In this document: positions 1 through 64,000 of the stretch, in pieces | Position numbering within the stretch: the first letter of the stretch is position 1 | Layout: each line of letters begins with the position of its first letter | NCBI GenBank assembly: GCA_964646415.1 | Contig: CAZYEL010000004.1 | Span: forward strand, 539-64,538 | DNA: 64,000 nt | Reading direction: 5' to 3' | Source of the DNA: an uncultured Candidatus Saccharibacteria bacterium | GTDB lineage: Bacteria > Patescibacteriota > Minisyncoccia > UBA6257 > 2-01-FULL-56-20 | Position numbers and translations under genes: made by a program | The notes under the pieces: generated by a model | The model's database searches: none | Told to the model about the DNA's origin: nothing | Seen by the model: only the letters and a program-made list of their open reading frames with translations

Positions 1-52
1 TCCGCATATCATTACTGCGGAAGCCCGACCCGTTTTTGATATACTTACCGCA

Positions 53-505
53 ATGCCCCGCGCTTTGAGAAACATCGACATCCGCATCATTAGAGCGCTC
101 CGCCGCGTGGGCGTGCCCCTTGCACGCATAGCGCTCTTCGTCGTCTACTTTTGGTTTGGCGCCTTGAAGCTCTTCGGCGCAAGCCCGGCAAGCCCTCTCG
201 TGGAAGGTCTTCTTGAGAAAACACTCCCGTTTCTCTCCTTTGATACGTTCATCGTGGGATTTGCAATGTATGAGATGCTTATCGGCATCTTCTTCCTTAT
301 ACCAGGACTTGAGCGACTCGCGATTGCGCTTCTTATCCCCCACCTTGCGATGACCGCGCTCCCCCTCATACTCCTTCCTTCGCTCACCTGGGTAGCACCG
401 TTCGCCCCCACGCTCGAGGGGCAATACATCGTAAAAAATCTTTTGATTATCGCGCTTGCATTCGGGCTTGCAGCGCAGCTCCGCCCCATGCAGCGAAAAA
501 AGTAA
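53..505 (+). CDS. small polytopic membrane protein (DoxX-like, uncertain)
   Basis: 150-aa ORF with 3-4 hydrophobic helices, no catalytic motif seen. Confidence 0.4.
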   Translation: MPRALRNIDIRIIRALRRVGVPLARIALFVVYFWFGALKLFGASPASPLVEGLLEKTLPFLSFDTFIVGFAMYEMLIGIFFLIPGLERLAIALLIPHLAMTALPLILLPSLTWVAPFAPTLEGQYIVKNLLIIALAFGLAAQLRPMQRKK

Positions 506-514
506 CATCGTGCA

Positions 515-1390
515 ATGCACATAGTGGGTATTCTTTTCGCATTCGGCGCACTCCTTTCCTGGATTGGCGGCGATTTTTTTATCCAGCGCTCAACCCGCAA
601 AGTCGGCGATTGGGAAACGCTCTTCTTCATCGGCGCGGTGGGACTCGTCGGCATCTTCCCCTTTGTGCGGAACGAACTTCCTGCGCTCTTTGCAAATCAG
701 GAGCACATCGTTTTCCTGCTTACGCTCTCCGTCATCACGCTTGTCGCGGCGCTCTTCCTCTTTGAGGGCGTAAAGCGCGGCAAGCTTGCCGTGATTGAAC
801 CGGTGTACGGCCTTGAGCTTCCCTTCACCGTCGCCTTCAGCTATATCTTCGCGCACGAGCGCTTTCCCGCATACGTCTACGGCCTTATCTTTATGGTATT
901 CGCGGGAATCTTCCTCACCGTCGCAAAGCACCTCACCCACCTCCACTTTCATAAAACAATCCTCGAGAAAGGAGTCGTGTGGGCGGGCATCGGCTCCATC
1001 GGCATGGGATTTATGAATTATCTCTGGGGCGTGGGAAGCCAGACCATCTCCCCGCTCGCCACCATTTGGTTCGTCCACTCATTCCTCGCGATTGCCTGTT
1101 TCTTGTATCTCTTTGTGCACGGCAAACTCCCCATACTCGCCTCGCACTTTCGGCACGGCATCACGAACGTCATACCCGCGAGCATTTTCGATAACCTCGC
1201 CTGGACCTTTTACGGCTACTCGATGACCCTCATCCCCATCTCCATCGCCACCACCATCAGCGAGAGCTACATCGCAGGGCTTGTCCTTATTGGAATCGTC
1301 ATCAATCGGGAGAAAGTGGTGTGGCACCAGCGGCTGGGCATCGTGCTCGTCATCGCAGGCACCGCACTCATTTCGTGGTGGTTTGGGTGA
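515..1390 (+). CDS. EamA/DMT family transporter
   Basis: 291 aa, ~10 TM helices, two repeated 5-TM halves typical of the drug/metabolite transporter superfamily. Confidence 0.65.
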   Translation: MHIVGILFAFGALLSWIGGDFFIQRSTRKVGDWETLFFIGAVGLVGIFPFVRNELPALFANQEHIVFLLTLSVITLVAALFLFEGVKRGKLAVIEPVYGLELPFTVAFSYIFAHERFPAYVYGLIFMVFAGIFLTVAKHLTHLHFHKTILEKGVVWAGIGSIGMGFMNYLWGVGSQTISPLATIWFVHSFLAIACFLYLFVHGKLPILASHFRHGITNVIPASIFDNLAWTFYGYSMTLIPISIATTISESYIAGLVLIGIVINREKVVWHQRLGIVLVIAGTALISWWFG

Positions 1391-1436
1391 GTAACGTCAA
1401 GCAAAAACGGGCTTGTGAGAGAGGCAAATTCAAGGT

Positions 1437-3536
1437 ATGATTATGGCGTCGCAACAGGCGACTCTTTTTCATAATGCAATGCCTAAAAAAGCAGTAAAAA
1501 CGAGCGTAAAAAAAGAAGAGGCGAAGGGCGGGATTCCCAAACCGACCTCTTATGAAGCGAAGGATATCTACGTCCTTGAGGGGCTTGAGCCCGTCCGGAA
1601 ACGGCCGGGTATGTACATCGGCTCCACCGGTCCCGACGGACTCCATCACCTCGTCTGGGAAGTTGCGGACAACTCGATTGACGAAGCGATGGCGGGCTTC
1701 GCAAAGAACATCACCGTGGAACTTTTGCCCGACAAAAGCGTGGCGGTGACCGATGACGGCCGGGGCATTCCCGTCGAAACCCACCATCAGACGAAAAAGT
1801 CCGCACTCGAAACCGTAATGACCACGCTCCACGCCGGCGGCAAGTTTGGCGGCGAGTCGTATAAAGTCTCGGGCGGGCTCCATGGCGTGGGTGTTTCCGT
1901 CGTGAATGCACTCTCCGAATGGCTCCGCGCGGAAGTGTGCCGCAACGGAATCAGGTATGCGCAGGAATACAAACGCGGCGCTCCAACCGCCAAGGTGAAG
2001 AAAATCGGGACGTGCGGGCACACGGGTACCAAAGTCACCTTCTTCCCCGACGCGCAGATATTTCAGGAAATCGCGTTCAACGAGAAAAGAATCTTGGACC
2101 ACCTTCGCCAGCAGGCATATCTCACGAAAGGCGTGCGCATCAACTTCTTCGACAGGCGCGGAGAATCCGTTTCCTGCCACGGATTCTACTTCGAGGGAGG
2201 GCTGCTCTCGTTCGTGAAGCATCTCACCTACGACAAGAAACGGCTCCAGGAAGATGTTTTCCATATTCAAAAAGTGCACAGCGAGCTCGACGTTGAAGCC
2301 GCGTTTCTCTACATAGACGACTCTAAAACCGAGGAGCTCTCCTTTGCGAATAACATCTATACCCCCGACGGCGGGATGCACCTCACCGGTTTTCGCTCCG
2401 CCTTGACGAGAACTTTGAATAACTATGCACGCACCGAAGGGTATCTCAAGGAAAAGGACGAGAACTTCACGGCGGACGACGTGCGCGAAGGCATGGTCGC
2501 GGTTATCTCCGTAAAACTCCGCGAACCCCAATTCGAAGGGCAAACGAAAGCCCGCCTCGGGAATCCGGAAGCACGCACCTCAACCGAAGCAGTGGTGAAC
2601 GAATCCCTCAAAGAGTTCCTTGAGCGGCATCCGCAGGAAGCGCGCCGCATCATCGAAAAAGTGCTCCTCACCGCGAAAGCCCGCATTGCCGCCAAAGCCG
2701 CGAAGGAAACCGTGCTTCGGAAAGGCGCGCTTGAAGGGCTTACGCTTCCCGGAAAGCTTGCCGACTGCACTTCGAAAGACGCATCTGAATCGGAACTTTT
2801 CATTGTCGAGGGGGATTCCGCAGGCGGCACCGCGAAACAGGGGCGCGACCGGAGAACACAGGCGATCTTCCCGCTCCGCGGGAAGCCGCTGAACGTGGAG
2901 AAGGCGCGCCTCGACAAGATGCTCGCAAACACCGAAATCCGTTCGCTTGTGGTCGCCATAGGCACCGCCATCGCCGACGAATTCAATATGACAAGCCTCC
3001 GTTACCACAAAATAATCATCATGAGCGACGCCGATGTGGACGGCGCGCACATCAGGACGCTCCTCCTCACGCTTTTCTTCCGCCACTTCAGACCCGTAGT
3101 CGACGGCGGGTATGTGTATATCGCCCAGCCGCCGCTCTACCAGATAAAATCCGGCAAGAACGTGCACTACGCGTGGCTTGATGCGGAAAAAGACAAAATC
3201 CTTGCCTCGCTCGCCGCGCAGGCAAAGGCGAAAGGCAAACCAACGAAGGCGAAAGAAGAGGACGGGAATGAAGATGGAGATGAGAATAAGGACGAAGCAT
3301 CCGGGGAAAAAATTTCCGGCGTGAATGTACAGCGCTATAAAGGGTTGGGCGAAATGAATGCCGAGCAGCTTTGGGAAACTACTATGAATCCCGAACGCCG
3401 CATTTTGAAACAAGTTACCATCGACGACGCGGCGGAAGCAGACCGCCTCTTTGACATCCTTATGGGAGACGAAGTGGAACCCCGCAAGAAGTTCATCCAG
3501 ACTCACGCCGCTTCCGTGCAAAATCTTGACATATAA
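1437..3536 (+). CDS. gyrB: DNA gyrase subunit B
   Basis: 699 aa; GHKL ATPase motifs (GLHGVG), toprim EGDSAGG, PLRGK, C-terminal QTHAASVQNLDI-like tail. Confidence 0.95.
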   Translation: MIMASQQATLFHNAMPKKAVKTSVKKEEAKGGIPKPTSYEAKDIYVLEGLEPVRKRPGMYIGSTGPDGLHHLVWEVADNSIDEAMAGFAKNITVELLPDKSVAVTDDGRGIPVETHHQTKKSALETVMTTLHAGGKFGGESYKVSGGLHGVGVSVVNALSEWLRAEVCRNGIRYAQEYKRGAPTAKVKKIGTCGHTGTKVTFFPDAQIFQEIAFNEKRILDHLRQQAYLTKGVRINFFDRRGESVSCHGFYFEGGLLSFVKHLTYDKKRLQEDVFHIQKVHSELDVEAAFLYIDDSKTEELSFANNIYTPDGGMHLTGFRSALTRTLNNYARTEGYLKEKDENFTADDVREGMVAVISVKLREPQFEGQTKARLGNPEARTSTEAVVNESLKEFLERHPQEARRIIEKVLLTAKARIAAKAAKETVLRKGALEGLTLPGKLADCTSKDASESELFIVEGDSAGGTAKQGRDRRTQAIFPLRGKPLNVEKARLDKMLANTEIRSLVVAIGTAIADEFNMTSLRYHKIIIMSDADVDGAHIRTLLLTLFFRHFRPVVDGGYVYIAQPPLYQIKSGKNVHYAWLDAEKDKILASLAAQAKAKGKPTKAKEEDGNEDGDENKDEASGEKISGVNVQRYKGLGEMNAEQLWETTMNPERRILKQVTIDDAAEADRLFDILMGDEVEPRKKFIQTHAASVQNLDI

Positions 3537-3579
3537 CAGTAAAACCTATAGGGTAGATACGTTTATTAGGCCACTTAGC

Positions 3580-3768
3580 ATGTTTCGGAAAACAACGAAA
3601 TTTCTCCAAGAATCCCGCGAAGAGCTTCGCCACGTCAACTGGCCCACACGGAATGAGGCGGTTCGCCTTACCACGGTTGTGGTCGGCTTGTCGGTGGGAC
3701 TTGCGGTGTTTTTGGGGGCATTCGATTACGGATTCACCACGCTCATAAAAACGCTCATCGCACGATAA
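3580..3768 (+). CDS. secE: preprotein translocase subunit SecE
   Basis: 62 aa from internal ATG of ORF 3451-3768; ELRHVNWPTRNEA motif followed by a single TM helix; sits directly upstream of nusG (conserved secE-nusG order). Confidence 0.8.
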   Translation: MFRKTTKFLQESREELRHVNWPTRNEAVRLTTVVVGLSVGLAVFLGAFDYGFTTLIKTLIAR

Positions 3769-3770
3769 GC

Positions 3771-4331
3771 ATGACGAAAAAACTTCAAGAAGAAGCGGGG
3801 ACGGCCGCACGGGAGTGGTACGCCGTGCAAACCTACTCCGGGTACGAGGAGGCGGTCGCGCGGTACCTGAAACAGCGCATTGAATCGCTCGCGATGAACG
3901 ACAAAATTTTCAACGTGATCGTTCCAAAAGAAAAGCGCATCCGCGTGAAAAGCGGACGCCGCCAGACAATCGAAGAGAAAATATATCCGGGGTATGTCCT
4001 TGTGGATATGGTTCTGACCGAAGACTCGTGGTATGTGGTGCGGAACACTCCCCGCGTCACCGGATTCGTGGGACCGGACAATACCAAACCCACTCCCCTC
4101 TCCAAAGCGGAAGTGGAATCGCTTCTTGCACGCATAGGGCAAGACGAGAACAAGTTCACGGTTGATATCAAACCGGGAGACTTGGTGAAAATCATCGATG
4201 GTCCGTTCAAGGAATATGATGGAAAAGTTTCCGAGGTGGATGAAACGAGAAACCGCATTAAAGTCATGGTGCCTATCTTCGGACGCGACACCGCAGTCGA
4301 ACTCGACTCCCTCCAAGTCAAGAAAATCTAG
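3771..4331 (+). CDS. nusG: transcription termination/antitermination factor NusG
   Basis: 186 aa; NGN domain (EWYAVQTYSGYE) and C-terminal KOW (GDLVKIIDGPFKEYDGKV). Confidence 0.9.
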   Translation: MTKKLQEEAGTAAREWYAVQTYSGYEEAVARYLKQRIESLAMNDKIFNVIVPKEKRIRVKSGRRQTIEEKIYPGYVLVDMVLTEDSWYVVRNTPRVTGFVGPDNTKPTPLSKAEVESLLARIGQDENKFTVDIKPGDLVKIIDGPFKEYDGKVSEVDETRNRIKVMVPIFGRDTAVELDSLQVKKI

Positions 4332-4404
4332 AGATGACTTGCCCAAACCAACCGTTTGCGGTATCCTCCTTAACACTCACCACTCAAAACTTATCACTAT
4401 CTTG

Positions 4405-4608
4405 ATGCCCCAACAGTGCTTCTTTTGTTCCCAAAACTTAAAAACAATCGACTATAAAGAAGTCGACCTCCTGAAGCGTTTCGTTTCGAGCCAGGCAAAA
4501 ATTATCGACCCGAAACACACGGGCGTTTGCGCATCACACCAGCGGAAACTTGCCGCAGCGATTAAGTATGCCCGCTTCATGGCGCTTCTGCCTTTTGTCC
4601 GCAGATAA
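4405..4608 (+). CDS. rpsR: 30S ribosomal protein S18 (bS18)
   Basis: 67 aa from internal ATG of ORF 4198-4608; IDYKEVDLLKRFVS...TGVCASHQRKLAAAIKYARFMALLPF matches the S18 signature. Confidence 0.85.
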   Translation: MPQQCFFCSQNLKTIDYKEVDLLKRFVSSQAKIIDPKHTGVCASHQRKLAAAIKYARFMALLPFVRR

Positions 4609-4653
4609 GTCTAGTCATTAGGACTTAGCCCTGCCTACCGGCAGGCAGGCATT

Positions 4654-4680
4654 GGCCATTAAAATTTAATGGCTTTTTTG
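4654..4680 (+). terminator. rho-independent terminator after rpsR
   Basis: hairpin GGCCATTAAAATTTAATGGC followed by TTTTTT. Confidence 0.55.
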
Positions 4681-4721
4681 TTATTATTCCTCTAGGCCTA
4701 AGTCCTAATGGCTAATTTTTA

Positions 4722-5321
4722 ATGGCTGGCATCAACGAAACTCTCGCCCAGTGGTTTTTCAGTCTTGCGCACATACATCCTCTGCTCGACGCAGTAATTG
4801 TTTTCCTCGCCCGCCAACTCCCGTATCTCCTCGTAATCGGTGCCGTGTTATTCATTCTTACCGAACGGAGGCGTCGTCACCGGATCTTCCTTTTCCTCGA
4901 AGTCGCGCTCGCCCTCCTCCTCTCCCGCGGGCTTCTCACCGAAGGAATCCGTTTCTTCCACCATGCCCAGCGACCCTTCGAAGTATGGCTTGCTACGCCG
5001 CTCGTGAACGAAACACTCGGGAATTCATTCCCTTCGGGGCACGCATCCTTTTATTTCGCGTTGGCAACGATTCTCCTTTTCAAAAACCGCCCGTGGGGAC
5101 TCACTTTTGGAGTGCTTGCGCTCATAAACGGCATGGCGCGCATCGCCTCGGGGGTACACTGGCCTGGCGATGTGCTCGCCGGGGCGTTCATCGGCATCGG
5201 GTGCGCGCTTATCGTCCGCCTTCTCCTTGCGCGAACCTCGAAAGCGCTCCGCATTGAAACCGCCCCGGTACCTCCTCCGCGCGAAGCACCTTCTGCCGAA
5301 ACGGGCGCAGACGCCGCATAA
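4722..5321 (+). CDS. PAP2 family phosphatase (undecaprenyl-diphosphatase-like)
   Basis: 199 aa membrane protein with PAP2 motifs PSGHA and SGVHWPGDV. Confidence 0.75.
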   Translation: MAGINETLAQWFFSLAHIHPLLDAVIVFLARQLPYLLVIGAVLFILTERRRRHRIFLFLEVALALLLSRGLLTEGIRFFHHAQRPFEVWLATPLVNETLGNSFPSGHASFYFALATILLFKNRPWGLTFGVLALINGMARIASGVHWPGDVLAGAFIGIGCALIVRLLLARTSKALRIETAPVPPPREAPSAETGADAA

Positions 5322-5357
5322 TACGCCGCGCCTTTTTATTCAATCCCCGCCGAATAG

Positions 5358-5377
5358 CCCCACGCGCGAGCGTGGGG
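5358..5377. terminator. bidirectional hairpin between convergent genes
   Basis: CCCCACGCGCGAGCGTGGGG perfect 8-bp stem. Confidence 0.4.
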
Positions 5378-5393
5378 ATGAAGCGGTGGCTGA

Positions 5394-5828
5394 TTACCGT
5401 CTCCCCATTCCAAAACCTTTTCCCATCATATTCATACCTCCGTGCGGGCGACCTTCCATAAACTTCAGCCGCTGGTCCGCCTGCGCCTGGGTAATCACAC
5501 CTTTATTCACAAGCGCTTGGAGATGCAGCTTCATCTGTGCCGTGCGGGCATCCTGGAGCTTCTGCTGTAACCGCTCCTTTGTAATACCGCGGTCGGCGGC
5601 AATCTGAAACATGTTTTTCCCCTCCGCCCAACCCCGCTTCACATCATCCACGCTTATTCCCAAGAGCGTTGCCTCGCTCTGGAACATCGCCTGATGCCGT
5701 GAGACAACTTCATCAGGGGCCAGCGTACTCCCAAAGCCGAATCCGAAACCGTGGGCGGAAGCAACGCCCGCGCCGAGAAACCCTGCGGCTATTGCGGGAA
5801 AAAATGCGTATACAATAAATTTTTTCAT
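5394..5828 (-). CDS. secreted hypothetical protein with Met/Gly-rich C-terminus
   Basis: signal peptide MKKFIVYAFFPAIAAGFLGAGVASA; C-terminal tail HGGMNMMGKGFGMGRR; start taken at internal ATG. Confidence 0.5.
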   Translation of the reverse strand: MKKFIVYAFFPAIAAGFLGAGVASAHGFGFGFGSTLAPDEVVSRHQAMFQSEATLLGISVDDVKRGWAEGKNMFQIAADRGITKERLQQKLQDARTAQMKLHLQALVNKGVITQAQADQRLKFMEGRPHGGMNMMGKGFGMGRR

Positions 5829-6045
5829 GATTTTTGAAAAAAATACTCGCCTCTTTAGAGCCGTGCACACACCACGCTACCCGCTAATTACTACAAGGAA
5901 GCGCTGAGAATTCTTTCATGTGAAAAAACGCGGAAGCCGGACTCCGCCATGTTAAAAGCCTAAACACATGGCACGTCCGGCTCCCAACCCTCCATTCATT
6001 ACTACAACATACGTGATTTTCTTATTTCAGCCCTGCTCCGAAGAA

Positions 6046-6726
6046 TCATTCCTCGATCCGTTCAATCCCATATGCATCAATCGAATTCCTCGTCCCCTCG
6101 CCGAAAATGAACACAGAGTCGCCCTCACGGAACCGGCCCATGGGAGGCCTCTTGCGCGGCGGGAACATCACGCTTGAAGTTGTGCCGTCGGCATTTTCGA
6201 ACATAAACCCGTTCGGCATCATTTGCCTCATTCTGCCGCGGTGAATGTCGCGGAAATGGGGCGTGCCAAAATGGCGGTAAAACCTGTCCGCAAAGAGCGG
6301 AAGCGAACCATGCTGCGCGGCTCCCAATACGCTCCTATGCCAGGGCGCCGCAATGAGCCCGCCCAATGCCACAATGAGAGCGACCCCCACAAGCGAATAT
6401 AACAGAGGCTTCCGGTACGCGAACTCATACTTCCGCACGAGCACTTCAAGCGCCACAATGAAGCCCACCGAGAAAAATATGAGCACCCACGGGAGCGAGC
6501 GGAGAAACGTGAGCCACCCGCGGGAACCGAACTGCGGCGCAAACCATGCGCCGCTTTGGCGGAGTGAAAACACCATGAAACTTGCAAGGTACAAAAGCGC
6601 GAGGAGAAGGAGTGCCACTCCCGCCCCGATAAGCGCGCGCTCGAACACAAAGTGCCATCGCGGGCGCATTTTCGCATGCCCCTCTCTGATAACGCCGAGT
6701 ATCTTTTCTTTAAGGTTTTGAGTCAT
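6046..6726 (-). CDS. membrane protein downstream of the ECF sigma gene (putative anti-sigma factor)
   Basis: overlaps the sigma gene stop by 17 nt; two TM helices then a soluble C-terminal domain; function inferred from position only. Confidence 0.4.
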   Translation of the reverse strand: MTQNLKEKILGVIREGHAKMRPRWHFVFERALIGAGVALLLLALLYLASFMVFSLRQSGAWFAPQFGSRGWLTFLRSLPWVLIFFSVGFIVALEVLVRKYEFAYRKPLLYSLVGVALIVALGGLIAAPWHRSVLGAAQHGSLPLFADRFYRHFGTPHFRDIHRGRMRQMMPNGFMFENADGTTSSVMFPPRKRPPMGRFREGDSVFIFGEGTRNSIDAYGIERIEE

Positions 6727-7293
6727 AAGGTAATTGCAATTTCGTTGCGGCTTCCCGCAGGGCGTCCTTTCCTCGCCGCAGGCGCACGCCAACCGTCGAC
6801 ACGGGAATCCGTAAAATGTCGGCAATTTCTTTATAATCCATGTCTTCGTAGTAATACAGCACAAGGGGCTCCCGATATTTCGCCCCAAGAGAAGCAAGAT
6901 ACCGGTCAAGCATGCGCCGTAACTCATTCCGTTGCGCCTCGCCGTCGGCAGTTTCCTCCGCAACCGGATGCGGCAAAATAGTGTCAAAATCAAAAAGGGA
7001 AAACATCTCGCGCCCCGATTTTTTCTTCAAGGCATTCACAAACTCGTTGTGGGCAATGCGATACATCCATGAAGAAAACTTCCGCGTCGCGTCGAATCCC
7101 TTGATGTTCACATACGCCTTAAGGAACGCATCCTGCACGATATCCTTCACGTCGTCGCCCGACGCAAGAAAACGCCGTCCGTACCGCATAAGTTTTTCTT
7201 CATAACGCTTAACAAGTTCGCCAAACGCCTCCACGTTCCCCTGTTGCGCCTCAGCGGCAATCACCTCATCCGACATATCGGGGCGAATGACCA
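6710..7293 (-). CDS. RNA polymerase sigma-70 ECF-subfamily sigma factor
   Basis: sigma region 2 (DIVQDAFLKAY, FSSWMYRIAHNE) and region 4 HTH (YYEDMDYKEIADILRIPVSTVGVRLRRG). Confidence 0.85.
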
Positions 7294-7342
7294 TAGAGCT
7301 ACTACAACATACCCCGGCGACATATTTCAAGCTCCCGCACTT

Positions 7343-8179
7343 TTACAAACGCGCGCCCGTAAGATTACCGCTCTCGTATCGCCGGACTCCTTTGCGGAGC
7401 ACCCACACCGCAATCGCGGTCCAGAGCGCGGCGACAAGCCACACGACGGCTATCTTCACGACGCTCCAGCCCTGCACCGCCTCCACGGGGATGCCCCCGA
7501 TTGCAAGCGCGGGGAGAACAAAGATAAAAAAGAACCGCATGAAACCCTGGAACATTCCGGCGGGGTACAAGCTCGGCCCGAGCACTGATTCAAAGCTGAA
7601 TTTCGCAATCTCCGTGGCATCGTGGATAAAAAATCCGATGCATGCGGTCGCAAGAAGAAAGTTCATCATAATGAGCGCCGCCGGAAGTATCAGCGTCCCC
7701 AGCGCGAGAATTTGTCCGGCTGAAGGATGGGAAAAGAACCAATATACGCCGAGAAGCAAGATGCCGAAAAATATATCCCCTATTGCGGAAACCCGCGTGG
7801 TGAGGGTAAAAATGCGTGCATAGAGATTCCGCGGCGTGAGCAGTACCGAATCAAAGGCGCCGGTATAAATCGCGCTCGGAAGTTCATCCGCGCCGGAGAA
7901 AAATGAGAATACGATGCCGAACGCGAGCGCTACGAATCCTTGAAGCGCAATCGTTTCCTGTATATTCCATCCGTTGATGGTGCCAAACGCACCGAAGAAC
8001 AGCCACCACAAGAGCACGAAAGTGATGTTATTCACCATCATGCCCACAATCTGCATGGCGAAGGATATCCGCAGTTCCGCCGCGGACGCGATGTTGCACC
8101 GTATATATGCGGCAGCGACCCGAAGCTCCATACCCGCCGCACGCCGCCACACACGAAAATTTTTCTTCGTGAATCGCAT
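7343..8179 (-). CDS. ABC-2 family transporter permease
   Basis: 278 aa, 6 TM helices, ABC-2 exporter-like topology, in operon with the ABC ATPase. Confidence 0.65.
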   Translation of the reverse strand: MRFTKKNFRVWRRAAGMELRVAAAYIRCNIASAAELRISFAMQIVGMMVNNITFVLLWWLFFGAFGTINGWNIQETIALQGFVALAFGIVFSFFSGADELPSAIYTGAFDSVLLTPRNLYARIFTLTTRVSAIGDIFFGILLLGVYWFFSHPSAGQILALGTLILPAALIMMNFLLATACIGFFIHDATEIAKFSFESVLGPSLYPAGMFQGFMRFFFIFVLPALAIGGIPVEAVQGWSVVKIAVVWLVAALWTAIAVWVLRKGVRRYESGNLTGARL

Positions 8180-8180
8180 G

Positions 8181-9002
8181 TCAGCCCCCGTTTACCGAAA
8201 GTTTTCTCCGGACCTTTTCAAAGAGGAAAATGGCCGTGCCGCCGAGCACCGCAATCCAGAATCCCTGAAGAAGCGCCAACTGCCACCACGCGCCCGAAAA
8301 ATCAGGATTGAACATCTGTGTCGCAAACATCGGCGCGCCGAAGGGCGTGAGATTGGCAAGCGTGTGAAATGCCCCGGGGAGAAGCGCGAGCGGCACGTAG
8401 GAACCGCCAAGGATAAGCACGGCCTTGTCCACTATCCAGTATATGGGCTGCGCATCGTCAATCCAGAGCGCGGGCAAGGCAATGAGCATATAAAGCGCGG
8501 CGGAAACAACCGTCCCGCCCGCGGCGAGCACAAGCCCCGCAAGAAAACGCGGGAATGAAAAAACATCGGGCGCGCCGCCCAAAAAGAAAAGGAGAAGCGG
8601 CACCACCACTGCAACCGCCGCGAGAAAATGCAACATTCCCCTCCCGAGCTGCTCCCAAAACTTGTAAAAGAGGTATGTGTAGGGCTTATTGAGCTGCGCT
8701 TCAAGTTCCCCGCGCCGCATCTCGTCATTAATGGTTTTGAAGACCGTGCGGAACTGCGCGTAGAGCAGGAGGTGATATATTGCGATGCTCCAGATCGCCG
8801 TGGCGGCATCAATGCCGTTCACCGTCTTCCCGATATAGCGGAATGCGTAGGAGTAAATGAGGAGCATCATGACCACCCGGAATGTCGTGATGCACACGGA
8901 CGCCAGAAGCCGGTTTGGATAGTACAAACTTTCTTTAAGCGAGAGAGTAAACACCTTGCCATAGGCGCGCACCGCGCTTCCCGCGTTATACCGATGTGGC
9001 AT
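8181..9002 (-). CDS. ABC-2 family transporter permease
   Basis: 274 aa from internal ATG; 6 TM helices; overlaps the ATPase stop by 17 nt. Confidence 0.6.
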   Translation of the reverse strand: MPHRYNAGSAVRAYGKVFTLSLKESLYYPNRLLASVCITTFRVVMMLLIYSYAFRYIGKTVNGIDAATAIWSIAIYHLLLYAQFRTVFKTINDEMRRGELEAQLNKPYTYLFYKFWEQLGRGMLHFLAAVAVVVPLLLFFLGGAPDVFSFPRFLAGLVLAAGGTVVSAALYMLIALPALWIDDAQPIYWIVDKAVLILGGSYVPLALLPGAFHTLANLTPFGAPMFATQMFNPDFSGAWWQLALLQGFWIAVLGGTAIFLFEKVRRKLSVNGG

Positions 9003-9745
9003 GGGACTCGTATATTTTCCCGATAATTTCCTCGAGTGGCGGGTCTTCAATGGTAATGTCCTGGATATCCTTGTTGCGCAGAATATTCTTAATCGCATCG
9101 CCGATAGGAACCCGCGTAGTGTCCACCGCAAGAAGCGCCTCGCCTTTCTGATTTTTAAGAATATCGATGCCCTCGAGATGCATGACCGAAAGCGCATCTC
9201 TTTCCTCAAGCACCACGCGCACGATTTTCTGATTAAGATACTTTCTTTTCAGGCTCGCAGTCGCGCCGTCAAAAATGATGCGCCCGTGATTTATGATAAG
9301 CGTCCGCGCACACACCGACTCGATGTCCCCCGCATCATGCGAAGTGAGGAAAATGGTTGTCTTGAGATGCGCGTTGCTTGACTTTAAATTTTCCCGGAGC
9401 CGCCGCTTCGCCACAATATCCAGGCCGATTGTGGGTTCATCCAGGAAGACAATGGGCGGCCTATGAATTAGCGACGCCGCAATCTCGGCGCGCATCCGCT
9501 GCCCGAGCGAAAGCTTCCGCACCGGCTGGTCAAGAACATCCCCCAGCTCAAAGAGCGCGACTAGTTCATCGCGCTGCCGCTTGTATTCCGCGTCACCGAC
9601 CTCGTAAACCTTGGCGAATAAGTCGAAGGAATCGGAAATGGGAAGGTTAAAAAGCAGCTGCGAGCGCTGCCCGAAGACAGTGCCTATTTTCAAGGCAAGC
9701 CGCCGCCGGTCGTGCTGCGGGTCAAGTCCCAACACGCGCACCAGA
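8986..9745 (-). CDS. ABC transporter ATP-binding protein, C-terminal portion (Q-loop to H-loop)
   Basis: contains GTVFGQ (Q-loop), LSLGQRMR (signature), IVFLDEPTIGLD (Walker B) and H-loop; lacks Walker A. The upstream in-frame extension to 9948 has no stop but reads through structured non-coding sequence. Confidence 0.7.
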
Positions 9746-10549
9746 ACAGAACTTAACGGCTTTTTCAAAGCCAGAAGGTGGGACGCGCGAAGCGCGTCCC
9801 ACTGATTTCCCCCCATTTTTCCAAACGAATTCGGAGTCCCGCTTTCGGCGGGACGGAGGATTTTTTCGCCAAGAAGCAGGTGCGAGCCAAAGATTTCTTT
9901 GGCACAAACCTTTTTAGCAAAAAGGTCTGAATCAGAAGCATATGGCAAGTCATGGACTATTAATTAAGGTTACAAATAATTGTCAGTTCAACGATGCTGG
10001 AAGTTCTGTAACTCCTCCACAAATACCAAATTAGGAGATATAAGTGTAGTTTCTCACGGGAGCAATCCCCGCCGTTTTATAATATCTCCTAAAAACGGCG
10101 GGGATTGTTGTGCGCGCACAGGGCGGGCGGGGCAAGCACATACAGATTTGTTTGTGCTTAGCACAATCCATATTTAAGGAGTTACCACGAACAGTGAACG
10201 AAGTCACAGGATTTAGAGCTACCATAGAACGCGGAGAGGAAGTGCCTCGTCTCGCCGTGAGGACGGAGAAAAGAGCAATCAAAAGTTAAAAATTAAGTGA
10301 TGCTCTTTTAGTAGTCTGAAACGGCGAAGCAAAACCAAAAATTTCCTTTCCATTTTTTGTCGGCTCCCCCCACACCCCCCGCCGAAAATCTAAAAGAAAG
10401 GAAGGAAAATTTTTGGTTTTTGCTCCCGCGACCGAAGGGAGCGGACGAGGCGCGCAGAATCCGAGCGGACGATTTAGTTTCAAGCCACCACGCACGCGGA
10501 GCGTGCGACATCATTTGTTTTGAAAGTAAGTGCGAGCTTGGTACAATAG
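9746..10549 (-). other. ~800-nt non-coding hairpin-rich insertion splitting the ABC ATPase gene (candidate self-splicing intron or inserted MITE)
   Basis: no credible ORF; nested inverted repeats (10062-10107; 105-nt hairpin 10329-10433); several GAAA-tetraloop hairpins near 9760-9850; flanked by the two halves of one ABC ATPase; boundaries are +/- 15 nt. Confidence 0.4.
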
Positions 10550-10798
10550 AGACACTCTGCCCGCACTGGGCCATAAGATGCCGGTGAGCATCTTGATAGT
10601 TGTGGATTTTCCGGCCCCATTCGGGCCGATAAACGCCACCGATTCCCCCGTCTTAATGGAAAAGGACACATCATCCACCGCGGCGATGGAACGCGCGGCG
10701 GGCTTGAAAAAATTAGAAAGGAATCCCCGCTCAGGGTCTTTCGCCGGAAACGAAAAAGTTTTCGAGAGATGGGCAACTTCGACCGCCTTGTCAGCCAT
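10511..10798 (-). CDS. ABC transporter ATP-binding protein, N-terminal segment carrying Walker A
   Basis: FIGPNGAGKSTTIKMLTGILWPSAGRV; the reading frame terminates 12 codons after GRV, inside the insertion. Confidence 0.7.
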   Translation of the reverse strand: MADKAVEVAHLSKTFSFPAKDPERGFLSNFFKPAARSIAAVDDVSFSIKTGESVAFIGPNGAGKSTTIKMLTGILWPSAGRVSLLYQARTYFQNK

Positions 10799-10837
10799 AC
10801 AAGAAGTATAACTTACCCCTCATTCTTATCCTTATGC

Positions 10838-11230
10838 TTATTGTTTTTCTCTCTTGCCAGTCCTCCTCTCCTCCGCCCGCGCGACTTCGTGCTCGTCCAT
10901 GCCGAGGTAGTGCGCGACTTCGTGCCAGAGCGTATCATACACCACCTCGCGGATGGAAAGCCCCGCGTCTTCCGCCTCTTCCTCCGTGGGATTTTTGAAA
11001 ATGACGATTCGTCCGGGCATCTCCCAGGGACCCGCCCCCTGCTCACCAAGATTCGCTCCCTCGAAAATACCAAGCAGCGTCTCACCCTCGGGGATTTCCA
11101 TCTCTTCAAGCAGCTCCTCGCTCGGCTTCTCCTCCACCACAAACGCCACGTTCTTGAGTTTCTTCAAAAACTTCTTCAGTATTTTATCCGCCTCCTCGGC
11201 GACGATTGTTTCGAATGCTTCAAATGTCAT
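10838..11230 (-). CDS. zincin-like metallopeptidase family protein
   Basis: 130 aa with HEVAHYLG (HExxH) motif near the C-terminus. Confidence 0.65.
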   Translation of the reverse strand: MTFEAFETIVAEEADKILKKFLKKLKNVAFVVEEKPSEELLEEMEIPEGETLLGIFEGANLGEQGAGPWEMPGRIVIFKNPTEEEAEDAGLSIREVVYDTLWHEVAHYLGMDEHEVARAEERRTGKREKQ

Positions 11231-11308
11231 AGGAATATTCGGGTATATCACAAGTATAAGAATCCCGATAAAAAATCAAAGCGAAGCATCCACGCCATTC
11301 TTTTCTGG

Positions 11309-11345
11309 AAAAAATCGAACAGGCCGCTCTTATTGAGACGGCCTG
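11309..11345 (-). terminator. rho-independent terminator
   Basis: hairpin CAGGCCG...CGGCCTG followed by a T-run on the minus strand, directly after the 11389 gene. Confidence 0.55.
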
Positions 11346-11388
11346 CGATGAATTTTCCTCCTTTCTCCCCTTCTCCCTGCGCTTGCAG

Positions 11389-11805
11389 CTACGGGCAGAG
11401 ATTTAGGGCTTTCTTCATATCGGCTATCGGGTATGGCGGGCCGGAAGGCGGGTTTTCGAGTTTCGGGACGATCAAACGGAAGAATTCCGGGGAAAACTTC
11501 TCTTTTCCCGAAAATCGCTCCGCCCCAACCGCCATGGCTGTGTCCCAACAGAACGATACGAGGTAAAGGGTGTCTCTGACTGTCATGAGGAGGTAGAACA
11601 GCAGGCGATCGCTCTCGGTCTTGGGCCAGAACTTTGCCATCGGTCCGTCGAGAAGAACGCCAATCATCTGATCTTGGGTAAACGCCAACGCCGCCGGACT
11701 TTCAGCAAGGTGCCGAACAATTGTCGCCATCTGTGGCTTCCTTCCCTTTCGTAACTTGAAACAGGAAAGTGGAACATCCCCAGTTGGCTCTGCCGGAACG
11801 TCCAA
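11389..11805 (-). CDS. hypothetical protein
   Basis: 138-aa ORF, start uncertain, no motif recognised. Confidence 0.35.
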   Translation of the reverse strand: MDVPAEPTGDVPLSCFKLRKGRKPQMATIVRHLAESPAALAFTQDQMIGVLLDGPMAKFWPKTESDRLLFYLLMTVRDTLYLVSFCWDTAMAVGAERFSGKEKFSPEFFRLIVPKLENPPSGPPYPIADMKKALNLCP

Positions 11806-11858
11806 CTCCTTGAACTCGGGAATTGCATTTTAACCCCTGTTTCGATAAGGTTATACGT

Positions 11859-12698
11859 ATGGCTTTTAATTTCACGCTAGTCGCCGTCGCGTCGGCGCTT
11901 TTGGGCTCGGTCGCAAGCATTTTGGCGCGCACGCTTCTCAAAGACCTCAAATCAAAGGATATTCTGGGCATCAACTTCCTTACGATGGGAGCGACGCTTC
12001 TCATCATCTCTCCCCTCTTTTACAGTTTTGAGCCCTCGCTTACCTCATTCCTCCTGATTGTGCTCATCGCGCTCATCGACACGCTGGCAAACTACTTCTT
12101 TTTCAAAACATACGAACAAACGGAGGTGAGCGTTGCAACGCCCATCCTCTCTCTTGCACCGGTTTTTACGTTCGCCTTCGGCTGGCTCTTTCTTGCAGAC
12201 ACCGTTCAGCTCTCGACATATGTCCTCGCATTCCTCATCCTTGCCGGCGTCGTCGCGTTCTCCGCAGACTTCAAAAACTTTTCCCGCTTCCGGGCGCACA
12301 CGCTCCAACCCGCCATTCTCTCCTCCCTTCTCTTCGGCATATCCGCCATTCCTTCGAAATACCTCTTGAGCACGCTCCACGCCATAAACGCCCCCACGCT
12401 CTACATGTTCCGCGCGGGGCTTATCGCCCTTTTCGCCCTCCTCTTTTTCAACTTCGCGCTCCGCAGCATCGAGCCGCGCCAATACCGGCTCATATTTTTC
12501 CGCGGGCTTTTCGTCATCTCCCAATGGGTACTGCTCTACTTTGCGCTCTCCCGCGGCAATGCGGGAGTAACCGTCACGCTCGCAAACATCACGCCGATAT
12601 TCGTGTTCGTGTTAAGCGCCATATTCCTCGCGGAAAAACCGACAATGAAGAAAGTTATCGCCTCGATTCTTGTGCTCGCTCTCTCGCTTATCATTTAA
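11859..12698 (+). CDS. EamA/DMT family transporter
   Basis: 279 aa, 10 TM helices; ORF-track start is TTG, first ATG used. Confidence 0.65.
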   Translation: MAFNFTLVAVASALLGSVASILARTLLKDLKSKDILGINFLTMGATLLIISPLFYSFEPSLTSFLLIVLIALIDTLANYFFFKTYEQTEVSVATPILSLAPVFTFAFGWLFLADTVQLSTYVLAFLILAGVVAFSADFKNFSRFRAHTLQPAILSSLLFGISAIPSKYLLSTLHAINAPTLYMFRAGLIALFALLFFNFALRSIEPRQYRLIFFRGLFVISQWVLLYFALSRGNAGVTVTLANITPIFVFVLSAIFLAEKPTMKKVIASILVLALSLII

Positions 12699-12713
12699 CA
12701 CCTGTTACAAACC

Positions 12714-13829
12714 ATGCCTAACGAAACAGAGAACAATGCGGCGGCACCAAAGCGAAGAGTCTTGCTCCTCTTTTGCGGAGGGACGATATCGATGAGCAAA
12801 GACGCCAAGACGGGCACCCTGGACGTTGCACACGGCGCCGACCAGTTTTTCAAAATCGAACCGCGCATCGTGGAAATCGCCCAAATCGACGTGCGGTTCG
12901 TGGATAACCTCGACAGCACGGATATGGTGCACCGCCAGTGGGAACGTATGGTTGAAATTATCGACGAGGAATATAAAAACTACGACGGCTTCCTCATCAC
13001 CATGGGCACCAATACCATGGCCTATGCATCGAGCGCGGTTTCGTTCCCTCTCGCGGGGATCGGCAAGCCCGTGGTCTTCACCGGCGCGCAAATTCCCGCC
13101 GAAGTCATCAGCACCGACGGACGGAACAATCTGGTGAATGCCCTCCGCGTGGCCGCGATGGACGTGGCGGGAGTATTTGTGGTATTCGGCAGCAAAATAA
13201 TCCTCGGGTGCCGCGCGAAAAAATACAGTGAGTCCGATTTGGACGCTTTCAAAACTTTCAACGATTCCGATTTCGCGGAGATTTCCATCGGCATAAAGAT
13301 AAACAAAGAGGGCTATGTCCGGCACGACAAACCCTTCAAAGCGAAGAACGGGTTTGAGGACAATATTGCTTGCCTCACGTGCATACCGGGTCTGCGCAAC
13401 GAGTACTTAATCGCCCTTATTGAAGGAGGAATAAAAGGCATCATATTACGCGCATTCGGCTCGGGAGACGTCCCGCACGAACTCCTTCCCGCCCTGCGGC
13501 GCGCGAGAGACAAAAAAATCCCCGTGGTGGTCACCACACAATGCCCGGGAGGCGCGACCGTCATGGGACTGAATGACCCGGGACTCCAAGCGCTCCGGCA
13601 AGGTAAGGTTATCCAGGCGTTCGATATGAGTATGGAAACGATGAGCACAAAGTTGATGTGGCTGTTAAAGCAAGGGATTCCGTACGAAGAATTGCGGGAC
13701 TACATGCAAAAAAGCTTATGCGGAGAAGTAAGCACAAAACGGGTGAAAGTCTTCCTCAACCAAGAGCTTCAGAAAGACGAAGAATACCAGCGGAAGCTGG
13801 ATGACCACTCCGAGGGACAGAAGTCCTAG
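12714..13829 (+). CDS. ansA: L-asparaginase (type I family)
   Basis: FCGGTISM threonine active-site motif, GTNTMAY, HGT-like hinge; 371 aa. Confidence 0.85.
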   Translation: MPNETENNAAAPKRRVLLLFCGGTISMSKDAKTGTLDVAHGADQFFKIEPRIVEIAQIDVRFVDNLDSTDMVHRQWERMVEIIDEEYKNYDGFLITMGTNTMAYASSAVSFPLAGIGKPVVFTGAQIPAEVISTDGRNNLVNALRVAAMDVAGVFVVFGSKIILGCRAKKYSESDLDAFKTFNDSDFAEISIGIKINKEGYVRHDKPFKAKNGFEDNIACLTCIPGLRNEYLIALIEGGIKGIILRAFGSGDVPHELLPALRRARDKKIPVVVTTQCPGGATVMGLNDPGLQALRQGKVIQAFDMSMETMSTKLMWLLKQGIPYEELRDYMQKSLCGEVSTKRVKVFLNQELQKDEEYQRKLDDHSEGQKS

Positions 13830-13886
13830 CTGACGTTCCCGTCTTCGAGCACGATAATCCGGAGCTAAAAGAGGCCCGAAATCCTT

Positions 13887-14219
13887 CTAGTGCATCATGC
13901 CCTTCATGGAATCCATTCCCGACGCATCCGCGTTCTCCTTGAGATACTTCCCTCCGACAGCTTCCCAATCTTTCCCTTGCGCCATCATCCCGTCATTTTG
14001 ATACTTCGTCCCCATCTCCTGCATCATCATGCCGCCGGACTTCATCATCTCTCCCATCTTTTGAATCATTACCGACTGCTCTTGCATCATTTGAATTGAG
14101 TCTTGCAACTCCTTGGTTGCAACACCCCCATCGTTCACACCCTTCCCCAACGAGTAGCCGACTCCTCCGCCCACAAGAAGCGCAATCACCATGCCAAGAA
14201 CCAAATTTGTGTTTTTCAT
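13887..14219 (-). CDS. secreted Met-rich protein (putative Cu(I)/Ag(I)-binding, operon partner of the RND pump)
   Basis: signal peptide, then MMQEQSVMIQKMGEMMKSGGMMMQEMG...MMAQG...MDSMKGMMH; sits directly downstream of the CusA-like gene. Confidence 0.5.
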   Translation of the reverse strand: MKNTNLVLGMVIALLVGGGVGYSLGKGVNDGGVATKELQDSIQMMQEQSVMIQKMGEMMKSGGMMMQEMGTKYQNDGMMAQGKDWEAVGGKYLKENADASGMDSMKGMMH

Positions 14220-14302
14220 ATTATTTAGTTTATTAACCTTTTACTGCCCCTCCTCCGCGCACATCGGGCGGCTCGCGCCCGTTATTGAAGTACCTCATAC
14301 CT

Positions 14303-17300
14303 TCAGAATCCCGACGATGTAACCTCATTACCTTTTAGCGCCGCCTCTTTGCCGAAACGATAGAATAGCGCCGGAGTCAGGAAGAGCGAGATGATAGTGG
14401 AAGACATAAGCCCACCGAATATCACGACCGCGAGCGGGTGGAGCATCTCCTTGCCCGGCTCGCCGCCGGAGACAAGCAGCGGAACGAGCGCAAGCGCCGT
14501 AACCAGGGAAGTCATCAGAACCGGCACCACGCGGTCAAGCGTCGCCCTGACGATTGTCTCGGGAACGAACGGCATGCCTTCTTTCTGCACAAGCGCGAGG
14601 CTCCGCCCGATGAGCATGATGCCGTTCCGGGAAACGATTCCCGCGAGAGAAATGAACCCCACCATATGCGCGAGGTTGACCGACCCGCCGGTGAGCCACA
14701 CACCCGCCATTCCACCGATAAGCACCGTGGGGATATTCGTCATGACCAAAAGCGCAATCGGCACCGACCTGAACGCGTGGTACAACACCCCGAAAATCAC
14801 CATGATGCCGATGATGAATACCCACGCGAGCCTCTGTGAACTTTCTTTTTGGCTCTTGTAATTTCCCTCGAAAGAAAGAGTGACGCCCACCGGAAGTCTT
14901 TGCGCTTCAAGCGAAGACTTCGCGTTGCCCACCGCGCCGACCACGTCGGCTCCCCTATAGTTCGCCGAAACCACCAAAACCCGCTTGCCTCCTTCATGGT
15001 CCTGGCTGTTGCGCCCGCCCTCAACCCGGACATCCCCCACGTTCCCCAGCGACTCCGCCCCCATAAACGGAAGGGAAAGGTCGCGGAGCGATTCCATCGT
15101 GCCTTTCGATTCCGCGTCGTACCGCGCCACGACATCGACCGATGCGGGACCAAGGCGAACCTGCCCCAAGCGGTCACCCATAAGCCCCATCTCAAGGTCG
15201 CTCGCTACCTCGCCGGAAGACAATCCATATTCCGCCAAACGGTTCCGGTCAACATAAATGCGGAACTCCGGAACAACCGTGTTCTGCTGGATGCGCGGAT
15301 TTTCAATGCCTTTCTGTTTTTTGAGTTCCGCGACGACCTGTTTTGCGGCGCGCTCCATGCTCGCAGGTTCGTCACCGAACACCTTTACCACAATGGGAGC
15401 CCGCACACCCGAGAGCAGCATCTCCACGCGGTGGGTCACCGGCTGCCCCAAACTGAAATCCGCGCCGCCGAACCTGTCGAGCACCGCCTGAATGTCCCGC
15501 ATGATCCTGTCGCGCTCGCCCTCAAATCCCGGCGTGAGCGCAATCTGCATCTCGCTCGAATTGGGACTGCCTCCGTGAGGGTCTGCGGGTGCCCGCCCCG
15601 CAATATTGCTCACCTGCCGCACGCCCTCAACTTTGAGCAAAGCCTTTTCGAGTCTCGTCATATATTCGTTGGTGGCGGAAAGCGCCGTGCCGGGAGGCAA
15701 AAAAACCATCGCCACCATTGACCCCTCGTTAAACGGAGGGATTCCTTCTTTGCCGGAAAAAAAGTACATACCGAACGTTGCCGCAAACGCCACGGCTGTT
15801 ACGCCCGCAATGATTTTCACATGCCCGATGCACCAATGAATCCACGGCGTAATCCGCGTTTTTATTTTCTGCACAATCTTCGTTTCTTTCTCGTGCCCCC
15901 GGAGCGATGCATCGCTCAAAAGCAATGCCGAAAGAACGGGCGTCACCGTGAGCGACACCACCATGGATGCGACGAGGGAAACAAGATACGCGGATCCCAG
16001 GGCGATGAGCAACCGCCCCTCGATATCCGGCATGAAAAATATCGGGAGGAACACCACTGCGACCAATATGGTCGCATACACGATGGAGTTACGAACTTCT
16101 TTCGATGCGGCCAAAACCACATGTTCGCGGCTTTCTGTTTTGCCGCCCGCCATCCACGCGCGCAAACGCCGGAAAATATTCTCCACATCCACAATCGCAT
16201 CATCGACAAGTTCGCCCACCGCGACCGCGATGCCTCCTAAAGTCATCACGTTCACCGAAAAACCGAATTCCTTAAACACTATCGCGGTCGCGAGGATCGA
16301 CAAGGGAATGGCAGTGAGCGTTATCATGGTCGTCCGTACATTCATAAGGAAAATGATGAGAACCAAAATCACCAGGAGCGTACCGTCGCGAAGCGCCCCT
16401 TCCACATTGCGGAGTCCGGCACGAATGAAGTTTTCCTGCCGAAAGAGGTCCGGGTGCAATACCACGCCCTCAGGAAAACTCGCATTGAGCGAAGCGAATA
16501 CTTCGTTGATTTCGTCGGTAACGGTTATGGTCTGCGCGTCGGGCTGCCTGATGACACGCAAGATGACGCCGGGCTTGCCGTCAATCGCTCCCGCTCCCCG
16601 GATAATACTCGCCCCCTCCGCGAGAGAAGCGATGTCCCCAAGGCGGATAGGCCGCCCGTCCGCGCTGTTCCGCCCGATGGCGATTTCCCCCAATTCGGAA
16701 ACCTCCGTCGGGGCGACAAGCACGCGGATGGAATATTCTTTCTCGTCCTGGGTAAGAAGACCCCCGCTTTTATTGGTAAGCGCGCCCTCCACGCCCTTGC
16801 GTACGTCGTCGAACATGAGTCCATAACGGCGCAACTGGAGCGCATTAAGGTTGATTTGCCACTCGCGGACATCCCCTCCCATCACCAATACGTTGGCAAC
16901 CCCGGGAATCTTAAGCAGCGCCGGGCGGATGGTCCAATCCGCGAGCGTCCGGAGCTCCATCGGAGACACCTTCCCGTCGTGCGAGGCAATACCCACCCAC
17001 ATGATTTCCCCGAGAAGGGAAGTCGAGGGACCGAGAACCGGTTTTACTCCGCGCGGCAATATCGCCTGCGCCAGGCGTTCCTGCACGATCTGCCGGTTGC
17101 GCAAGGTATCACTCCCCCAGTCAAATTCGATATTGACCGTCGCCTGCGCGAACGACGCGCTGCTGCGTATCCGCTCGACTCCGGGAGCTCCCGCAATGCT
17201 TGCCTCAATCGGATTCAGAATAAGCCGCTCCACTTCTTCAGCAGCCATGCCGTCGCTTTCCGCAAAGACGGTAACCGTCGGCTTGTTGATGTCGGGAAGA

Positions 17301-17413
17301 ATATCCACCTTCATCGTCGATATGCTCCACACACCGGCCACCGTCACTATCCCCGCCGCAACAAGCACGGTGACTTTGTTGCCGAGAGACCAGGAAATTA
17401 TTTTATTAAACAT
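14303..17413 (-). CDS. RND efflux transporter permease, heavy-metal efflux (CusA/CzcA-like) family
   Basis: 1036 aa, 12 TM helices with two large periplasmic loops, HME-type N-terminus. Confidence 0.85.
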   Translation of the reverse strand: MFNKIISWSLGNKVTVLVAAGIVTVAGVWSISTMKVDILPDINKPTVTVFAESDGMAAEEVERLILNPIEASIAGAPGVERIRSSASFAQATVNIEFDWGSDTLRNRQIVQERLAQAILPRGVKPVLGPSTSLLGEIMWVGIASHDGKVSPMELRTLADWTIRPALLKIPGVANVLVMGGDVREWQINLNALQLRRYGLMFDDVRKGVEGALTNKSGGLLTQDEKEYSIRVLVAPTEVSELGEIAIGRNSADGRPIRLGDIASLAEGASIIRGAGAIDGKPGVILRVIRQPDAQTITVTDEINEVFASLNASFPEGVVLHPDLFRQENFIRAGLRNVEGALRDGTLLVILVLIIFLMNVRTTMITLTAIPLSILATAIVFKEFGFSVNVMTLGGIAVAVGELVDDAIVDVENIFRRLRAWMAGGKTESREHVVLAASKEVRNSIVYATILVAVVFLPIFFMPDIEGRLLIALGSAYLVSLVASMVVSLTVTPVLSALLLSDASLRGHEKETKIVQKIKTRITPWIHWCIGHVKIIAGVTAVAFAATFGMYFFSGKEGIPPFNEGSMVAMVFLPPGTALSATNEYMTRLEKALLKVEGVRQVSNIAGRAPADPHGGSPNSSEMQIALTPGFEGERDRIMRDIQAVLDRFGGADFSLGQPVTHRVEMLLSGVRAPIVVKVFGDEPASMERAAKQVVAELKKQKGIENPRIQQNTVVPEFRIYVDRNRLAEYGLSSGEVASDLEMGLMGDRLGQVRLGPASVDVVARYDAESKGTMESLRDLSLPFMGAESLGNVGDVRVEGGRNSQDHEGGKRVLVVSANYRGADVVGAVGNAKSSLEAQRLPVGVTLSFEGNYKSQKESSQRLAWVFIIGIMVIFGVLYHAFRSVPIALLVMTNIPTVLIGGMAGVWLTGGSVNLAHMVGFISLAGIVSRNGIMLIGRSLALVQKEGMPFVPETIVRATLDRVVPVLMTSLVTALALVPLLVSGGEPGKEMLHPLAVVIFGGLMSSTIISLFLTPALFYRFGKEAALKGNEVTSSGF

Positions 17414-17424
17414 TGAAGTATGCG

Positions 17425-19098
17425 CTACATTTGCATCCCTTCCATATGCTCATGCCCTGCCGGCATTGCGGGCGCACCCGCATCGTCGTTCTCCGGCGCG
17501 ACATCGTCGAGCAGCATGTCCTCACGGATACCCGGCACGGGGTCGACGATGTACCGGTCCCCGTTCTTCAATCCTTCGCGCACTTCAATCACCGCACCGA
17601 ACACGCGGCCGGCGACAATTTTCCGCCCGAAAATCCTCCCGGCTTCCGACACCCCCCACACATGCGAGACGCCGTCCTCGTCCCACCATATGGACGAAAG
17701 CTTGATTACGGGAACATCCGCCTTTTGAGGAGCAATGACGCGTACCGAGGCGTGCACCGGCCACGGGGTTGCCCCGGCGAAAGACGCCTCCGCCACATAC
17801 GAACCCGTCCCATCAAGCGCGGTACCGACGCCCGTAATCTTCGCGGGACGGCGATCAAGCGGGAATCCGGGACGTACCACCGCCACCGCATCGCCTGCGC
17901 GGGGAAGGGTTTCCCCTCCGGGAATCCGGAAACGGATAAACCGCTCGCCTGCGCCCTCGGCGGTGAGCATCGCCACCACCGAATCGTTTGTCACGAAATC
18001 CCCGGGATTTTTTGAAATCGAGCTGATAATTCCATTCCGCGGAGCGACTATCGACCCGTTCGTGAGACTTCCGAGCACATTTGCGTACGCCTCTTCCGTC
18101 GCCTTCACGTCCCCCGCCGCCGCATCAACTTCGCGGTCGCGGCTCACGCTTTTCTGCACAAGCGCCGCTTCTTTTACCTCAAGAGACGCGCGTGCTTCCT
18201 TGTGCATATTCAACGCATCCACAAATTTCTCCTTGTCGCCTCCCACCATATCCCGCAGACTCGCTATCTCTTCGCTGCTCACCTCGGCCGACACGACGGT
18301 ATCAAGCACGGCTCTTTCCGCAACCCGAAGAAACGCCGCCATTGCCGCTTCCAGCGTATCGTCCTCGCCTTTCTGCAGAATCGCCCTCAATTGCAGCGCG
18401 ACCGGCTCAAAGTCGTTCCGCGTCTGGCTGTTGGCGATTGCAAGAAACGATTTTAATCTGAGATACGCCTGATTCTGCGGATTTATCACATCGGTCAACC
18501 GGCGCAACTCGCGGTAAAAAATTTCCTCCGCCGCCGTATGAAGGTTCCTCGCGCGCAAGGCAACGATTGCGCGCGCCTCATCGCGCTCCGCCATAGCCGC
18601 TTGCGCTTCCGCTTCCGGAAGCTGGACGCTCACCGGCCGGCTGGTCTGCGCGCGAATGAGGTCTTTCAACTGTTCGGCAACCGCCATGGAGCGGTCGATA
18701 GTGGAAGGCGCCGCAGAAAGCTTGCCCAGCACCTGTCCTTTTTGCACGCGCTGCCCTATCCTCGCACCCCATGCAACAATGGTCCCGTCGCGGGGAGGAT
18801 ACACCACGATGTCCCCAAACGAGATCACCTCGCCAGGCCACGAATTCCCCAAGGCGCCCCCTCCCGCTGCGGGAAACTCATCCGCCCCCGCCACGGCAAC
18901 CGTCACATCTTCGGCTTTCCCGCCGGCATGCGCAACGGATTCCCCTGTTTCTGCTGCCAGAGTCGGATTCTTTTCTCCCATAAAGAGCGAAACAAACACC
19001 CCTGCCGCGACAAGGAATACCACCGCGGCCGTTATCATGAGACCTCGCGGATACTTTTGTCGTATGTGGCGAACAGCTGCAAATAATTTTTCTTTCAT
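17425..19098 (-). CDS. efflux RND periplasmic adaptor (membrane fusion protein) with His/Met-rich C-terminal tail
   Basis: N-terminal TM anchor, coiled-coil and beta-barrel regions, C-terminus APAMPAGHEHMEGMQM. Confidence 0.7.
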   Translation of the reverse strand: MKEKLFAAVRHIRQKYPRGLMITAAVVFLVAAGVFVSLFMGEKNPTLAAETGESVAHAGGKAEDVTVAVAGADEFPAAGGGALGNSWPGEVISFGDIVVYPPRDGTIVAWGARIGQRVQKGQVLGKLSAAPSTIDRSMAVAEQLKDLIRAQTSRPVSVQLPEAEAQAAMAERDEARAIVALRARNLHTAAEEIFYRELRRLTDVINPQNQAYLRLKSFLAIANSQTRNDFEPVALQLRAILQKGEDDTLEAAMAAFLRVAERAVLDTVVSAEVSSEEIASLRDMVGGDKEKFVDALNMHKEARASLEVKEAALVQKSVSRDREVDAAAGDVKATEEAYANVLGSLTNGSIVAPRNGIISSISKNPGDFVTNDSVVAMLTAEGAGERFIRFRIPGGETLPRAGDAVAVVRPGFPLDRRPAKITGVGTALDGTGSYVAEASFAGATPWPVHASVRVIAPQKADVPVIKLSSIWWDEDGVSHVWGVSEAGRIFGRKIVAGRVFGAVIEVREGLKNGDRYIVDPVPGIREDMLLDDVAPENDDAGAPAMPAGHEHMEGMQM

Positions 19099-19208
19099 TG
19101 TTTTCTTTACCAAATTAATTACCAATCGGGCCATGCGCACCGGAAACAAAAAGTCCTTGTGTGCCACAAGGACCGACTCGCATAGAAAACACGGCAAAGC
19201 GGTGTTTC

Positions 19209-19598
19209 CTACGCCGGCTTGATAACATTGGGACTCCCCTCAAAGAGCGCGAGCCAATGATGCATGGTGCTCCGTACCACGGAGAAAATACCCCGGCGTT
19301 TTTGCCTCAAGAAACCCGGCGATATCGGCGATAAAGAAAAAGCGGATGTATAAAAAGCACCGGCGATGCCGACAACTATCAAAAAGAAAATGGTGAGTGC
19401 GAAGAAAGTCCCGGCTACCGTCGCGGAGGTCAGCTCTTGAATGCGGAGAATGTGCCCCATCAACCCATCCTGATGCAAGGGCATGTTGTGCTCTCCATGC
19501 GCCATGGGCGAGGACCCGTTGAACAGACAGAAAGAAACCGCTCCCGCAACCACCAAAAGCAGGATAAAAACGAAAGTTTGCTTGAGTAGCGTAGTCAT
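19209..19598 (-). CDS. small 2-TM membrane protein with His/Met-rich extracytoplasmic loop
   Basis: MAHGEHNMPLHQDGLMGH sits between two TM helices; lies between the repressor and adaptor genes. Confidence 0.45.
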   Translation of the reverse strand: MTTLLKQTFVFILLLVVAGAVSFCLFNGSSPMAHGEHNMPLHQDGLMGHILRIQELTSATVAGTFFALTIFFLIVVGIAGAFYTSAFSLSPISPGFLRQKRRGIFSVVRSTMHHWLALFEGSPNVIKPA

Positions 19599-19603
19599 AA
19601 AAA

Positions 19604-19873
19604 CTATTTCTTTTTCGAAAGCTGGTATACCTTCAGAATCTCCGCCGCCGCCTTCTTTGCCTGCCCCGACTTCATCTGCATAACCGCATGCGCGGAAAGG
19701 TGGTTCTCAAGAATAATGTCTTCAATGCCGGAAAGCGCCTGCCTGATGGCGGACGACTGGGTAATAAGGTCGATGCAATACGTATCGGCCTCAACCATTC
19801 TTCCGAGTCCGGCAATCTGCCCCTTGATAATCCGGAGCCGACGCAGTGCCTTTTTCTTCGCCGCAGGTTCCAT
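19604..19873 (-). CDS. CsoR/RcnR/FrmR-family metal-sensing transcriptional repressor
   Basis: ~90 aa helical protein, LRRLRIIKGQIAGLGRMVE...YCIDLITQSSAIRQAL matches the DUF156 family and has a conserved Cys. Confidence 0.65.
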   Translation of the reverse strand: MEPAAKKKALRRLRIIKGQIAGLGRMVEADTYCIDLITQSSAIRQALSGIEDIILENHLSAHAVMQMKSGQAKKAAAEILKVYQLSKKK

Positions 19874-19945
19874 AACCGTACCATACCCCCTAGGAGTATC
19901 ATCTGTCAAGGCAAAACTCCCTGCATACTCGACGAAAGCGCGCGG

Positions 19946-21688
19946 CTACAGCCGCTGCTTCTCCCACAACTCGTAAAATCTCCACTTCTTTCTCCGGAGT
20001 TCGTTGAAACTCCCCGATTCCAGGATTTTTCCGCTCTCAATCACGATTATTCTGTCCATCTCCTTAATGGTGGTAAGGCGATGCGCAATCACGATTGCGG
20101 TCACGTTCTGGAAAAATTCGTGGAGCGATTCGCGGATTTTCTCTTCGGACTCTATATCGAGATGCGAGGTTGCCTCGTCGAGGAGTAGCACTTGAGGGTT
20201 TTTGAATACCGCGCGCGCAATGCCCACGCGCTGTTTCTCCCCGCCCGAGAGCCGTATCCCCTTCTCGCCGATAATCGAGTCCGCTCCTTTCGGCATTTTC
20301 GCCATAAAGTCCTTCACGTTCGCAACGGTCAAAGCTTTCCGCAACAGCTTCTCGTTCTTTTCTTCGTCTTGATTCGTGATAGTGATATTCTCGCGGAGCG
20401 ATGCATTGAAAAGCTCCGTATCCTGGAGCACCACCGCCAGGTACTTGAAGTAGTCCTTCTTGCCCACGGTCTTCAGCACCACGCCGTCGAAGCGGATGCT
20501 CCCCGCGTATGATTCGTGCTCCTTAAGAAGCAGTTTGAAAAGCGTGGATTTCCCCGCGCCGGAGAGCCCCACAATGCCCACGCGCTCGCCGCGCCTCACC
20601 TCAAAAGAAATATTTTTGAGCGCCGGTTTGTCGCCGTACGAAAAAGAAACATCTTCAAACGTGAGCTTCTTCCAATTTTTCGGGAACGGCACCTTCCCCT
20701 CTTCACGGTCAATCGCGATGGGAATCTTCAGGATTTCCTGCAGGCGGGCAAACCGGTGCTTCTCCACCGCGAAGTCCTGCGATACTTCCGTGAGCTCACG
20801 GATAGACATCACCACGTTCCCGAAGTATCCGTTCAAAAGCACGAGGAAACCCACTTGGTAATGCCCCTCAACGATACCCCAGACCACGAAAGCGAGGAGT
20901 CCGACGCGAAAGATATGAGTGTAGAGGTCCCGCAAGGCGCTCCCGCTCCGGAACCAGAAAATTCTTATTTTCACGGACTCGAACAAGTCCGTTGCCGCCT
21001 CCGTCATGATTTTCATGAGCTTCGGCGCCATCGACATCACCTTGATGCTCCGGACATTGTTGATAGACTCGAAAATGAGGCCGCTCTGCGTTTCTTCTTT
21101 TGCGTTCACTATATCAGCCGCAACAACTGCCCGCCTGATGTGATACCGCGCAATCACGTAGAAAGAAATGAGATAGAACACAATCGCCCCCGCGATGATG
21201 GAGTCAAATGCGGCGATGATGAATACGACGCCGACGAAGTTGATGGCGATTTCGATAAAATTATTCACCCACATCCGCATCATATTATCGAGACTCGCCG
21301 CACCGCGGTCCACCTTTTTGAATTTATTCCCCGCGTTTTCCTTCTCGTGCCATGAGATGTCAAGAAGGAAAAGATGCCGCATTGCCGCAAGCTCGGCGTC
21401 AAGCAAAAGCCGTTCCCCTACCTCGAAACAGTTCCGTTTCGCTATATAAATGCACCCGAAGCGGATAAGCGCGCTTATGACCATCAACGCGAGCGTTATG
21501 TACACAGGCACGAGCGAATTCCCCGGACGATAGTCGGTAAAAAAATTAACGAGTTCCGCGAGCGCGTACGCCTGGTAAAGCCACGCGGTGTCCCCCGCGA
21601 CGCGGCAAAACGTCCCCGACCAAAACCGCCACTTGTACGGCCGGAGGTAACCCCAAACGTCGCGAATGAGGCTGAAGGTCGAATACAT
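19946..21688 (-). CDS. ABC transporter ATP-binding/permease protein (type I exporter, MsbA-like)
   Basis: 6-TM domain fused to an NBD with GLSGAGKST, LSGGEKQR, LLLDEATSHLD. Confidence 0.85.
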   Translation of the reverse strand: MYSTFSLIRDVWGYLRPYKWRFWSGTFCRVAGDTAWLYQAYALAELVNFFTDYRPGNSLVPVYITLALMVISALIRFGCIYIAKRNCFEVGERLLLDAELAAMRHLFLLDISWHEKENAGNKFKKVDRGAASLDNMMRMWVNNFIEIAINFVGVVFIIAAFDSIIAGAIVFYLISFYVIARYHIRRAVVAADIVNAKEETQSGLIFESINNVRSIKVMSMAPKLMKIMTEAATDLFESVKIRIFWFRSGSALRDLYTHIFRVGLLAFVVWGIVEGHYQVGFLVLLNGYFGNVVMSIRELTEVSQDFAVEKHRFARLQEILKIPIAIDREEGKVPFPKNWKKLTFEDVSFSYGDKPALKNISFEVRRGERVGIVGLSGAGKSTLFKLLLKEHESYAGSIRFDGVVLKTVGKKDYFKYLAVVLQDTELFNASLRENITITNQDEEKNEKLLRKALTVANVKDFMAKMPKGADSIIGEKGIRLSGGEKQRVGIARAVFKNPQVLLLDEATSHLDIESEEKIRESLHEFFQNVTAIVIAHRLTTIKEMDRIIVIESGKILESGSFNELRRKKWRFYELWEKQRL

Positions 21689-21702
21689 TGAGAGTTATTG
21701 TA

Positions 21703-22329
21703 TCACAGGAAAACTTCCTCCCCCGTGCCCACAAACCGGTATGAATCCCCCTCCACCAAAATCCCCTGCCCGTCCCGAAGAATACGCACGGGGCACGAGG
21801 CGTGCCGCGCTTTTTCGCGGATTAAATCCGCCAACTCGTCTTTATAGTGAGCTCTCACGAGAAACGGAACGAGATTGAGCGCCCGAAAGTCGGTCACGCC
21901 ATAATGGTCTTTTTTCTTCGGTCCCCACGTCGACACTTCAATCGTCGGGCACGCGAGATATGCTCCCGCGCTCGTGCCCACGTAGGGCACACCCTGCGCC
22001 AATATCTCCCTCACTACTTCTTCGAAGCCGCTCGCCCGAACCGCTTTTAAAAGATAGAAGCTGTTCCCGCCTTCGACGTGCAGCACGGTTTTCCCCGCAA
22101 ACATGCGCCGCAATTCTTCCGCGCTCCTCCCCTCAACATCCATCTCCGTGAAGCGGTAGCCCGCCTCCGCCATCGCGCCCTTGTGCAATTCCAAATACTC
22201 ATGGTTCGACTCCCCCTTCGAGGCGTCGGTGATATATGCAATATGCGCCTTCTCTTTCGGAACACCGAGCACAGCATACCCCTCCTTGATGAGAAATCCC
22301 CCGTCCGATGCAAGAAGCAATTTTCTCAT
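21703..22329 (-). CDS. peptidase E / S51 family (class I glutamine-amidotransferase-like fold)
   Basis: VLHVEGGNSFYLL and GTSAGAY motifs. Confidence 0.6.
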   Translation of the reverse strand: MRKLLLASDGGFLIKEGYAVLGVPKEKAHIAYITDASKGESNHEYLELHKGAMAEAGYRFTEMDVEGRSAEELRRMFAGKTVLHVEGGNSFYLLKAVRASGFEEVVREILAQGVPYVGTSAGAYLACPTIEVSTWGPKKKDHYGVTDFRALNLVPFLVRAHYKDELADLIREKARHASCPVRILRDGQGILVEGDSYRFVGTGEEVFL

Positions 22330-22802
22330 GTATAAGAAGAGTCGCGGATTTTCATCCAAACCTTCCCCAGCATATTCTCCCCCTTTCCGTCCGGTCCCGC
22401 GCCCCAGAAACTGTCCACGGGGGAATTTTCTATAATCATCCGCTTCCCCGTTCTCTTGAGCGCTTCCCGCACGTCTTCGTGTTGCGCGGCCTTCGCGCGA
22501 AGCGCTTCTTCCATCACTCTCACCCGCTCTTCTTGCCAGGAGGAAGGCAACTTGCCCACGTTCTTATTTGCAATATCCTTCGCCGCATGAGGGCTCGGCG
22601 CCGCCAAAATCTCCTCCGCAATTTCGGGGTGTGCAGAGAAATACTTTTTCCACTGGTATGCGTGCTCCGATGTAGGAAAAGCCAGCCCCCAAACGCAGAC
22701 AACGTGCGCGGAAAAATTGTCGAGCGGCGCGAACGCCGGCGTGAAGAAGTACACCGCCTTGTCGGTTTCTTTGTTTAATCCTTCGCTTGAAACAGGGTAC
22801 AT
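22326..22802 (-). CDS. NADAR (YbiA-like) family protein
   Basis: FSAHVVCVWGLAFPTSEHAYQWKKY...SPVDSFWGAG are hallmark NADAR motifs. Confidence 0.7.
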   Translation of the reverse strand: MYPVSSEGLNKETDKAVYFFTPAFAPLDNFSAHVVCVWGLAFPTSEHAYQWKKYFSAHPEIAEEILAAPSPHAAKDIANKNVGKLPSSWQEERVRVMEEALRAKAAQHEDVREALKRTGKRMIIENSPVDSFWGAGPDGKGENMLGKVWMKIRDSSYT

Positions 22803-22811
22803 GGTAAAAAA

Positions 22812-23225
22812 TCAGCTCAGCCTGCTTAAATTTTTTGTAAGCGGGAACACTGCGTCTTTCGGGCCGTAGAGATAGAGCGCCCGGTATTTGATCTCTTCCC
22901 CTTTATGGGACGCCAACGCGCGCGCATATGACGCATAATCCGCAGGCGCTGCGTCTTCCGTATAATCAACGACTTTCACGTCAGGATTCCCCGCAAGTTT
23001 CGCCCGCAGCTCTCGCATCTTGCTCTGCCCCGCTTTCCGGACGTAGTGCCCGATGTTCGTAAGATACTTGTGCGATGCGCCGTCGCCGTCCACGACTTCG
23101 CCTCCGAACGCAGCCGCGGGCAATTCCCGTCCCGCAGTGAGTCCCAGCACGAATCCCGCGTTCGTAAGAACGCCCTTATCTTCAAGCGATTGCTCCACGA
23201 CGAGTACGCTCACGTATTCTTCCAT
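22812..23225 (-). CDS. hypothetical protein (DUF2000-like)
   Basis: 138-aa ORF; weak resemblance only. Confidence 0.35.
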   Translation of the reverse strand: MEEYVSVLVVEQSLEDKGVLTNAGFVLGLTAGRELPAAAFGGEVVDGDGASHKYLTNIGHYVRKAGQSKMRELRAKLAGNPDVKVVDYTEDAAPADYASYARALASHKGEEIKYRALYLYGPKDAVFPLTKNLSRLS

Positions 23226-23273
23226 AATTCCCCAATTATATACTCGCGACCGACGCACAACAATATTCTGTTA

Positions 23274-25019
23274 CTACTCCCCCGCCCCGTCGCGCACGAA
23301 AAGCAGCCGTGCGAGCCGGATGAGGTCGTACGGCACCCGCCCGTGAAGCCATTCATAGGCCGGCTGAAGGCGGGTGTCGCCGAGCTCCCGAAACGCCTCG
23401 TGCACATCCGCAATCTCCTCCTCGTTCCCCTTCGCAAGATGTTTGATGTCGGACACTCCCAATTTTTCGAGCACCAGCAACTCTTCAAGGTGCCCGATGA
23501 TGGTGCCGGGCGTCCTCCCCCGTTCGCGCGCGACCTCCGCTACACTCTTCCCTTCACGGATGAGCGCGAGCGTCTCTTCCCATCGGTGCGTTTTCTGCTT
23601 CGGCGCACGCGGAGCGCGCGCATCCGCCGCCCTTCCCGGGCGCGCGTCCTCCGGGAGCGGCGTGAGGCTTCCCCCGCACGCGCGTAAGAATTCCTTCTGC
23701 CGCGCCTCAAATTCGGCGGCGGGCACGCGGGCATACCGTTCGTGCACCGCTTGCGACGCCGCGCGGAATGCCGCGTCTTTCTCGCACACTTCCGGATGCA
23801 CTTCAAGCGCGCGCTCGTTGAACCCCGCGAGCGAAAGCCCCGCGAGCGTGCGCACGCGCGAGAGCGCCACATATCCCTGCCCGTGCTCGAAAGCATGGGA
23901 AAGGTCGACATGCGCCGCATCAAGCGACATCCCCTGGCTTTTGTGCACCGTAATCGCCCAGGCGAGCCGGAGCGGGATTTGGACCACCCGCGCGAGCGTG
24001 CGGCCCCCGTCTTCCACAACCCATTCCACGGGCTCCGCGCAAATCGCCGCGCCGGACGTCGTGCGAACAAGCGGGTATCCGCCCTCGTCCGCGAACCCCG
24101 TCACCTCGCCGAGCGTCCCGTTCACGAACCGGTACGCGGGGTCGTTTTTTGTGAAAAGCACCCGCGCGCCGACTTTGAGTGAGAGCGCCTCCGGCGAAAG
24201 ACACCCTTTCTTGAGCGAATCAACGACATGCTCGGCGCCGTGACTCGTCATGCGGAACTCGCGCGCCTCGCCCGGGATTCGTGCAAGCGCGGCGTTGTTC
24301 ACCCGGTCCACATCGACATTATGGGAAAAAAGCTGCGTGGCGCTTTGAGCAACCGCGACGCCCCGGCGCGACGCGAGGAGCGCACGGTGGCGCGCGTCCA
24401 CCCTTCCCGCGCGAATCGCGGAGAGTGCCTCAAGAAACGCCGCATCCCCCTGCCGGTGCTGCTCGGAGAGATAGCACACTTCAGGGTTCAGTGCCCGCCA
24501 TGCCGGGGCATCGAACGCAAAACGCGCTTCCTCCTCTTCCTCAAAAAGCCCACCCTCCGCATCCTCGCGCTCGTCGCGCGTGACCACGGGCGGCAACTGG
24601 AAAAAATCCCCGACAAGCACAACCTGCAATTCCCCGAACGGGGCGCTGCCCCCGCGGACGGCGCGGCATGCCGCCTCCACCAGTCCCAGCGTACGCGGAG
24701 AAAGCATGGAAATCTCGTCGATGATAAGCGTGCGTGCGTGGCGGATTCGCTTCGCGACGCGCTTATTGCCCGCGATGTGGTCCAAGTCTTCTTCGCTCAA
24801 CCTCCGCTTCACCCCGATGCCGCTCCACGAGTGGATGGTGAGCCCGCCGATATGCGTCGCTGCGATGCCGGTTGAAGCGGTAATCGCGGGCTCCACGCCA
24901 TGCGAACGGAGCCACGCGGTAAAACGATTCACCGTGTGCGTCTTCCCGCTCCCCGGCTCACCGGTCAGAAACACGTTCGCGCCGGTCTTTAAGATTGCGA
25001 ATGTTTCGTCCTGGGTCAT
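23274..25019 (-). CDS. PIF1/RecD-like ATP-dependent DNA helicase with C-terminal HTH
   Basis: Walker A LTGEPGSGKTH, helicase motifs, C-terminal helix-hairpin/HTH region. Confidence 0.75.
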   Translation of the reverse strand: MTQDETFAILKTGANVFLTGEPGSGKTHTVNRFTAWLRSHGVEPAITASTGIAATHIGGLTIHSWSGIGVKRRLSEEDLDHIAGNKRVAKRIRHARTLIIDEISMLSPRTLGLVEAACRAVRGGSAPFGELQVVLVGDFFQLPPVVTRDEREDAEGGLFEEEEEARFAFDAPAWRALNPEVCYLSEQHRQGDAAFLEALSAIRAGRVDARHRALLASRRGVAVAQSATQLFSHNVDVDRVNNAALARIPGEAREFRMTSHGAEHVVDSLKKGCLSPEALSLKVGARVLFTKNDPAYRFVNGTLGEVTGFADEGGYPLVRTTSGAAICAEPVEWVVEDGGRTLARVVQIPLRLAWAITVHKSQGMSLDAAHVDLSHAFEHGQGYVALSRVRTLAGLSLAGFNERALEVHPEVCEKDAAFRAASQAVHERYARVPAAEFEARQKEFLRACGGSLTPLPEDARPGRAADARAPRAPKQKTHRWEETLALIREGKSVAEVARERGRTPGTIIGHLEELLVLEKLGVSDIKHLAKGNEEEIADVHEAFRELGDTRLQPAYEWLHGRVPYDLIRLARLLFVRDGAGE

Positions 25020-26797
25020 TATTCGAAACCAAGCATATCCGGTTCTTTCTGCTTTAGAAAATCCTGAAAAGGCCCTTTTTGATTGGCGAGGTCATCAAAA
25101 GTTCCTTCTTGGACAATTCTGCCCCGCTCAAAAACAAAAATCCTGTCGGTGTTTCTGAGCGTCGTCAGTCGGTGAGCAATTGTTATCGTTGTCTTATCTT
25201 TGAACAATTGCTCAATGTTTTTTTGGATTTTGAACTCGTTCGAGTTATCGAGGGCAGAAGTCGCCTCGTCGAATATCAGCAGTTCGGGAGACTTCAGTAT
25301 CAATCGCGCAATGGCAAGCCGCTGTTTTTGACCGCCGCTTAGATTATTTCCATTCTCGGCAACTCTGCCCGATAACCCTCCGAGTGAATTTTCTATCTCT
25401 TCGTACAAATTTGCCAGTTTTGCCGCTCTCACAACTTCCTCATCGCTTATATTCTCTCGCTCACCACCATACACAATGTTACCTCGTATCGAACCCGAGA
25501 ATATGTGCGCCTTCTGCGGCACATGCGCGATGCGATCCGCAATTTCCTCTCTACCCATCGTGTCTAAGTTCTTGCCGAAAATTGTTATCTTGCCGGAGTA
25601 GCCATGCACAAGCCGCAACAAAACTTTTATGAGTGTGGATTTGCCGCATCCGGACGCACCGGCTATGCCGATCTTCTCTCCGCTTTTGACAACAAAATTA
25701 ATGTCTTGCAAAACCGGCGAATTTCCGTATCTGAAAAAAAGTTTGCGTACTTCTATTGCATTGGCGTTGTTTGATGCCGTTCCTTTCTTGTCCTGCGCCT
25801 GAAAAGAAATATCCCGCGGTTGATTGAGCAAGTCGTAGAGGTCATTTACCCTTATCGAACTCTCATGCGCTTCGTCGAGTATTCGGTGAATTTCGCGCAA
25901 AGGCCCCGTGATGCTCAAGAAAAGGATTGAGTACACAAGAATGTCGCCTTTGGTGATTATTCCTTGCGCCGCAAGAAAGATTGAAAGAGAAATTACAAGA
26001 ACATAGAAAATCCCTTCGTTCAGGTATTTCCCGGAATCAAACAATGCCATGAAAATATGGTGCCGGATTTCCTTTTTTCGCATCACTTCGGCGACCTCTT
26101 CAACTTTCGCCACTTCCTTGTCTTCGGTATGCAACACCCGCACTGTTTCGATGCCGCCAAGCATTTCAACAACAGTGCCGTCAATTTTTTCCTTCCCGCG
26201 CAAGAGCGCGACACGTATTCCTTTTTGCGAGGAAACCTGCCACACGATAAGAAAAAGGCCTGCGGGGATTACCAGAATCATCACAGAAGCCAACAATGGT
26301 TTCTGTGTCAGCGCTATTGCGATTGCGGCCAATGCGCTAAAGAAAACCGGAAAGAAATCGAGGAACCCGAGTTTGATAATCCTTATCACTCCCTGAATTG
26401 ACCTGAAAATCCTTCCGTGCAGCGAGCCGATTTGTTGTTGGTTGATATTTGCAATATCTGTTTTCAGCAAATGCTCAATAACATGCACCGTCTGCTTTTT
26501 GTCCGTTTGCGTAGCAACGTTTTCAACAAAATATTTTCGCACGACGGTTAGAGCTTCGCGTACAAGGACTATGCCCATAATCAATGCAATAAATGGAATC
26601 GCGATACTGAAGTTAATGTGTTCTGTGCCAACAAGCGTATCCACCAAACGCCCCAAAATAACGGCGGGCAAGTTGGTGAGAATCCCGGTGAGAAGCATGA
26701 GAAAAGAAGCGAAAACCAGCGCGGCTTTCTCCGTCTTCTCTATAAGCCACAACGTGCGCCTAAACCCATGCAGTATCTCGGAAAATTCTTTACTCAT
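25019..26797 (-). CDS. ABC transporter ATP-binding/permease protein (type I exporter)
   Basis: GASGCGKST, LSGGQKQR, LIFDEATSALD plus an N-terminal 6-TM domain. Confidence 0.85.
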   Translation of the reverse strand: MSKEFSEILHGFRRTLWLIEKTEKAALVFASFLMLLTGILTNLPAVILGRLVDTLVGTEHINFSIAIPFIALIMGIVLVREALTVVRKYFVENVATQTDKKQTVHVIEHLLKTDIANINQQQIGSLHGRIFRSIQGVIRIIKLGFLDFFPVFFSALAAIAIALTQKPLLASVMILVIPAGLFLIVWQVSSQKGIRVALLRGKEKIDGTVVEMLGGIETVRVLHTEDKEVAKVEEVAEVMRKKEIRHHIFMALFDSGKYLNEGIFYVLVISLSIFLAAQGIITKGDILVYSILFLSITGPLREIHRILDEAHESSIRVNDLYDLLNQPRDISFQAQDKKGTASNNANAIEVRKLFFRYGNSPVLQDINFVVKSGEKIGIAGASGCGKSTLIKVLLRLVHGYSGKITIFGKNLDTMGREEIADRIAHVPQKAHIFSGSIRGNIVYGGERENISDEEVVRAAKLANLYEEIENSLGGLSGRVAENGNNLSGGQKQRLAIARLILKSPELLIFDEATSALDNSNEFKIQKNIEQLFKDKTTITIAHRLTTLRNTDRIFVFERGRIVQEGTFDDLANQKGPFQDFLKQKEPDMLGFE

Positions 26798-26896
26798 GGT
26801 TATGCGCCGACTTCGTTTTCGAGATTGTGGATGCGGTCGTTCATAAAAGGCGATGTTAACTCATGCGGTAAAAACCATCCGCGCTTAAAACGAAAC

Positions 26897-28087
26897 TCAT
26901 TTTTTGTTCAAGAATTCAGGCACAAACCCATTTTTCTCTAAAACATAGGCGATTCCACGCAACAGATAGTTATTAGCAAAGCCAATGGTATATATTCTCC
27001 CCTTTTCCTTAAGTGGGATCAGCATCTTTTTGTCTTTGAGCTTCTTAAGTATTCTGGATCGTTGCACTGGAGATTCCTTTCCAATTATTAACTCCAGGCC
27101 TCCCGATTTGATACTCATATCTTTACTCTTAACTATCGCCGACAGAATCTCATATTCCCGCTTTGTAATATGTTCGCGCTCAAGGGCAAAAGAAAGAACT
27201 GGCAATAAAATAGTATTGACGATATAGCTTAAATCAAGAAGTCTATCAATTTTTTCTATCTCTGCGCGCAATCCCTCAAGTACGTATGAGCACCATTCGA
27301 GTGTTTTTTCTTCCTCACCAGAATCAGCCAACGCAAGCATTTCGTAGTATCGATTCCTGTCCATGCAAAATATGGCGGTGGGATTCAGAATCCTTCCGTT
27401 CCTTACTTGAAATCCTTGTTTAATAAGAAAAGCGTAGGTGAACATACGGATGATCCGACCGTTGCCATTATCAAAAGGATGAATCCATGCCATCCGATGG
27501 TGGGATAAAGCGATTGCGAGTAAATGGTATTGCGTATCAATTGACTGATTCACAAAATGGATTAACTCATCGAAATATTCCGGAACTTTTACATGATCCG
27601 GCGGAACGTGTAGAGAGCGCTGAATTGAAACGTTTATCGGACGCAGACTGCCAGGATGCCTCGAACCTTCCCCCTTGGGAGGTGGAGTCAGTCCATCGAC
27701 AATAATTTTATGCATCTCTGAAAGTAGCGCCCGATTAAACACAGTTTTCTTATCGACATTCTTCTCGATAAACTCAATCGCTCGTTCAATATTAAAGATT
27801 TCCCGCAATCCTTCGTCTTTCGCTTTCTTAGAAGGGTTTTCGATGATCTTTTCTACAAATTCTGCGAGTGTGGTATTGTTCCCCTCAATGCGCGCCGAAC
27901 CGAGACTTTCAAACATTTGGAAAATGTCCTTGAGTTGAAAAAATACGACTCGAGGAACTGGCCCTCCAAGTTTCTTAACACGCAATTTCTCAAGCTCGAT
28001 AATAGTGTTAGCAAGCCTGCTACCCCACTTAGGGTCGTAAAGCTTAAGAGGTATATCTTTAAATTGGTTATTATTTTCAGAACTCAT
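26897..28087 (-). CDS. Fic family protein (AMPylation/Doc-like), class II with N-terminal inhibitory motif
   Basis: HPFDNGNGR active-site motif; SARIEGN matches the (S/T)xxxE(G/N) inhibitory helix; the gene is markedly AT-rich versus its flanks. Confidence 0.85.
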   Translation of the reverse strand: MSSENNNQFKDIPLKLYDPKWGSRLANTIIELEKLRVKKLGGPVPRVVFFQLKDIFQMFESLGSARIEGNNTTLAEFVEKIIENPSKKAKDEGLREIFNIERAIEFIEKNVDKKTVFNRALLSEMHKIIVDGLTPPPKGEGSRHPGSLRPINVSIQRSLHVPPDHVKVPEYFDELIHFVNQSIDTQYHLLAIALSHHRMAWIHPFDNGNGRIIRMFTYAFLIKQGFQVRNGRILNPTAIFCMDRNRYYEMLALADSGEEEKTLEWCSYVLEGLRAEIEKIDRLLDLSYIVNTILLPVLSFALEREHITKREYEILSAIVKSKDMSIKSGGLELIIGKESPVQRSRILKKLKDKKMLIPLKEKGRIYTIGFANNYLLRGIAYVLEKNGFVPEFLNKK

Positions 28088-28168
28088 ATAAGTTATTTAT
28101 CATAATACACGATTCCGCCCTTTATACAAAAGAGTTTCATGGCTTATGGCGCATATATTATTTAACAT

Positions 28169-28957
28169 CTATAAAACTTCATTTCCTACAGTAAGACTAA
28201 ACTTCTGCGCGGCGCTCCTCCCCTGCACGACGACTTCGAGGAACCGCTTATCGCATAAGCCGGAGCTCCCCACGATAAGCGCCGATTCTCCCTCCGGCAC
28301 ATCTTTCAGCCGGTCATGGAACCGGAGCGCGCCAAGCTTTGTCGGCACAAAACCCCTCGCATCGGGATGCACATCCCCGGCGATGAGCGTCGTCTTGCAA
28401 TTCCCAAAGTTGTCCACGTACCAGACGGCAACGGGTGCATCGGGGAACGAGGCAATGGGAACCGGCTCGCCAATGGTGAGCGTCGGGTGGTTCGAGAGGC
28501 AAAGCCCGATCCGTGGCAGGAAATCGAAACTCCGGAACTGGCTTTTCACGATATGCTCCGTCGTGTCCGGCGCAATGATTTCCTTCTCCGCCAAGAGCGC
28601 GGTCACCGATTCGGTGTCGAGCACGCGCACGTCCGGGCATAGCCCGAATTTTTTGACCAAACTCAATATGAGCCCGTCCACCGCCGCAACCACAAGCGCC
28701 TTCTTATGACGGAAGTAACCGAACGGCGTCCCGTTCTTCCATTTCTTCGCCGCGCCATTCCGCGGGGCAATGTTCACGAGAATCACCCCCTCCTCCCCGC
28801 CCAGGGCGTCAAGCGCGTCGATAATATTCCCCGCCGCCTCGAGCTCATGCCCGACGCCTATAAAGTGCGGCGCGGTGCCAAAGAGGTTATATGCGCGTAT
28901 CTTCTGCCTCCCTGCCGCATTGTCGTCACGTGAGTCATTTATGATGGTTATGTTCAT
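28169..28957 (-). CDS. SAM hydroxide adenosyltransferase family protein (DUF62)
   Basis: C-terminal VDNFGNCKTT motif and overall two-domain length; the N-terminal motif is less clear. Confidence 0.55.
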   Translation of the reverse strand: MNITIINDSRDDNAAGRQKIRAYNLFGTAPHFIGVGHELEAAGNIIDALDALGGEEGVILVNIAPRNGAAKKWKNGTPFGYFRHKKALVVAAVDGLILSLVKKFGLCPDVRVLDTESVTALLAEKEIIAPDTTEHIVKSQFRSFDFLPRIGLCLSNHPTLTIGEPVPIASFPDAPVAVWYVDNFGNCKTTLIAGDVHPDARGFVPTKLGALRFHDRLKDVPEGESALIVGSSGLCDKRFLEVVVQGRSAAQKFSLTVGNEVL

Positions 28958-28980
28958 GGATTTGGTTATTGATTAGATTA

Positions 28981-29014
28981 GTTAAAAAGAAAAAGCCTTC
29001 GCTGAACGAAGGCT
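28981..29014 (-). terminator. rho-independent terminator
   Basis: AGCCTTCG...CGAAGGCT hairpin followed by TTTTTCTTTTT on the minus strand. Confidence 0.6.
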
Positions 29015-29174
29015 GGTACGATTTACGTTTAATTATTTCGACGAAATGGGTAAATCAGCCTCCGTGGGCGGGGGTCATCATTCGCATCATCATTGAGTTC
29101 CGCGCAATCATGCTATTGGCTTGAGTGTAGCGCAACCAAAATTAAAAGTAAATCTCACCTGCCACACTACAACA

Positions 29175-29212
29175 TTCTCACATTCTCGAGAATGTGAGAA
29201 TGTTGTGCGGAA
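29175..29212. repeat. perfect 38-bp palindrome immediately 3' of the B3/4 gene
   Basis: ACAACATTCTCACATTCTCGAGAATGTGAGAATGTTGT. Confidence 0.6.
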
Positions 29213-29215
29213 GGT

Positions 29216-29923
29216 TTAGACTGCCATCTCCGGATTTTCCTTTTCGAGCACCTCGTACGCACATTGTCCGCCGCAATACTGCTCCACCAGTTCTTTTAAC
29301 TCCTTCGCCGCCGCATCAACCTCCCCTCTTCCCACCGGCGGGAGCCCTTCAATCACGAGCACCGCGTTTTTCGTGGATTCGGTGAGTTTCGTCCGCGCGG
29401 CTTCACGCCAATTCCACCGGCGGCAGAGCGCACCGACCTCGTCCTTGTAAATCACCTCGCCCGCATGCGGCGTGCGCGGCTCCTTGTCGCCCAAAAGCAG
29501 CGCGGGCGGCTCATTCGCTCCTGCGAAGGTGAGCACCACGTCGCCCCTCATGGCATTGATATCCTCCCCACCCACGGGCAGCATGTGCTTCAGGGAAATA
29601 AAGTTGTAAACATCCACCAGATTGTTGATGTGCCGCAGGTTCCCGCCGCCCAGCACAAGCCGGTATAAGTTCTCCACCGATGACTCATGCTCCTTCGGTT
29701 TTGCGCCGAATGCCGCGTATGCCTTTCGCCACACGTCAATTTTCGGGTCTTGCGGCAGCGCTTCCGCCTGGTAACTCGCGCGAATTCGTTCCTCCTCGCC
29801 CCGCAACTTCCCCTCCACCTCCGCAAGCGCACCGCCGGCATTATTCACCTCTTTCGCCACGACCACGCCGATGTGTAGTCCTTGAAATTTCTCAAAAACT
29901 TTATTACCTATGGATAGTTTCAT
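29216..29923 (-). CDS. B3/B4 tRNA-binding domain protein
   Basis: LVDVYNFISLKHMLPVGGEDIN and overall similarity to the B3_4 domain of PheT-related proteins. Confidence 0.6.
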   Translation of the reverse strand: MKLSIGNKVFEKFQGLHIGVVVAKEVNNAGGALAEVEGKLRGEEERIRASYQAEALPQDPKIDVWRKAYAAFGAKPKEHESSVENLYRLVLGGGNLRHINNLVDVYNFISLKHMLPVGGEDINAMRGDVVLTFAGANEPPALLLGDKEPRTPHAGEVIYKDEVGALCRRWNWREAARTKLTESTKNAVLVIEGLPPVGRGEVDAAAKELKELVEQYCGGQCAYEVLEKENPEMAV

Positions 29924-29984
29924 ATAAAAGTTAGATGAGTTTACTTTAGTTAGATAAAGTCAACGAATATAATTCTTAATAATG

Positions 29985-30260
29985 CTACGCACGCGTTATA
30001 AAAATAGAGAGTGCCTTCCCAAAACTTTCCCCATTAAAATATATCTCTTCCACCACATGACTTATATACATCCCCAACCCTATGGAAAGAATTGTTGAAT
30101 TCCCCATAAACAACCCGAGTAACACCGAAAACACAGCAGTCACGCTATGGTGAATCTGCCATCCGAAAATCATAAGCGGTCTGCCGGAGAAACCGTTGTA
30201 CCAAAGAAAGAACAGGAACGTGGCGACTGCCGTAGTTACTATTATGGAGAGAACCTGCAT
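29985..30260 (-). CDS. small membrane protein
   Basis: 91 aa, 3 TM helices. Confidence 0.35.
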   Translation of the reverse strand: MQVLSIIVTTAVATFLFFLWYNGFSGRPLMIFGWQIHHSVTAVFSVLLGLFMGNSTILSIGLGMYISHVVEEIYFNGESFGKALSIFITRA

Positions 30261-30276
30261 TGGAGCGTGTGCTAGT

Positions 30277-31140
30277 TTACAGCTTTCCTTCCTTAACCAA
30301 CTCCACGGCTGACTTTCCCTTCTGTACCTTCAAAACGGCTTCGGGCAAATCACGGAGCGCATCTTTGATTCTCTCTACTTGCTTAGGGGTAGTGTTCTTT
30401 GGAATATCGTTCACCGCAAAATATCCGAACTTATCCATCTCATTGCTTATCGCGATCTCCCCGCCAACTATTTTGCAAATGAAGGAGAACTGAACGGCAT
30501 TATCTTCCGGCTTGCCGTACACTCCCGCGAACTTCACTACTTCGACATCCAGCCCGGTTTCTTCCTTCGCTTCCCTCTTCACGCAGTCCCACGGCGCTTC
30601 TCCCTGTTCCATCCCGCCGCCCGGCAGATTCCACAAATCATAATCCCGCCGATGGCAGAGCAAGACTTTTTTGTTTTCGTCGAGAATTATCCCGAACGCA
30701 GCGACTTCAAATTGAGCTCTCACGGTTCTATTCTTAAGGAGCCGTGCGAGCGAATACTTGCCGGAACCGAATGCCACGAGCGCAAGCGCGGAGGAGAAGA
30801 GCACGAATACATACTCATACCCGCCGTTCGCGAGACTGAAGCCGTTCGCCGCATGCACTTTCCAAAACGCCACAAACATGATGACCGCGAGAATTATTCC
30901 CGCGTACCGCACGAAAATCCCAAGAATCATCGCGATGCCCCCAAGAAACTCCGCGTACGCCACCACGTATGCAAGCCACGCAGGAAACCCCATTGACGCG
31001 AAACCAGTCACCACCATATTCATATCGCCGAGCTTCAGCCACCCGGCGTGCATGAATACCGCGCCCAGCGCAATACGGACAAAGAAAACTCCCAAATCGG
31101 GATTATGCAAACGATGCAACGCCCCGTGAACAGTGTTCAT
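30277..31140 (-). CDS. DoxX-family membrane domain fused to a NUDIX hydrolase
   Basis: N-terminal 4-TM DoxX-like region, C-terminal Nudix box GGGMEQGEAPWDCVKREAKEETGL. Confidence 0.7.
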   Translation of the reverse strand: MNTVHGALHRLHNPDLGVFFVRIALGAVFMHAGWLKLGDMNMVVTGFASMGFPAWLAYVVAYAEFLGGIAMILGIFVRYAGIILAVIMFVAFWKVHAANGFSLANGGYEYVFVLFSSALALVAFGSGKYSLARLLKNRTVRAQFEVAAFGIILDENKKVLLCHRRDYDLWNLPGGGMEQGEAPWDCVKREAKEETGLDVEVVKFAGVYGKPEDNAVQFSFICKIVGGEIAISNEMDKFGYFAVNDIPKNTTPKQVERIKDALRDLPEAVLKVQKGKSAVELVKEGKL

Positions 31141-31171
31141 GTGGACCCAATAATTATTTTTTGCGCCCCCG

Positions 31172-32215
31172 TTATTTTACCATGCCCCCTTTTCTGCCGG
31201 AAACTTTCCCTCCGGACTTTCTCTGCGCGGGAATAAACGTTCCCTCAAACGCCCATTTCGTGCATTGCTTAACCTCCTGTTGTGTCATAATGCCCTCCGC
31301 GAGGAGAAATTCCTCTTCCTTCACCACGCTCGTGCGATACATCTCGGGTCCGTCGGTATTGATGGTTATGCGCACGCCGTTATCAAGGAACGTGCGGATA
31401 ATCGCGCGCAATTCGTCCACGCTTTTCAAAATGTTGTTGCGCAGGTTTGAAGTGGGGCACAATTCGAGAATGATTCCCTGCTTCGCGATTTCTTTGAGGA
31501 GCTTCTTGTCGCGCGCCGCCGCAAGCCCGTGCCCGATGCGCTGGGGCCGGATTTTTTGCACCACGTATCTTAGCTCTTCAAGGTCACCGGTTTCCCCCGC
31601 GTGCACGGTAAGTCCCAATCCCGCTTTGCGTGCCCGCAAAAAAAGCGGCGCATGCGCCGCCATGGAAAACGTGCGGTGGTCGGGTCCCGCGACATCAACC
31701 CCCACGATGCCGTCGTCGTGATAGCGAATCGCCTTCTCGAGCGTAATCGCATTCTGGGCGGGAGTAAACGTCCGGTCGAGGCACACGATAAGCCCGGCGC
31801 TTACCTGGGGATACTCCACCATCGCGCGCCGCATCCCCCAGAGCGCGGCAAGAATGATGAAATCAAGGTCACGCTCCCCCGTGCGGTTCCGCTTCATCGG
31901 GCTGAACCGCAACTCCTGGAGCACCAGGTTGCACTTGCGATAGCCGCCGCCGATCACCGAATGCACCGCCTCCTCCATCGCTTCGGGAGACGACTGGATA
32001 AGTTCGGTGAGGTGATAGTACTTCTTGTCCATCTCCTCCACGCCCCTATTTTTTTCGCTCGAGGACATCGTAATCATCTCCTCGAAATCCCAGTAGTCCT
32101 TCACGGGGAGGCGTATCCCCTGCCGGTGCGCAATCGTCCACATGATGACGGGGTCCACCGCCGCACCAAGATGGGTGTGAAGCTCCGCACGCGGCGTCAT
32201 GGTTCGTTGCGTCAT
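31172..32215 (-). CDS. add: adenosine deaminase family protein
   Basis: ELHTHLGAA, HAGE, ELCPTSN, INTDGP metal-ligand motifs. Confidence 0.75.
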   Translation of the reverse strand: MTQRTMTPRAELHTHLGAAVDPVIMWTIAHRQGIRLPVKDYWDFEEMITMSSSEKNRGVEEMDKKYYHLTELIQSSPEAMEEAVHSVIGGGYRKCNLVLQELRFSPMKRNRTGERDLDFIILAALWGMRRAMVEYPQVSAGLIVCLDRTFTPAQNAITLEKAIRYHDDGIVGVDVAGPDHRTFSMAAHAPLFLRARKAGLGLTVHAGETGDLEELRYVVQKIRPQRIGHGLAAARDKKLLKEIAKQGIILELCPTSNLRNNILKSVDELRAIIRTFLDNGVRITINTDGPEMYRTSVVKEEEFLLAEGIMTQQEVKQCTKWAFEGTFIPAQRKSGGKVSGRKGGMVK

Positions 32216-32300
32216 AGGTCTTATATTGGGAGCAATTATAGACGATACGCGCGGGGCCGCAAGAACGTGCTCTGTGCAAATAATCGCCAGCCCTTCCCAT

Positions 32301-32957
32301 CTAGCTTATCTGCTTTTTGTGCAAATCCGAAAACAAAGAAACGGTTCTGCTGAAGTCCTTTTCGGCGACTATGAAAATCAATTCGGTGTACGTTGAAACT
32401 ATTTCGGCAATGTTAATGCGGGCACGGGCGATTACCGAGACAAGAGAAAACAAGGTATTGGGTATGGTGAAATGTTTCGGGTCGAATGAAATCCCGACGG
32501 CGGCAAGATTGTGCGCGACAAATTTCGGCTTTACGCCGAAATGTTTCAATACTTTGTTCGCCATGCCGGATGAGCACACCACGCTCAATTCGGTGGTGCT
32601 TACGGTCGTGGTGAAAAAGTCCTCGCGGGCGATGGATATTTTTTTATGAAAGGATTCAAGCTTGTCGATTGACATGTTCGCATTTTCATAGATTATTTCC
32701 GAAAGCGGGAGCTTGGTAGTGATGTTTGTTATGGCGACTTCTTGTATGAGCGGTTTTTCTTTTTTGAACTCCTTCCGGAGACGCGAAAGAGAAACCACCA
32801 AGCCGTTCACGGTTACTTGTTTTTTGGCGAGCGCCTCCACGGCGGGACGTATGCGGGACGCATAGCCGCTCATGTTCATATAGCCGTTGGTAAGCGCGAT
32901 ATAGGCCTCTATTTCCCCCATCACAATATCCCGCACAATCGGTTGTATTTTTATCAT
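32301..32957 (-). CDS. ACT-domain-like hypothetical protein
   Basis: tandem beta-alpha-beta-beta-alpha-beta-like segments (LAAVGISFD...INIAEIVSTYTELIFIV) resembling the aspartokinase regulatory domain. Confidence 0.4.
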   Translation of the reverse strand: MIKIQPIVRDIVMGEIEAYIALTNGYMNMSGYASRIRPAVEALAKKQVTVNGLVVSLSRLRKEFKKEKPLIQEVAITNITTKLPLSEIIYENANMSIDKLESFHKKISIAREDFFTTTVSTTELSVVCSSGMANKVLKHFGVKPKFVAHNLAAVGISFDPKHFTIPNTLFSLVSVIARARINIAEIVSTYTELIFIVAEKDFSRTVSLFSDLHKKQIS

Positions 32958-33094
32958 ATTCGGTATTCTAACAAATATTACAAAAAGTGCAATCCTTGTT
33001 GTAAATGTTGAAAAACTTAACTTCTTAAAACGGAACTGCTAGGTTTGAGGCACGTTGCGAACACTCGCAACCGTAACCAGTCCCTTTAAAACAA

Positions 33095-34015
33095 ATGAAC
33101 ACTCCAAGTATCGGGTCGGTCGGCCTCACGGTCGACGCCGGCAACAAGCGCGTAAAAGTCTTGCGCACGGAAGTCTTTACTTCGATAGAAGAGGCGAAAG
33201 CCGCTTTGATTGAAGGCGTCGCCGGAAGCTGCGACGCAAAAAGACTTCTCTCGGGGAAAACCGCGCGCTTCACCGCGCGGGTAATCGGAAGTAATCTGGG
33301 CACCATTACCCCATTCCCTCTCCCCGGCGGCATAGCCGTCCAAGAAGAAGCGCGCATTCGTACCGCTTCGGGTCTGGACGTGGTCTACGTGGGCGGCAAC
33401 GCACGCGAACGACTGAACGCACAGGGCTTAGCCGAAGAACAACAGCTCTCGGCGGAAGCCACGCGCTGGCATCCGCAATCGGCGGCGGCCTTCACTCATC
33501 CGGAAGAGGCGACTTTCGAGCGGCTCACCTCCTCCGTATCAGACGCCGACGTGGCGGAACTGGTTGCAATGTACCACCTCTGCTTTACCTCATACCTCGT
33601 CCCCCTTGATGAGGCACTCGTACGGGGTGCGGCGGCGAATTCAATCTTCTTCGTTGCGCGCAACGGGGATGGCCGCATCATTGCTTCGGCAATCGGCGAA
33701 TCCCTCCGGGTCGGGCCGCTCACGCTGCTTGAAGTTTCGGAAGAAGCTGCGCACCCGAAGTTGAGAATCAGGGGCGCAGCCTCCGGGTGCGCCAGGATGG
33801 TAATCGCCGAAGGGAGACAGTCCCTTGAACCTCCCGTAGTGGCATTCTGGGAGGCGAGAATGTGGCGGAACATTCTCGGCATGGGGCAGGCCGTTGGCCT
33901 AACCAAACTGGGCGGCGTTCTCCACCAGCACTGCACAATCGCTTCCCCCCCGGAGTTCACAAGTCTGTCGAACAAAGGCGAGTTTGGCAGTCTCGCGGTG
34001 TTTTATGCGCCGTAG
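33095..34015 (+). CDS. hypothetical protein
   Basis: 306-aa ORF in a GC-rich stretch, no motif recognised; could be over-called. Confidence 0.35.
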   Translation: MNTPSIGSVGLTVDAGNKRVKVLRTEVFTSIEEAKAALIEGVAGSCDAKRLLSGKTARFTARVIGSNLGTITPFPLPGGIAVQEEARIRTASGLDVVYVGGNARERLNAQGLAEEQQLSAEATRWHPQSAAAFTHPEEATFERLTSSVSDADVAELVAMYHLCFTSYLVPLDEALVRGAAANSIFFVARNGDGRIIASAIGESLRVGPLTLLEVSEEAAHPKLRIRGAASGCARMVIAEGRQSLEPPVVAFWEARMWRNILGMGQAVGLTKLGGVLHQHCTIASPPEFTSLSNKGEFGSLAVFYAP

Positions 34016-34093
34016 TCAATGATTTGATGGAGTCGGCCGGGTACCAACTCGTGCCGACTCCACAATCAAAAACCATGAAATATAATTAAAACA

Positions 34094-34804
34094 ATGACGA
34101 TAGGCTCAATAAGAAAATATGCAAATTCGGTAAGAGAGGTCCTTGCGGGATATAAAGACATGGGCGCGGTCATTCCGGCGCATTTTTTGAAAACGTCTCC
34201 GTATATTTTTGATTTCAGCGGGAAGAATAAAAAGCTCACGGCGCTTGATTTGAATAACGCCGAAGAATTTATCGGCTACATAACCGCCACGCTCAAAAAC
34301 AACCGATGCATTTTCGGCGTTGGAGGGTATGGCGAAAAGAGAATCATCTACCGTCGCAGCAATTTGTTCGAAAGCGACGCGGAGCCCCGTTCGATACACT
34401 TGGGAGTTGATGTGTGGATGCCCGCAAAAACCCCCGTGTATTCCCCGCTGCCGGGGGTGCTCCATAGTTTCAAAGACAATAATAATTTCGGCGACTACGG
34501 TCCGACGATTATTCTCCGGCATTCCCTGCGGGGAATCACGTTTTTCACTCTCTATGGACATTTGAGCAGGCTCTCACTAAAAAATCTCAAAGAGGGAATG
34601 AAAATAAAAAAAGGGCATCGGATAGCGGCTCTGGGAAACTATAACGAAAACGGCCAATGGCCGCCGCATCTGCATTTTCAATTGATTTCCGATTTGCTCG
34701 GCAAAAAAGGAGATTTCCCGGGGGTAGCGAGCGTGTCCGAAAAAAAATACTATTTAACCCTTTGCCCGGACCCCGATGTAATTCTAAGGGTCAATAAGGT
34801 ATAG
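34094..34804 (+). CDS. M23 family metallopeptidase
   Basis: HLGVD, YGH and PHLHF zinc-ligand motifs. Confidence 0.7.
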   Translation: MTIGSIRKYANSVREVLAGYKDMGAVIPAHFLKTSPYIFDFSGKNKKLTALDLNNAEEFIGYITATLKNNRCIFGVGGYGEKRIIYRRSNLFESDAEPRSIHLGVDVWMPAKTPVYSPLPGVLHSFKDNNNFGDYGPTIILRHSLRGITFFTLYGHLSRLSLKNLKEGMKIKKGHRIAALGNYNENGQWPPHLHFQLISDLLGKKGDFPGVASVSEKKYYLTLCPDPDVILRVNKV

Positions 34805-34811
34805 TGTCCGC

Positions 34812-35546
34812 ATGTTTCGCAAACGCACACAACCCGCAAAAGCCCCCGCGCAGGGGCCGGTGGAGCCCCGTTTCCCCATGCGCATCAACAAATACCTTGC
34901 CTGGAAAAATTACGGTACGCGGCGCGAGGGAGATTCCCTCGTCCAAGAAGGGCGAGTCCTCCTGAACGGCAGACGCGCAGAGCTCGGGGACAAAGTGTAT
35001 GAAAAGGATAACGTGGAAGTGCGCTTCCACCCGAAAAAGTACCGCTACGTCGCCTGGAACAAACCGCGCAGCACGTTCAGCTCTTCGATGGAAGAAGAGG
35101 GTGATGAGCAGTCCCCCATCCCGGGGCTCTTCCCGGTGGGGCAGCTCGACAAGTATTCGCGCGGGCTTGTGATTTTAACCGACGACGGCCGGATTACCGC
35201 GCGGCTTCTGAACACCTCCTATGCGGCGGAAAAGGAGTATGTCGTCACGACCAAAGAAACAATCTCGCCGAGCTTCAAGAAAAGAATGGAGCAGGGCGTG
35301 AATATCGAAGGATACATGACGCAGCCCTGCCGCGTGGAATTGCTTGAGGGGAACCGGTTTTCAATCGTGCTCACCGAAGACAAGAAGCATCAACTGCGGC
35401 GGATGTGCGCCGCGCTCGACCACACGACCGACACCATTGAGCGCCGCCGCATCGCAAACATTGAGCTCTCCGGCATTCCCTCGGGCGAGCACCGCGCAAT
35501 CGAAGGAACAGAACTTGAAACTTTCCTCAAAGCGCTGGGGATGTAG
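34812..35546 (+). CDS. RNA pseudouridine synthase (RsuA/RluB family)
   Basis: S4-like N-terminus; catalytic VGQLDKYSRGLVILTDDG. Confidence 0.8.
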   Translation: MFRKRTQPAKAPAQGPVEPRFPMRINKYLAWKNYGTRREGDSLVQEGRVLLNGRRAELGDKVYEKDNVEVRFHPKKYRYVAWNKPRSTFSSSMEEEGDEQSPIPGLFPVGQLDKYSRGLVILTDDGRITARLLNTSYAAEKEYVVTTKETISPSFKKRMEQGVNIEGYMTQPCRVELLEGNRFSIVLTEDKKHQLRRMCAALDHTTDTIERRRIANIELSGIPSGEHRAIEGTELETFLKALGM

Positions 35547-35567
35547 GAAAATTTCTTTGTGCGGAAA

Positions 35568-35878
35568 CTAGCGGGTCGCACTCGCCACCTCCGCATCAAC
35601 CATCAGCACATATGAGGGCGTTGTAGCAAACGGTTTGTGCTTCACTCCTTTCGGAACCGTATACCCCTCGCCCTCTTGAAGCTCAATATTCCCCTTCTCT
35701 GTCCATATGGTAATCGCACCGCGATATACCAAAAGAATTCGTCGTACTCGTGCGAATGCTCGTGGTATTCGCCGTGGAACATTGCAATCCATAACACCTT
35801 GTCGTCGAAGGCGTCTAATGCCACGGGAGTCCACGGCTTCGTGATGGTTTTTATTACGGACTCGAGGTTGAATTTCAT
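35568..35878 (-). pseudogene. cupin-domain gene with a 1-nt frameshift
   Basis: cupin motif 1 (HGEYHEHSHEYDEFF) and motif 2 (GEGYTVPKGVKHKP) are in overlapping ORFs of different frame (35642-35965 and 35568-35834); the shift lies near a CTTTT run around 35750. Confidence 0.5.
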
Positions 35879-35933
35879 GTCGTAGTACTTATCTTCACTC
35901 TCACTTTCTACGTCATCATCATGGAATTCTCCA

Positions 35934-36401
35934 CTACGGCAATTGGATTTCGACTCTCTTATCAAGGTGAACTCCGTTGGATTCTTCGGAGTCGTTCATC
36001 CAAGCCTTCAAAGGCTTAGCTTTGTAAATCCTGCGCGGCGAATCGCCTGTAAATTGAGCGGCATCGCGTGGCGGCTTACTCTTGCGCGAGTAAAGGAGGC
36101 CAATCGCGTGACGCATTTCCGCCTCATCCTTTACTTCTTCGGCGCGCGCCTGGATATACACTCCTTCGCCGGTTCCTTCGGGAACCGTGGAGTCGTAAAT
36201 CACAAGAAAGACTTCCGGGTGCGCGGCTATGTTCTTCGTATGCTGCGTTGTTACGGGAGAAACCCAGTAGAACGTATAGTTTTTCTTGTCATACGCTGAA
36301 TACACCGGACTGCTCCAAGGCTTACCGTCGGGCGTTACGCTCGCGATAGTGATATAGAGTATCTTCTCTATGATTTCCTTTGCTCGCTTCGTGAAGTCCA
36401 T
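35934..36401 (-). CDS. pyridoxamine 5'-phosphate oxidase-like FMN-binding protein
   Basis: 155 aa, PNPOx split-barrel-like pattern. Confidence 0.55.
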   Translation of the reverse strand: MDFTKRAKEIIEKILYITIASVTPDGKPWSSPVYSAYDKKNYTFYWVSPVTTQHTKNIAAHPEVFLVIYDSTVPEGTGEGVYIQARAEEVKDEAEMRHAIGLLYSRKSKPPRDAAQFTGDSPRRIYKAKPLKAWMNDSEESNGVHLDKRVEIQLP

Positions 36402-36635
36402 ATCGTCAAATCAATTTAATTGGGCCGAAACTCATGTAAATATGATACCTTATTTCTCCGCCAGCTTCTCTACGAAAACCCGAATCATATTTCCAATATT
36501 CCCGGCTAGCCCGACACGTACAGGGTGAAAGTTGTGGCAATTGCTCCGTTTGAGTATACTGATGGACGGCAAAAACGCAGCAGTTCCTTGGCATATTGTT
36601 TCAAAGGTTGTCAAAGGCCGAAATTTACTTTTACT

Positions 36636-37304
36636 ATGAAAAAAATCATTGTATGCCTCGCCATTCTCATACTGGGAATTGGCATGCGGAGCGGGGCGGT
36701 GCACGCAGAAACGGTTGCGTTGGGCGCGAAGCCATTGAGCGCCGCGGAAATCGCCGTGATACAGGCGAAAATAAACTCGCTCAAAGCGGCGGCGGTGGAG
36801 CTTCAGGAACAGATAGCCGCGAGGCAGAGCTTGCAACACGCGCTCGACCTTGCAGCTGCGCTTGTAGTTCAAGTGAGGGGCAAGCTTACGTATTCGAGCG
36901 TGACGCCCCGCGAGAAAGCGGTGATGCGAGTGAATCTTACGGGAATCTCCGGTCGCCTTCTTGTAATACGAGACTCCCTGAACACTCCTCCGTTAGAGAA
37001 GACGATTGCCGTTGCGCGTCCGTCGCCCAAAGCACCCATGCAACCGGTGGTGGCGGAGAAACCGAAAGAAGTGGAGCAACCGGAAAAGCCCGCGGTAGCC
37101 GCGGTAGTCCCGCCGAGTACGTCCGCCAAAGAGACCAAAGAAGCGGGGACGTCGGCGGAGAAGGAGGAACAAACCGCCTCGCTTGCGGAAAATTCCAAAG
37201 GCTGGTACCCGTTCGCCGCGGTGCTCGTCCTTGCCGGATTTGCCGCCTTCGTGTGGTGGCTCCGCAGAGAGAAGGAAGAAGTCCCCGTCCTGCCGCAGTC
37301 CTAA
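36636..37304 (+). CDS. secreted protein with C-terminal TM anchor
   Basis: signal peptide MKKIIVCLAILILGIGMRSGAVHA, Ala/Pro/Glu-rich linker, C-terminal TM followed by RREKEE. Confidence 0.5.
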   Translation: MKKIIVCLAILILGIGMRSGAVHAETVALGAKPLSAAEIAVIQAKINSLKAAAVELQEQIAARQSLQHALDLAAALVVQVRGKLTYSSVTPREKAVMRVNLTGISGRLLVIRDSLNTPPLEKTIAVARPSPKAPMQPVVAEKPKEVEQPEKPAVAAVVPPSTSAKETKEAGTSAEKEEQTASLAENSKGWYPFAAVLVLAGFAAFVWWLRREKEEVPVLPQS

Positions 37305-37307
37305 CTC

Positions 37308-37332
37308 AAAATCCCCCGCGCAGGGGGATTTT
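37308..37332. terminator. bidirectional terminator hairpin between convergent genes
   Basis: AAAATCCCCCGCGCAGGGGGATTTT. Confidence 0.55.
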
Positions 37333-37398
37333 GATTTCTAGGGAACGAATTGAATTGGACCGAGGCGATAGAGCTACATACGAGCATTATACCGACCT

Positions 37399-38376
37399 TC
37401 ACGCCTTTGAGACAGACTCAAAATACGCCGTGAGGCGCGCCATGCCTTCCACGATATCCTGCTCCGCTCTTCCGAAGCAAATCCGTATATGCCCCTCTCC
37501 GCCCGGACCGAACGTACTCCCCGGAACCGTCGCAACCTTATTCCGCCGCAGAATGTCGAAGCAAAGAACTTCGCTCTCCCCTGCACTTTTCACTTTGGGA
37601 AAGAAGTAATAACTCCCCTCCGGCCACGTAAAGCTCATATGGTTTTTGAACGACTCAAGGCACTTGCCCATCAACGCGCGATGCCGCGCGTACTGCGGAA
37701 AAACGTCCGGCAGAATCCGGTCTTCGAACTTCAGCGCCGCGAGCGCCGCATACTGCGAAATCACCGGCGCGCAATTCACAACGTTGATTAAGTTTTTCCG
37801 GAAACGCGGGTCGTCCGCCAATTGATACGGCTTCTCCGGACCGTAGTAAAAGTTCCGGTAGACGTCGTCCGAGATGATGAGGAGATTCCGCCGGAGCGCC
37901 AGCTCCCCTATCGCTTCGAGTTCCGCGCGGGTGAACACCATCCCCGTGGGATTATGGGGATTGCAGAGAAGGATAGCGCGGGTGGCACCGGTGATTTTCC
38001 TCTCCAAACTTTGGAGATTCGGACGCCACCCCCGCGCCTCCTCCAGTTCCTCGCTCACGAGCTTTGCGCCGCAAAGCTCCACCGCGCGCGAGTATGCGCT
38101 GTAATAGGGCGAGAAGGTGATTACTTCATCCCCGCGCCCGAAAAGCGCGAGGCATATCACCGACAATGCCTCCATGGCGCCCGCGGTAATAAGCACTTCG
38201 CTCTCCGACGTAAGCCCCCACTTTAAGGCGACCAGTTCCCGCAACTCCGGAATACCCGCGGAGAGCGAGTACCGGTCAACCTTTCCCTTCGACAACGCCT
38301 CAATAGCCGCTTTCCTGATGAGCGCATGGGACTCGAGATACGGTATCCCCTGCGCTAATGACACAACTCCCCCCAA
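37399..38376 (-). CDS. pyridoxal-phosphate-dependent aminotransferase (class I)
   Basis: NPHNPTG, SDDVY, SFSK-like lysine region; no ATG start (the ORF begins at TTG) and ~30 N-terminal residues are missing relative to AspAT. Confidence 0.75.
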   Translation of the reverse strand: MGGVVSLAQGIPYLESHALIRKAAIEALSKGKVDRYSLSAGIPELRELVALKWGLTSESEVLITAGAMEALSVICLALFGRGDEVITFSPYYSAYSRAVELCGAKLVSEELEEARGWRPNLQSLERKITGATRAILLCNPHNPTGMVFTRAELEAIGELALRRNLLIISDDVYRNFYYGPEKPYQLADDPRFRKNLINVVNCAPVISQYAALAALKFEDRILPDVFPQYARHRALMGKCLESFKNHMSFTWPEGSYYFFPKVKSAGESEVLCFDILRRNKVATVPGSTFGPGGEGHIRICFGRAEQDIVEGMARLTAYFESVSKA

Positions 38377-38855
38377 TCCGATGCGCTTCGTTTTCTATCC
38401 TTTTTATTGCCGACAATGTGATGCCCATTCGACAAATTAAAAACACCCCGCTGTTCCGACTAAGTCAGGAACAAGGACGAGGGTGCTCGTGGTACCACCT
38501 TGCTTTCGCTCGGGCGTCTCCGCGCCGAACCTTGGGCTGACGGTTACCGCTCGGTAACGTGTATAAGCTTCCTCTTCGTAACGGCGAGGTTCCGGCACTG
38601 CTCATCGCAGGCAGCTCCTGAGTGGCTCGGGAACTCGCGTTCCCCTTATTGAAACGAATGATCTCTGCCCAATCAGAAATCTCGCTTGGAAAATAGGCAT
38701 CTTTCTTGTGCCCTCTTAGAAGATTCTCGGTTCGATCCCCCGAATTTCCCCACAAGGAGGAGGCGTCCAACTCTTAATGCCTCCCAATCCCAATCCTCCC
38801 CCCACCTTCTTTCGCCACCATCTCCACTTCTCCGCCAAAGTTTATAGCCGTAGAT

Positions 38856-39221
38856 TCAGCTCGCTATTTCAAAGATCTTTTTGACTAAACCTGTCCGTGC
38901 GTAAAATGCGCGAGTTATAGGTCGGCGTTCGCCGGTTCGAGGATTTATCCCACCAGTCCCTTTTGTTCTCGCTTGTATCCATTTTCCATCCTTACCAGTA
39001 AGCGCGCCGAAGCCGCGCTTAATAAGTTTTGCGCGGATAAAGTCGTAATCAGCTTCTATCTCCTTGATAAGGTCGTCATCCTTGGTAAAATCCAAACTTG
39101 TTACGCGAAGAAGTTTTGAACCTTTAGCGTTTTTGCCGTCCCATTGAACCGCGCAGAAGGCGATGGTTTTGAGCTTTGCCCAAACATGACTTTCAAAAAA
39201 TGAATGAGCTAGATATGCCAT
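38856..39221 (-). CDS. hypothetical protein downstream of the DpnI-like gene
   Basis: 121-aa ORF in an AT-rich segment. Confidence 0.35.
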   Translation of the reverse strand: MAYLAHSFFESHVWAKLKTIAFCAVQWDGKNAKGSKLLRVTSLDFTKDDDLIKEIEADYDFIRAKLIKRGFGALTGKDGKWIQARTKGTGGINPRTGERRPITRAFYARTGLVKKIFEIAS

Positions 39222-39400
39222 AGTTGAAATTTCGGATAACTTTCTCGGTCGTGAAATTTTAAGTCCTTATCGTCTTGCCAGACGAGTTCCGTAAACTGCT
39301 CAAAGTCCTCGCTGTAGCCGAGACACATTACTTTCAGACGATTGAGAGGATTGAATCGTAAAATAACTTTTGCCAAAAATGGCGTAAGTGGAATTTCCAT
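39209..39400 (-). CDS. hypothetical small protein
   Basis: 63-aa ORF overlapping the next ORF by 13 nt in another frame; the two may be one frameshifted gene. Confidence 0.25.
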   Translation of the reverse strand: MEIPLTPFLAKVILRFNPLNRLKVMCLGYSEDFEQFTELVWQDDKDLKFHDRESYPKFQLWHI

Positions 39401-39402
39401 AG

Positions 39403-40173
39403 TTAAGTAAGGCGATAATATCCGCGCGATACAAAATCCAGATAGCTCTTATCACGCAAAACTTGTAATTGCTGGCGTATCTTATCCTTGATATGTTTGT
39501 TTTCTGGATGAAGTACACCCAATTCTTTTTCAAATGCATATACATCTTCGAGCATAAATTCACGCTTCCCAAGTTTTTCAATACATCGCATAACATCAAG
39601 TATCCAACCTTTCGCCGATATTTCTTTTTCTTCTCGCAAAAACAGTGTTTTTTGCCATTCTGCCAACACTTTTTCTTTTGGCTCGACCGCACCGTTTTTG
39701 ATGTAAAAAACTTTACCCGTCTGCGGAATACTCTTGAGTAAAATGTTGCATCCAACCCAACCAGCACGGCGCGCTGTCGGCGAAAGCGGCTTTCTCTTTT
39801 CAATAATTTCTGGAACAAAAAAATGTTTGGGTATGACAAAGAAATTCAGAACCGATAGATTTTGTAAGTCGTAATTTAGTAAGAAAAAATTGGGGTTATT
39901 GCTCGCCTGTAATCGTTCGAGCATTGTTCGATATGCGCCATCAACAATTTTCGAGCCAACAGAGTCCTGTTTGCTCTTGAGTTCGTAATCTTCTCGACAA
40001 TTTGAGCAAAGAAAATCTGCGACTGGCTGATTATTCGGGTATTTGTCTATATCCAAATGCCCGCAATTTGGGCAATAAACTGAATTATCAACCCAGTACT
40101 CGGTTAAAACACGAGCTCTTTGCGAAGCACTTTTGTAATTTGTCGCAATATTTTCGTCAAAAGTTAATTTCAT
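39403..40173 (-). CDS. DpnI-like methyl-directed (Gm6ATC) restriction endonuclease
   Basis: N-terminus MKLTFDENIATNYKSASQRARVLTEYWV...YCPNCG...PVADF and C-terminal KIRQQLQVLRDK closely parallel DpnI; the region is AT-rich. Confidence 0.8.
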   Translation of the reverse strand: MKLTFDENIATNYKSASQRARVLTEYWVDNSVYCPNCGHLDIDKYPNNQPVADFLCSNCREDYELKSKQDSVGSKIVDGAYRTMLERLQASNNPNFFLLNYDLQNLSVLNFFVIPKHFFVPEIIEKRKPLSPTARRAGWVGCNILLKSIPQTGKVFYIKNGAVEPKEKVLAEWQKTLFLREEKEISAKGWILDVMRCIEKLGKREFMLEDVYAFEKELGVLHPENKHIKDKIRQQLQVLRDKSYLDFVSRGYYRLT

Positions 40174-40433
40174 AGTCCGTTGCTCTTGTCCCAATCTCCC
40201 TTATTGACGCTGACCATTCGTCCGGCATGGACGGTGATGCCTCCGTTGGAAAGATTGTAGGGAGGATCGGCAAAGACCATATCAACCGAGTTTTCTGGAA
40301 ACTCGGCTAACACATCCAAGCAATTTGCTTGGTAGAGTTTGAACTTCTGCTTTTCATAGTATGCCTGCGTAAGGGCCGTTCGCGGCTCGTTTTCAACTCG
40401 AACGTCCAATGTAGGAGAAGTGAGGCGGGGCAT
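40170..40433 (-). pseudogene. truncated N6-adenine DNA methyltransferase (DpnA/M2.DpnII-like), N-terminal 87 aa only
   Basis: MVFADPPYNLSNGGITVHAGRMVSVNKGDWDK; its stop TGA overlaps the DpnI-like ATG (ATGA). Confidence 0.7.
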
Positions 40434-40495
40434 AAATATATCCTACCACGAACCACAGTACGGAAGGATCGGCTATTGAATGTCGCTTGTTTTTT

Positions 40496-41488
40496 CTAAT
40501 GCCTCACCATTCCAATCCTCGAACCGCCCTCCTTCACCACCACCTCCACTTCTCCGCCAATCGGGAAGGTGATTATGGGCGTCGTGTGCCCGAAGTCCAC
40601 GTTCGCAGTGACGGGCAGGTGCGCAAGCTCTTTTTTTGTTTTCACAATTTGCGTGAGGAGTTCCCTCGTCATCGCCGTTTTTGGTTCGAATCTGCCGAAG
40701 ACAATGCCGCGCACTTTTTCGAACCCGGGCTGATGGATGATGGCCTGTAAAAATCTATCAACTCCTGCCACGTGGGTTTCGTCGTCGTCTTCCAAAAATA
40801 AAATACTGTCGGCGATATCGGGCATAAACTCGGTGCCGTGCAAGAGATTGAACGTGCCCATGTTGCCGCCGATGATGGTTCCCTGCGCGCTCCCCTCGTT
40901 CAACACCCACCACCCCTCGTTCCGCATGAAGTTCCGGTGTTCCTGGTCGTTCGCCCAACGGTCGTCGCTCCATTGCTCCGAAGGCAACACTTCGAACGGC
41001 GCCTCGGACATCAGGCATTTCTTGAAGTATTCGAGCGTGTAGTCGAAGCCCTTCTTGGCGCCGAAAGAAAAGAAGTGCGGCCCCGAGTACGTTACGAGTC
41101 CCGTTTTCGCAAAAATGGCATTGCCGAGCGCGGTGATGTCCGAATACCCGCAAAGAATTTTGGGGTTCTTCCGTATCAAGTCGTAGTCCAAGTACCGCAA
41201 AAGCTGGTTCGAGTTGAAACCGCCGATGACCGTGATGATGAGTTGTATGCTCGTGTCGCGAAACGCGTCATGCAAATCCTCCACCCGGTGCGCGATGGAC
41301 GAAGAACTGAACTCATCTATCTCCATCACGTATTTCCCAAAACTCAAATTCAAACCAAGCTCCTTGAACCGCGCCTTCGCCTGCGTCTGCAATTCTTCAG
41401 TCATCCAAGGCATCGCCAAACTCCGCGAGGGCGTGATGACCCGTACGCCGTCGCCGGGCTTGAGTTTTGCGGGGAAGATTTTGAGCAT
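40496..41488 (-). CDS. LD-carboxypeptidase (peptidase S66)
   Basis: GYSDITAL nucleophile motif, overall length and pattern. Confidence 0.8.
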   Translation of the reverse strand: MLKIFPAKLKPGDGVRVITPSRSLAMPWMTEELQTQAKARFKELGLNLSFGKYVMEIDEFSSSSIAHRVEDLHDAFRDTSIQLIITVIGGFNSNQLLRYLDYDLIRKNPKILCGYSDITALGNAIFAKTGLVTYSGPHFFSFGAKKGFDYTLEYFKKCLMSEAPFEVLPSEQWSDDRWANDQEHRNFMRNEGWWVLNEGSAQGTIIGGNMGTFNLLHGTEFMPDIADSILFLEDDDETHVAGVDRFLQAIIHQPGFEKVRGIVFGRFEPKTAMTRELLTQIVKTKKELAHLPVTANVDFGHTTPIITFPIGGEVEVVVKEGGSRIGMVRH

Positions 41489-41496
41489 GGAAAAAA

Positions 41497-41733
41497 TTAC
41501 GGAAAGAGTTTCTTGTTGCGATGCAGGAAGTCGCCGGGGGTGAGGATGGGAAAACGAACGGAGTCCATCACCGACTTTCGCAAAAAATGTCTTGTGTTCC
41601 AGGTTATTACTGCCGCCGGTCGTGCGGCAATCGCCCCCGCTGCCCCATGCGGCGAGTTCAGTCCCGCAAGAATCGCGCTGGTATCAAGAAAGACTCTTGA
41701 TTTTCTTGGCATACTTTTCCCGCCAAATTCCAT
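41497..41733 (-). CDS. PIN-domain-like remnant
   Basis: VFLDTSAIL and ITWNTRHF resemble the first and last PIN motifs, but the middle ~60 aa are absent. Confidence 0.3.
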   Translation of the reverse strand: MEFGGKSMPRKSRVFLDTSAILAGLNSPHGAAGAIAARPAAVITWNTRHFLRKSVMDSVRFPILTPGDFLHRNKKLFP

Positions 41734-41893
41734 TCCTAGTGGCCCGTAGGGCCTTCCCGATGGACGCCTGGGAGTACCGGGAGGCAGCCCGCTGCCGCTT
41801 TGGCAGCTGGAAGTATGTCTGGACTTTCATCCTTTGCACTTGCTGCTCAAGGTCAACGAGTTTCTTATAAATTGTCGCCGATGTCTCGCTCAT
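41684..41893 (-). CDS. small hypothetical protein (possible antitoxin-like partner)
   Basis: 69-aa ORF overlapping the PIN-like ORF. Confidence 0.25.
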   Translation of the reverse strand: MSETSATIYKKLVDLEQQVQRMKVQTYFQLPKRQRAASRYSQASIGKALRATRNGIWREKYAKKIKSLS

Positions 41894-41995
41894 ACTGCTT
41901 ATCGTAAAGGATTTTGAAGCGCAAAGTCAAACCCGCTTCTTGATGGTGAAGACTGGATCCCCTTAGGGTCGGCGCCTACGCGCCACGTTTGAGAC

Positions 41996-42421
41996 CTACA
42001 ATTTGGAGTCCAATACTGAAATAAGTTCGCGTACCTTGGCTTTGATAATGTCCCGCACCCGGCGGGCAAATTCCAAGTCTTGCTTAAAAGGGTCGGGAAC
42101 GTCCCAAAATATTACCTTGGCGTCGTTGTGAAAATAATCGGGAATATTTGCCGAGGGTAACATGACTACCACTTTATCCGCCGCTCCAAATGCCTCCGGA
42201 GTGAGCATCTTTCTTTCGTAGTCCGCCACATCAATCCCAATCTCCTGCATAACCGCGACGATATTCGGGTCTTTGTCTTTTATTTTCTGCCCCACCTGTT
42301 CCTTCGTAACCTTGGTGCCCGCGGAAGAAGCAACGTGCTTCCCTCCGGCGAGGTTATTCACCATCGCCTCCGCCATTTGGCTTCGCGCCACATTGCCGCC
42401 GCAGATGAAGAGTATTTTCAT
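41996..42421 (-). CDS. low-molecular-weight phosphotyrosine phosphatase / ArsC-type arsenate reductase family
   Basis: CGGNVARSQMAE CX5R P-loop. Confidence 0.8.
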   Translation of the reverse strand: MKILFICGGNVARSQMAEAMVNNLAGGKHVASSAGTKVTKEQVGQKIKDKDPNIVAVMQEIGIDVADYERKMLTPEAFGAADKVVVMLPSANIPDYFHNDAKVIFWDVPDPFKQDLEFARRVRDIIKAKVRELISVLDSKL

Positions 42422-42425
42422 ATTT

Positions 42426-43055
42426 TTATGACGAATGCTTACTCTTCAAAACTTTTACCAATCTTACGCCTCCATACCCGATAAGCAAAGAGCCCACGAG
42501 CACATTTAATATCTGAATCAGCACTACGGGAACCGCTCCTTTTATTAAGGAAAAAACAATCACCGATGTGCCCATAAAGAGAAATGTCGCCAGTCCGGTT
42601 CCGAAACCGAAAATAAACAATTCTTTCTTCGTATAGTTGTATTCAAGGGCTTTTGCCGCAAATATGCCGGTAAAAAGAACAATGGTCAAAGGACTGGAGA
42701 TGGTAAGAAGGAAGGTCGAGATAAAGCTTGAAAAAATACTCGCGGAATATAGGTCCGCCGCAGGCGAGACACTCTCACCTGTTATGCTGTTGATTATAAA
42801 AACGCCGAACAAAACCAGTACAATGGAACTGATGATTCCGAATACTTTTTTAACTTCCTTTTTCTCCAGTACCTTTCCGATGCCCAAGACCGCGAGTGTT
42901 ATGTAGCAGTAGTCGGCGAGAGTGACTCCGATAGCGGCGACAAGGCCGTCGAGAATCGACCTCTGCAACGCAAGGTTGATGATGAAAAAGAAAACCGGAC
43001 CGATTGCGAGTTGCAGCACCAGCCCCGTTGCCAGACCGTTTAGGAAGATGTTCAT
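42426..43055 (-). CDS. LysE/RhtB family amino-acid exporter
   Basis: ~210 aa, 6 TM helices, LysE-like N-terminal helix. Confidence 0.7.
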   Translation of the reverse strand: MNIFLNGLATGLVLQLAIGPVFFFIINLALQRSILDGLVAAIGVTLADYCYITLAVLGIGKVLEKKEVKKVFGIISSIVLVLFGVFIINSITGESVSPAADLYSASIFSSFISTFLLTISSPLTIVLFTGIFAAKALEYNYTKKELFIFGFGTGLATFLFMGTSVIVFSLIKGAVPVVLIQILNVLVGSLLIGYGGVRLVKVLKSKHSS

Positions 43056-43176
43056 TGTACACGCTTTCTCCCGCACAAAGCGGAAGGGGCGAGATTCGCC
43101 CCGCACACTGCGGTGTATATTAAAAATAGATCGAACGGAATCCTGTTCTCGACGCGCTTCGCGCGGCTCGGAATAG

Positions 43177-43209
43177 GGACGGCGCTTCGCGCCGACCATA
43201 TTTTTGGCG
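43177..43209. repeat. 33-bp direct repeat copy 1
   Basis: GACGGCGCTTCGCGCCGACCATATTTTTGGCGG, identical to the copy at 43717. Confidence 0.7.
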
Positions 43210-43716
43210 GTGTTTGTTGGACAAAGTTCGAAACTATTTCGAGCAAAATCCAAATGATTAAAACTACTAATGCGGACGAGGCAGGGCGAAACAATTTGTC
43301 TGGGGGAATGGATTCGCCCTGCCTCGGCTGATTTCCCGCCCGCAGGAGGGGTCTGGGGAGGAATGCGGGCGGGTTTCGGACTGGGGGTTTTCGGAAATTC
43401 GGCGGCTATTTCAATTCTAACTCATTCTTTAACAAAGGAACAATTTGCTTGCGCATAATAAGATTTGGTCGCTCCGCGACTACGCCAGCAAATTGTACTT
43501 TCAAAACTTTTTCCAAAAGTTTCGCGCCGTAACTTTATCGCCGAGTTTCTCTTGCAGATTATTAATTTCGGCAGAATCAGTTTTGAGCTTTGCCACTTGT
43601 GCTGGAATATCATCCTGACTAACGCCCATTATTGAAGCTCGAACCGTACTTTTTGAGCCACGCGGAGCGTGGCGAATCCTTGCAGAATCAGGATTTTGTG
43701 GGGGGAATGCAGAACA

Positions 43717-43749
43717 GACGGCGCTTCGCGCCGACCATATTTTTGGCGG
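43717..43749. repeat. 33-bp direct repeat copy 2
   Basis: identical to the 43177 copy; both are followed by the similar TTTTGGCGGTGTYTGTT. Confidence 0.7.
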
Positions 43750-43857
43750 AAATTTGAATTCCGAATTTTGGCGGTGTCTGTTTGAAAATATCCGAACGGA
43801 ACTGGCTGGGCTCGGCGGGCGGAAGGGGGGTGTGGGGGGAATTCCGCCCGCCTCGCC

Positions 43858-44283
43858 TTGAACCGAAGCGGAAAGGACGATTTCAAGTTTTTCTTTGGCG
43901 GCAAATTCATTACTGACCAAGAGTATCAGGCACTGAAAAACCGCCTCATCAAAGAAAAGACGGCTCTTGAGAGCGAGCTAAAGACCCACGGCAAGACGAT
44001 TGAGGAGTGGGTTGAGTTAAGCGAGCGGACTTTCAACTTCGCCCGTTACGCCCAAATGTGGTTCGCCAAAGGCGATATGGAAACACGGCGAGCTATCTTT
44101 GCCGCTTTAGGTTCGCACCTCATTATAAAAGACCAGAAACTCAATATAGAACTACATCCTTACTTCAAAATCATCTTTGAAAACCTTGAAGCAGTGGAAA
44201 AGGAGCTTATCAAAGTTAGAACCTCCGAAAGTGTAGTGAATAGAAGGCAAATCGCCGAAATTTTGGCGAAATGTCCTACTCTG
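43858..44283 (+). pseudogene. recombinase/integrase-like C-terminal fragment (coiled-coil region) abutting tRNA-Ser
   Basis: ORF 43858-44355 has no N-terminal catalytic domain; its 3' end reads through the tRNA-Ser gene; assignment is tentative. Confidence 0.35.
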
Positions 44284-44366
44284 CGGAGGGTGAGGGACTC
44301 GAACCCTCGAGGGATTGCTCCCGCACGCTTTCCAAGCGTGTGCCATAGCCGCTAGGCGAACCCTCC
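44284..44366 (-). tRNA. tRNA-Ser (anticodon GGA)
   Basis: minus-strand GGAGGGTTCGCCTAGCGGCTATGGCACACGCTTGGAAAGCGTGCGGGAGCAATCCCTCGAGGGTTCGAGTCCCTCACCCTCCG: 7-bp acceptor, long variable arm, T-loop GGTTCGAGTCC; CCA not encoded. Confidence 0.85.
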
Positions 44367-44456
44367 TTTGGACGCCGAAGCTTTTGCACAAAGCGAAGGC
44401 GGCCGTGTCTACTACCTACTTGTTCGCGATGATTGTACCCCCGAATTCTCTCCCCT

Positions 44457-45113
44457 TCAAATGGAGCGGCATACGAGGACCGAAAGTAGGGCAAAGAACA
44501 GGGACGCGTAAAGAAGGCATGCCGCGAGGGAAAGCAGCACTGGTGCGCCCAGATTCACGTAGAGCAGGAGCACGCCGATTCCCACGCACTGGAGAATCAT
44601 CTTGATTTTCCCCGATGCTCTCGCGGGCACGACCGTGCCTCCGTATTGCAGGTACAGCGAAGCCACCAGCGTCACCTCTACCGCGACGATTGCCGCCGCG
44701 AGCCCGATGCCGAGATGCGCGGGCACAAGAAGAATCGCCACGCCTCCTATAAAGAGCTTATCCGCGAGAGGGTCGAACGCGATGCCCCACGACGTCACGC
44801 GATTGGTCATGCGCGCAATCGTCCCGTCGGCGGCGTCCGAGAACGCAGTGACAACGAACAACACCGTCCCTGCCGCATACCACTCAAAGAACAACAGGGC
44901 GAGCACCACCGGAGTCATAACAAAACGGAATACCGTAATCTGATTCGGCGTTATCGCGCGAGGAAAAAACCGGAGCATCGACGTAAACAACATGCGGTCT
45001 ATAACCGTCGGGCGGGAAAGCCGCGCAACCCTTGCCGCGTCTTCCGCAACCACACGACGCATCACCTCTTTCGCACGCTGACGCATTTTCCGCCGTGTAC
45101 GTACTTCCGCCAT
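44457..45113 (-). CDS. pgsA: CDP-alcohol phosphatidyltransferase (PgsA-like)
   Basis: DAADGTIAR...GIAFDPLADK signature; 6 TM helices. Confidence 0.8.
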   Translation of the reverse strand: MAEVRTRRKMRQRAKEVMRRVVAEDAARVARLSRPTVIDRMLFTSMLRFFPRAITPNQITVFRFVMTPVVLALLFFEWYAAGTVLFVVTAFSDAADGTIARMTNRVTSWGIAFDPLADKLFIGGVAILLVPAHLGIGLAAAIVAVEVTLVASLYLQYGGTVVPARASGKIKMILQCVGIGVLLLYVNLGAPVLLSLAACLLYASLFFALLSVLVCRSI

Positions 45114-45116
45114 ATA

Positions 45117-45806
45117 CTACCTGATAACAGTGCCCTCAAATTCCTCCCCCTCCAACAATGAAGTGAGGTTTTTGAGGTCGGCACCCACCACGAACATCAT
45201 GATTCCGTTCTTCGCACAAAACCTCGCGGCGACGGGGTCTACGGGCGCATGAAGTCCGGGAGACCATTTTTTCGGCATCTTTGCACAATACTCTTTCCAC
45301 TGCATTTCCCGAATCGGCGCGGCATCTTTGTGCTCGTCGGGATTCTTGTCGTACACAAAAGGCGGTTTCCCGATATTAATCACTTCCTTTGCGCCGAAAT
45401 CATGCGCAAGCGCGGTCGTTACAAAGTCCGTTGACCAGCCCGGACGCCATCCCGCTCCCACCGTTACCGGATGCGAGAGCTTTTTTACCTGCCCGCGCTT
45501 TTCAATAAGTTCAGGCGCGGCACGTTTCCCGAACACCGCGCGGATGAGGGTGGCGTTCAATCGTGTCGCGTAAATCCCAATCCAATCCCCGTCCGCATCC
45601 GTCACTTTTCCAAGCCCCTTCGCCGCGCGCTGGTAGACGCGGCAGACTCCCCCGCCGCCCACAATGAGAAGAAACTTTATTCCTTTTTTTGAACACCCCT
45701 CCACCAGGCGTTTGAATCCCTCCACAAACTTGGCATTCACGCCATCGGGACACACAACCGAGCCGCCGAGGGAAATGACAACCGTCTTACCGAAAGCGTG
45801 TTTCAT
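45117..45806 (-). CDS. pyrH: UMP kinase (amino-acid-kinase family, archaeal-like)
   Basis: VVISLGGSV, LIVGGGG, GAGWRPGWSTDFVTT motifs. Confidence 0.6.
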   Translation of the reverse strand: MKHAFGKTVVISLGGSVVCPDGVNAKFVEGFKRLVEGCSKKGIKFLLIVGGGGVCRVYQRAAKGLGKVTDADGDWIGIYATRLNATLIRAVFGKRAAPELIEKRGQVKKLSHPVTVGAGWRPGWSTDFVTTALAHDFGAKEVINIGKPPFVYDKNPDEHKDAAPIREMQWKEYCAKMPKKWSPGLHAPVDPVAARFCAKNGIMMFVVGADLKNLTSLLEGEEFEGTVIR

Positions 45807-45846
45807 GCGTGTAGCGATAAACTCTAAGTAAAACAAGGATAACCTC

Positions 45847-46728
45847 TCACTGAACTTGGCGCAATGCCCGCACCCGCTCCTCAATCGGCGGATGGGTCAT
45901 AAAAAGCTTGTGCCACCACGGGGTTTTGCCCTTGAACGGGTTATCAATCCAAAGATGCGCGGTCGCCTCGTGCACAGAACTCATCGGCACCTTGTCGGCG
46001 CCTATCTTCTCGAGCGCATTCGCAAGCTCCCCCGGGCGCTGCGTGAGAAGCGCTCCTGAGGCATCCGCGAGCGCCTCGCGCTGCCGCGATACGGCGAACT
46101 GTATAAGCATCGCGCCCACCGGCGCCAAAATCGAGAGCGCCACGCCCGCAACCATGAGCCAGCCGCTCCGCGAATCGCGATTATCGTCCCCGCCGAACCA
46201 GAGCATGCGGAGAAACACGTCCGCAAGCATCGAAATGATGCCCGCGAGCACCACCGCCACGGTTGAGACGAGCATATCGCGATTGCTGATGTGCGAAAGC
46301 TCATGCGCGAGTACGCCTTCGAGTTCCGGCTTCGAAAGCTTCGTGAGCGCGCCAATGGTCACCGCAACCGCGGCATGCGCGGGGTCGCGCCCCGTCGCGA
46401 ACGCGTTGATTTGGGGCTCCGGCGTAAGATAGAGCCGGGGCATGGGAAGCTGCGCCGCAGTCGCGAGCCGTTGCACCGTGTCCCAAAGTTCAGGATTGTC
46501 CTCGCGCTGAATCGGCTCCGCTTTCGCAAACGCGAGCGCGAGCTTATCCGAGAACCAATAGCTCGCCGCGCTCATCCCCACACTGAAAAGCACCGCGAAT
46601 ATGAAGATATCGCGGCTATTGAACACGTAGGAGAACACCCACCCCAACCCGAGCACCACAAGGAGGAAGACGGCAAGGAGAAGTGACGTGCGCCCGATAT
46701 TGCGTTCTTTGTATTGGGTAAGATTCAT
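45847..46728 (-). CDS. htpX: zinc metalloprotease HtpX (M48)
   Basis: HELSHISNRD (HExxH), downstream Glu, 4 TM helices. Confidence 0.85.
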   Translation of the reverse strand: MNLTQYKERNIGRTSLLLAVFLLVVLGLGWVFSYVFNSRDIFIFAVLFSVGMSAASYWFSDKLALAFAKAEPIQREDNPELWDTVQRLATAAQLPMPRLYLTPEPQINAFATGRDPAHAAVAVTIGALTKLSKPELEGVLAHELSHISNRDMLVSTVAVVLAGIISMLADVFLRMLWFGGDDNRDSRSGWLMVAGVALSILAPVGAMLIQFAVSRQREALADASGALLTQRPGELANALEKIGADKVPMSSVHEATAHLWIDNPFKGKTPWWHKLFMTHPPIEERVRALRQVQ

Positions 46729-46853
46729 GGAAAGAGAATTAAGAATCATGGATTATGCGGGGTCACCGCACACACCATAGAATAATCGTCGCGAATGGAA
46801 TATAATAGTAGGAATATAAAAGTCGCAGGACATATAAATTATAGAAGAAACTC

Positions 46854-47408
46854 ATGAAGAAAGCATGGTGGGTGGTCATCGCAGTCGTCGTAGTTGTGGT
46901 GCTCTACGGGGTCGGCGTGTATAACTCGCTCGTCGGCAAAAACGAGGGCATTGACGGGCAATGGGCGCAAGTCGAAACGCAATACCAGCGCCGGCTGGAT
47001 TTGATTCCGAATCTCGTCGAGTCCGTAAAGGGCGCGATGAAGCAGGAGCAGACGATTTTCACCGCACTTGCGGATGCGCGGACGCGGTATGGGAACTCGG
47101 TGGGTACTGATGCTAAAGCGAAAGCGGCGAGCGAAGTGGAAAGCGCGTTTGGACGCCTCCTCGCCGTCATGGAAAACTACCCGCAACTGAAGTCCTCCGA
47201 CACGGTGCAGACCTTGATGGCGCAGCTTGAAGGAACCGAGAACCGCGTGAGCGTGGAACGACAACGCTTCAACGACGCGGTGCGGAGCTTGAACGTTGCC
47301 ACAAAAACATTTCCCTCAAGCCTTATTGCAAGCATGGCAGGATTCGCGGAACGGGAATACTTCGAGGCCGCCGACGGTGCGGAGAATGCGCCGAAGGTGA
47401 ACCTCTAG
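46854..47408 (+). CDS. LemA family protein
   Basis: N-terminal TM; QYQRRLDLIPNLVESVKG and ENYPQLKSSD are typical LemA motifs. Confidence 0.8.
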   Translation: MKKAWWVVIAVVVVVVLYGVGVYNSLVGKNEGIDGQWAQVETQYQRRLDLIPNLVESVKGAMKQEQTIFTALADARTRYGNSVGTDAKAKAASEVESAFGRLLAVMENYPQLKSSDTVQTLMAQLEGTENRVSVERQRFNDAVRSLNVATKTFPSSLIASMAGFAEREYFEAADGAENAPKVNL

Positions 47409-47476
47409 CGGAAGAAAAGTAAATGGTAGGTGGTATGTAGTAGGTAGTAGATGGTAGATGGTAGGAGCGGTTTACT

Positions 47477-48370
47477 TTGACCTTGATGCGAAAAATTGTT
47501 TTTTGCTTGTTGCTATTGGCTAATGGCTATTGGCTAATGGCTGCTTTTCCCGCGCACGCGTACGCCAATCCCGGCGCGCCCGCGGGATTCGTGAACGACT
47601 TTGCGGGGATGCTCAATCCCCCTGAGCGTACGCTCCTTGAAGCAAAGCTCTCCTCGTTTGCAATCGACAGCAAACACGAGATCAGTGTCGTTACCATCCC
47701 CTCGCTCGGCAGCGATACGGTTGAAAACTTCGCTGAAAAACTCTTCAAAGACTGGGGCATCGGAAAAACCGGCGCGGACAACGGCGTCTTATTGCTTATC
47801 GCGCGCGACGACCGGAAATTTCGCATTGAGGTGGGGTATGGACTCGAAGGGGCGCTTACCGACGCACAAAGTTATTGGATTCTCCAAAATATCCTCACGC
47901 CCGCATTCAAAAACGGAGAATATGCCGCAGGGCTCGCGAACGCCGTCGACAAAATCATAGACGCGACGCGGGGCGAAGTTATCCCCTCCTCAGGGCGAGC
48001 GCAGAACGGAAACGGAGGAGGAGTCTCGGTTGATTGGTTTTGGATAGTATTCGCAATCCCGATGTGGCTCGCGAGCATCTTCGGACGCTCGAAGTCGTGG
48101 TGGCTGGGCGGCGTTGTCGGAGGCGTCGCGGGCGCGGTGCTCGGGTCCATCTTCGGATTCCTCTACTGGGGCGTTACAGCAATCGCCATCCTCACGCCGT
48201 TGGGGCTCCTCTTCGATTACATTGTCTCGCACAAGTATGCGGAAAGCGTCGCCACGCACCACCGTCCGCCATGGTGGATCGGCGGCGGAAGAGGCCCCCT
48301 GGGCGGAGGCGGATTCGGAGGGTTCGGCGGCGGACGCTCGGGAGGAGGAGGGGCGAGTGGAGGATGGTAG
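47477..48370 (+). CDS. TPM-domain protein with Gly-rich C-terminal tail
   Basis: GVLLLIARDDRKFRIEVGYGLEG TPM motif, TM region, GGGFGGFGGGRSGGGGASGGW tail; paired with LemA. Confidence 0.7.
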   Translation: MTLMRKIVFCLLLLANGYWLMAAFPAHAYANPGAPAGFVNDFAGMLNPPERTLLEAKLSSFAIDSKHEISVVTIPSLGSDTVENFAEKLFKDWGIGKTGADNGVLLLIARDDRKFRIEVGYGLEGALTDAQSYWILQNILTPAFKNGEYAAGLANAVDKIIDATRGEVIPSSGRAQNGNGGGVSVDWFWIVFAIPMWLASIFGRSKSWWLGGVVGGVAGAVLGSIFGFLYWGVTAIAILTPLGLLFDYIVSHKYAESVATHHRPPWWIGGGRGPLGGGGFGGFGGGRSGGGGASGGW

Positions 48371-48644
48371 GGGGCTCGATGCCCATTGCGGAGGGACGCT
48401 GTCTGCAATGGGCTATTACAGCGCTCTCTCTCGTGCCGCCGCACTGCGAGAAGCCCTCCGCAATGGGCACTTTCGCCTTTCTGGCAGATAGGGGAAACTT
48501 CTTCTTTGCGGCGTCACGCTCCGAGAAACCCCACACGACATATGCCTTCGCCTTTTAGGCGAACGAAAGTTCCTCACGACCCGACACGGGGCAAGAGCCC
48601 CTGCGCATCATATATCTCCGCTGGTTCCGCAAACCCACGGAAAG

Positions 48645-49292
48645 TTACCGTGACGGAGGAATAAACTTGAAACTCTGCACAATACTGTTGAGCGCGACGG
48701 TAGCTTCTTTTATAAACATCTCATTCCCCCTTCCCTCCTCCAGCCGCGCCGCATCACGCGCGACATCGGAAGGGTATTCATAAAACTGGGCGGACTCCCG
48801 ATAGCGGATAGCGGTTTCGAGCTGATAACACGTACCATTCCTTACCGTCCGGTAATCGTTCATCCTGGCTCTCTGCCCACCCATCGCGGAATCGGGATAC
48901 TCCCGCGTGAAGAACACCACACCGCGTATCGTTTTCCGATCTGTGAGCGTCCGCCGGGTGTATGGGTCAACCTCATAACAATTCTCAACACTCTCTCGTG
49001 CTGAGTCCGCATACACCGTCGCGGAAACGTTTGAATCTTTTTGAAATATCTTCGCCACCGCAAGGCGCGTCGAGCTAAAATATCCCTCGCTACGGTTAAG
49101 TTCTTCGAGCGCAAACGAATCCGGGTAATTAAGTTCGAATCCATACCGCTCATTGCGATACGTGTTCACGCCCGCGGGAACATCTCCTTCCTTCGGCGTC
49201 GTGAACATCGCGTAGACAATCCACGCCACCGCAAGCACTGTCACGATGTTCACGAACGCTCCCGGCGAATCGGAAAAATTTCTCGCGCGCAT
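48645..49292 (-). CDS. hypothetical membrane-anchored protein
   Basis: 215-aa ORF with an N-terminal TM helix. Confidence 0.4.
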   Translation of the reverse strand: MRARNFSDSPGAFVNIVTVLAVAWIVYAMFTTPKEGDVPAGVNTYRNERYGFELNYPDSFALEELNRSEGYFSSTRLAVAKIFQKDSNVSATVYADSARESVENCYEVDPYTRRTLTDRKTIRGVVFFTREYPDSAMGGQRARMNDYRTVRNGTCYQLETAIRYRESAQFYEYPSDVARDAARLEEGRGNEMFIKEATVALNSIVQSFKFIPPSR

Positions 49293-49311
49293 ACTCCTAT
49301 TCTATAACTTT

Positions 49312-50598
49312 CTACAACTCTTTGCTTAACTTGTAGGAGTTGAGCTGCAAATTCCCGGGGCCCCCGATGGAAAGCACCTCCTTGATGGCCTTGACGGGGT
49401 TTTCCACTTTGAGCTCGTGCAAATGTTCCTTCACATACGCATACGCGTCGCGGAAAGGCATCCCCTTCTTTACAAGCCGGTTCGCTTCATGCACCGCGAA
49501 AAACTCGGGTGCGAGCGACTTCATAAGCGTCGCCTTGTTCGGCTTCACGCGCGACATCACGAGCGCCGCAATTTCCAAACTCCGCCGCGCGATGCCCAAC
49601 CCCTTGATGAGCGGCTCCTTCGTGAGCTGCGTGTCGCGGTTGTAGCCGGAGATAAGATTTTTCGAGATGTCTTTGACCTGCGTCTGAAGCGCCACAATCA
49701 CGTTCACGTTGCCCCGCAAGATTTCGAAAACGTCCGGATTCTTCTTCTGGGGCATGATGGACGAGCCGGTGGTGAACTCCGGCGGGAGGAAAAAGAGGGT
49801 GAACTCGGGAGTCGTGAACCAGATCATCTCATTCGAGAGCCGCCCCAGGGTCATCACAATCTTAGTCAGGACCGAGAGAATGTAGGACTCGGTGGGGCCG
49901 CGGCTGTTCACGCAATAAAGCGAGTTCACCTGGAGCCGCCGGAAACCGAGAAGCTTCGTCGTGAGTCTCCGGTCAAGCGGCATGTTCACGCCGAATCCCG
50001 CAGCCGCACCCAGCGGGTTCTGGTCGTTCAAGTCATATGCGGACTCCAAAAGCTTGTGGTCATTGATAAGTTCCTCCAGGTACGCCGCCGCCCAGTGCCC
50101 CACGCTCGAGGGCATCGCGCGGCGCGTGTGCGTGTACCCCGGCATCGGCAAAAATTCGTACTTCTTCGCCATCGCGAGGAACACTTTCTGCGTCTTCACA
50201 AGTTCGTGGCTGATTTGCTTCAGTTTCTTCCGCGTGTAGAGTCGCGTCGCAACCAAAACCTGGTCGTTCCGCGAGCGGCACGTGTGGATTTTCTTTCCTA
50301 GGACGCCGAGCTTCGCGGTCAAGAATCCCTCAATCGCGGTGTGGCAGTCCTCGTCCGAGGGCTGAATCACGAACTTCCCCTGCTTGTGGAGCTTCAAAAT
50401 CTGCTTCAATCCGCGTGTAAGTTTCCGAAGCTCGGAAGCGGTCAATATCTTCGCTTTGTGAAGCGCCTTCGCATGGGCAAGCGATGCCTCGATATCAAAA
50501 GGCAGAAGCCGCGCGTCGAGAATGTAATCATTCCCTACCGTGTACTTCTCGACGAGCGGGTGGAGCTTCGTCAATTTGGATTGCCAGAGTTTAGCCAT
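49312..50598 (-). CDS. argH: argininosuccinate lyase
   Basis: fumarate-lyase signature GSSIMPQKKNPD; start MAKLWQ at the first ATG (the ORF track begins at an upstream GTG). Confidence 0.85.
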   Translation of the reverse strand: MAKLWQSKLTKLHPLVEKYTVGNDYILDARLLPFDIEASLAHAKALHKAKILTASELRKLTRGLKQILKLHKQGKFVIQPSDEDCHTAIEGFLTAKLGVLGKKIHTCRSRNDQVLVATRLYTRKKLKQISHELVKTQKVFLAMAKKYEFLPMPGYTHTRRAMPSSVGHWAAAYLEELINDHKLLESAYDLNDQNPLGAAAGFGVNMPLDRRLTTKLLGFRRLQVNSLYCVNSRGPTESYILSVLTKIVMTLGRLSNEMIWFTTPEFTLFFLPPEFTTGSSIMPQKKNPDVFEILRGNVNVIVALQTQVKDISKNLISGYNRDTQLTKEPLIKGLGIARRSLEIAALVMSRVKPNKATLMKSLAPEFFAVHEANRLVKKGMPFRDAYAYVKEHLHELKVENPVKAIKEVLSIGGPGNLQLNSYKLSKEL

Positions 50599-50632
50599 TG
50601 GATTAGCCACTAGAACTTAGCCACTAGAACTT
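50599..50632. repeat. tandem copies of a 14-nt intergenic repeat unit (TTAGCCACTAGAAC x2 plus partial)
   Basis: the same unit family occurs at 4612-4630, 4695-4714 and 56063-56096. Confidence 0.6.
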
Positions 50633-50638
50633 AGGAAA

Positions 50639-51616
50639 TCACTTCATCAAGAAAATCTTTCGGCCGCTGGTCGTCGCGATCTTCACCAACTCGTCAAAAA
50701 CGTAGTAACGGCAGGTTTCCATAAGCATGCGAAGCTCTATCCACATATCGCCATCAACGAAAGGCAAATAGTAATCGGCAATGTTGTCCACTCCAAGGCC
50801 GACGGTTATTCCGGCTTCAAGCATCTCCGGGACATTGGCGATGGAGTTATGCACCGGGGCCTGATATTGGTCGAGCTGCCTCTGCGAGAGCATCGCCGAC
50901 GGACAAACAACGACCGCAATCCCGGCATCCGCCATTCTTTTGTACAAATCCCGGCGGTATTCTTTGGGCTGGGCGGAGGTGGATACGGCATGTATGGCAA
51001 CCACCCTCCCCTGATACCCATGCTTTACGGTCGCTTTTAAAAGTTTCTCCGTATCGCGCTCATTCGGATTATTCTCCTGGTCAATATGCGCCCACACCGG
51101 CTTATTCAAATTCTTCGCAATGCTGAACATAATGTCTATGTTCTCTTCATCCTTCGGGCGTTCTTTCGAAGGCAGGCCGCCCACCACGTCGCACTTCGCG
51201 GCAATTTCCTCAAAAAGCTTCCGCGCCGCGGGGTCCACAAGTCCTCCCAGGGGCTGCGGCATGGTAACCAGCGTAATCTTGTCCTTATACTCCTCTTTTA
51301 CTTTGACCGCCGCATCAACCGCCTTGTGCCCCACCGCGTCATACGCATCCACGAAGGTCGCGGTGAACTTCACTCCCTGGCTCACCATAATATCGAGCCC
51401 CGTGCGGAGGCGCTCTTCAATTTGCTCCTGCGAAGAAGCCCGTTTTATGTCATCACTCATCCGCCACTTCACCTCCATATCCACCATGGACTGGTCGAGT
51501 CCTTCTTTCGTAATGTAGAACGCTTTGTCGAAATGCGCGTGGCAATTTACAAAGCCGCCTTCCGCCTTCACTGCGGCGAGTAGCTGCTCTTTAAGATCCC
51601 ACGGTTGCCCGCTCAT
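50639..51616 (-). CDS. metal-dependent amidohydrolase (cytosine-deaminase/PyrC-like)
   Basis: NCHAHFD metal-ligand motif near the N-terminus, TIM-barrel amidohydrolase pattern; embedded in the pyrimidine gene cluster. Confidence 0.65.
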   Translation of the reverse strand: MSGQPWDLKEQLLAAVKAEGGFVNCHAHFDKAFYITKEGLDQSMVDMEVKWRMSDDIKRASSQEQIEERLRTGLDIMVSQGVKFTATFVDAYDAVGHKAVDAAVKVKEEYKDKITLVTMPQPLGGLVDPAARKLFEEIAAKCDVVGGLPSKERPKDEENIDIMFSIAKNLNKPVWAHIDQENNPNERDTEKLLKATVKHGYQGRVVAIHAVSTSAQPKEYRRDLYKRMADAGIAVVVCPSAMLSQRQLDQYQAPVHNSIANVPEMLEAGITVGLGVDNIADYYLPFVDGDMWIELRMLMETCRYYVFDELVKIATTSGRKIFLMK

Positions 51617-51668
51617 AAATTGGATGAATGATAGCACGGTACCCAAAGCAACTGCAACACGTCCGAAG

Positions 51669-52781
51669 TCATCCCCGCGCACGCGGGGATCCAGACCCTA
51701 GATTCCCGCTTTCGCGGGAATGACAACGCGCAATCAGCCGAAGAAGCCCCCGGTTTATCTCGCGCGCGAGGCCGGGACCGCGATAGATGAAACCGGTGTA
51801 GACTTGGAGCAGATCGGCCCCTGCGCCAAGCATCGCAAACGCGTCCTCCGCGGTGAAGATTCCTCCTCCGGCAATAATTGCAAACTCCGGCGCGCGTGCC
51901 CGGATGTGCCGGACAATTTCGAGCGCCTTTTGAAAAAGGGGCTTCCCGCTTAATCCTCCTGCTTCCGTTGCGTTTCCGCTCTGCGCGCCTTCGCGGGAAA
52001 GCGTCGTGTTCACCGCAATGATTCCCGCCACTCCCCGCGCGGCGCAGACCTTGAGCACCGCGTCGATTGCTTCAAAACTCAAGTCCGGCGCGATTTTCAC
52101 GAGAATGGGCTTCGGCGCTGTTTTTAAACCAGCCTGCAATGCCTCTCGTTCTTTCACAAGCTGTGCAAGAATCCGGTCGAGCTGCTCCGCCTCCTGGAGC
52201 GCGCGGAGTCCCGGCGTGTTCGGCGAACTTACGTTCACCGCAAAGTAGTCGCCATAGGGATAGAGTGCGCGGAAGGAATAGGCGTAGTCCTCCGCCGCTT
52301 CTTTGAGCGGCGTGATTTTGGATTTCCCGATACTCACGCCGAGCGGAATCGAAAGCTTCCCCTCTTTCTTGAGACGCGCCGCCACCGCATCCGCTCCCTC
52401 GTTGTTGAAACCCATGCGGTTGATGAGCGCTTTGTCTTCGGCGAGCCGAAACATGCGGGGACGCGGATTCCCCGGCTGCGCATGGCGCGTCACCGTCCCC
52501 AACTCGATAAACCCGAACCCCAGCGCTTCAAGCCCTTTGAGCGCCTCACCATCTTTGTCGAATCCGGCGGCAAGCCCCACGGGATTCGGGAAATCAACGC
52601 CGAACGCGCGATGCCCGAGGCGGCTGTCCCTCACTCCGTAGTACGCGGCGCAAAGGCGGCGGCAAAACAAGCATTTACCCAACATGCGAAGCGCCGCGAG
52701 CGCCCAGCCGTGCGCCACTTCCGGGTCGCGCCGCGAGAGGGCGAAGAGAAGCGGACGCACAATGCTTTCATAAAAACTCAT
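51669..52781 (-). CDS. pyrD: dihydroorotate dehydrogenase (class 2)
   Basis: GFDKDGEA, NVSSPNTPGLR, IIAVNTT, IIAGGGI motifs. Confidence 0.85.
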   Translation of the reverse strand: MSFYESIVRPLLFALSRRDPEVAHGWALAALRMLGKCLFCRRLCAAYYGVRDSRLGHRAFGVDFPNPVGLAAGFDKDGEALKGLEALGFGFIELGTVTRHAQPGNPRPRMFRLAEDKALINRMGFNNEGADAVAARLKKEGKLSIPLGVSIGKSKITPLKEAAEDYAYSFRALYPYGDYFAVNVSSPNTPGLRALQEAEQLDRILAQLVKEREALQAGLKTAPKPILVKIAPDLSFEAIDAVLKVCAARGVAGIIAVNTTLSREGAQSGNATEAGGLSGKPLFQKALEIVRHIRARAPEFAIIAGGGIFTAEDAFAMLGAGADLLQVYTGFIYRGPGLAREINRGLLRLIARCHSRESGNLGSGSPRARG

Positions 52782-53578
52782 CCTCGGTAACGGTTAATGC
52801 CATCGCGCAACTCCCGCGCGGCAGCCGCGGGGTCATCCGCAAAAATCACGCCGCGCGAGGAGTTTATAACCATCCCCTTCTTCGCGCTATTCACCCCCGC
52901 CCGCACGGCGGATTCAAGTTCCCCTCCCTGTGCGCCCACGCCGGGCACGAGAAACATCATCTCGCCCGTGAGCGCGCGAATCGTTTTCATCTCCTCGGAG
53001 TAGGTCGCCCCCACGACGAGCATGCAGTTCTGGTTCCCGTTCCACTCGTGGTACACCTTTTCCGCCACAATTTGCCACATCGGCTTATTCCCCACTTTCA
53101 AGTCCTGCAATTCCCCCGCGCCGGGGTTCGATGTGCGGCAGAGAATAATTGCGCCCTTGTCGGGACGGGCGAGAAACGGCTCAAGCGCCTCGCGGCCGAG
53201 ATAGGGATGCAAGGTCATCGCATCAAACCCAAGCCGGTCCAAAATCGAAGCTACGTACCCGCGGTTCGTGTTCCCGATATCCGCCCGCTTCGCGTCGCAA
53301 ATCGTAAAAATGTCGGGATGTGTTTCGCGGAGATACTCCATCGTACGCTTCAGCTCGCGGAGTCCCTGCTCCCCTCTTGCTTCGTAGAACGCAATGTTCG
53401 CCTTGAATGCGGCGGCGAACTCCTGCGTCGTATCGATAATCCACTTGTTGAACGCAAACTGCGGGAATTCTTCCTTCAAAAAACGCGCGGGGAGTTTCTC
53501 GAAGTCCGCATCCAACCCCACGCATGCGAGGGAATTCGCTTTGTCCGCGCGGGAATTATATTTGTCTATTATGCTCAT
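52778..53578 (-). CDS. pyrF: orotidine 5'-phosphate decarboxylase (type 2)
   Basis: LACVGLDAD, ICDAKRADIGNT, LVPGVGAQGG. Confidence 0.8.
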   Translation of the reverse strand: MSIIDKYNSRADKANSLACVGLDADFEKLPARFLKEEFPQFAFNKWIIDTTQEFAAAFKANIAFYEARGEQGLRELKRTMEYLRETHPDIFTICDAKRADIGNTNRGYVASILDRLGFDAMTLHPYLGREALEPFLARPDKGAIILCRTSNPGAGELQDLKVGNKPMWQIVAEKVYHEWNGNQNCMLVVGATYSEEMKTIRALTGEMMFLVPGVGAQGGELESAVRAGVNSAKKGMVINSSRGVIFADDPAAAARELRDGINRYRG

Positions 53579-53622
53579 GATAATTCGATATGTCGAATGT
53601 CGGAGTTTCGGAATATTGATAT

Positions 53623-54255
53623 TTAGTGCTTGCTCGCAAGCCACTTTTCCCCATGCCCCACGGCGGCATTCACCGGAACCCCCTGCTTGCACAGCGGGCA
53701 TTCTGAAGCATCGTACGTGGGCGTCGGAAGGTCTACAAGCGCCGAAAAGGGCACGCCCAGCGTTTTGGAATTTATGTCTTCAGGGACCCGATTTACCATC
53801 ACCGCTGCGGCGACGATGATTCCCCCCGCCGCCCTCACCATATTTAATATCTTTTTCAGAGACCCGCCTGTCGCGACCGTATCCTCCACCACGAGAACTT
53901 TTTTCCCCCTAACCACGCGGTCGTACCCACGCGTGAACGCCAATCCCCCATCGGAGGTTTTCTCGGCGTATGCCGCTAATACTTCTTTCTGCTTGAACTC
54001 TGAAAGATGATAAGCAATCCATTGCGAAAGGATGACTCCACCAAGCACCGGCGATGCAACCACTTCAATGTCGGTCCCTCTATGCCGCAACGCAATTTCC
54101 TTGCAAATCTCGGACGTTTGCTGCGTATGGAGATAAAGCGCGTCTTTGTTCACATATACCGACATATGCCTTCCCGATGTTCCCACAAAGTGGTCGTCAG
54201 TGAGCACCGCGCCCACGCTTTTGAGCATCTCAAGGATTTCATTTGATGAACGCAT
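53623..54255 (-). CDS. pyrE: orotate phosphoribosyltransferase-like PRTase
   Basis: PRPP-binding motif VLVVEDTVATGGS; DDHFVGTSGRHMSVYVN resembles Thermus-type OPRTase. Confidence 0.65.
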   Translation of the reverse strand: MRSSNEILEMLKSVGAVLTDDHFVGTSGRHMSVYVNKDALYLHTQQTSEICKEIALRHRGTDIEVVASPVLGGVILSQWIAYHLSEFKQKEVLAAYAEKTSDGGLAFTRGYDRVVRGKKVLVVEDTVATGGSLKKILNMVRAAGGIIVAAAVMVNRVPEDINSKTLGVPFSALVDLPTPTYDASECPLCKQGVPVNAAVGHGEKWLASKH

Positions 54256-54262
54256 GGCTAGA

Positions 54263-54748
54263 TTATATGCGAACCCGCTCGTATACGAGGAAAGTATGGG
54301 GGATGGCATTCTTTTCATCAACCACTCCCTCCTCCCGGCGCACCTCCCGCCATTCCGCAAAGTTCATTTCGGGGAAAAATACGTCCCCTTTGACGTGTGC
54401 GTGGACGCGCGTGAGGTATACCCGGTCTGTGTACGGCAAAATCTGCCGGAACACTTCCCCGCCGCCCAGGAAAAATATCTCCCCCTCGCCCGCCGCCTGG
54501 ATGGCTTCTTCAATCGACCCCGCCATCACGCACCCTTCGGCCTTGAACGCAGGGTCGCGCGTGAGCACGATGTTCTTCCGCTCCGGCAAGGGCTTGCCGA
54601 TGGACTGGAATGTCCGCATACCCATCACCACGGAATGCCCCTTCGTCACGCGTTTGAAATAGGCGAAGTCCGCCGGAAGATGCCAGGGAATTTTGGGGCC
54701 GTTGCCGATGACGCCATTTTCCGAAACCGCGGCGATGACGGACATCAT
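54263..54748 (-). CDS. folA: dihydrofolate reductase
   Basis: MSVIAAVSENGVIGNGPKIPWHLPADFAYFKRVT and GGGEVF motifs. Confidence 0.8.
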   Translation of the reverse strand: MMSVIAAVSENGVIGNGPKIPWHLPADFAYFKRVTKGHSVVMGMRTFQSIGKPLPERKNIVLTRDPAFKAEGCVMAGSIEEAIQAAGEGEIFFLGGGEVFRQILPYTDRVYLTRVHAHVKGDVFFPEMNFAEWREVRREEGVVDEKNAIPHTFLVYERVRI

Positions 54749-54794
54749 AGGGAGTGAGAGGTGATAAATAATAAGTAATAAGCGATAAGAAGCA

Positions 54795-55724
54795 CTACAC
54801 GGCGATAGGAGCAGAAATCGGCGGATGCGGGTCGTAGTTTTCGAGCGTGAAGTCCTCAAATTTGAAATCAAAGATGGACTTTACGTTCGGGTTGATTTCC
54901 ATCGTAGGGAGCGGACGGGGTTCCCGCGCCAATTGCTCGTCCACCTGTGCGAGATGATTCAGATAAATGTGCACATCGCCGAACGTATGCACGAACTCTG
55001 CGGGTTTGAGTCCCGTCACTTGCGCCATCATCATCGTGAGCAAAGAGTATGACGCGATGTTGAACGGCACACCAAGGAACACATCCGCACTCCGTTGGTA
55101 GAGCTGGCACGAGAGAGTGCCGTTCACCACGATGAATTGGAAGAGCGTGTGGCACGGCGGCGGCGCATGATGATGATTTTTGATGAGCTCCTGAATCTCC
55201 CCCACATTCCAGCCGCTCACAATAATGCGGCGCGATGTCGGGTCGTTCTTTATTAAGTCGACCACGTTTTGTATCTGGTCAATCTCGCCGCCGGAGGGAG
55301 ACTGCCACCGCCGCCATTGCTTGCCGTAGATCGGACCGAGCTCTCCCCACTCCTTCGCGAACGCATCGTCGGACTTCACCTGCGCCACGAACTCCGCGAG
55401 CTCCGTTTTCCACGCCTCCGAGTAGCGCGGATATTGCTCGACGAGATTGTTTTTCTCGAGGTAAATCTGGTACGCCCACTCATTCCAAATTTTTACGTCA
55501 TTTTGCACCAGAAATTGGATGTTGGTGTCTCCGCGCAAAAGCCAGAGCAGCTCGTAAATCACCGAGCGCATATAGAGCTTCTTCGTCGTCATCGCCGGGA
55601 AGCCCTTCTGCAAATCAAAGCGCATCTGCCGCCCGAATGCGGATACCGTGCCGGTGCCGGTGCGATCTTCTTTCTTCGCGCCGTGCTCTTTTATGTCTTT
55701 GAGGAGGTCTAAATACTGACGCAT
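54795..55724 (-). CDS. thyA: thymidylate synthase
   Basis: [22 protein letters not shown] and the catalytic PPCH region. Confidence 0.9.
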
Positions 55725-56038
55725 GGGTTTAGGTCAGGATACCAGAAAACCCGCCGCAGGAGAAACCATACTACCTCGAAAAGGAGAGGGTTCTCAAAAT
55801 CTGTTTCATTACCGCCGCGATGATGTAGTTTCGTTTCATACCGATAAATGGCATTGGTAAAACGACGTTACTGTCCACGCTTGAGGGGGAAACTTTACGC
55901 GTAAAATCTATTTTGTTATCAGGGAAATGTAGCAATGGACATTTGCGACTTTCCTCCGGTCATCTCATCCCATGCTTTTGGTAACGCACCTGCGTACTTT
56001 TTTACATAATCAATAAACCCTGGCGGCACGATTGAACC

Positions 56039-56060
56039 AAGCCCCGCTCTCGCGGGGCTT
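56039..56060 (-). terminator. terminator hairpin after groEL
   Basis: GCCCCGCTCTCGCGGGGC, located 40 nt 3' of the groEL stop. Confidence 0.45.
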
Positions 56061-56062
56061 TG

Positions 56063-56096
56063 CCTAAGTCCTACTGGCTAAGTTCTAATGACTACC
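56063..56096. repeat. two tandem 14-nt repeat units (CTAAGTCCTACTGG, CTAAGTTCTAATGA) directly 3' of groEL
   Basis: same family as 4612/4695/50599. Confidence 0.6.
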
Positions 56097-56097
56097 T

Positions 56098-57771
<1,674 letters not shown>

Positions 57772-57868
57772 TTAATAAACGATGCCAATATACGAATTGG
57801 TACTAGTGATACTAATAAAATCTTCGCTATTCGTATTATTAGTATGCATTAGTATATTTGCATCGCGG

Positions 57869-58180
57869 TTACTCGATGATTGCCAAAATATCATCCTCAT
57901 CCCCCACCAAGTATTTCTTCCCTTCGAGCTCAATCTCGTCGGGACCATACTTTTTGAAGAGGACCACGTCACCGACCTTGACCCCCATAGGAACCCGCTC
58001 ACCCTTCTCGTTCAACTTTCCCGGACCCACCGCAACCACCTTTCCCCGCACCGGCTTCTCCTTCTCCGCCGTTTCGGGAAGGACGATGCCCGACTTCGTC
58101 ACCTTCTCCTCCTCTAGCCCCTCAAGAAACAAATGGTTAGATAATGGTTTGAACTGCATAAACTTATGACCTATGACCAA
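57869..58180 (-). CDS. groES: co-chaperonin GroES
   Basis: 103 aa, mobile loop region, KPLSNHLFLE...VVAVGPG. Confidence 0.9.
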   Translation of the reverse strand: MVIGHKFMQFKPLSNHLFLEGLEEEKVTKSGIVLPETAEKEKPVRGKVVAVGPGKLNEKGERVPMGVKVGDVVLFKKYGPDEIELEGKKYLVGDEDDILAIIE

Positions 58181-58245
58181 TAACCTATGACTAAGAATTC
58201 GAAATCCCTGTCATAAGTCATCTGTCATTAGTTATTTGTTAATGA

Positions 58246-58272
58246 CTGGCACTCCCGACTAAAGAGTGCTAA
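58246..58272. promoter_or_regulatory. CIRCE (HrcA operator) upstream of groES
   Basis: CTGGCACTC-N9-GAGTGCTAA versus consensus TTAGCACTC-N9-GAGTGCTAA; about 70 nt upstream of the groES ATG. Confidence 0.8.
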
Positions 58273-58415
58273 CAGGAGTATTTTATTCGCAATGGGAAGA
58301 GTGTCAAGCCCAGTAAAATGCAAAACTCCGGCGATCGCTCGTCGGAGTTCTGATGATACAAAACTTTCTTGCCAAAGGGTCTAAGGATTAGTATCTGAAT
58401 CCGAAGGACTAGAAC

Positions 58416-58949
58416 CTAAAGATTCAAAACCAACTCGCGGAAGAGCACGACGTAGTAGCTCTCAGCCCAAACGTTAATCCAGATATCCCCATAGAAACGC
58501 CAGCCGACAACGCGCCTGAAAAAGGGCGGCACCCTGGGACCGAACGCGCTCAGCCAAACATGTTGTGATTTATCCAAGCACACTATCCAGCGATCCTTCG
58601 GAAGCTGGGCACCATAGCGGCTCGCAAGCACCGCACCACCCCAAGCTCCGGGCAATACACGTTTACACTCATCCGCGAATTTAATAAGCGAATGAAAATA
58701 CTGCGAATGTTGCAGGCAATATACCTCCACCACGTACTTCCTCCCACGCACTACACTCGAATGCGGAAAACGCGCGTCGGTGATATACGATTTCCAACCA
58801 TTCCTAACGAAGGCACCACGTGGACAGGCATCAAGCGTGAAGTTGGCGGGAATTTCCGCCTCAAACTCGTTCACAAACATGAGATGAGGGAATTGGATTG
58901 GTCGGTCAAAGAAAAATTGTGAGGGCGGATACGGGGTCGGGAGTGTCAT
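58416..58949 (-). CDS. hypothetical protein
   Basis: ~178-aa Trp/Tyr-rich ORF, no motif recognised. Confidence 0.35.
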   Translation of the reverse strand: MTLPTPYPPSQFFFDRPIQFPHLMFVNEFEAEIPANFTLDACPRGAFVRNGWKSYITDARFPHSSVVRGRKYVVEVYCLQHSQYFHSLIKFADECKRVLPGAWGGAVLASRYGAQLPKDRWIVCLDKSQHVWLSAFGPRVPPFFRRVVGWRFYGDIWINVWAESYYVVLFRELVLNL

Positions 58950-59105
58950 AACGGTCTCCTTTCTGTTGGTTGTGCGTCTCATCCAAATTTAAGGACCTGA
59001 CGCAGTTGTGTTCCTTGTCGCGCAGTATTTTCACTTCATCGCGATTTTAATATCAAAGAACATGGCGAAACTATGCCACTTTGTAGAGAAAAACGCAAGT
59101 TCGAC

Positions 59106-59372
59106 ATGAAACTCCTCCCACCTGCTACAATCCACAGTATGCGAATCGCTTTCAGCAACCACGCACTCCTCAAACTCCGCCAACGGAGCATCTCGCAAGA
59201 ACTGGTGACTCAGACCGTGCACAACCCCGATTTTACCAAGCCCACGAGGCATCTTCGCGAAGAACGCTACAAGCGTTTCGGCAAAAACTATCTGAAAATA
59301 GTCGTTATCGAAGAACGTGGCACGCTCATCGTGATTACCGCGCACTGGTTGGCAAAAGGGGTAAAGAAGTGA
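59106..59372 (+). CDS. DUF4258-like small protein (toxin-like)
   Basis: ~88 aa; KIVVIEERGTLIVITAHW pattern typical of DUF4258. Confidence 0.45.
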   Translation: MKLLPPATIHSMRIAFSNHALLKLRQRSISQELVTQTVHNPDFTKPTRHLREERYKRFGKNYLKIVVIEERGTLIVITAHWLAKGVKK

Positions 59373-59384
59373 TACAGTACAAGC

Positions 59385-59609
59385 ATGAAAATCACGTACG
59401 ATAAAAAAGTGGATGCGCTCAACGTAACCCTCAAATCAGGCAAGGTGGCGAAAACCATCGAAATCGCGCCGGAGGTCTTTTTAGACGTGGATGCAAAGGG
59501 AAATCCGCTTTACCTTGAAATCATCGGCGCGAGCGAAACACTTGGGAAGAAAAACTTCTCGAAAATCACCATTGGAACGAAATCGTTCCGCCTGCCTATC
59601 GCGGCGTGA
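59385..59609 (+). CDS. DUF2283-like small protein (partner of DUF4258)
   Basis: 74 aa, MKITYDKKVDALNVTL...PLYLEIIGAS pattern; adjacent to the DUF4258 gene, co-oriented. Confidence 0.45.
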   Translation: MKITYDKKVDALNVTLKSGKVAKTIEIAPEVFLDVDAKGNPLYLEIIGASETLGKKNFSKITIGTKSFRLPIAA

Positions 59610-59612
59610 GTA

Positions 59613-60527
59613 TTACCTCTGAATCTCTTCGTAGATATTGAGTATCCCCTTCACGGCATCCCCCGCCGAGATGTTGTTCTGCTTATAAAGCACGTCCGAG
59701 ACATCCCCCACCGCCCAGATGCGGGAGTGCAACGTGCGCTGCGTTTTGTGGTCCACCACAATTTCGCCAAACTTGTTGAGCTCCACTAAATCTTTTACAA
59801 ACTCCGAATTCGGCACCGCGCCGATTTCGACAAACACTCCTTCGACCGCAAGCTCTTTCGCTTCTCCGCTTTTCACATCCGTATACTTCAATCCTTTCAC
59901 AAATGCATCGCCCGTAATCTCCCGCACCTGCACATTAGTGAGCATCGAAAACTTCTCGCTCTTTTGTATCCGCTCAAGCGTCACAGGGTCGCCTTTCGGC
60001 TGCTCCCCCCGCTCGAGAAGATAAATCTTCGCGGCGTACGGGAGCAAATCCCCCACCGCTTCAAGCCCGGAGTTTCCTCCACCCACCACCGCAACCGTTT
60101 TCCCTTTGAAAAGCGGGGCGTCGCACGTGGAGCAATATGCCACACCCTTCCCGTCGAATCTCTCTTCGCCCGGCACATTCAACTTCTTCCGGCGGCTCCC
60201 CGAAGCGATAAAAAGAAACTTCGCTTCGAGCGTTTTCCCATTTTTCGTATTCACCACAAACGAATCCCCTTTGTCGCTTACCGCAGTTACCGTGTCGCCA
60301 TCTACAATCTCTATATCCTCCTGCGCGCGAAGGTGCTCCTCAAGCATTTTCCCCAAGTCAAACCCAGACACGGACTTCGTGCCCACCCAGTTCTGGACAT
60401 CAGTCGAAACGAGCGACTGCCCGCCAAACGTGTCGGTGACGAGCACCGATTTTATTTTCTTTCGCGCGGCGTAAATCCCTGCGGCTACGCCGCCCGGACC
60501 GCCTCCCACAATCAGTAAATCAAACAT
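59613..60527 (-). CDS. trxB: thioredoxin-disulfide reductase-like flavoprotein
   Basis: FAD motif LLIVGGGPGG, redox CSTCD, NAD(P) motif VAVVGGGNSG. Confidence 0.8.
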   Translation of the reverse strand: MFDLLIVGGGPGGVAAGIYAARKKIKSVLVTDTFGGQSLVSTDVQNWVGTKSVSGFDLGKMLEEHLRAQEDIEIVDGDTVTAVSDKGDSFVVNTKNGKTLEAKFLFIASGSRRKKLNVPGEERFDGKGVAYCSTCDAPLFKGKTVAVVGGGNSGLEAVGDLLPYAAKIYLLERGEQPKGDPVTLERIQKSEKFSMLTNVQVREITGDAFVKGLKYTDVKSGEAKELAVEGVFVEIGAVPNSEFVKDLVELNKFGEIVVDHKTQRTLHSRIWAVGDVSDVLYKQNNISAGDAVKGILNIYEEIQR

Positions 60528-60609
60528 GAGGGTATAGGGTATAGGGTATAGAAAACACTCAACGAGCGCAACGGCTACGCCCTAGACCCTAGCCCCTAAA
60601 CCCTAGCCC

Positions 60610-60843
60610 CTACTGAATTTTTAACGCCTTCGCCAGCCCCGCCCGGTCGAATCCCACAAAAATCTCGCCATCCACGTCAATCACCGGAACACCCAGCTGG
60701 TGAGACTTCGCCACCATCTCCCCCCGCGCCTTCTCATCCTCCGCCACGTTGAATTCCTGGAATGTGACGCTGTTCTTCGTAAAAAATTCCTTCGCCATCT
60801 TGCAGTAAATGCAGGAGGGGGTGCTGTAAATGGTTACGTTCAT
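60610..60843 (-). CDS. glutaredoxin/NrdH-like thiol-disulfide protein
   Basis: 77 aa, CIYC active site, thioredoxin fold. Confidence 0.75.
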   Translation of the reverse strand: MNVTIYSTPSCIYCKMAKEFFTKNSVTFQEFNVAEDEKARGEMVAKSHQLGVPVIDVDGEIFVGFDRAGLAKALKIQ

Positions 60844-60942
60844 GGGAGTAATCGCGAATAACGCGAATTTGGATTTAATAATGCGAATCTATTTATGGTG
60901 AGCTCGTCGAACCATTTGCGTTATTTGCCTATATTAGCATTA

Positions 60943-61662
60943 TTAGCGATTACTCTTCAATGCCGCCTCAATCGCATCCGCGACGCGCGTATCATTCGGC
61001 GCAAGCCCGCGAATCTCCACGCCGTTCACGAACGTCGTGGGCGTCGCGTTCACCCCCGCTTCCCTTCCCTTCGCCGTTTCTTCCGTGACGGCCGCCGCAT
61101 TCTTCCGGTCCTGAATGCATGCCGTAAATGCTTTTTCATCAAGCTTCAATTCTTTCGCCAGACGCACGAACAATGCTTCGTTCAAATTCCCATTGTGCTC
61201 CTTCCCGTCGGCAATTTCCGCGCGGTATAAGCTGTCATGATATGCCCAAAATTGCCCCTGGTCCCGCGCGCACTCCGCCGCTTCCCCCGCCGCAAGCGAT
61301 TCGGGCCCCAAAAACTGGAAATTGCGGAATATAAGCTGCGCCTTCCCTGTCTTTACATACTTCTCGCGAATCGCCGGCTCAATATCGCTGAAGAACGTCC
61401 CGCAGAAAGGGCACTGGTAATCGCCATACTCAACCACCGTTACCGGCGCATCCTTGCTCCCAAGTATCGCATCGCCTTCCATCGCCTTAAGAAACGCTGC
61501 AGTAGCGGGAACACCTCCCGCCGCAGGACCGGGGGCAGGAACATTCTTCGCGCCCAGCACGTAGATGATGGAACCCGCGATCAAAATGCCCGCAACAAGA
61601 ATGCTCGCGGGGAGGAGCAGGTCGCGCGACGGAACCGAAGCGGTGCCGGATTGTTCGTCCAT
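60943..61662 (-). CDS. DsbA-family thioredoxin-domain protein, membrane-anchored
   Basis: N-terminal TM, CPFC motif, DsbA-like helical insert. Confidence 0.7.
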   Translation of the reverse strand: MDEQSGTASVPSRDLLLPASILVAGILIAGSIIYVLGAKNVPAPGPAAGGVPATAAFLKAMEGDAILGSKDAPVTVVEYGDYQCPFCGTFFSDIEPAIREKYVKTGKAQLIFRNFQFLGPESLAAGEAAECARDQGQFWAYHDSLYRAEIADGKEHNGNLNEALFVRLAKELKLDEKAFTACIQDRKNAAAVTEETAKGREAGVNATPTTFVNGVEIRGLAPNDTRVADAIEAALKSNR

Positions 61663-61715
61663 GCGAGTATAGTAGCAATCGGAAGAAGCGGGGTCAACCC
61701 CGTGAGAAGGCGCAT

Positions 61716-62384
61716 TCACAAAGGCCGTGCAGCCTCCGCGAGCGCATAGTCCCTCGGGAACAACTTCCGGCATATCGCAAAAATTGAATAGGTGATAAAC
61801 GGCGCGGAAAAAACATCGATGGAGTAATGAATATGCGCGAGAAGCACCGCGATTCCGAACATCAAGGCTGAAGCAAGAAAAAACAGGCGCCATGGCCGTT
61901 CACGCCAGAACACGAGCGCGAGGAGAAAAGGAAGACCGGTGTGTCCCGAAAAAAAGAAGTTTCCCTGGAACGTGAAAAGGTCGTAGAGACGAACGCCGAT
62001 ACCGTCGTCAAGCGGAATCTGTTCCGGATACACGCCGATGTGCGTGAGGCTCACAAAAAAAGAGCGAAATATCACGAAAAGCGCGATGGCTTTAACGCCG
62101 AAGAGAAGGGACTGCGGACGCGCGGCAAGCAATACCACGACCGCCGCCCAGAACAGAAGCGCCCCCTGTACTACGAGAAAATCGATATCGAGCGGCGGGA
62201 TATTATCCAAAAAAAGATCGCCCACGAAATTCGAAAGCGCGGCGCTTTTTGCCGAGTAACGCCCTGCCTGCACATGGAGCAAAAGACTCACGCCAAGCAA
62301 GAAGAGCCCAACATAGAGCGACCGCCGCCGGTCACTGTTCCAAAAGTCCCGATGGTGGGAAAGAAATTTCCGCATTACCCTCAC
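61716..62384 (-). CDS. PAP2-like membrane phosphatase
   Basis: SGHT and HYSIDV motifs, 6 TM helices. Confidence 0.55.
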   Translation of the reverse strand: MRVMRKFLSHHRDFWNSDRRRSLYVGLFLLGVSLLLHVQAGRYSAKSAALSNFVGDLFLDNIPPLDIDFLVVQGALLFWAAVVVLLAARPQSLLFGVKAIALFVIFRSFFVSLTHIGVYPEQIPLDDGIGVRLYDLFTFQGNFFFSGHTGLPFLLALVFWRERPWRLFFLASALMFGIAVLLAHIHYSIDVFSAPFITYSIFAICRKLFPRDYALAEAARPL

Positions 62385-62506
62385 ATTCTACCAAATGCGC
62401 AATGCTAATATACTAATGCATGCTAATTATGCGAATAGGCAGTAATGCTCCAGATTCGTATTATTGGTATTATTAATAGGCATTTGTATATTGGTATCAT
62501 CATTCA

Positions 62507-63109
62507 ATGGACCTCGGCGGCTTCGACCTCACCACACAGTGGATTCTCTCGCACGGATACGTCTTCATGTTCTTCGGCATGCTGGTGTGGGGGCCTCCCG
62601 TCACCGCCGCAGGGGCATTCGGCGCGGCGCTCGGTTACTTTAACCTCTGGATAGTGTTCGCACTCTCGCTCATCACGAATCTCCTCGGAGACGTGATATT
62701 CTACGCAATCGGCTATTGGGGGCGGCAGGAGTTCGTCATAAACTACGGGAAATACATCAGCATCACGAAAGCGCGCCTCCGCATTTTTGAAAAAATCGCG
62801 GAGGAGCATATCGGGAAATCGATGACCATTGCGAAGCTTGTCCCGCTCCTCGCGCTCCCCGGGCTCGTGATGATGGGAATAACCCGAGTGCCCATGAAAA
62901 TCTATGTCTGGTGGGCGGTTGTCATCGCCATCCCCAGTTCGCTCGTGTATCTCCTCCTTGGATATTATTTCGGCGCAGTATACGACACGGTTGAGCGGTA
63001 TCTTCATTTCGGCGGCGCGGTCATCGCAGCACTCATCGTCATTTTCGCGGTGGGCGCGCACGTCTCCCGCCGCATTTCACAGCGGATGGAAGAAAAAGCG
63101 CGGGAGTAA
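62507..63109 (+). CDS. DedA/TVP38 family membrane protein
   Basis: 200 aa, DedA-like G-x-x-x-(V/I/L/M)-x-x-x-x-F pattern, 4-5 TM helices. Confidence 0.7.
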   Translation: MDLGGFDLTTQWILSHGYVFMFFGMLVWGPPVTAAGAFGAALGYFNLWIVFALSLITNLLGDVIFYAIGYWGRQEFVINYGKYISITKARLRIFEKIAEEHIGKSMTIAKLVPLLALPGLVMMGITRVPMKIYVWWAVVIAIPSSLVYLLLGYYFGAVYDTVERYLHFGGAVIAALIVIFAVGAHVSRRISQRMEEKARE

Positions 63110-63120
63110 TCGCAAATACT

Positions 63121-64000
63121 ATGCGCATTGCCGTTTTCTCGGATAATTTTTACCCCGAACTCTCGGGCATCAGCGACTCCATCATCACGACCGCCCGGGA
63201 ACTCGCGGAACGGGGACACGCCATCCGTTTCTTCGCGCCCAAATACGCCCCGCGCGACTACCGCAAAGTGGGGCTGCCCCTTGAAGAACAAAATCTTCAC
63301 GAACGGATTTCAGTAACGCGCTTCTCGTCTTTTCCGTACGGGGGACCAAGCGGACAAGCGCGGATTGTGATTCCCACGGGACTCCGCACATATCTGGTAC
63401 GGCAATTCAAACCCGACATTATCCACGCCCATATGATTTTCGGCGTAGGGTTCGAGGGACTCATCGCGTCGCGAGTGCTGCAATGCCCGTTCATCGGCAC
63501 CAACCACACTCCGCTCACCGAATTTATGAAATACAGCCCGGTGCGGAGCAAGTGGTTCACCTCTCTTCTCCTTTCTTATAACAGCTGGTACTACAACCGA
63601 TGCGCCTTCGTATCATCCCCCGCATCGGAAATTTTTGAGGAAATGGGGCGCTACGGCTTCCATGCGCCGCACGCGGTGGTTTCAAATCCCATTGACTGCT
63701 CTCTTTTCCATCCTATGGATGGAGACCGGGCAACGCTCAAGCGGGAATTCGGGCTCTCACCGTTCACCATTCTTTATGCCGGGCGTCTTGCTCCGGAAAA
63801 ACGCATCGATAACCTTCTCGATGCCTTCGCAGCATGCGCGAAGAATCTCCCCGGCGCCACGGTAGCTATCGTGGGAAAAGGACCATCGGAGGCAATGCTC
63901 CGTGCGCACGCCGAGAAGCTGGGCATCGGGGACAGGGTGCGGTTCCTCGGCTTCCTTAAAAATGCCGAGGTGCTCGCGCGCGCGTACCGCGCGAGCGAGG
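63121..64000 (+). CDS. glycosyltransferase family 4 (partial, runs off the window end)
   Basis: MRIAVFSDNFYPELSGISD N-terminus typical of GT4; open to the window end. Confidence 0.75.
   Translation, partial: MRIAVFSDNFYPELSGISDSIITTARELAERGHAIRFFAPKYAPRDYRKVGLPLEEQNLHERISVTRFSSFPYGGPSGQARIVIPTGLRTYLVRQFKPDIIHAHMIFGVGFEGLIASRVLQCPFIGTNHTPLTEFMKYSPVRSKWFTSLLLSYNSWYYNRCAFVSSPASEIFEEMGRYGFHAPHAVVSNPIDCSLFHPMDGDRATLKREFGLSPFTILYAGRLAPEKRIDNLLDAFAACAKNLPGATVAIVGKGPSEAMLRAHAEKLGIGDRVRFLGFLKNAEVLARAYRASE

What the first reader, a model, noticed from the sequence alone, without database searches (positions are those of the whole stretch)
8986..10798. ABC ATPase gene split by an ~800-nt hairpin-rich non-coding insertion (candidate intron in a protein-coding gene, or inserted MITE)
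The Walker A segment (10550-10798) and the Q-loop/signature/Walker B segment (8986-9745) of one ABC ATPase are co-oriented in the same operon and separated by ~800 nt with no credible ORF. Joining ...SAGRV to RVLGLDP... would restore a normal-length protein. The spacer contains nested perfect inverted repeats (10062-10107; a 105-nt hairpin at 10329-10433) and three GAAA-tetraloop hairpins near its 3' end, which resembles a structured catalytic RNA or a MITE. Self-splicing introns inside bacterial protein-coding genes are rare; in CPR lineages introns are known mostly in rRNA genes. The splice junction cannot be placed exactly because GTG occurs on both sides; neither a canonical group II (GUGYG...AY) nor a group I (U...G) boundary fits cleanly.
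Basis: partly seen in the sequence, partly recalled or inferred. Interest (0 to 1): 0.75.

Follow-up and report, generated by a model that had tools for sequence, protein, structure and literature searches.

The report
Recombinase element remnant splitting ABC gene
The roughly 800-base "intron-like" spacer that splits this ABC transporter ATPase gene is the gutted remnant of a mobile element moved by a large serine recombinase; that element normally inserts at the 3' ends of tRNA genes in CPR (Patescibacteria) bacteria and here landed in a tRNA-look-alike sequence inside the gene.

Summary
One ABC-2-type ATPase gene on the minus strand is cut between ...SAGRV (ends 10553) and RVLGLDP... (starts 9738) by 811 nt plus a repeated GTG. 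A 95%-identical intact homologue has a single GTG at that point.

The insert is not an intron. No Rfam family matched it, including the group I and II intron models.

Its last ~300 nt (10044-9742) are the decayed 3' end of a large serine recombinase (LSR) gene. Its first ~500 nt (10552-10054) are a conserved, hairpin-rich non-coding module, here called M. M begins with the element's P' attachment arm.

Both parts recur in more than 240 loci, almost all from Patescibacteria. In those loci the LSR reading frame runs through the P arm and a TG core into the 3' end (CCA, acceptor stem, T arm) of a convergent tRNA gene. This holds for 90 of 123 junctions. P-TG-P' (attP) junctions also occur.

The window therefore carries attL and attR of an LSR integration into a pseudo-attB site. 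That ABC site is the second-best match to the tRNA-arm profile among 126,310 positions; only the real tRNA scores higher.

This is a non-autonomous deletion derivative that disrupts the gene. Whether it can still excise is untested. I found no paper describing the family.

The parts
10553..10798 (-). 5' part of the ABC-2-type transporter ATPase gene (Met1 to Val82, including Walker A). It acts as the B arm of attL.
   Evidence: Pfam ABC_tran. It is 100% identical to the abcN query in tblastn. It aligns with intact homologues up to ...AG(R/K)V.
10553..10555 (-). GTG of attL, the shared core region. The inferred crossover dinucleotide is TG.
   Evidence: The empty site in L247 has one GTG; the window has one at each junction. 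TG or GTG precedes P' in nearly all of 148 junctions.
10505..10552 (-). P' attachment arm (TCTCTATTGTACCAAGCTCGCACTTACTTTCAAAACAAATGATG). It contains a T-loop-like TCGCAC/TCGAACC motif 4 nt further from the core than in tRNA arms. It also encodes the LSR tail used in the attP state (SLLYQARTYFQNK*), which here is appended to the ABC N-terminal fragment. Its reverse complement holds an outward promoter-like site (+ strand 10520-10547).
   Evidence: P' is conserved next to P-TG in 17 genome loci and was recovered in 120 metagenome loci. Motif offset, compared with PMC3783163. Promoter-like site. Tail compared with the L065 and L036 ORFs and P0124.
10054..10552 (-). M module: the P' arm plus about 450 nt of conserved, hairpin-rich, non-coding sequence. 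It ends at a fixed boundary, ...AAAACGGCGGGGATTGCTCCC.
   Evidence: blastn hits in 137 loci; 87.5% identity over 505 nt to L065 and 82% to L243. The same end point is seen in L065, L114 and L019 with different flanks, and in L243. Conserved helices with some compensatory changes.
10328..10424 (.). Long imperfect hairpin inside M, with a G-rich centre (CGGCGGGGGGTGTGGGGGGAGCCG).
   Evidence: Inverted repeats I1 and I6. The stem sequence differs but stays complementary in other subfamilies: L008, L049, L066, L075, L036, L081.
10063..10107 (.). Perfect 16-bp hairpin at the end of M. Its loop (TAGGAGATAT) is also complementary to 10031-10041.
   Evidence: I5 and I13. The hairpin is conserved in L065, L114, L019 and L243.
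9946..10044 (-). Decayed remnant of the LSR gene, about codons 410-445, with in-frame stop codons.
   Evidence: tblastn of LSR residues 410-522 against window 10044-9718: 63% identity, E 5e-34. Four stops. No blastn hit for 10053-9946 in about 240 loci.
9742..9945 (-). P arm: the conserved last ~68 codons of the LSR gene (...SDSDLFAKKVCAKEIFG...GKMGGNQWDALRASHLLALKKPLSSVL). It includes hairpins at 9778-9802 (GTGGGACGCGC-TTC-GCGCGTCCCAC), at 9758-9772 and around 9840-9856.
   Evidence: blastn hits in 156 loci, up to 96% identical. The 23-mer at 9778-9800 is exact in at least 119 genome stretches. It is the C-terminus of the 538-aa ORF that encodes the LSR in L065.
9739..9741 (-). GTG of attR (core region).
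9714..9738 (-). Pseudo-B' arm: the native ABC codons CGCGTGTTGGGACTTGACCCGCAGC (RVLGLDPQ). They resemble the reverse complement of a tRNA acceptor stem plus T arm.
   Evidence: About 25 loci align through to 9719 because their tRNA 3' ends match this stretch. A position weight matrix built from 68 tRNA arms ranks this site 2nd of 126,310 positions.
8986..9738 (-). 3' part of the ABC ATPase gene (Q-loop, signature, Walker B, C-terminal domain). It is in frame with the recombinase remnant upstream.
   Evidence: Pfam, tblastn, alignments.
7343..9002 (-). Two downstream permease genes of the same operon: 8181-9002 (273 aa) and 7343-8152 (269 aa, ABC2_membrane_6). Both are intact.
   Evidence: Gene calls on L002 and L007 converted to window coordinates. 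The same gene order is found in L001 and L247.

Best explanation
**What it is.** The spacer is a non-autonomous deletion derivative of an integrative element that is mobilised by a large serine recombinase (LSR).

**Structure of full-length relatives.** Read in the LSR direction, the inferred order is:
B - TG - P' - M - variable cargo - (an inverted short P copy joined to a second P') - LSR gene - P - TG - B'.
The LSR reading frame has no stop codon inside the element. It runs through the P arm and the crossover core into whatever lies beyond.

**Normal target.** The natural attB is the 3' end of a tRNA gene. The core TG is the reverse complement of tRNA positions 72-73, next to an encoded CCA. 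The B' arm is the acceptor stem and T arm. The tRNA gene stays intact after integration and is then followed by the hairpins of the P arm.

**What happened in this window.** A circular copy carrying attP (P-TG-P') recombined with a pseudo-attB inside the ABC ATPase gene, GGGCAGAG-TG-CGCGTGTTGGGACTTGACCC, whose right half mimics a tRNA 3' end. This produced attL (exon 1-TG-P'-M) and attR (P-TG-exon 2).

Everything between the end of M and about codon 410 of the LSR is absent, and the remaining LSR piece upstream of the P arm has decayed. The copy cannot move by itself.

**Effect on the gene.** The ATPase gene is interrupted. The Walker A fragment terminates in the P'-encoded tail SLLYQARTYFQNK*. 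The rest of the gene is fused in frame to a recombinase pseudogene tail that has no evident start signal.

**Shown versus inferred.**
- Shown: the sequence identities, the junction structures, the empty site and the target statistics.
- Inferred: the recombination chemistry and the TG crossover; integration as a small circle, or full-length integration followed by deletion; and loss of transporter function.
For: 1. **The 3' part of the insert is an LSR gene tail.** tblastn of the L065 LSR, residues 410-522, matches window 10044-9718 at 63% identity, E 5e-34. The L065 protein has Resolvase, Recombinase and Zn_ribbon_recom domains. Its nearest named relatives are CcrB and XisF, and its nearest solved structure is the A118 integrase.
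2. **The insert's sequences are widespread.** The 23-mer at 9778-9800 is exact in at least 119 genome stretches, almost all Patescibacteria. The P arm hits 156 loci and M hits 137 loci.
3. **The junction partners fit an LSR element that targets tRNA 3' ends.** Of 123 P-core junctions, 90 abut the 3' end of a convergent tRNA gene of at least 12 isotypes, and 17 abut P' (attP).
4. **All four att sites are in hand.**
   - attP (L102)...GTTCTGTTCTGG TG TCTCTATTGTACC.
   - attB, empty site (L247, from a genome whose ATPase is 95% identical): GGGCAAAG TG CGTGTGCTGGGACTTGACCC.
   - Window attL and attR are exactly the two hybrids.
5. **The target is tRNA-like.** The ABC site ranks 2nd of 126,310 positions against a profile of 68 tRNA B' arms; only the real tRNA-Ser scores higher. 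The same site in the 80% homologue L001 scores 1.0 or less.
6. **The P' and B' arms differ in the way LSR sites do.** The TCGAACC motif lies 4 nt further from the core in P' than in tRNA B' arms. This parallels the 5-bp zinc-ribbon-motif shift between attP and attB described for A118-type integrases (PMC3783163).
7. **The direct order and other deletion derivatives are seen elsewhere.** Long contigs show attL...cargo...LSR...attR (L241, L151, L204, L139, L235). L203 is a 125-nt element of the form B-TG-P'-P-TG-tRNA-like. L243 has M inserted after the seventh codon of an ORF.
8. **It is not an intron by model search.** No Rfam family matched.
Against: - No recombination has been observed for this family; att-site roles and the TG crossover are inferred by analogy with characterised LSRs.
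- A simple M-then-LSR order with nothing between them is seen only in the window. Full elements carry an unexplained inverted short copy of P (94 or 144 nt) upstream of the LSR and occur in two orientations.
- The left deletion end point coincides exactly with the normal end of M, which a random deletion does not explain.
- The ABC site scores only 9.3 bits against a median of 30 for real tRNA arms.
- Whether the rest of this genome encodes a matching LSR was not determined.
Confidence: 0.9

Rival explanations
1. Self-splicing group I or group II intron, or an unknown ribozyme-type intron, that is removed from the ABC mRNA so that a full-length ATPase is still made.
For: - The insert lies in a conserved codon context, and removing exactly 814 nt restores the frame.
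- The fold is very stable (z = -9).
- GUGUC at one possible 5' boundary resembles GUGYG.
Against: - No Rfam intron family matches at E <= 10.
- No frame-restoring boundary has an exon-terminal U together with an intron-terminal G. There is no domain V.
- The fold is equally stable on the antisense strand, as expected for DNA palindromes.
- 300 nt of the insert are a recombinase pseudogene.
- The same sequences elsewhere flank recombinase genes next to tRNA genes, not inside coding regions.
Confidence: 0.02
2. Conventional MITE: a miniature derivative of a DDE transposon with terminal inverted repeats and a target-site duplication, which has produced an ordinary pseudogene.
For: - It is multi-copy across genomes.
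- It has no complete ORF.
- A 3-nt direct repeat (GTG) flanks it.
Against: - The two ends (TCTCTATTGTACC... and ...GTTAAGTTCTGTTCTG) are not inverted repeats.
- GTG/TG is constant at nearly all insertion sites rather than being a duplicated, variable target.
- The associated enzyme is a serine recombinase.
- Insertion is site-specific for tRNA 3' ends.
Confidence: 0.03
3. Regulated gene interruption: the mini-element is kept as an excisable switch. An LSR (plus a directionality factor) encoded elsewhere in the genome removes it under some condition and restores the ATPase gene, as in the sigK skin element or the fdxN element.
For: - Both att arms are full length and well conserved, while the intervening recombinase piece has decayed.
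- Both ABC halves and the downstream permease genes are intact ORFs, 95% identical to a functional-looking homologue.
- Precise attL x attR recombination would restore the gene exactly.
- Gene-interrupting integrative elements that behave this way are documented (PMC7192596, listed).
Against: - No intact allele of this protein exists among about 15 billion sequences, although the split allele was assembled on 15 contigs from several samples.
- This is the only protein-gene interruption among the 123 P-side junctions classed; one further coding-region insertion (L243) was found on the P' side. The site is a weak tRNA mimic, so it looks accidental.
- No LSR gene is present in the 64-kb window.
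Confidence: 0.12
4. Assembly chimera: the spacer was joined into the gene by mis-assembly of a repeat.
For: The element breaks many assemblies. Logan contigs end inside the insert.
Against: - The exon 1-insert junction is identical in at least 15 contigs from several samples.
- Both junctions have exactly the hybrid att structure expected of a real integration.
- Two contigs in the 50-200 kb class carry the ORF that spans the right-hand junction.
Confidence: 0.01

Closest known systems
Large serine recombinase (serine integrase) integrative elements: phage A118/LI, phiC31 and Bxb1 integrases; SCCmec CcrAB
   Same: - The enzyme has the same three-domain architecture: Resolvase, Recombinase, zinc ribbon.
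- Short att sites share only a small core.
- The product has hybrid attL and attR sites without a target duplication beyond the core.
- P' and B' carry a common motif at different distances from the core, as described for A118-type sites (PMC3783163).
- Use of pseudo-attB sites is known for such enzymes (for example PMC5937489, listed).
   Different: - The natural target is the generic 3' end of many different tRNA genes rather than one protein-coding gene.
- The recombinase reading frame crosses the attachment site, so its last 13-16 residues depend on integration state.
- Elements are very small (about 2-6 kb, down to 125 nt).
- Elements carry inverted extra copies of the att arms, and the recombinase cassette occurs in two orientations.
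- No directionality factor was identified.
Gene-interrupting elements excised by large serine recombinases (B. subtilis skin/SpoIVCA, Anabaena fdxN element/XisF; 'regulated gene integrity', PMC7192596)
   Same: A recombinase-bearing element sits inside a conserved gene, and precise excision would rebuild it. XisF is one of the nearest NCBIfam models, though below its cut-off.
   Different: Here the recombinase gene is destroyed, the site looks like an accidental tRNA mimic, and no excised allele was found.
tRNA-gene-targeting genomic islands and tycheposons (mostly tyrosine integrases; Islander database PMC4383910; tycheposon preprint 10.1101/2020.12.28.424599)
   Same: Integration at the 3' part of tRNA genes, with several tRNA isotypes used and the tRNA kept functional. 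A minority of tycheposons encode a large serine recombinase.
   Different: - Those elements use mostly tyrosine recombinases and restore the tRNA from a displaced 3' fragment carried by the island.
- Here the crossover is at positions 72-73, so no tRNA sequence needs replacing. The enzyme is a serine recombinase and the hosts are Patescibacteria.
MITEs and other non-autonomous deletion derivatives of mobile elements
   Same: Short, ORF-less and multi-copy. It retains only the ends needed for mobilisation in trans and disrupts a gene.
   Different: The ends are asymmetric attachment arms for a site-specific recombinase, not terminal inverted repeats for a DDE transposase. There is no variable target-site duplication.
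Group I and group II self-splicing introns
   Same: Similar size, strong predicted secondary structure, and a position inside a conserved coding sequence.
   Different: No match to any intron covariance model, no canonical boundaries, and the insert contains a recombinase pseudogene.

Membership tests
Group I intron | Conserved catalytic core (P3-P9 with a guanosine-binding site) detectable by covariance models | tested here: not met
   cmscan of 9500-10800 against all 4227 Rfam families at E <= 10 gave no intron family. The gathering-threshold scan of the whole window found only one tRNA.
Group I intron | 5' exon ends in U (paired to G in P1) and the intron ends in G, at a boundary pair that restores the reading frame | tested here: not met
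   I read the frame-restoring boundaries (814 nt removed) directly from the sequence. None has both an exon-terminal U and an intron-terminal G. The U...G combination exists only if an extra residue is added, and no homologue has that residue.
Group II intron | 5' GUGYG, domain V (34-nt AGC...GNRA hairpin with a 2-nt bulge), bulged A in domain VI, 3' AY | tested here: not met
   There is no hit to the Rfam group II families. The 3'-proximal hairpins are perfect stems without an AGC triad or bulge. The possible 3' ends are ...CUG, CUGG, UGGU or GGUG.
MITE (DDE-transposon derivative) | Terminal inverted repeats | tested here: not met
   The ends TCTCTATTGTACCAAGC... and ...GCCGTTAAGTTCTGTTCTG show no inverted-repeat relation.
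MITE (DDE-transposon derivative) | Target-site duplication of fixed length and variable sequence | tested here: not met
   The flanking repeat is always GTG or TG, at 148 junctions. It is therefore a shared core and not a duplicated target.
MITE (DDE-transposon derivative) | Many copies, non-autonomous | tested here: met
   There is no second copy in the 64-kb window. Homologous arms occur in more than 240 loci of other genomes and metagenomes, and other deletion derivatives exist (L203).
Large-serine-recombinase integrative element | Encodes a recombinase with an N-terminal resolvase catalytic domain, a recombinase domain and a zinc ribbon | tested here: met
   Full-length relatives such as L065 have PF00239, PF07508 and PF13408. 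The window keeps only residues ~410-522, as a pseudogene.
Large-serine-recombinase integrative element | attL and attR are reciprocal hybrids of an attP and an attB that share a short core | tested here: met
   attP is taken from L102, L065 and others, and attB from the empty site of L247. The window junctions equal B-TG-P' and P-TG-B'.
Large-serine-recombinase integrative element | attP and attB half-sites carry a common recognition motif displaced by about half a helical turn | tested here: met
   TCGAACC starts at +19 from the core in P' and at +15 in the consensus of 68 tRNA B' arms. The reference shift is 5 bp (PMC3783163). In the window's own P' the motif reads TCGCAC.
Large-serine-recombinase integrative element | Catalysed attP x attB recombination with a 2-bp staggered break | not testable with these tools
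   Needs biochemistry or in vivo assays.
Regulated gene integrity / developmentally excised element | Precise excision restores an intact, functional gene | tested here: met
   Removing 814 nt gives a protein 95% identical, without gaps, to intact P0122. This shows that restoration is possible, not that it occurs.
Regulated gene integrity / developmentally excised element | Excised (intact) allele or circular junction detectable in the population; recombinase available | tested here: inconclusive
   The exact intact protein is absent from the 15-billion-sequence collection, and there is no LSR in the window. Raw reads and the rest of the genome could not be examined.
IS607-type serine transposon | Small serine recombinase (about 200 aa) with an N-terminal DNA-binding domain and a C-terminal catalytic domain | tested here: not met
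   The enzyme is 527-538 aa with an N-terminal catalytic domain. The NCBIfam IS607 model scores 19 bits against a cut-off of 110.

The most novel reading that the evidence does not exclude
The window's insert is a trans-mobilisable mini-member of an undescribed family of large-serine-recombinase elements that is widespread in CPR bacteria.

- The family's attB is the generic 3' end of tRNA genes: T arm, acceptor stem and CCA, with the crossover at positions 72-73 and the core co-varying with the discriminator base.
- The roughly 500-nt hairpin-rich M module would be a functional structured nucleic acid. It might, for example, control recombinase expression or directionality together with the invertible recombinase cassette.
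- If so, copies like this one could reversibly switch genes off and on, and the enzymes would be naturally multi-site integrases.
Probability: 0.15. Interest if true: 0.7.

Novelty: new variant of a known kind. Interest (0 to 1): 0.45.

Why it matters
**For this locus.** The result removes a tempting false positive. There is no evidence for a self-splicing intron in a CPR protein-coding gene. The gene is simply interrupted by mobile DNA, so the transporter is probably inactive in this organism.

**For the element family.** The family it exposes may be worth attention in four respects.
- It is a compact serine-integrase system found across many Patescibacteria classes.
- It uses the universal tRNA 3' end as a landing site and tolerates many tRNA isotypes.
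- It has attachment arms that can be defined to the base from natural attP, attB, attL and attR examples.
- It has natural derivatives as small as 125 nt.

Serine integrases are sought as genome-engineering tools, so a multi-target family with an easily predicted target could be of practical interest.

**For CPR genomics.** The elements also appear to fragment CPR assemblies. Many contigs end inside the inverted repeats. Some carrying contigs sit in bins of unrelated phyla, which matters for the quality of metagenome-assembled genomes.

I found no paper describing the family in six of the seven full-text searches run, but that library is incomplete.

Tried and rejected
**Searches and tests that gave nothing or ruled something out**
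- **Rfam.** An E-value scan of 9500-10800 and a gathering-threshold scan of the whole window found only weak chance hits to miRNA and sRNA models.
- **Second copy in the window.** None found by blastn with word size 7.
- **Manual search for intron boundaries and a domain V-like hairpin.** None fit.
- **Hairpin inversion.** I tested whether this explained the 5 mismatches to the public record. They are clustered substitutions, not an inversion.
- **tmRNA-like or other host RNA gene.** I considered whether M, read on the opposite strand, is such a gene ending in CACCA. I rejected this because there is no Rfam hit, no T-arm pairing, and M lies inside a coding gene here.
- **Second attachment site at the far end of M.** Rejected. 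The flanks there share no TG core and no similarity to P'.
- **Same ABC site in other genomes.** I first thought the loci whose homology ran on to 9719 carried the element in the same ABC gene. They do not. The extra homology is to tRNA 3' ends, and tblastn finds no ABC gene beside the element in those loci.
- **L081 as a second clean 'M...deleted LSR' copy.** Rejected, because it is rearranged by an IS5-like transposase.
- **Literature.** Searches on CPR, Patescibacteria or Parcubacteria combined with serine recombinase and tRNA found nothing specific.

**Not attempted**
- Structure prediction, which was not needed.
- A search of the remaining contigs of GCA_016190325.1.


Full report
**1. 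The observation**

The minus strand between 10798 and 8986 carries the two halves of one ABC-2-type transporter ATPase gene.
- ORF 10798..10511 has the Walker A part of Pfam ABC_tran (profile positions 2-45).
- ORF 9948..8986 has the rest (positions 53-136).
- The joined 332-aa protein covers the whole domain.

All of the 120 best database homologues are uninterrupted proteins of 308-393 aa. They have exactly one residue between the V of ...G-x-V and the VLG that follows.

The window comes from GCA_016190325.1, contig JACPQV010000018.1, which NCBI names Candidatus Liptonbacteria bacterium. The left junction was assembled independently in at least 15 contigs from several runs, so it is not a chimera.

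A 95%-identical intact homologue, P0122, reads AGKVRVLGLDP. Its DNA (L247) has GGGCAAA-GTG-CGTGTGCTGGGACTTGACCC. The window has GGGCAGA-GTG-TCTCTATTG... on the left and ...GTTCTGTTCTG-GTG-CGCGTGTTGGGACTTGACCC on the right. The insert is therefore 811 nt plus a repeated GTG, and removing 814 nt rebuilds the gene precisely.

The region folds about 9 standard deviations better than shuffled sequence, but it does so on both strands alike.

**2. Not an intron**

A covariance-model scan of 9500-10800 against all 4227 Rfam families at E <= 10 returned only chance-level microRNA and sRNA hits. There was no group I or group II family. No frame-restoring boundary pair has the U...G of group I or the GUGYG...AY plus domain V of group II (sequence). 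The insert has no second copy in the 64-kb window and is less GC-rich than its flanks (47% against 53-55%).

**3. What the insert is made of**

A 23-nt hairpin sequence from the 3' part of the insert (9778-9800) was used as an exact pattern against one genome per species. Almost all are Patescibacteria of many classes. Many matches lie close to contig ends, and several contigs have two inverted copies 1.65-2.1 kb apart.

In L065 the DNA between two such copies holds a 538-aa ORF that encodes a 527-aa protein with Resolvase, Recombinase and zinc-ribbon domains. This is a large serine recombinase (LSR). Its nearest named relatives are CcrB and XisF, and its nearest solved structure is the A118 integrase.

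The C-terminus of that protein (...SDDDLFAKKVKAKEIFG...GKMGGNQWDALRASHLLALKKPLSSVLV) is the 'N-terminal extension' of the window's 320-aa ORF. tblastn aligns LSR residues 410-522 to window 10044-9718 (63% identity, E 5e-34).
- The upstream third of that remnant (10044-9946) contains four in-frame stops and has no nucleotide-level match in about 240 loci.
- The last 204 nt (9945-9742, the 'P arm') match 156 loci at up to 96% identity.

The first ~500 nt of the insert (10552-10054, 'M') match 137 loci. M begins with a strongly conserved ~45-nt 'P' arm' (TCTCTATTGTACCAAGCTCGCAC...). It ends at the same base (...GGGGATTGCTCCC) in L065, L114, L019 and L243, where different sequences follow.

**4. 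How the family is built and where it normally sits**

I mapped LSR, P, P', M and tRNA genes on 119 genome loci and 120 metagenome loci.

At 90 of 123 P-side junctions, the LSR frame runs through P into TGG-TG and then directly into the 3' end of a tRNA gene on the other strand. The isotype counts are Arg 27, Leu 17, Thr 16, Gly 9, Val 5, Lys 4, Glu 3, Tyr 3, with Ala, Ile, Met and Phe also seen.

TGGTG is the reverse complement of C72-A73-CCA, so the tRNA gene is left complete. A subfamily with a different P arm has TGG-AG and sits mainly at tRNA-Thr, whose discriminator base is U.

At 17 junctions P-TG is followed by P'-M. That is the unrecombined attP. On the P' side, most junctions are of the attL type: an unrelated sequence, then (G)TG, then P'.

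Long contigs give the order B-TG-P'-M-cargo-(inverted P'-CA-short P copy)-LSR-P-TG-tRNA. The cargo is 2.5-3.5 kb; in L065 and L114 it includes an XRE-type regulator gene. These contigs are L241, L151, L204, L139 and L235, with the arrangement also seen in L065 and L114.

The P' arm carries TCGAACC 4 nt further from the core than the same T-loop-derived motif in tRNA arms. In the A118-type integrase the zinc-ribbon recognition motif is likewise displaced by 5 bp between attP and attB (PMC3783163). I take this as support for the att-site assignment, by analogy only.

**5. Why the ABC gene was hit**

The native ABC codons after the GTG (CGCGTGTTGGGACTTGACCCGC, encoding RVLGLDP) resemble the reverse complement of a tRNA acceptor stem and T arm (TGGTGCGCGTGGCGGGACTTGAACCCGC). 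This is why about 25 loci appeared to align 20 nt beyond the insert.

I built a position weight matrix from 68 genuine tRNA arms and scored the insert-free window on both strands.
- The ABC site ranks second of 126,310 positions (9.3 bits; background mean -36, sd 10).
- Only the window's one real tRNA gene (tRNA-Ser, 44283-44366) scores higher.
- The same site in the 80% homologue L001 scores 1.0 or less.

The site is still much weaker than real targets, whose median is 30 bits. It is the only protein-gene interruption among the 123 P-side junctions I classed; on the P' side, L243 has M inserted after the seventh codon of an ORF. I therefore read the ABC insertion as an off-target (pseudo-attB) integration.

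**6. The state of this copy**

The window has attL (exon 1-TG-P'-M) and attR (P-TG-exon 2) in direct order. Everything between the end of M and LSR codon ~410 is missing.

Other deletion derivatives in the same direct order exist. L203 is a 125-nt element: B-TG-65 nt of P'-55 nt of P-TG-tRNA-like arm.

Two routes could have produced the window's copy:
- integration as a small circle mobilised in trans;
- full-length integration followed by an internal deletion.

The evidence cannot separate these. The coincidence of the deletion end point with the normal end of M, and the good preservation of both arms next to a decayed middle, mildly favour a mini-element that persisted as such.

By chance the LSR frame and the ABC frame coincide across the core. 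As a result the Walker A fragment ends in the P'-encoded tail SLLYQARTYFQNK*, which is the normal LSR tail in the attP state. The ABC C-terminal part is fused to the recombinase remnant.

No LSR gene is in the window. The exact intact protein is absent from about 15 billion sequences. The simplest functional reading is an inactivated ATPase gene, with two still-intact permease genes downstream.

**7. What remains unexplained**

- Full elements carry an inverted 94- or 144-nt copy of the end of P just upstream of the LSR gene. This copy is joined through the core either to P'-M or to a second tRNA gene. The LSR cassette occurs in both orientations relative to P'-M, with 20 loci in one orientation and 8 in the other. 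I do not know whether the LSR or homologous recombination does the flipping, or what it achieves.
- The reverse complement of P' contains a conserved outward promoter-like site: TTGAAA/TTGGAA, a 16-nt spacer in the window's copy, then TG-n-TACAAT/TATAAT/TAAAAT (window + strand 10520-10547). In one orientation it points into the LSR gene. A link between flipping and LSR expression is a guess.
- M has conserved helices. The long hairpin keeps its pairing with different sequences in other subfamilies. Within nine close copies, 6 of 96 predicted pairs show compensatory changes and several show U-G/C-G alternation on the M-sense strand. That is suggestive of a selected structure, not proof. The function of M is unknown.

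**8. Comparison with known systems, and novelty**

- **How it works.** Mechanistically this is a serine-integrase integrative element.
- **What this copy resembles.** The window's copy behaves like a MITE-type, non-autonomous derivative.
- **Its effect.** This resembles gene-interrupting elements such as skin/SpoIVCA or fdxN/XisF (PMC7192596), but there is no evidence of regulated excision.
- **What is unusual for the family.** Four features stand out: the generic tRNA 3' end as target, which is typical of tyrosine integrases and, in a minority, of tycheposons; the recombinase frame crossing the att site; the very small size; and the inverted att copies.

Six of the seven literature searches looked for a description of this family and returned none. 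The library lacks most subscription journals, so this is weak evidence of novelty.

I rate the finding as a new variant of a known kind. The intron hypothesis that made it exciting is rejected, and the underlying element family is moderately interesting.

Noticed in passing
window 10390-10397: The window differs from the public record JACPQV010000018.1 (L002) and from a Logan contig (L005) at five clustered bases: 10397, 10396, 10392, 10391 and 10390. The window has TC..TAG and the record has AA..ATA. The bases lie inside the long hairpin of M. Related copies have AA..TAG. One Logan contig (L003) stops at 10402, just before this spot, which suggests strain polymorphism.
   Followed up: partly
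window 10520-10547 (+ strand); same position in L049, L065, L075 and others: The reverse complement of the P' arm holds a conserved outward-facing sigma-70-like promoter: TTGAAA, 16 nt, TG-n-TACAAT. Other copies keep TTGGAA/TTGAAA and TACAAT/TATAAT/TAAAAT. In one orientation of the full elements it points into the recombinase gene. In the window it points antisense into the 5' half of the ABC gene.
   Followed up: partly
L141, L211, L212, L201, L239 versus L148, L156, L205, L208, L225 and others: The recombinase cassette, flanked by 94- or 144-nt inverted copies of the P arm, occurs in both orientations relative to P'-M (8 versus 20 loci). This looks like an invertible segment.
   Followed up: partly
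L009, L011, L014, L015, L026, L039, L046, L063, L068 and many others: From the positions listed I estimate (not counted by script) that a third or more of the genome hits lie within about 200 nt of a contig end, so this element fragments CPR assemblies. Several carrying contigs are binned as Nitrospirae, Gammaproteobacteria, Planctomycetales, Bdellovibrionales, Deltaproteobacteria or Nanoarchaeota, which probably reflects mis-binning.
   Followed up: no
L035, L039, L042, L046, L054, L056, L083, L091, L106, L111 and others: A subfamily has a different P arm (...TTTTTCTACAAAACTGGAG) and core TGG-AG in place of TGG-TG. It sits mainly at tRNA-Thr, whose discriminator base is U. The core appears to co-vary with the discriminator base.
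   Followed up: partly
L203 2425-2560: A 125-nt miniature element made only of about 65 nt of P' and about 55 nt of P, between two TG cores and next to a tRNA-like arm. It is the smallest derivative seen.
   Followed up: partly
L243 about 1689-2230 (- strand): A full M module is inserted after the seventh codon of an ORF with a good ribosome-binding site (AGGAGG...ATGGCTAAAATTTTCATCGAG-TG-TCTC). This is a second case of insertion into coding sequence. No P arm follows M in this locus.
   Followed up: no
L065 115-2319; L114 about 560-3700: The cargo between inverted M copies includes the same XRE-family helix-turn-helix gene in both loci. In L065 it also includes two predicted membrane or secreted proteins of 317 and 342 aa, of unknown function.
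   Followed up: no
window 44283-44366: The only tRNA gene in the window (tRNA-Ser, GGA anticodon, minus strand) carries no copy of the element. Its 3' end does not encode CCA next to the acceptor stem.
   Followed up: no
L102 (JACPXJ010000024.1, Candidatus Nomurabacteria, same groundwater study): In a MAG assigned to a different CPR lineage from the same study, M is 96.8% identical over its first 188 nt (mod5 positions 1-188) to the window's copy. This suggests recent horizontal movement, or mis-binning.
   Followed up: no

Follow-up and report, generated by a model that had tools for sequence, protein, structure and literature searches.

Among the closest described counterparts of the locus analysed here is that of Streptococcus pneumoniae, in which a DpnI cassette (dpnC/dpnD) stands against a DpnII cassette (dpnM-dpnA-dpnB) in an 'intercellular cassette mechanism' (Lacks et al. 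1986, cited in PMC3812788). In Neisseria, the low-GC gene drg (NmeBII/Drg) at the leuS/dam locus is inserted in dam, which is truncated, and fragments of leuS are duplicated (PMC4269198, PMC516771). The winged-helix fusion endonucleases comprise further m6A-dependent type IV systems (PMC11037411).

The window, which is the whole 64-kb stretch of DNA analysed, contains a tightly packed, low-GC block of four ORFs of about 1.6-1.7 kb, located between ldcA and a T-box-led aminotransferase gene. The genome is that of a Candidatus Liptonbacteria, and SRR12113419 is one of the samples in which this population occurs. To our knowledge, the polymorphism between DpnI and a methylating system is a textbook case confined so far to pneumococcus and Neisseria. 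Patescibacteria are ultra-small and uncultured, and are thought to depend on DNA uptake. The block covers 39403-40433 and parts beyond, reaching about 38775, and all of its genes lie on the minus strand. Its features are:

40497..40560, minus strand: genuine 3' terminus of ldcA, which is copy A of an imperfect direct repeat of 64 nt (repeat search, Pfam)
40170..40433, minus strand: 87-aa ORF, stub (M') of a beta-class N6-adenine methyltransferase (homology, tblastn)
39403..40173, minus strand: intact type IIM restriction endonuclease of the DpnI family, 256 aa (Pfam, PDB 4ESJ)
39209..39400, minus strand: o63, a conserved 63-aa orphan gene (conservation in relatives, HMM)
38856..39221, minus strand: 121-aa ORF, stub ('H) with the C-terminal half of a MutH/Sau3AI-family endonuclease (homology, tblastn)
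38775..38838, minus strand: ldcA 3' end again, as relic copy B with a stop codon, at the far edge of the block (repeat search)

Quite probably, this block is a core of DpnI and o63 inside both ends of a gutted restriction-modification operon, with a switch in the handling of GATC and with the two ends acting as arms for spreading. The same order of four ORFs recurs in the NCBI MAG GCA_016190325.1 and in the separate assemblies of five runs (16 contigs), so that a single-assembly error is excluded.

The match of the ORF at 40173..39403 to the Pfam profile PF06044 (DpnI) covers positions 1-182 of its 183 (E 1.8e-81, 272.6 bits against a cut-off of 26.7), and its residues 187-254 match PF17726 (DpnI_C) over positions 2-69 of 70 (E 5.6e-31; 107 bits, the cut-off being 23). 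Residues 1-254 align to the solved R.DpnI structure 4ESJ (E 6.8e-87) with 129 of 254 positions identical (51%). The N-terminal domain is of the PD-(D/E)XK type with a zinc site, and the C-terminal domain is a winged helix that aligns to the C-terminal domain of 4ESJ. The catalytic residues E25, D53, E64, and K66 are all kept at the same positions as in 4ESJ, as are the zinc cysteines C34, C37, C56, and C59, which form two CXXC motifs; the catalytic and zinc-binding residues of R.DpnI at those positions have been described (PMC3424567). The pN/pS ratio against relatives is far below 1, indicating strong purifying selection. Judged by its sequence, the product is a full-length DpnI orthologue, an ordinary, canonical enzyme and no new fusion. 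The first-pass annotation of this DNA had already named a DpnI-like ORF with an N-terminal catalytic and zinc region and a C-terminal winged helix; the best matches to the DpnI/Dam-replacing family, the two Pfam domains, and the eight kept residues agree with it.

Residues 25-87 of the 87-aa ORF share 75-86% identity with the N-terminal ~63 residues of complete PF01555 methyltransferases (269-285 aa), which bears out the earlier reading of this ORF as a truncated beta-class N-terminus. The homologous part lies at ~40367..40173, is preceded by 24 codons of unrelated sequence, and has ACG where the native ATG stood. The native promoter region and start codon of the methyltransferase are missing in the window, and this counts against the main explanation. 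The stub keeps motif IV DPPY (FADPPYNLSNGG), ends at residue 66 of a 270-aa homologue, and lacks the SAM-binding motif I (FxGxG; DPFTGSSTTG near residue 230 in the intact form). A tblastn search of the whole 64-kb window with the intact methyltransferase finds residues 2-66 only, with the C-terminus nowhere in any frame; the truncation is therefore real, and the check for a longer methyltransferase hidden by sequencing errors yields none in the window. The stub scores 13.8 bits against Pfam N6_N4_Mtase, below the cut-off of 26.7, and 1.5e-09 against the NCBIfam CcrM-type adenine methyltransferase; the best named match of the intact enzyme is also CcrM-type, far under the cut-off. By the motifs it keeps and lacks, the ORF is a dead remnant of a beta-class adenine methyltransferase and not a functional member of the family. 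No other N6_N4 or D12/Dam-like methyltransferase is found in the 64-kb window (best D12 tblastn E 0.51). The TGA of the stub (40172-40170) overlaps the ATG of DpnI (40173-40171) as ATGA, a stop/start overlap noticed at first pass. Transcription of DpnI probably includes the stub or reads through it, and the overlap probably couples the translation of the two.

The 121-aa ORF at the other end has 1011 homologues, of which the full-length ones are 206 aa and carry PF02976 (MutH). It aligns to residues 98-206 of such proteins with 70-74% identity (91% outside an 8-aa indel), and it matches the NCBIfam Sau3AI family at 1.9e-4. Its homology starts at AHSFFESH, residue 98, in both alignment and tblastn. 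None of the reading frames contains the N-terminal 97 residues, and the catalytic D...E-x-K (YELKSV region, ~55-70 of the 206-aa form) is gone. Its ATG sits within the last codons of o63. As read from these alignments, the ORF is solely the remnant of a nuclease of the MutH/Sau3AI family.

Intact operons in related Patescibacteria consist of a 269-285-aa PF01555 methyltransferase and a 206-aa MutH-like nuclease, with a stop/start overlap of 4 nt in locus L087, where the operon lies at 3192-4621, and a distance of 3 nt between the genes in L089. The order in L087 is tRNA-Ser(GCT), methyltransferase, and MutH, both genes being intact; the order in L034 is tRNA-Ser(GCT), methyltransferase stub, DpnI, o63, and MutH stub. 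The flanks of these two loci are homologous on both sides (78-86% nt), and the intact system and the DpnI composite occupy one chromosomal site, as in an allelic replacement. Since intact operons of this kind exist, one of them sharing its tRNA-Ser site with a composite, the replaced system is, on sequence grounds, the methyltransferase and MutH/Sau3AI pair and not dpnM-dpnA-dpnB. Remnants of a DpnII cassette are not found in the window, which has no D12 methyltransferase and no Pfam DpnII-family match, and its nuclease remnant is of the MutH/Sau3AI family. The first-pass annotation had seen the footprint of a DpnII-type cassette replaced by a DpnI-type one; the replacement of a methylating restriction system by a DpnI-type gene stands, and the assignment to dpnM-dpnA-dpnB falls. 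The comparison with relatives that it proposed gives an intact and replaced allelic pair elsewhere (L087 and L034), whereas the window's own site at ldcA holds an NgoPII-type restriction system in L090, the closest relative found. Neither an intact GATC operon nor an empty site was found at the ldcA locus in L090 (other system) or L091 (no synteny), a further point against the main explanation. Intact methyltransferases of the stub's family are present in 0 of 80 fetched DpnI loci, all being cut before motif I, and stubs are entirely missing from many DpnI loci. In L094 and L095, a non-homologous 244-aa nuclease fills the DpnI slot of the same scaffold; in our own reading, this protein has a winged-helix-like N-terminal region and a putative nuclease-like motif.

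Of all 4-mer palindromes, GATC shows the strongest depletion in the window, with 47 sites observed and 239 expected (O/E 0.20, five-fold). The old operon would have methylated and cut GATC, a specificity suggested by the MutH/Sau3AI membership, the GATC depletion, and the logic of incompatibility. The block ends with the first ~66 codons of the methyltransferase on one side and the last ~109 codons of the MutH/Sau3AI-type endonuclease on the other, and as the missing middle held the SAM-binding motif and the nuclease catalytic motif, both old enzymes are dead. A methylating enzyme and DpnI are incompatible; the swap would therefore have had to remove the methyltransferase and, after the loss of methylation, the nuclease as well. 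The host's own GATC sites would now be left unmethylated, and incoming Gm6ATC DNA, such as that of phage grown on neighbours that still have the methylating system, would be cleaved.

Like the pneumococcal system, the locus has a predicted Gm6ATC-dependent DpnI (51% identical) that is mutually exclusive with a GATC-methylating system at one locus, homologous flanks are the presumed route of the swap, and a second small gene lies behind the nuclease gene, o63 being likened to dpnD by placement. In contrast, a beta-class methyltransferase and a MutH/Sau3AI-type nuclease were replaced here, and the pneumococcal counterparts are the Dam-type DpnM, DpnA, and R.DpnII. The arms are the ends of the replaced genes instead of neighbouring genes, and no named family was found to resemble the 63-aa partner. 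The locus resembles Neisseria drg in its low-GC DpnI-family gene (43% identical to that of the window) inside a truncated methyltransferase gene, in the edge duplication of a housekeeping gene (leuS there, the ldcA tail here), and in its position at a recombination hot spot. In Neisseria, however, a solitary dam is lost, whereas here a whole restriction-modification operon is gutted and both gene stubs are kept; a search of the gonococcal locus finds no homologue of o63. While drg belongs to one genus, the composite is found across many lineages of Patescibacteria and in at least one Omnitrophota MAG, and the polymorphism is thus now seen in an uncultured groundwater bacterium, in many relatives, and outside their phylum. 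Like the winged-helix fusion endonucleases, which are stand-alone methyl-adenine-sensing nucleases that do not share a cell with GATC methyltransferases, the enzyme is predicted to avoid such co-residence; unlike them, it is a canonical DpnI, and only L094 and L095 carry the different 244-aa protein in its slot. The new elements are the different victim system, the recognisable stubs of both victim genes, and a previously undescribed 63-aa partner gene. The locus is a concrete example of restriction systems displacing one another via recombination, and the stub and junction are a natural marker for tracing such exchanges in metagenomes.

Both stubs may serve as homology arms, by which the composite would spread among Patescibacteria through recombination with resident intact operons; such recombination would keep the stubs resembling genes under selection. 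The truncated copies are 76-97% identical to some intact protein (35 of 38 at 84% or more), and the stubs interleave with intact genes and form no clade of their own. The L094 stub differs from intact L088 with a pN of 0.02 and a pS of 0.31, and the pS between the window stub and the L094 stub is 0.84. Between composite loci, pS is saturated, and pN is 0.03-0.27 for the methyltransferase stub (0.03-0.10 among the window, L034, L046, and L053) and 0.10-0.15 for the MutH stub. Values of pN and pS are given instead of dN/dS because synonymous sites are saturated in almost all pairs. The left junction varies between loci, with at least eight truncation points, and the right one has three. Across the window, L034, L046, L053, L044, and dozens of ORFs from the database, the point where o63 meets the MutH stub shifts by no more than about 2 nt, and the identical junction is paired with both indel types of the MutH tail. 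Being both mosaic and conserved, the stubs have apparently recombined repeatedly with intact operons. Recombination alone makes no junctions, and therefore additional deletions or independent events are needed; as read from the sequences, small junction differences are derivable from one another by short slippage deletions.

It is possible, though doubtful, that the composite goes further and is a self-spreading 'gene-targeting' cassette that homes into a widespread GATC operon, with the 63-aa protein easing a lethal switch. A methyl-dependent nuclease gene (DpnI or the unrelated 244-aa nuclease) and o63 would be carried between the operon-end arms, enter distant Patescibacteria by natural transformation and homologous recombination, and destroy the resident operon. 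The arms would stay gene-like via constant recombination, and o63 may let the cell live through the switch, its product perhaps slowing or damping the nuclease. If so, the host would flip from methylating GATC to attacking methylated GATC.

A different reading of the same stubs is that they are working small proteins under selection, perhaps regulating DpnI or binding GATC DNA. Both ORFs are open in many lineages despite a DpnI divergence of 25-30%, pN is 0.03-0.15 among the window, L034, L046, and L053 at saturated pS, and in every case the MutH stub carries an ATG in frame that overlaps the stop of o63. The window MutH stub has zero changes at 61 positions conserved in intact proteins, and no decay gradient towards the junction is seen in the MutH stub once gaps are excluded, although a pure arm-refreshment model predicts one. 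Nevertheless, taken as a set, truncated MutH copies depart from the conserved positions at about three times the rate of intact ones; these positions were defined on the intact set itself, which makes the deviation and gradient tests partly circular. The methyltransferase stub is moreover part of a single domain of the Rossmann type, from which the SAM-binding half is gone, and the MutH stub lacks its catalytic motif. The former varies in length from a cut before DPPY (at PENSIDM) to about 180 residues, the latter starts anywhere from residue 82 to 113, and some copies carry a frameshift or an internal deletion (L049, L044). Together with the many stub-free DpnI loci and the interleaving of stubs with intact genes, this makes working stubs quite improbable.

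Spread without arms, in which DpnI (with o63) inserted independently many times by a site-directed or illegitimate process and the stubs are young, accounts for the many left junctions, for the closeness of the stubs to intact genes, and for the non-homologous 244-aa nuclease in the scaffold of L094 and L095. It is unlikely given the constancy of the junction between o63 and the MutH stub, the possible interconversion of small junction differences by slippage, and the lack of a recombinase, integrase, or terminal repeat alongside the DpnI (and o63) unit. The source is a metagenome-assembled genome, and the truncation could in principle be an artefact of assembly or sequencing, or DpnI itself an inactive relic. 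Such an origin is extremely improbable, as the order is identical in the 16 contigs of the NCBI MAG and several separately assembled runs, the methyltransferase C-terminus and MutH N-terminus are absent in any frame, and DpnI is full length with all catalytic and zinc residues under strong purifying selection. The preferred explanation remains the DpnI and o63 core within the two operon ends.

The edges of the block are formed by ldcA, an LD-carboxypeptidase gene (41488..40496) matched by Pfam Peptidase_S66 and S66C. The two 64-nt copies of its 3' end, A and B, bracket the block with 83% identity and a spacing of 1722 nt, and their translations are IGGEVEVVVKEGGSRIGMVRH and FGGEVEMVAKEGGGRIGIGRH, each followed by the stop. 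Copy B is 78% identical to the ldcA end of L090. The GC content of the block is 0.39-0.47 compared with 0.54 for the window, in line with the AT-richness noted at first pass, and the GC3 of DpnI is 0.35 compared with 0.60-0.73 in flanking genes. The structured-looking region 38440-38775 was considered as a tmRNA/tRNA integration target; it contains no tRNA or tmRNA and is a weak T-box leader. A 21-nt inverted repeat bracketing DpnI (39360-39380 and 40150-40170) is due to chance, being unconserved in 23 other loci and scoring at shuffle level. Promoter and terminator scans are at chance level. Phages and plasmids were rejected as vehicles: no full-length DpnI relative occurs among the phages searched, and the sole full-length matches in the plasmid collection are two 2.17-Mb Neisseria gonorrhoeae records labelled plasmids.

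The o63 gene, which like the downstream endonuclease remnant was missed by the first-pass annotation, begins 2 nt past the DpnI stop. It keeps its length and lies 1-7 nt behind DpnI in about 27 related loci, and an HMM built for it detects it in 29 of the 80 DpnI-relative loci. An origin as a frameshifted MutH N-terminus was discarded, since o63 does not align to MutH and stands alone as a conserved gene after DpnI where the MutH stub is absent. No Pfam family matches it at E up to 10, and its model matches no PDB fold. Its homologues in the database number 80, none of which has a name or a Pfam domain, and a profile search gives 58 representatives, nearly all of 37-116 aa, with four longer outliers of 167-1226 aa. 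The pN of o63 is 0.09-0.2 at saturated pS, and its AlphaFold2 model predicts a small alpha/beta fold (pLDDT 83.6).

The 256-aa protein encoded in the window is, on sequence, a bona fide and apparently active DpnI orthologue. It matches Pfam DpnI (E 1.8e-81, profile positions 1-182 of 183) and DpnI_C (E 5.6e-31), and aligns over its whole length with the R.DpnI structure 4ESJ (E 6.8e-87, 129 of 254 aligned residues identical), which bears out the DpnI-family assignment made for 39403-40173 in the first-pass annotation. R.DpnI has the catalytic residues E25, D53, E64, and K66 and four cysteines in two CXXC zinc motifs (PMC3424567). All of these are kept at the same positions in the alignment of the window protein to 4ESJ. 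Relative to other copies there are few non-synonymous differences and synonymous sites are saturated; pN is 0.16-0.20 among the window copy and the related loci L034, L046, and L053, and 0.07-0.24 over all pairs. The species-representative genome set contains close relatives (63-86% identity) at no fewer than 182 places, mostly in Patescibacteria MAGs, with some in Omnitrophota, Elusimicrobia, and others. No full-length relative was found in the phage collection, and none in the plasmid collection apart from two Neisseria gonorrhoeae records of 2.17 Mb that are labelled plasmids. The enzyme is an ordinary member of its family, and its surroundings comprise the following features, in reading order:

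41488..40496, minus strand, ldcA (LD-carboxypeptidase)
62-nt spacer, minus strand, between ldcA and the 87-aa ORF
40433..40170, minus strand, 87-aa ORF, methyltransferase stub
40173..39403, minus strand, 256-aa ORF, DpnI
39400..39209, minus strand, 63-aa ORF, o63
39221..38856, minus strand, 121-aa ORF, MutH/Sau3AI remnant, then 17 nt before the ldcA relic
38838..38775, minus strand, 64-nt relic of the ldcA 3' end
38685..38470, minus strand, weak T-box leader (Rfam)
38376..37399, minus strand, class I/II aminotransferase gene

The four ORFs are tightly packed, with a 4-nt ATGA overlap between the 87-aa and 256-aa ORFs, a 2-nt gap before the 63-aa ORF, and a 13-nt overlap of the latter with the 121-aa ORF. 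The same arrangement is found in 16 contigs, including the Candidatus Liptonbacteria MAG GCA_016190325.1 and several independently assembled runs, so the truncations are not an assembly accident. Promoter scans of the block gave only chance-level results. A 21-nt inverted repeat around the DpnI ORF (39360-39380 and 40150-40170, 18 of 21 complementary) is probably due to chance and is unconserved in 23 other loci. At 24.7 bits the T-box leader falls well below the gathering score of 93; the hit spans the entire model and includes the canonical AAGGUGGUACCACGAG box.

Over residues 25-87, the 87-aa ORF shares 75-86% identity with the N-terminal ~63 residues of intact 269-285-aa PF01555 methyltransferases. 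The stub contains motif IV (DPPY) and ends at residue 66 of a 270-aa homologue, far short of motif I (DPFTGSSTTG); a tblastn search with the intact enzyme found nothing beyond it in the 64-kb window. The truncated beta-class methyltransferase with a TGA/ATG overlap, as first annotated, is therefore correct. DpnI would be translationally coupled to the stub in the window genome; the overlap is not universal across loci. The native methyltransferase ATG is ACG in the window (40362-40367, minus strand), and the first 24 codons of the stub are unrelated sequence, open by chance. The window stub also lacks the TAAAAT-like box that precedes the start by ~10 nt in intact loci and in other composites.

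The first-pass annotation overlooked the other two ORFs. Homology identifies the 121-aa ORF as the C-terminal half of an endonuclease in the MutH/Sau3AI family: it has 1011 homologues, the full-length ones being 206 aa with PF02976, and its homology begins at their residue 98 (AHSFFESH). The MutH N-terminal part with the D...E-x-K motif is absent from the window locus in every frame. The 63-aa ORF was considered as a piece of this remnant and rejected, being a separate conserved gene. It has constant length, lies 1-7 nt after DpnI in ~27 other loci, and is detected by HMM in 29 of 80 loci. No library searched gave it a name or domain. Its AlphaFold2 model is confident (pLDDT 83.6) and shows a small alpha/beta fold, for which no PDB match was found. 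A profile search of 1.84 billion proteins returned 58 representatives, nearly all 37-116 aa, with four longer outliers (167-1226 aa).

Intact operons in other Patescibacteria (L087, L088, L089) comprise a PF01555 methyltransferase followed directly by a 206-aa MutH-like nuclease, with a 4-nt stop/start overlap in L087. L087 and the composite L034 (methyltransferase stub, DpnI, o63, MutH stub) each lie directly after a tRNA-Ser(GCT) gene and share homologous DNA upstream, across both stubs, and downstream. They form an allelic intact-versus-replaced pair, in which ~0.9 kb of operon interior is exchanged for ~0.96 kb of DpnI and o63. Among 80 loci with DpnI relatives, 15 keep the methyltransferase stub, the MutH stub, or both, and none has an intact methyltransferase of the operon family. 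The replacement proposed earlier thus stands, but its DpnII identity does not: because these intact operons and the allelic pair are seen, the victim is read as a methyltransferase plus MutH/Sau3AI pair, not the pneumococcal dpnM-dpnA-dpnB, of which it is probably the functional equivalent.

It is established that every MutH/Sau3AI enzyme characterised so far has GATC as its target, and a GATC adenine methylase and DpnI are mutually incompatible. No other palindromic tetranucleotide in the window is as depleted as GATC (47 observed versus 239 expected, O/E 0.20); the mean O/E over the pooled DpnI-relative loci is about 0.7. Family membership, incompatibility, and depletion together point to GATC specificity of the lost operon. 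The host would no longer methylate its own GATC, and incoming Gm6ATC DNA would be cleaved. The swap would have had to kill the methyltransferase, lethal together with DpnI, and also the nuclease, lethal once methylation was gone; this double need would explain why exactly the operon interior is missing. The intact DpnI gene, the dead stubs of both genes, and the allelic relationship elsewhere are direct observations. In L011 (3416-4183) and L012 (3664-4431), from MAGs labelled Saccharibacteria, a complete divergent beta-class methyltransferase has its stop overlapping the DpnI ATG; its identity to the GATC-operon type is 38%, and its coexistence with DpnI presumably reflects a different specificity. 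Behind the intact operon of L089 (3140-7654) come a HARE-HTH protein, a 470-aa protein, and a D12-class (Dam-type) methyltransferase, which gives a two-methylase layout reminiscent of DpnII.

Between composite loci pS is 0.6-0.8 (saturated), while pN is 0.03-0.27 for the methyltransferase stub (0.03-0.10 among the window, L034, L046, and L053) and 0.10-0.15 for the MutH stub. On these values, neutral decay of the stubs since one ancient junction is excluded. A real function of the fragments is unlikely: they lack the catalytic or cofactor halves, differ in length between loci, and are broken in some copies (L044, L049), and many of the DpnI loci have no stubs. At conserved positions, deviations are ~3 times as frequent in truncated as in intact copies, which suggests relaxed constraint, although the test is partly circular. 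The copies showed no gradient of decay in the direction of the junction. The most economical interpretation is that the stubs continue to trade sequence with intact operons, serving as homology arms upon entry of the composite into another host. Across the window, L034, L046, L053, L044, and the dozens of database ORFs that start MxxLxHSFFESH, the o63/MutH junction differs by no more than about 2 nt. Truncated ORFs with this common junction are split between the two states of an 8-aa indel that likewise divides the intact proteins; outside it they are 76-97% identical to some intact protein (35 of 38 at 84% or more), often nearer to it than to other truncated copies. Between the L094 stub and the intact L088 gene pN is 0.02 and pS 0.31; between it and the window stub pS is 0.84. 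The excess deviation of truncated copies and the missing gradient sit less easily with the homology-arm reading, as do the junction positions, at least eight left and three right, which require extra deletions or independent events; read by eye, some left forms appear derivable from one another by short slippage deletions.

The AT-richness reported for the block is confirmed, with DpnI at GC 0.39 and GC3 0.35 against GC3 0.60-0.73 in flanking genes; the methyltransferase stub is more host-like (GC3 0.57). A 64-nt direct repeat, the last 21 codons and stop of ldcA, brackets the block (83% identical, 1722 nt apart). The duplicated tail may stem from a circular fragment that integrated by a single crossover, or from a donor ldcA end carried along in the transfer. 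Duplicated leuS fragments, analogous to this repeat, and a truncated dam occur at Neisseria drg loci (PMC4269198). The closest relative found for the host locus, L090 (LdcA 90% aa, 86.6% nt), has a different restriction system directly after ldcA, made up of an 80-aa ORF, an RE_NgoPII nuclease, an m5C methyltransferase, and a Vsr nickase (4193-6707), which marks the site as a restriction-system hot spot. The relatives compared showed no empty site there and no intact GATC operon. GGCC is also rare in the window (97 versus 252 expected, 2.6-fold under; other 4-mer palindromes have O/E of at least 0.73), which fits the NgoPII-type (GGCC) system of L090. A gene at window 36531-37304 (plus strand), ~3 kb downstream of the cassette, corresponds to one at L090 2291-3068, just upstream of ldcA (88% nt identity), so the neighbourhood has been rearranged. 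The sole tRNA gene in the window, tRNA-Ser(GGA) (44283-44366, minus strand), lies ~3 kb upstream of ldcA and borders a stretch that differs from L090.

The replacement logic matches that of the pneumococcal DpnI/DpnII cassettes (Lacks 1986, as cited in PMC3812788), and of the neisserial dam-replacing gene (PMC4269198, PMC516771). New are the methyltransferase plus MutH/Sau3AI victim, the stubs of both its genes kept as flanks, the orphan 63-aa partner, the wide spread of the composite among Patescibacteria with mosaic arms, and an unrelated protein in the DpnI slot of the same scaffold. The last is seen in L094 (2853-4366) and L095 (1419-2932), which comprise a 75-aa methyltransferase stub, a 244-aa gene, o63, and a 121-aa MutH stub. 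A BLASTP comparison of the 244-aa protein with DpnI yields E 1.9; a precomputed Pfam record lists NmeDI_C, but a direct Pfam-A scan gave no family. Read by eye, its N-terminal region resembles a winged helix, and D..EVEH looks like a nuclease motif.
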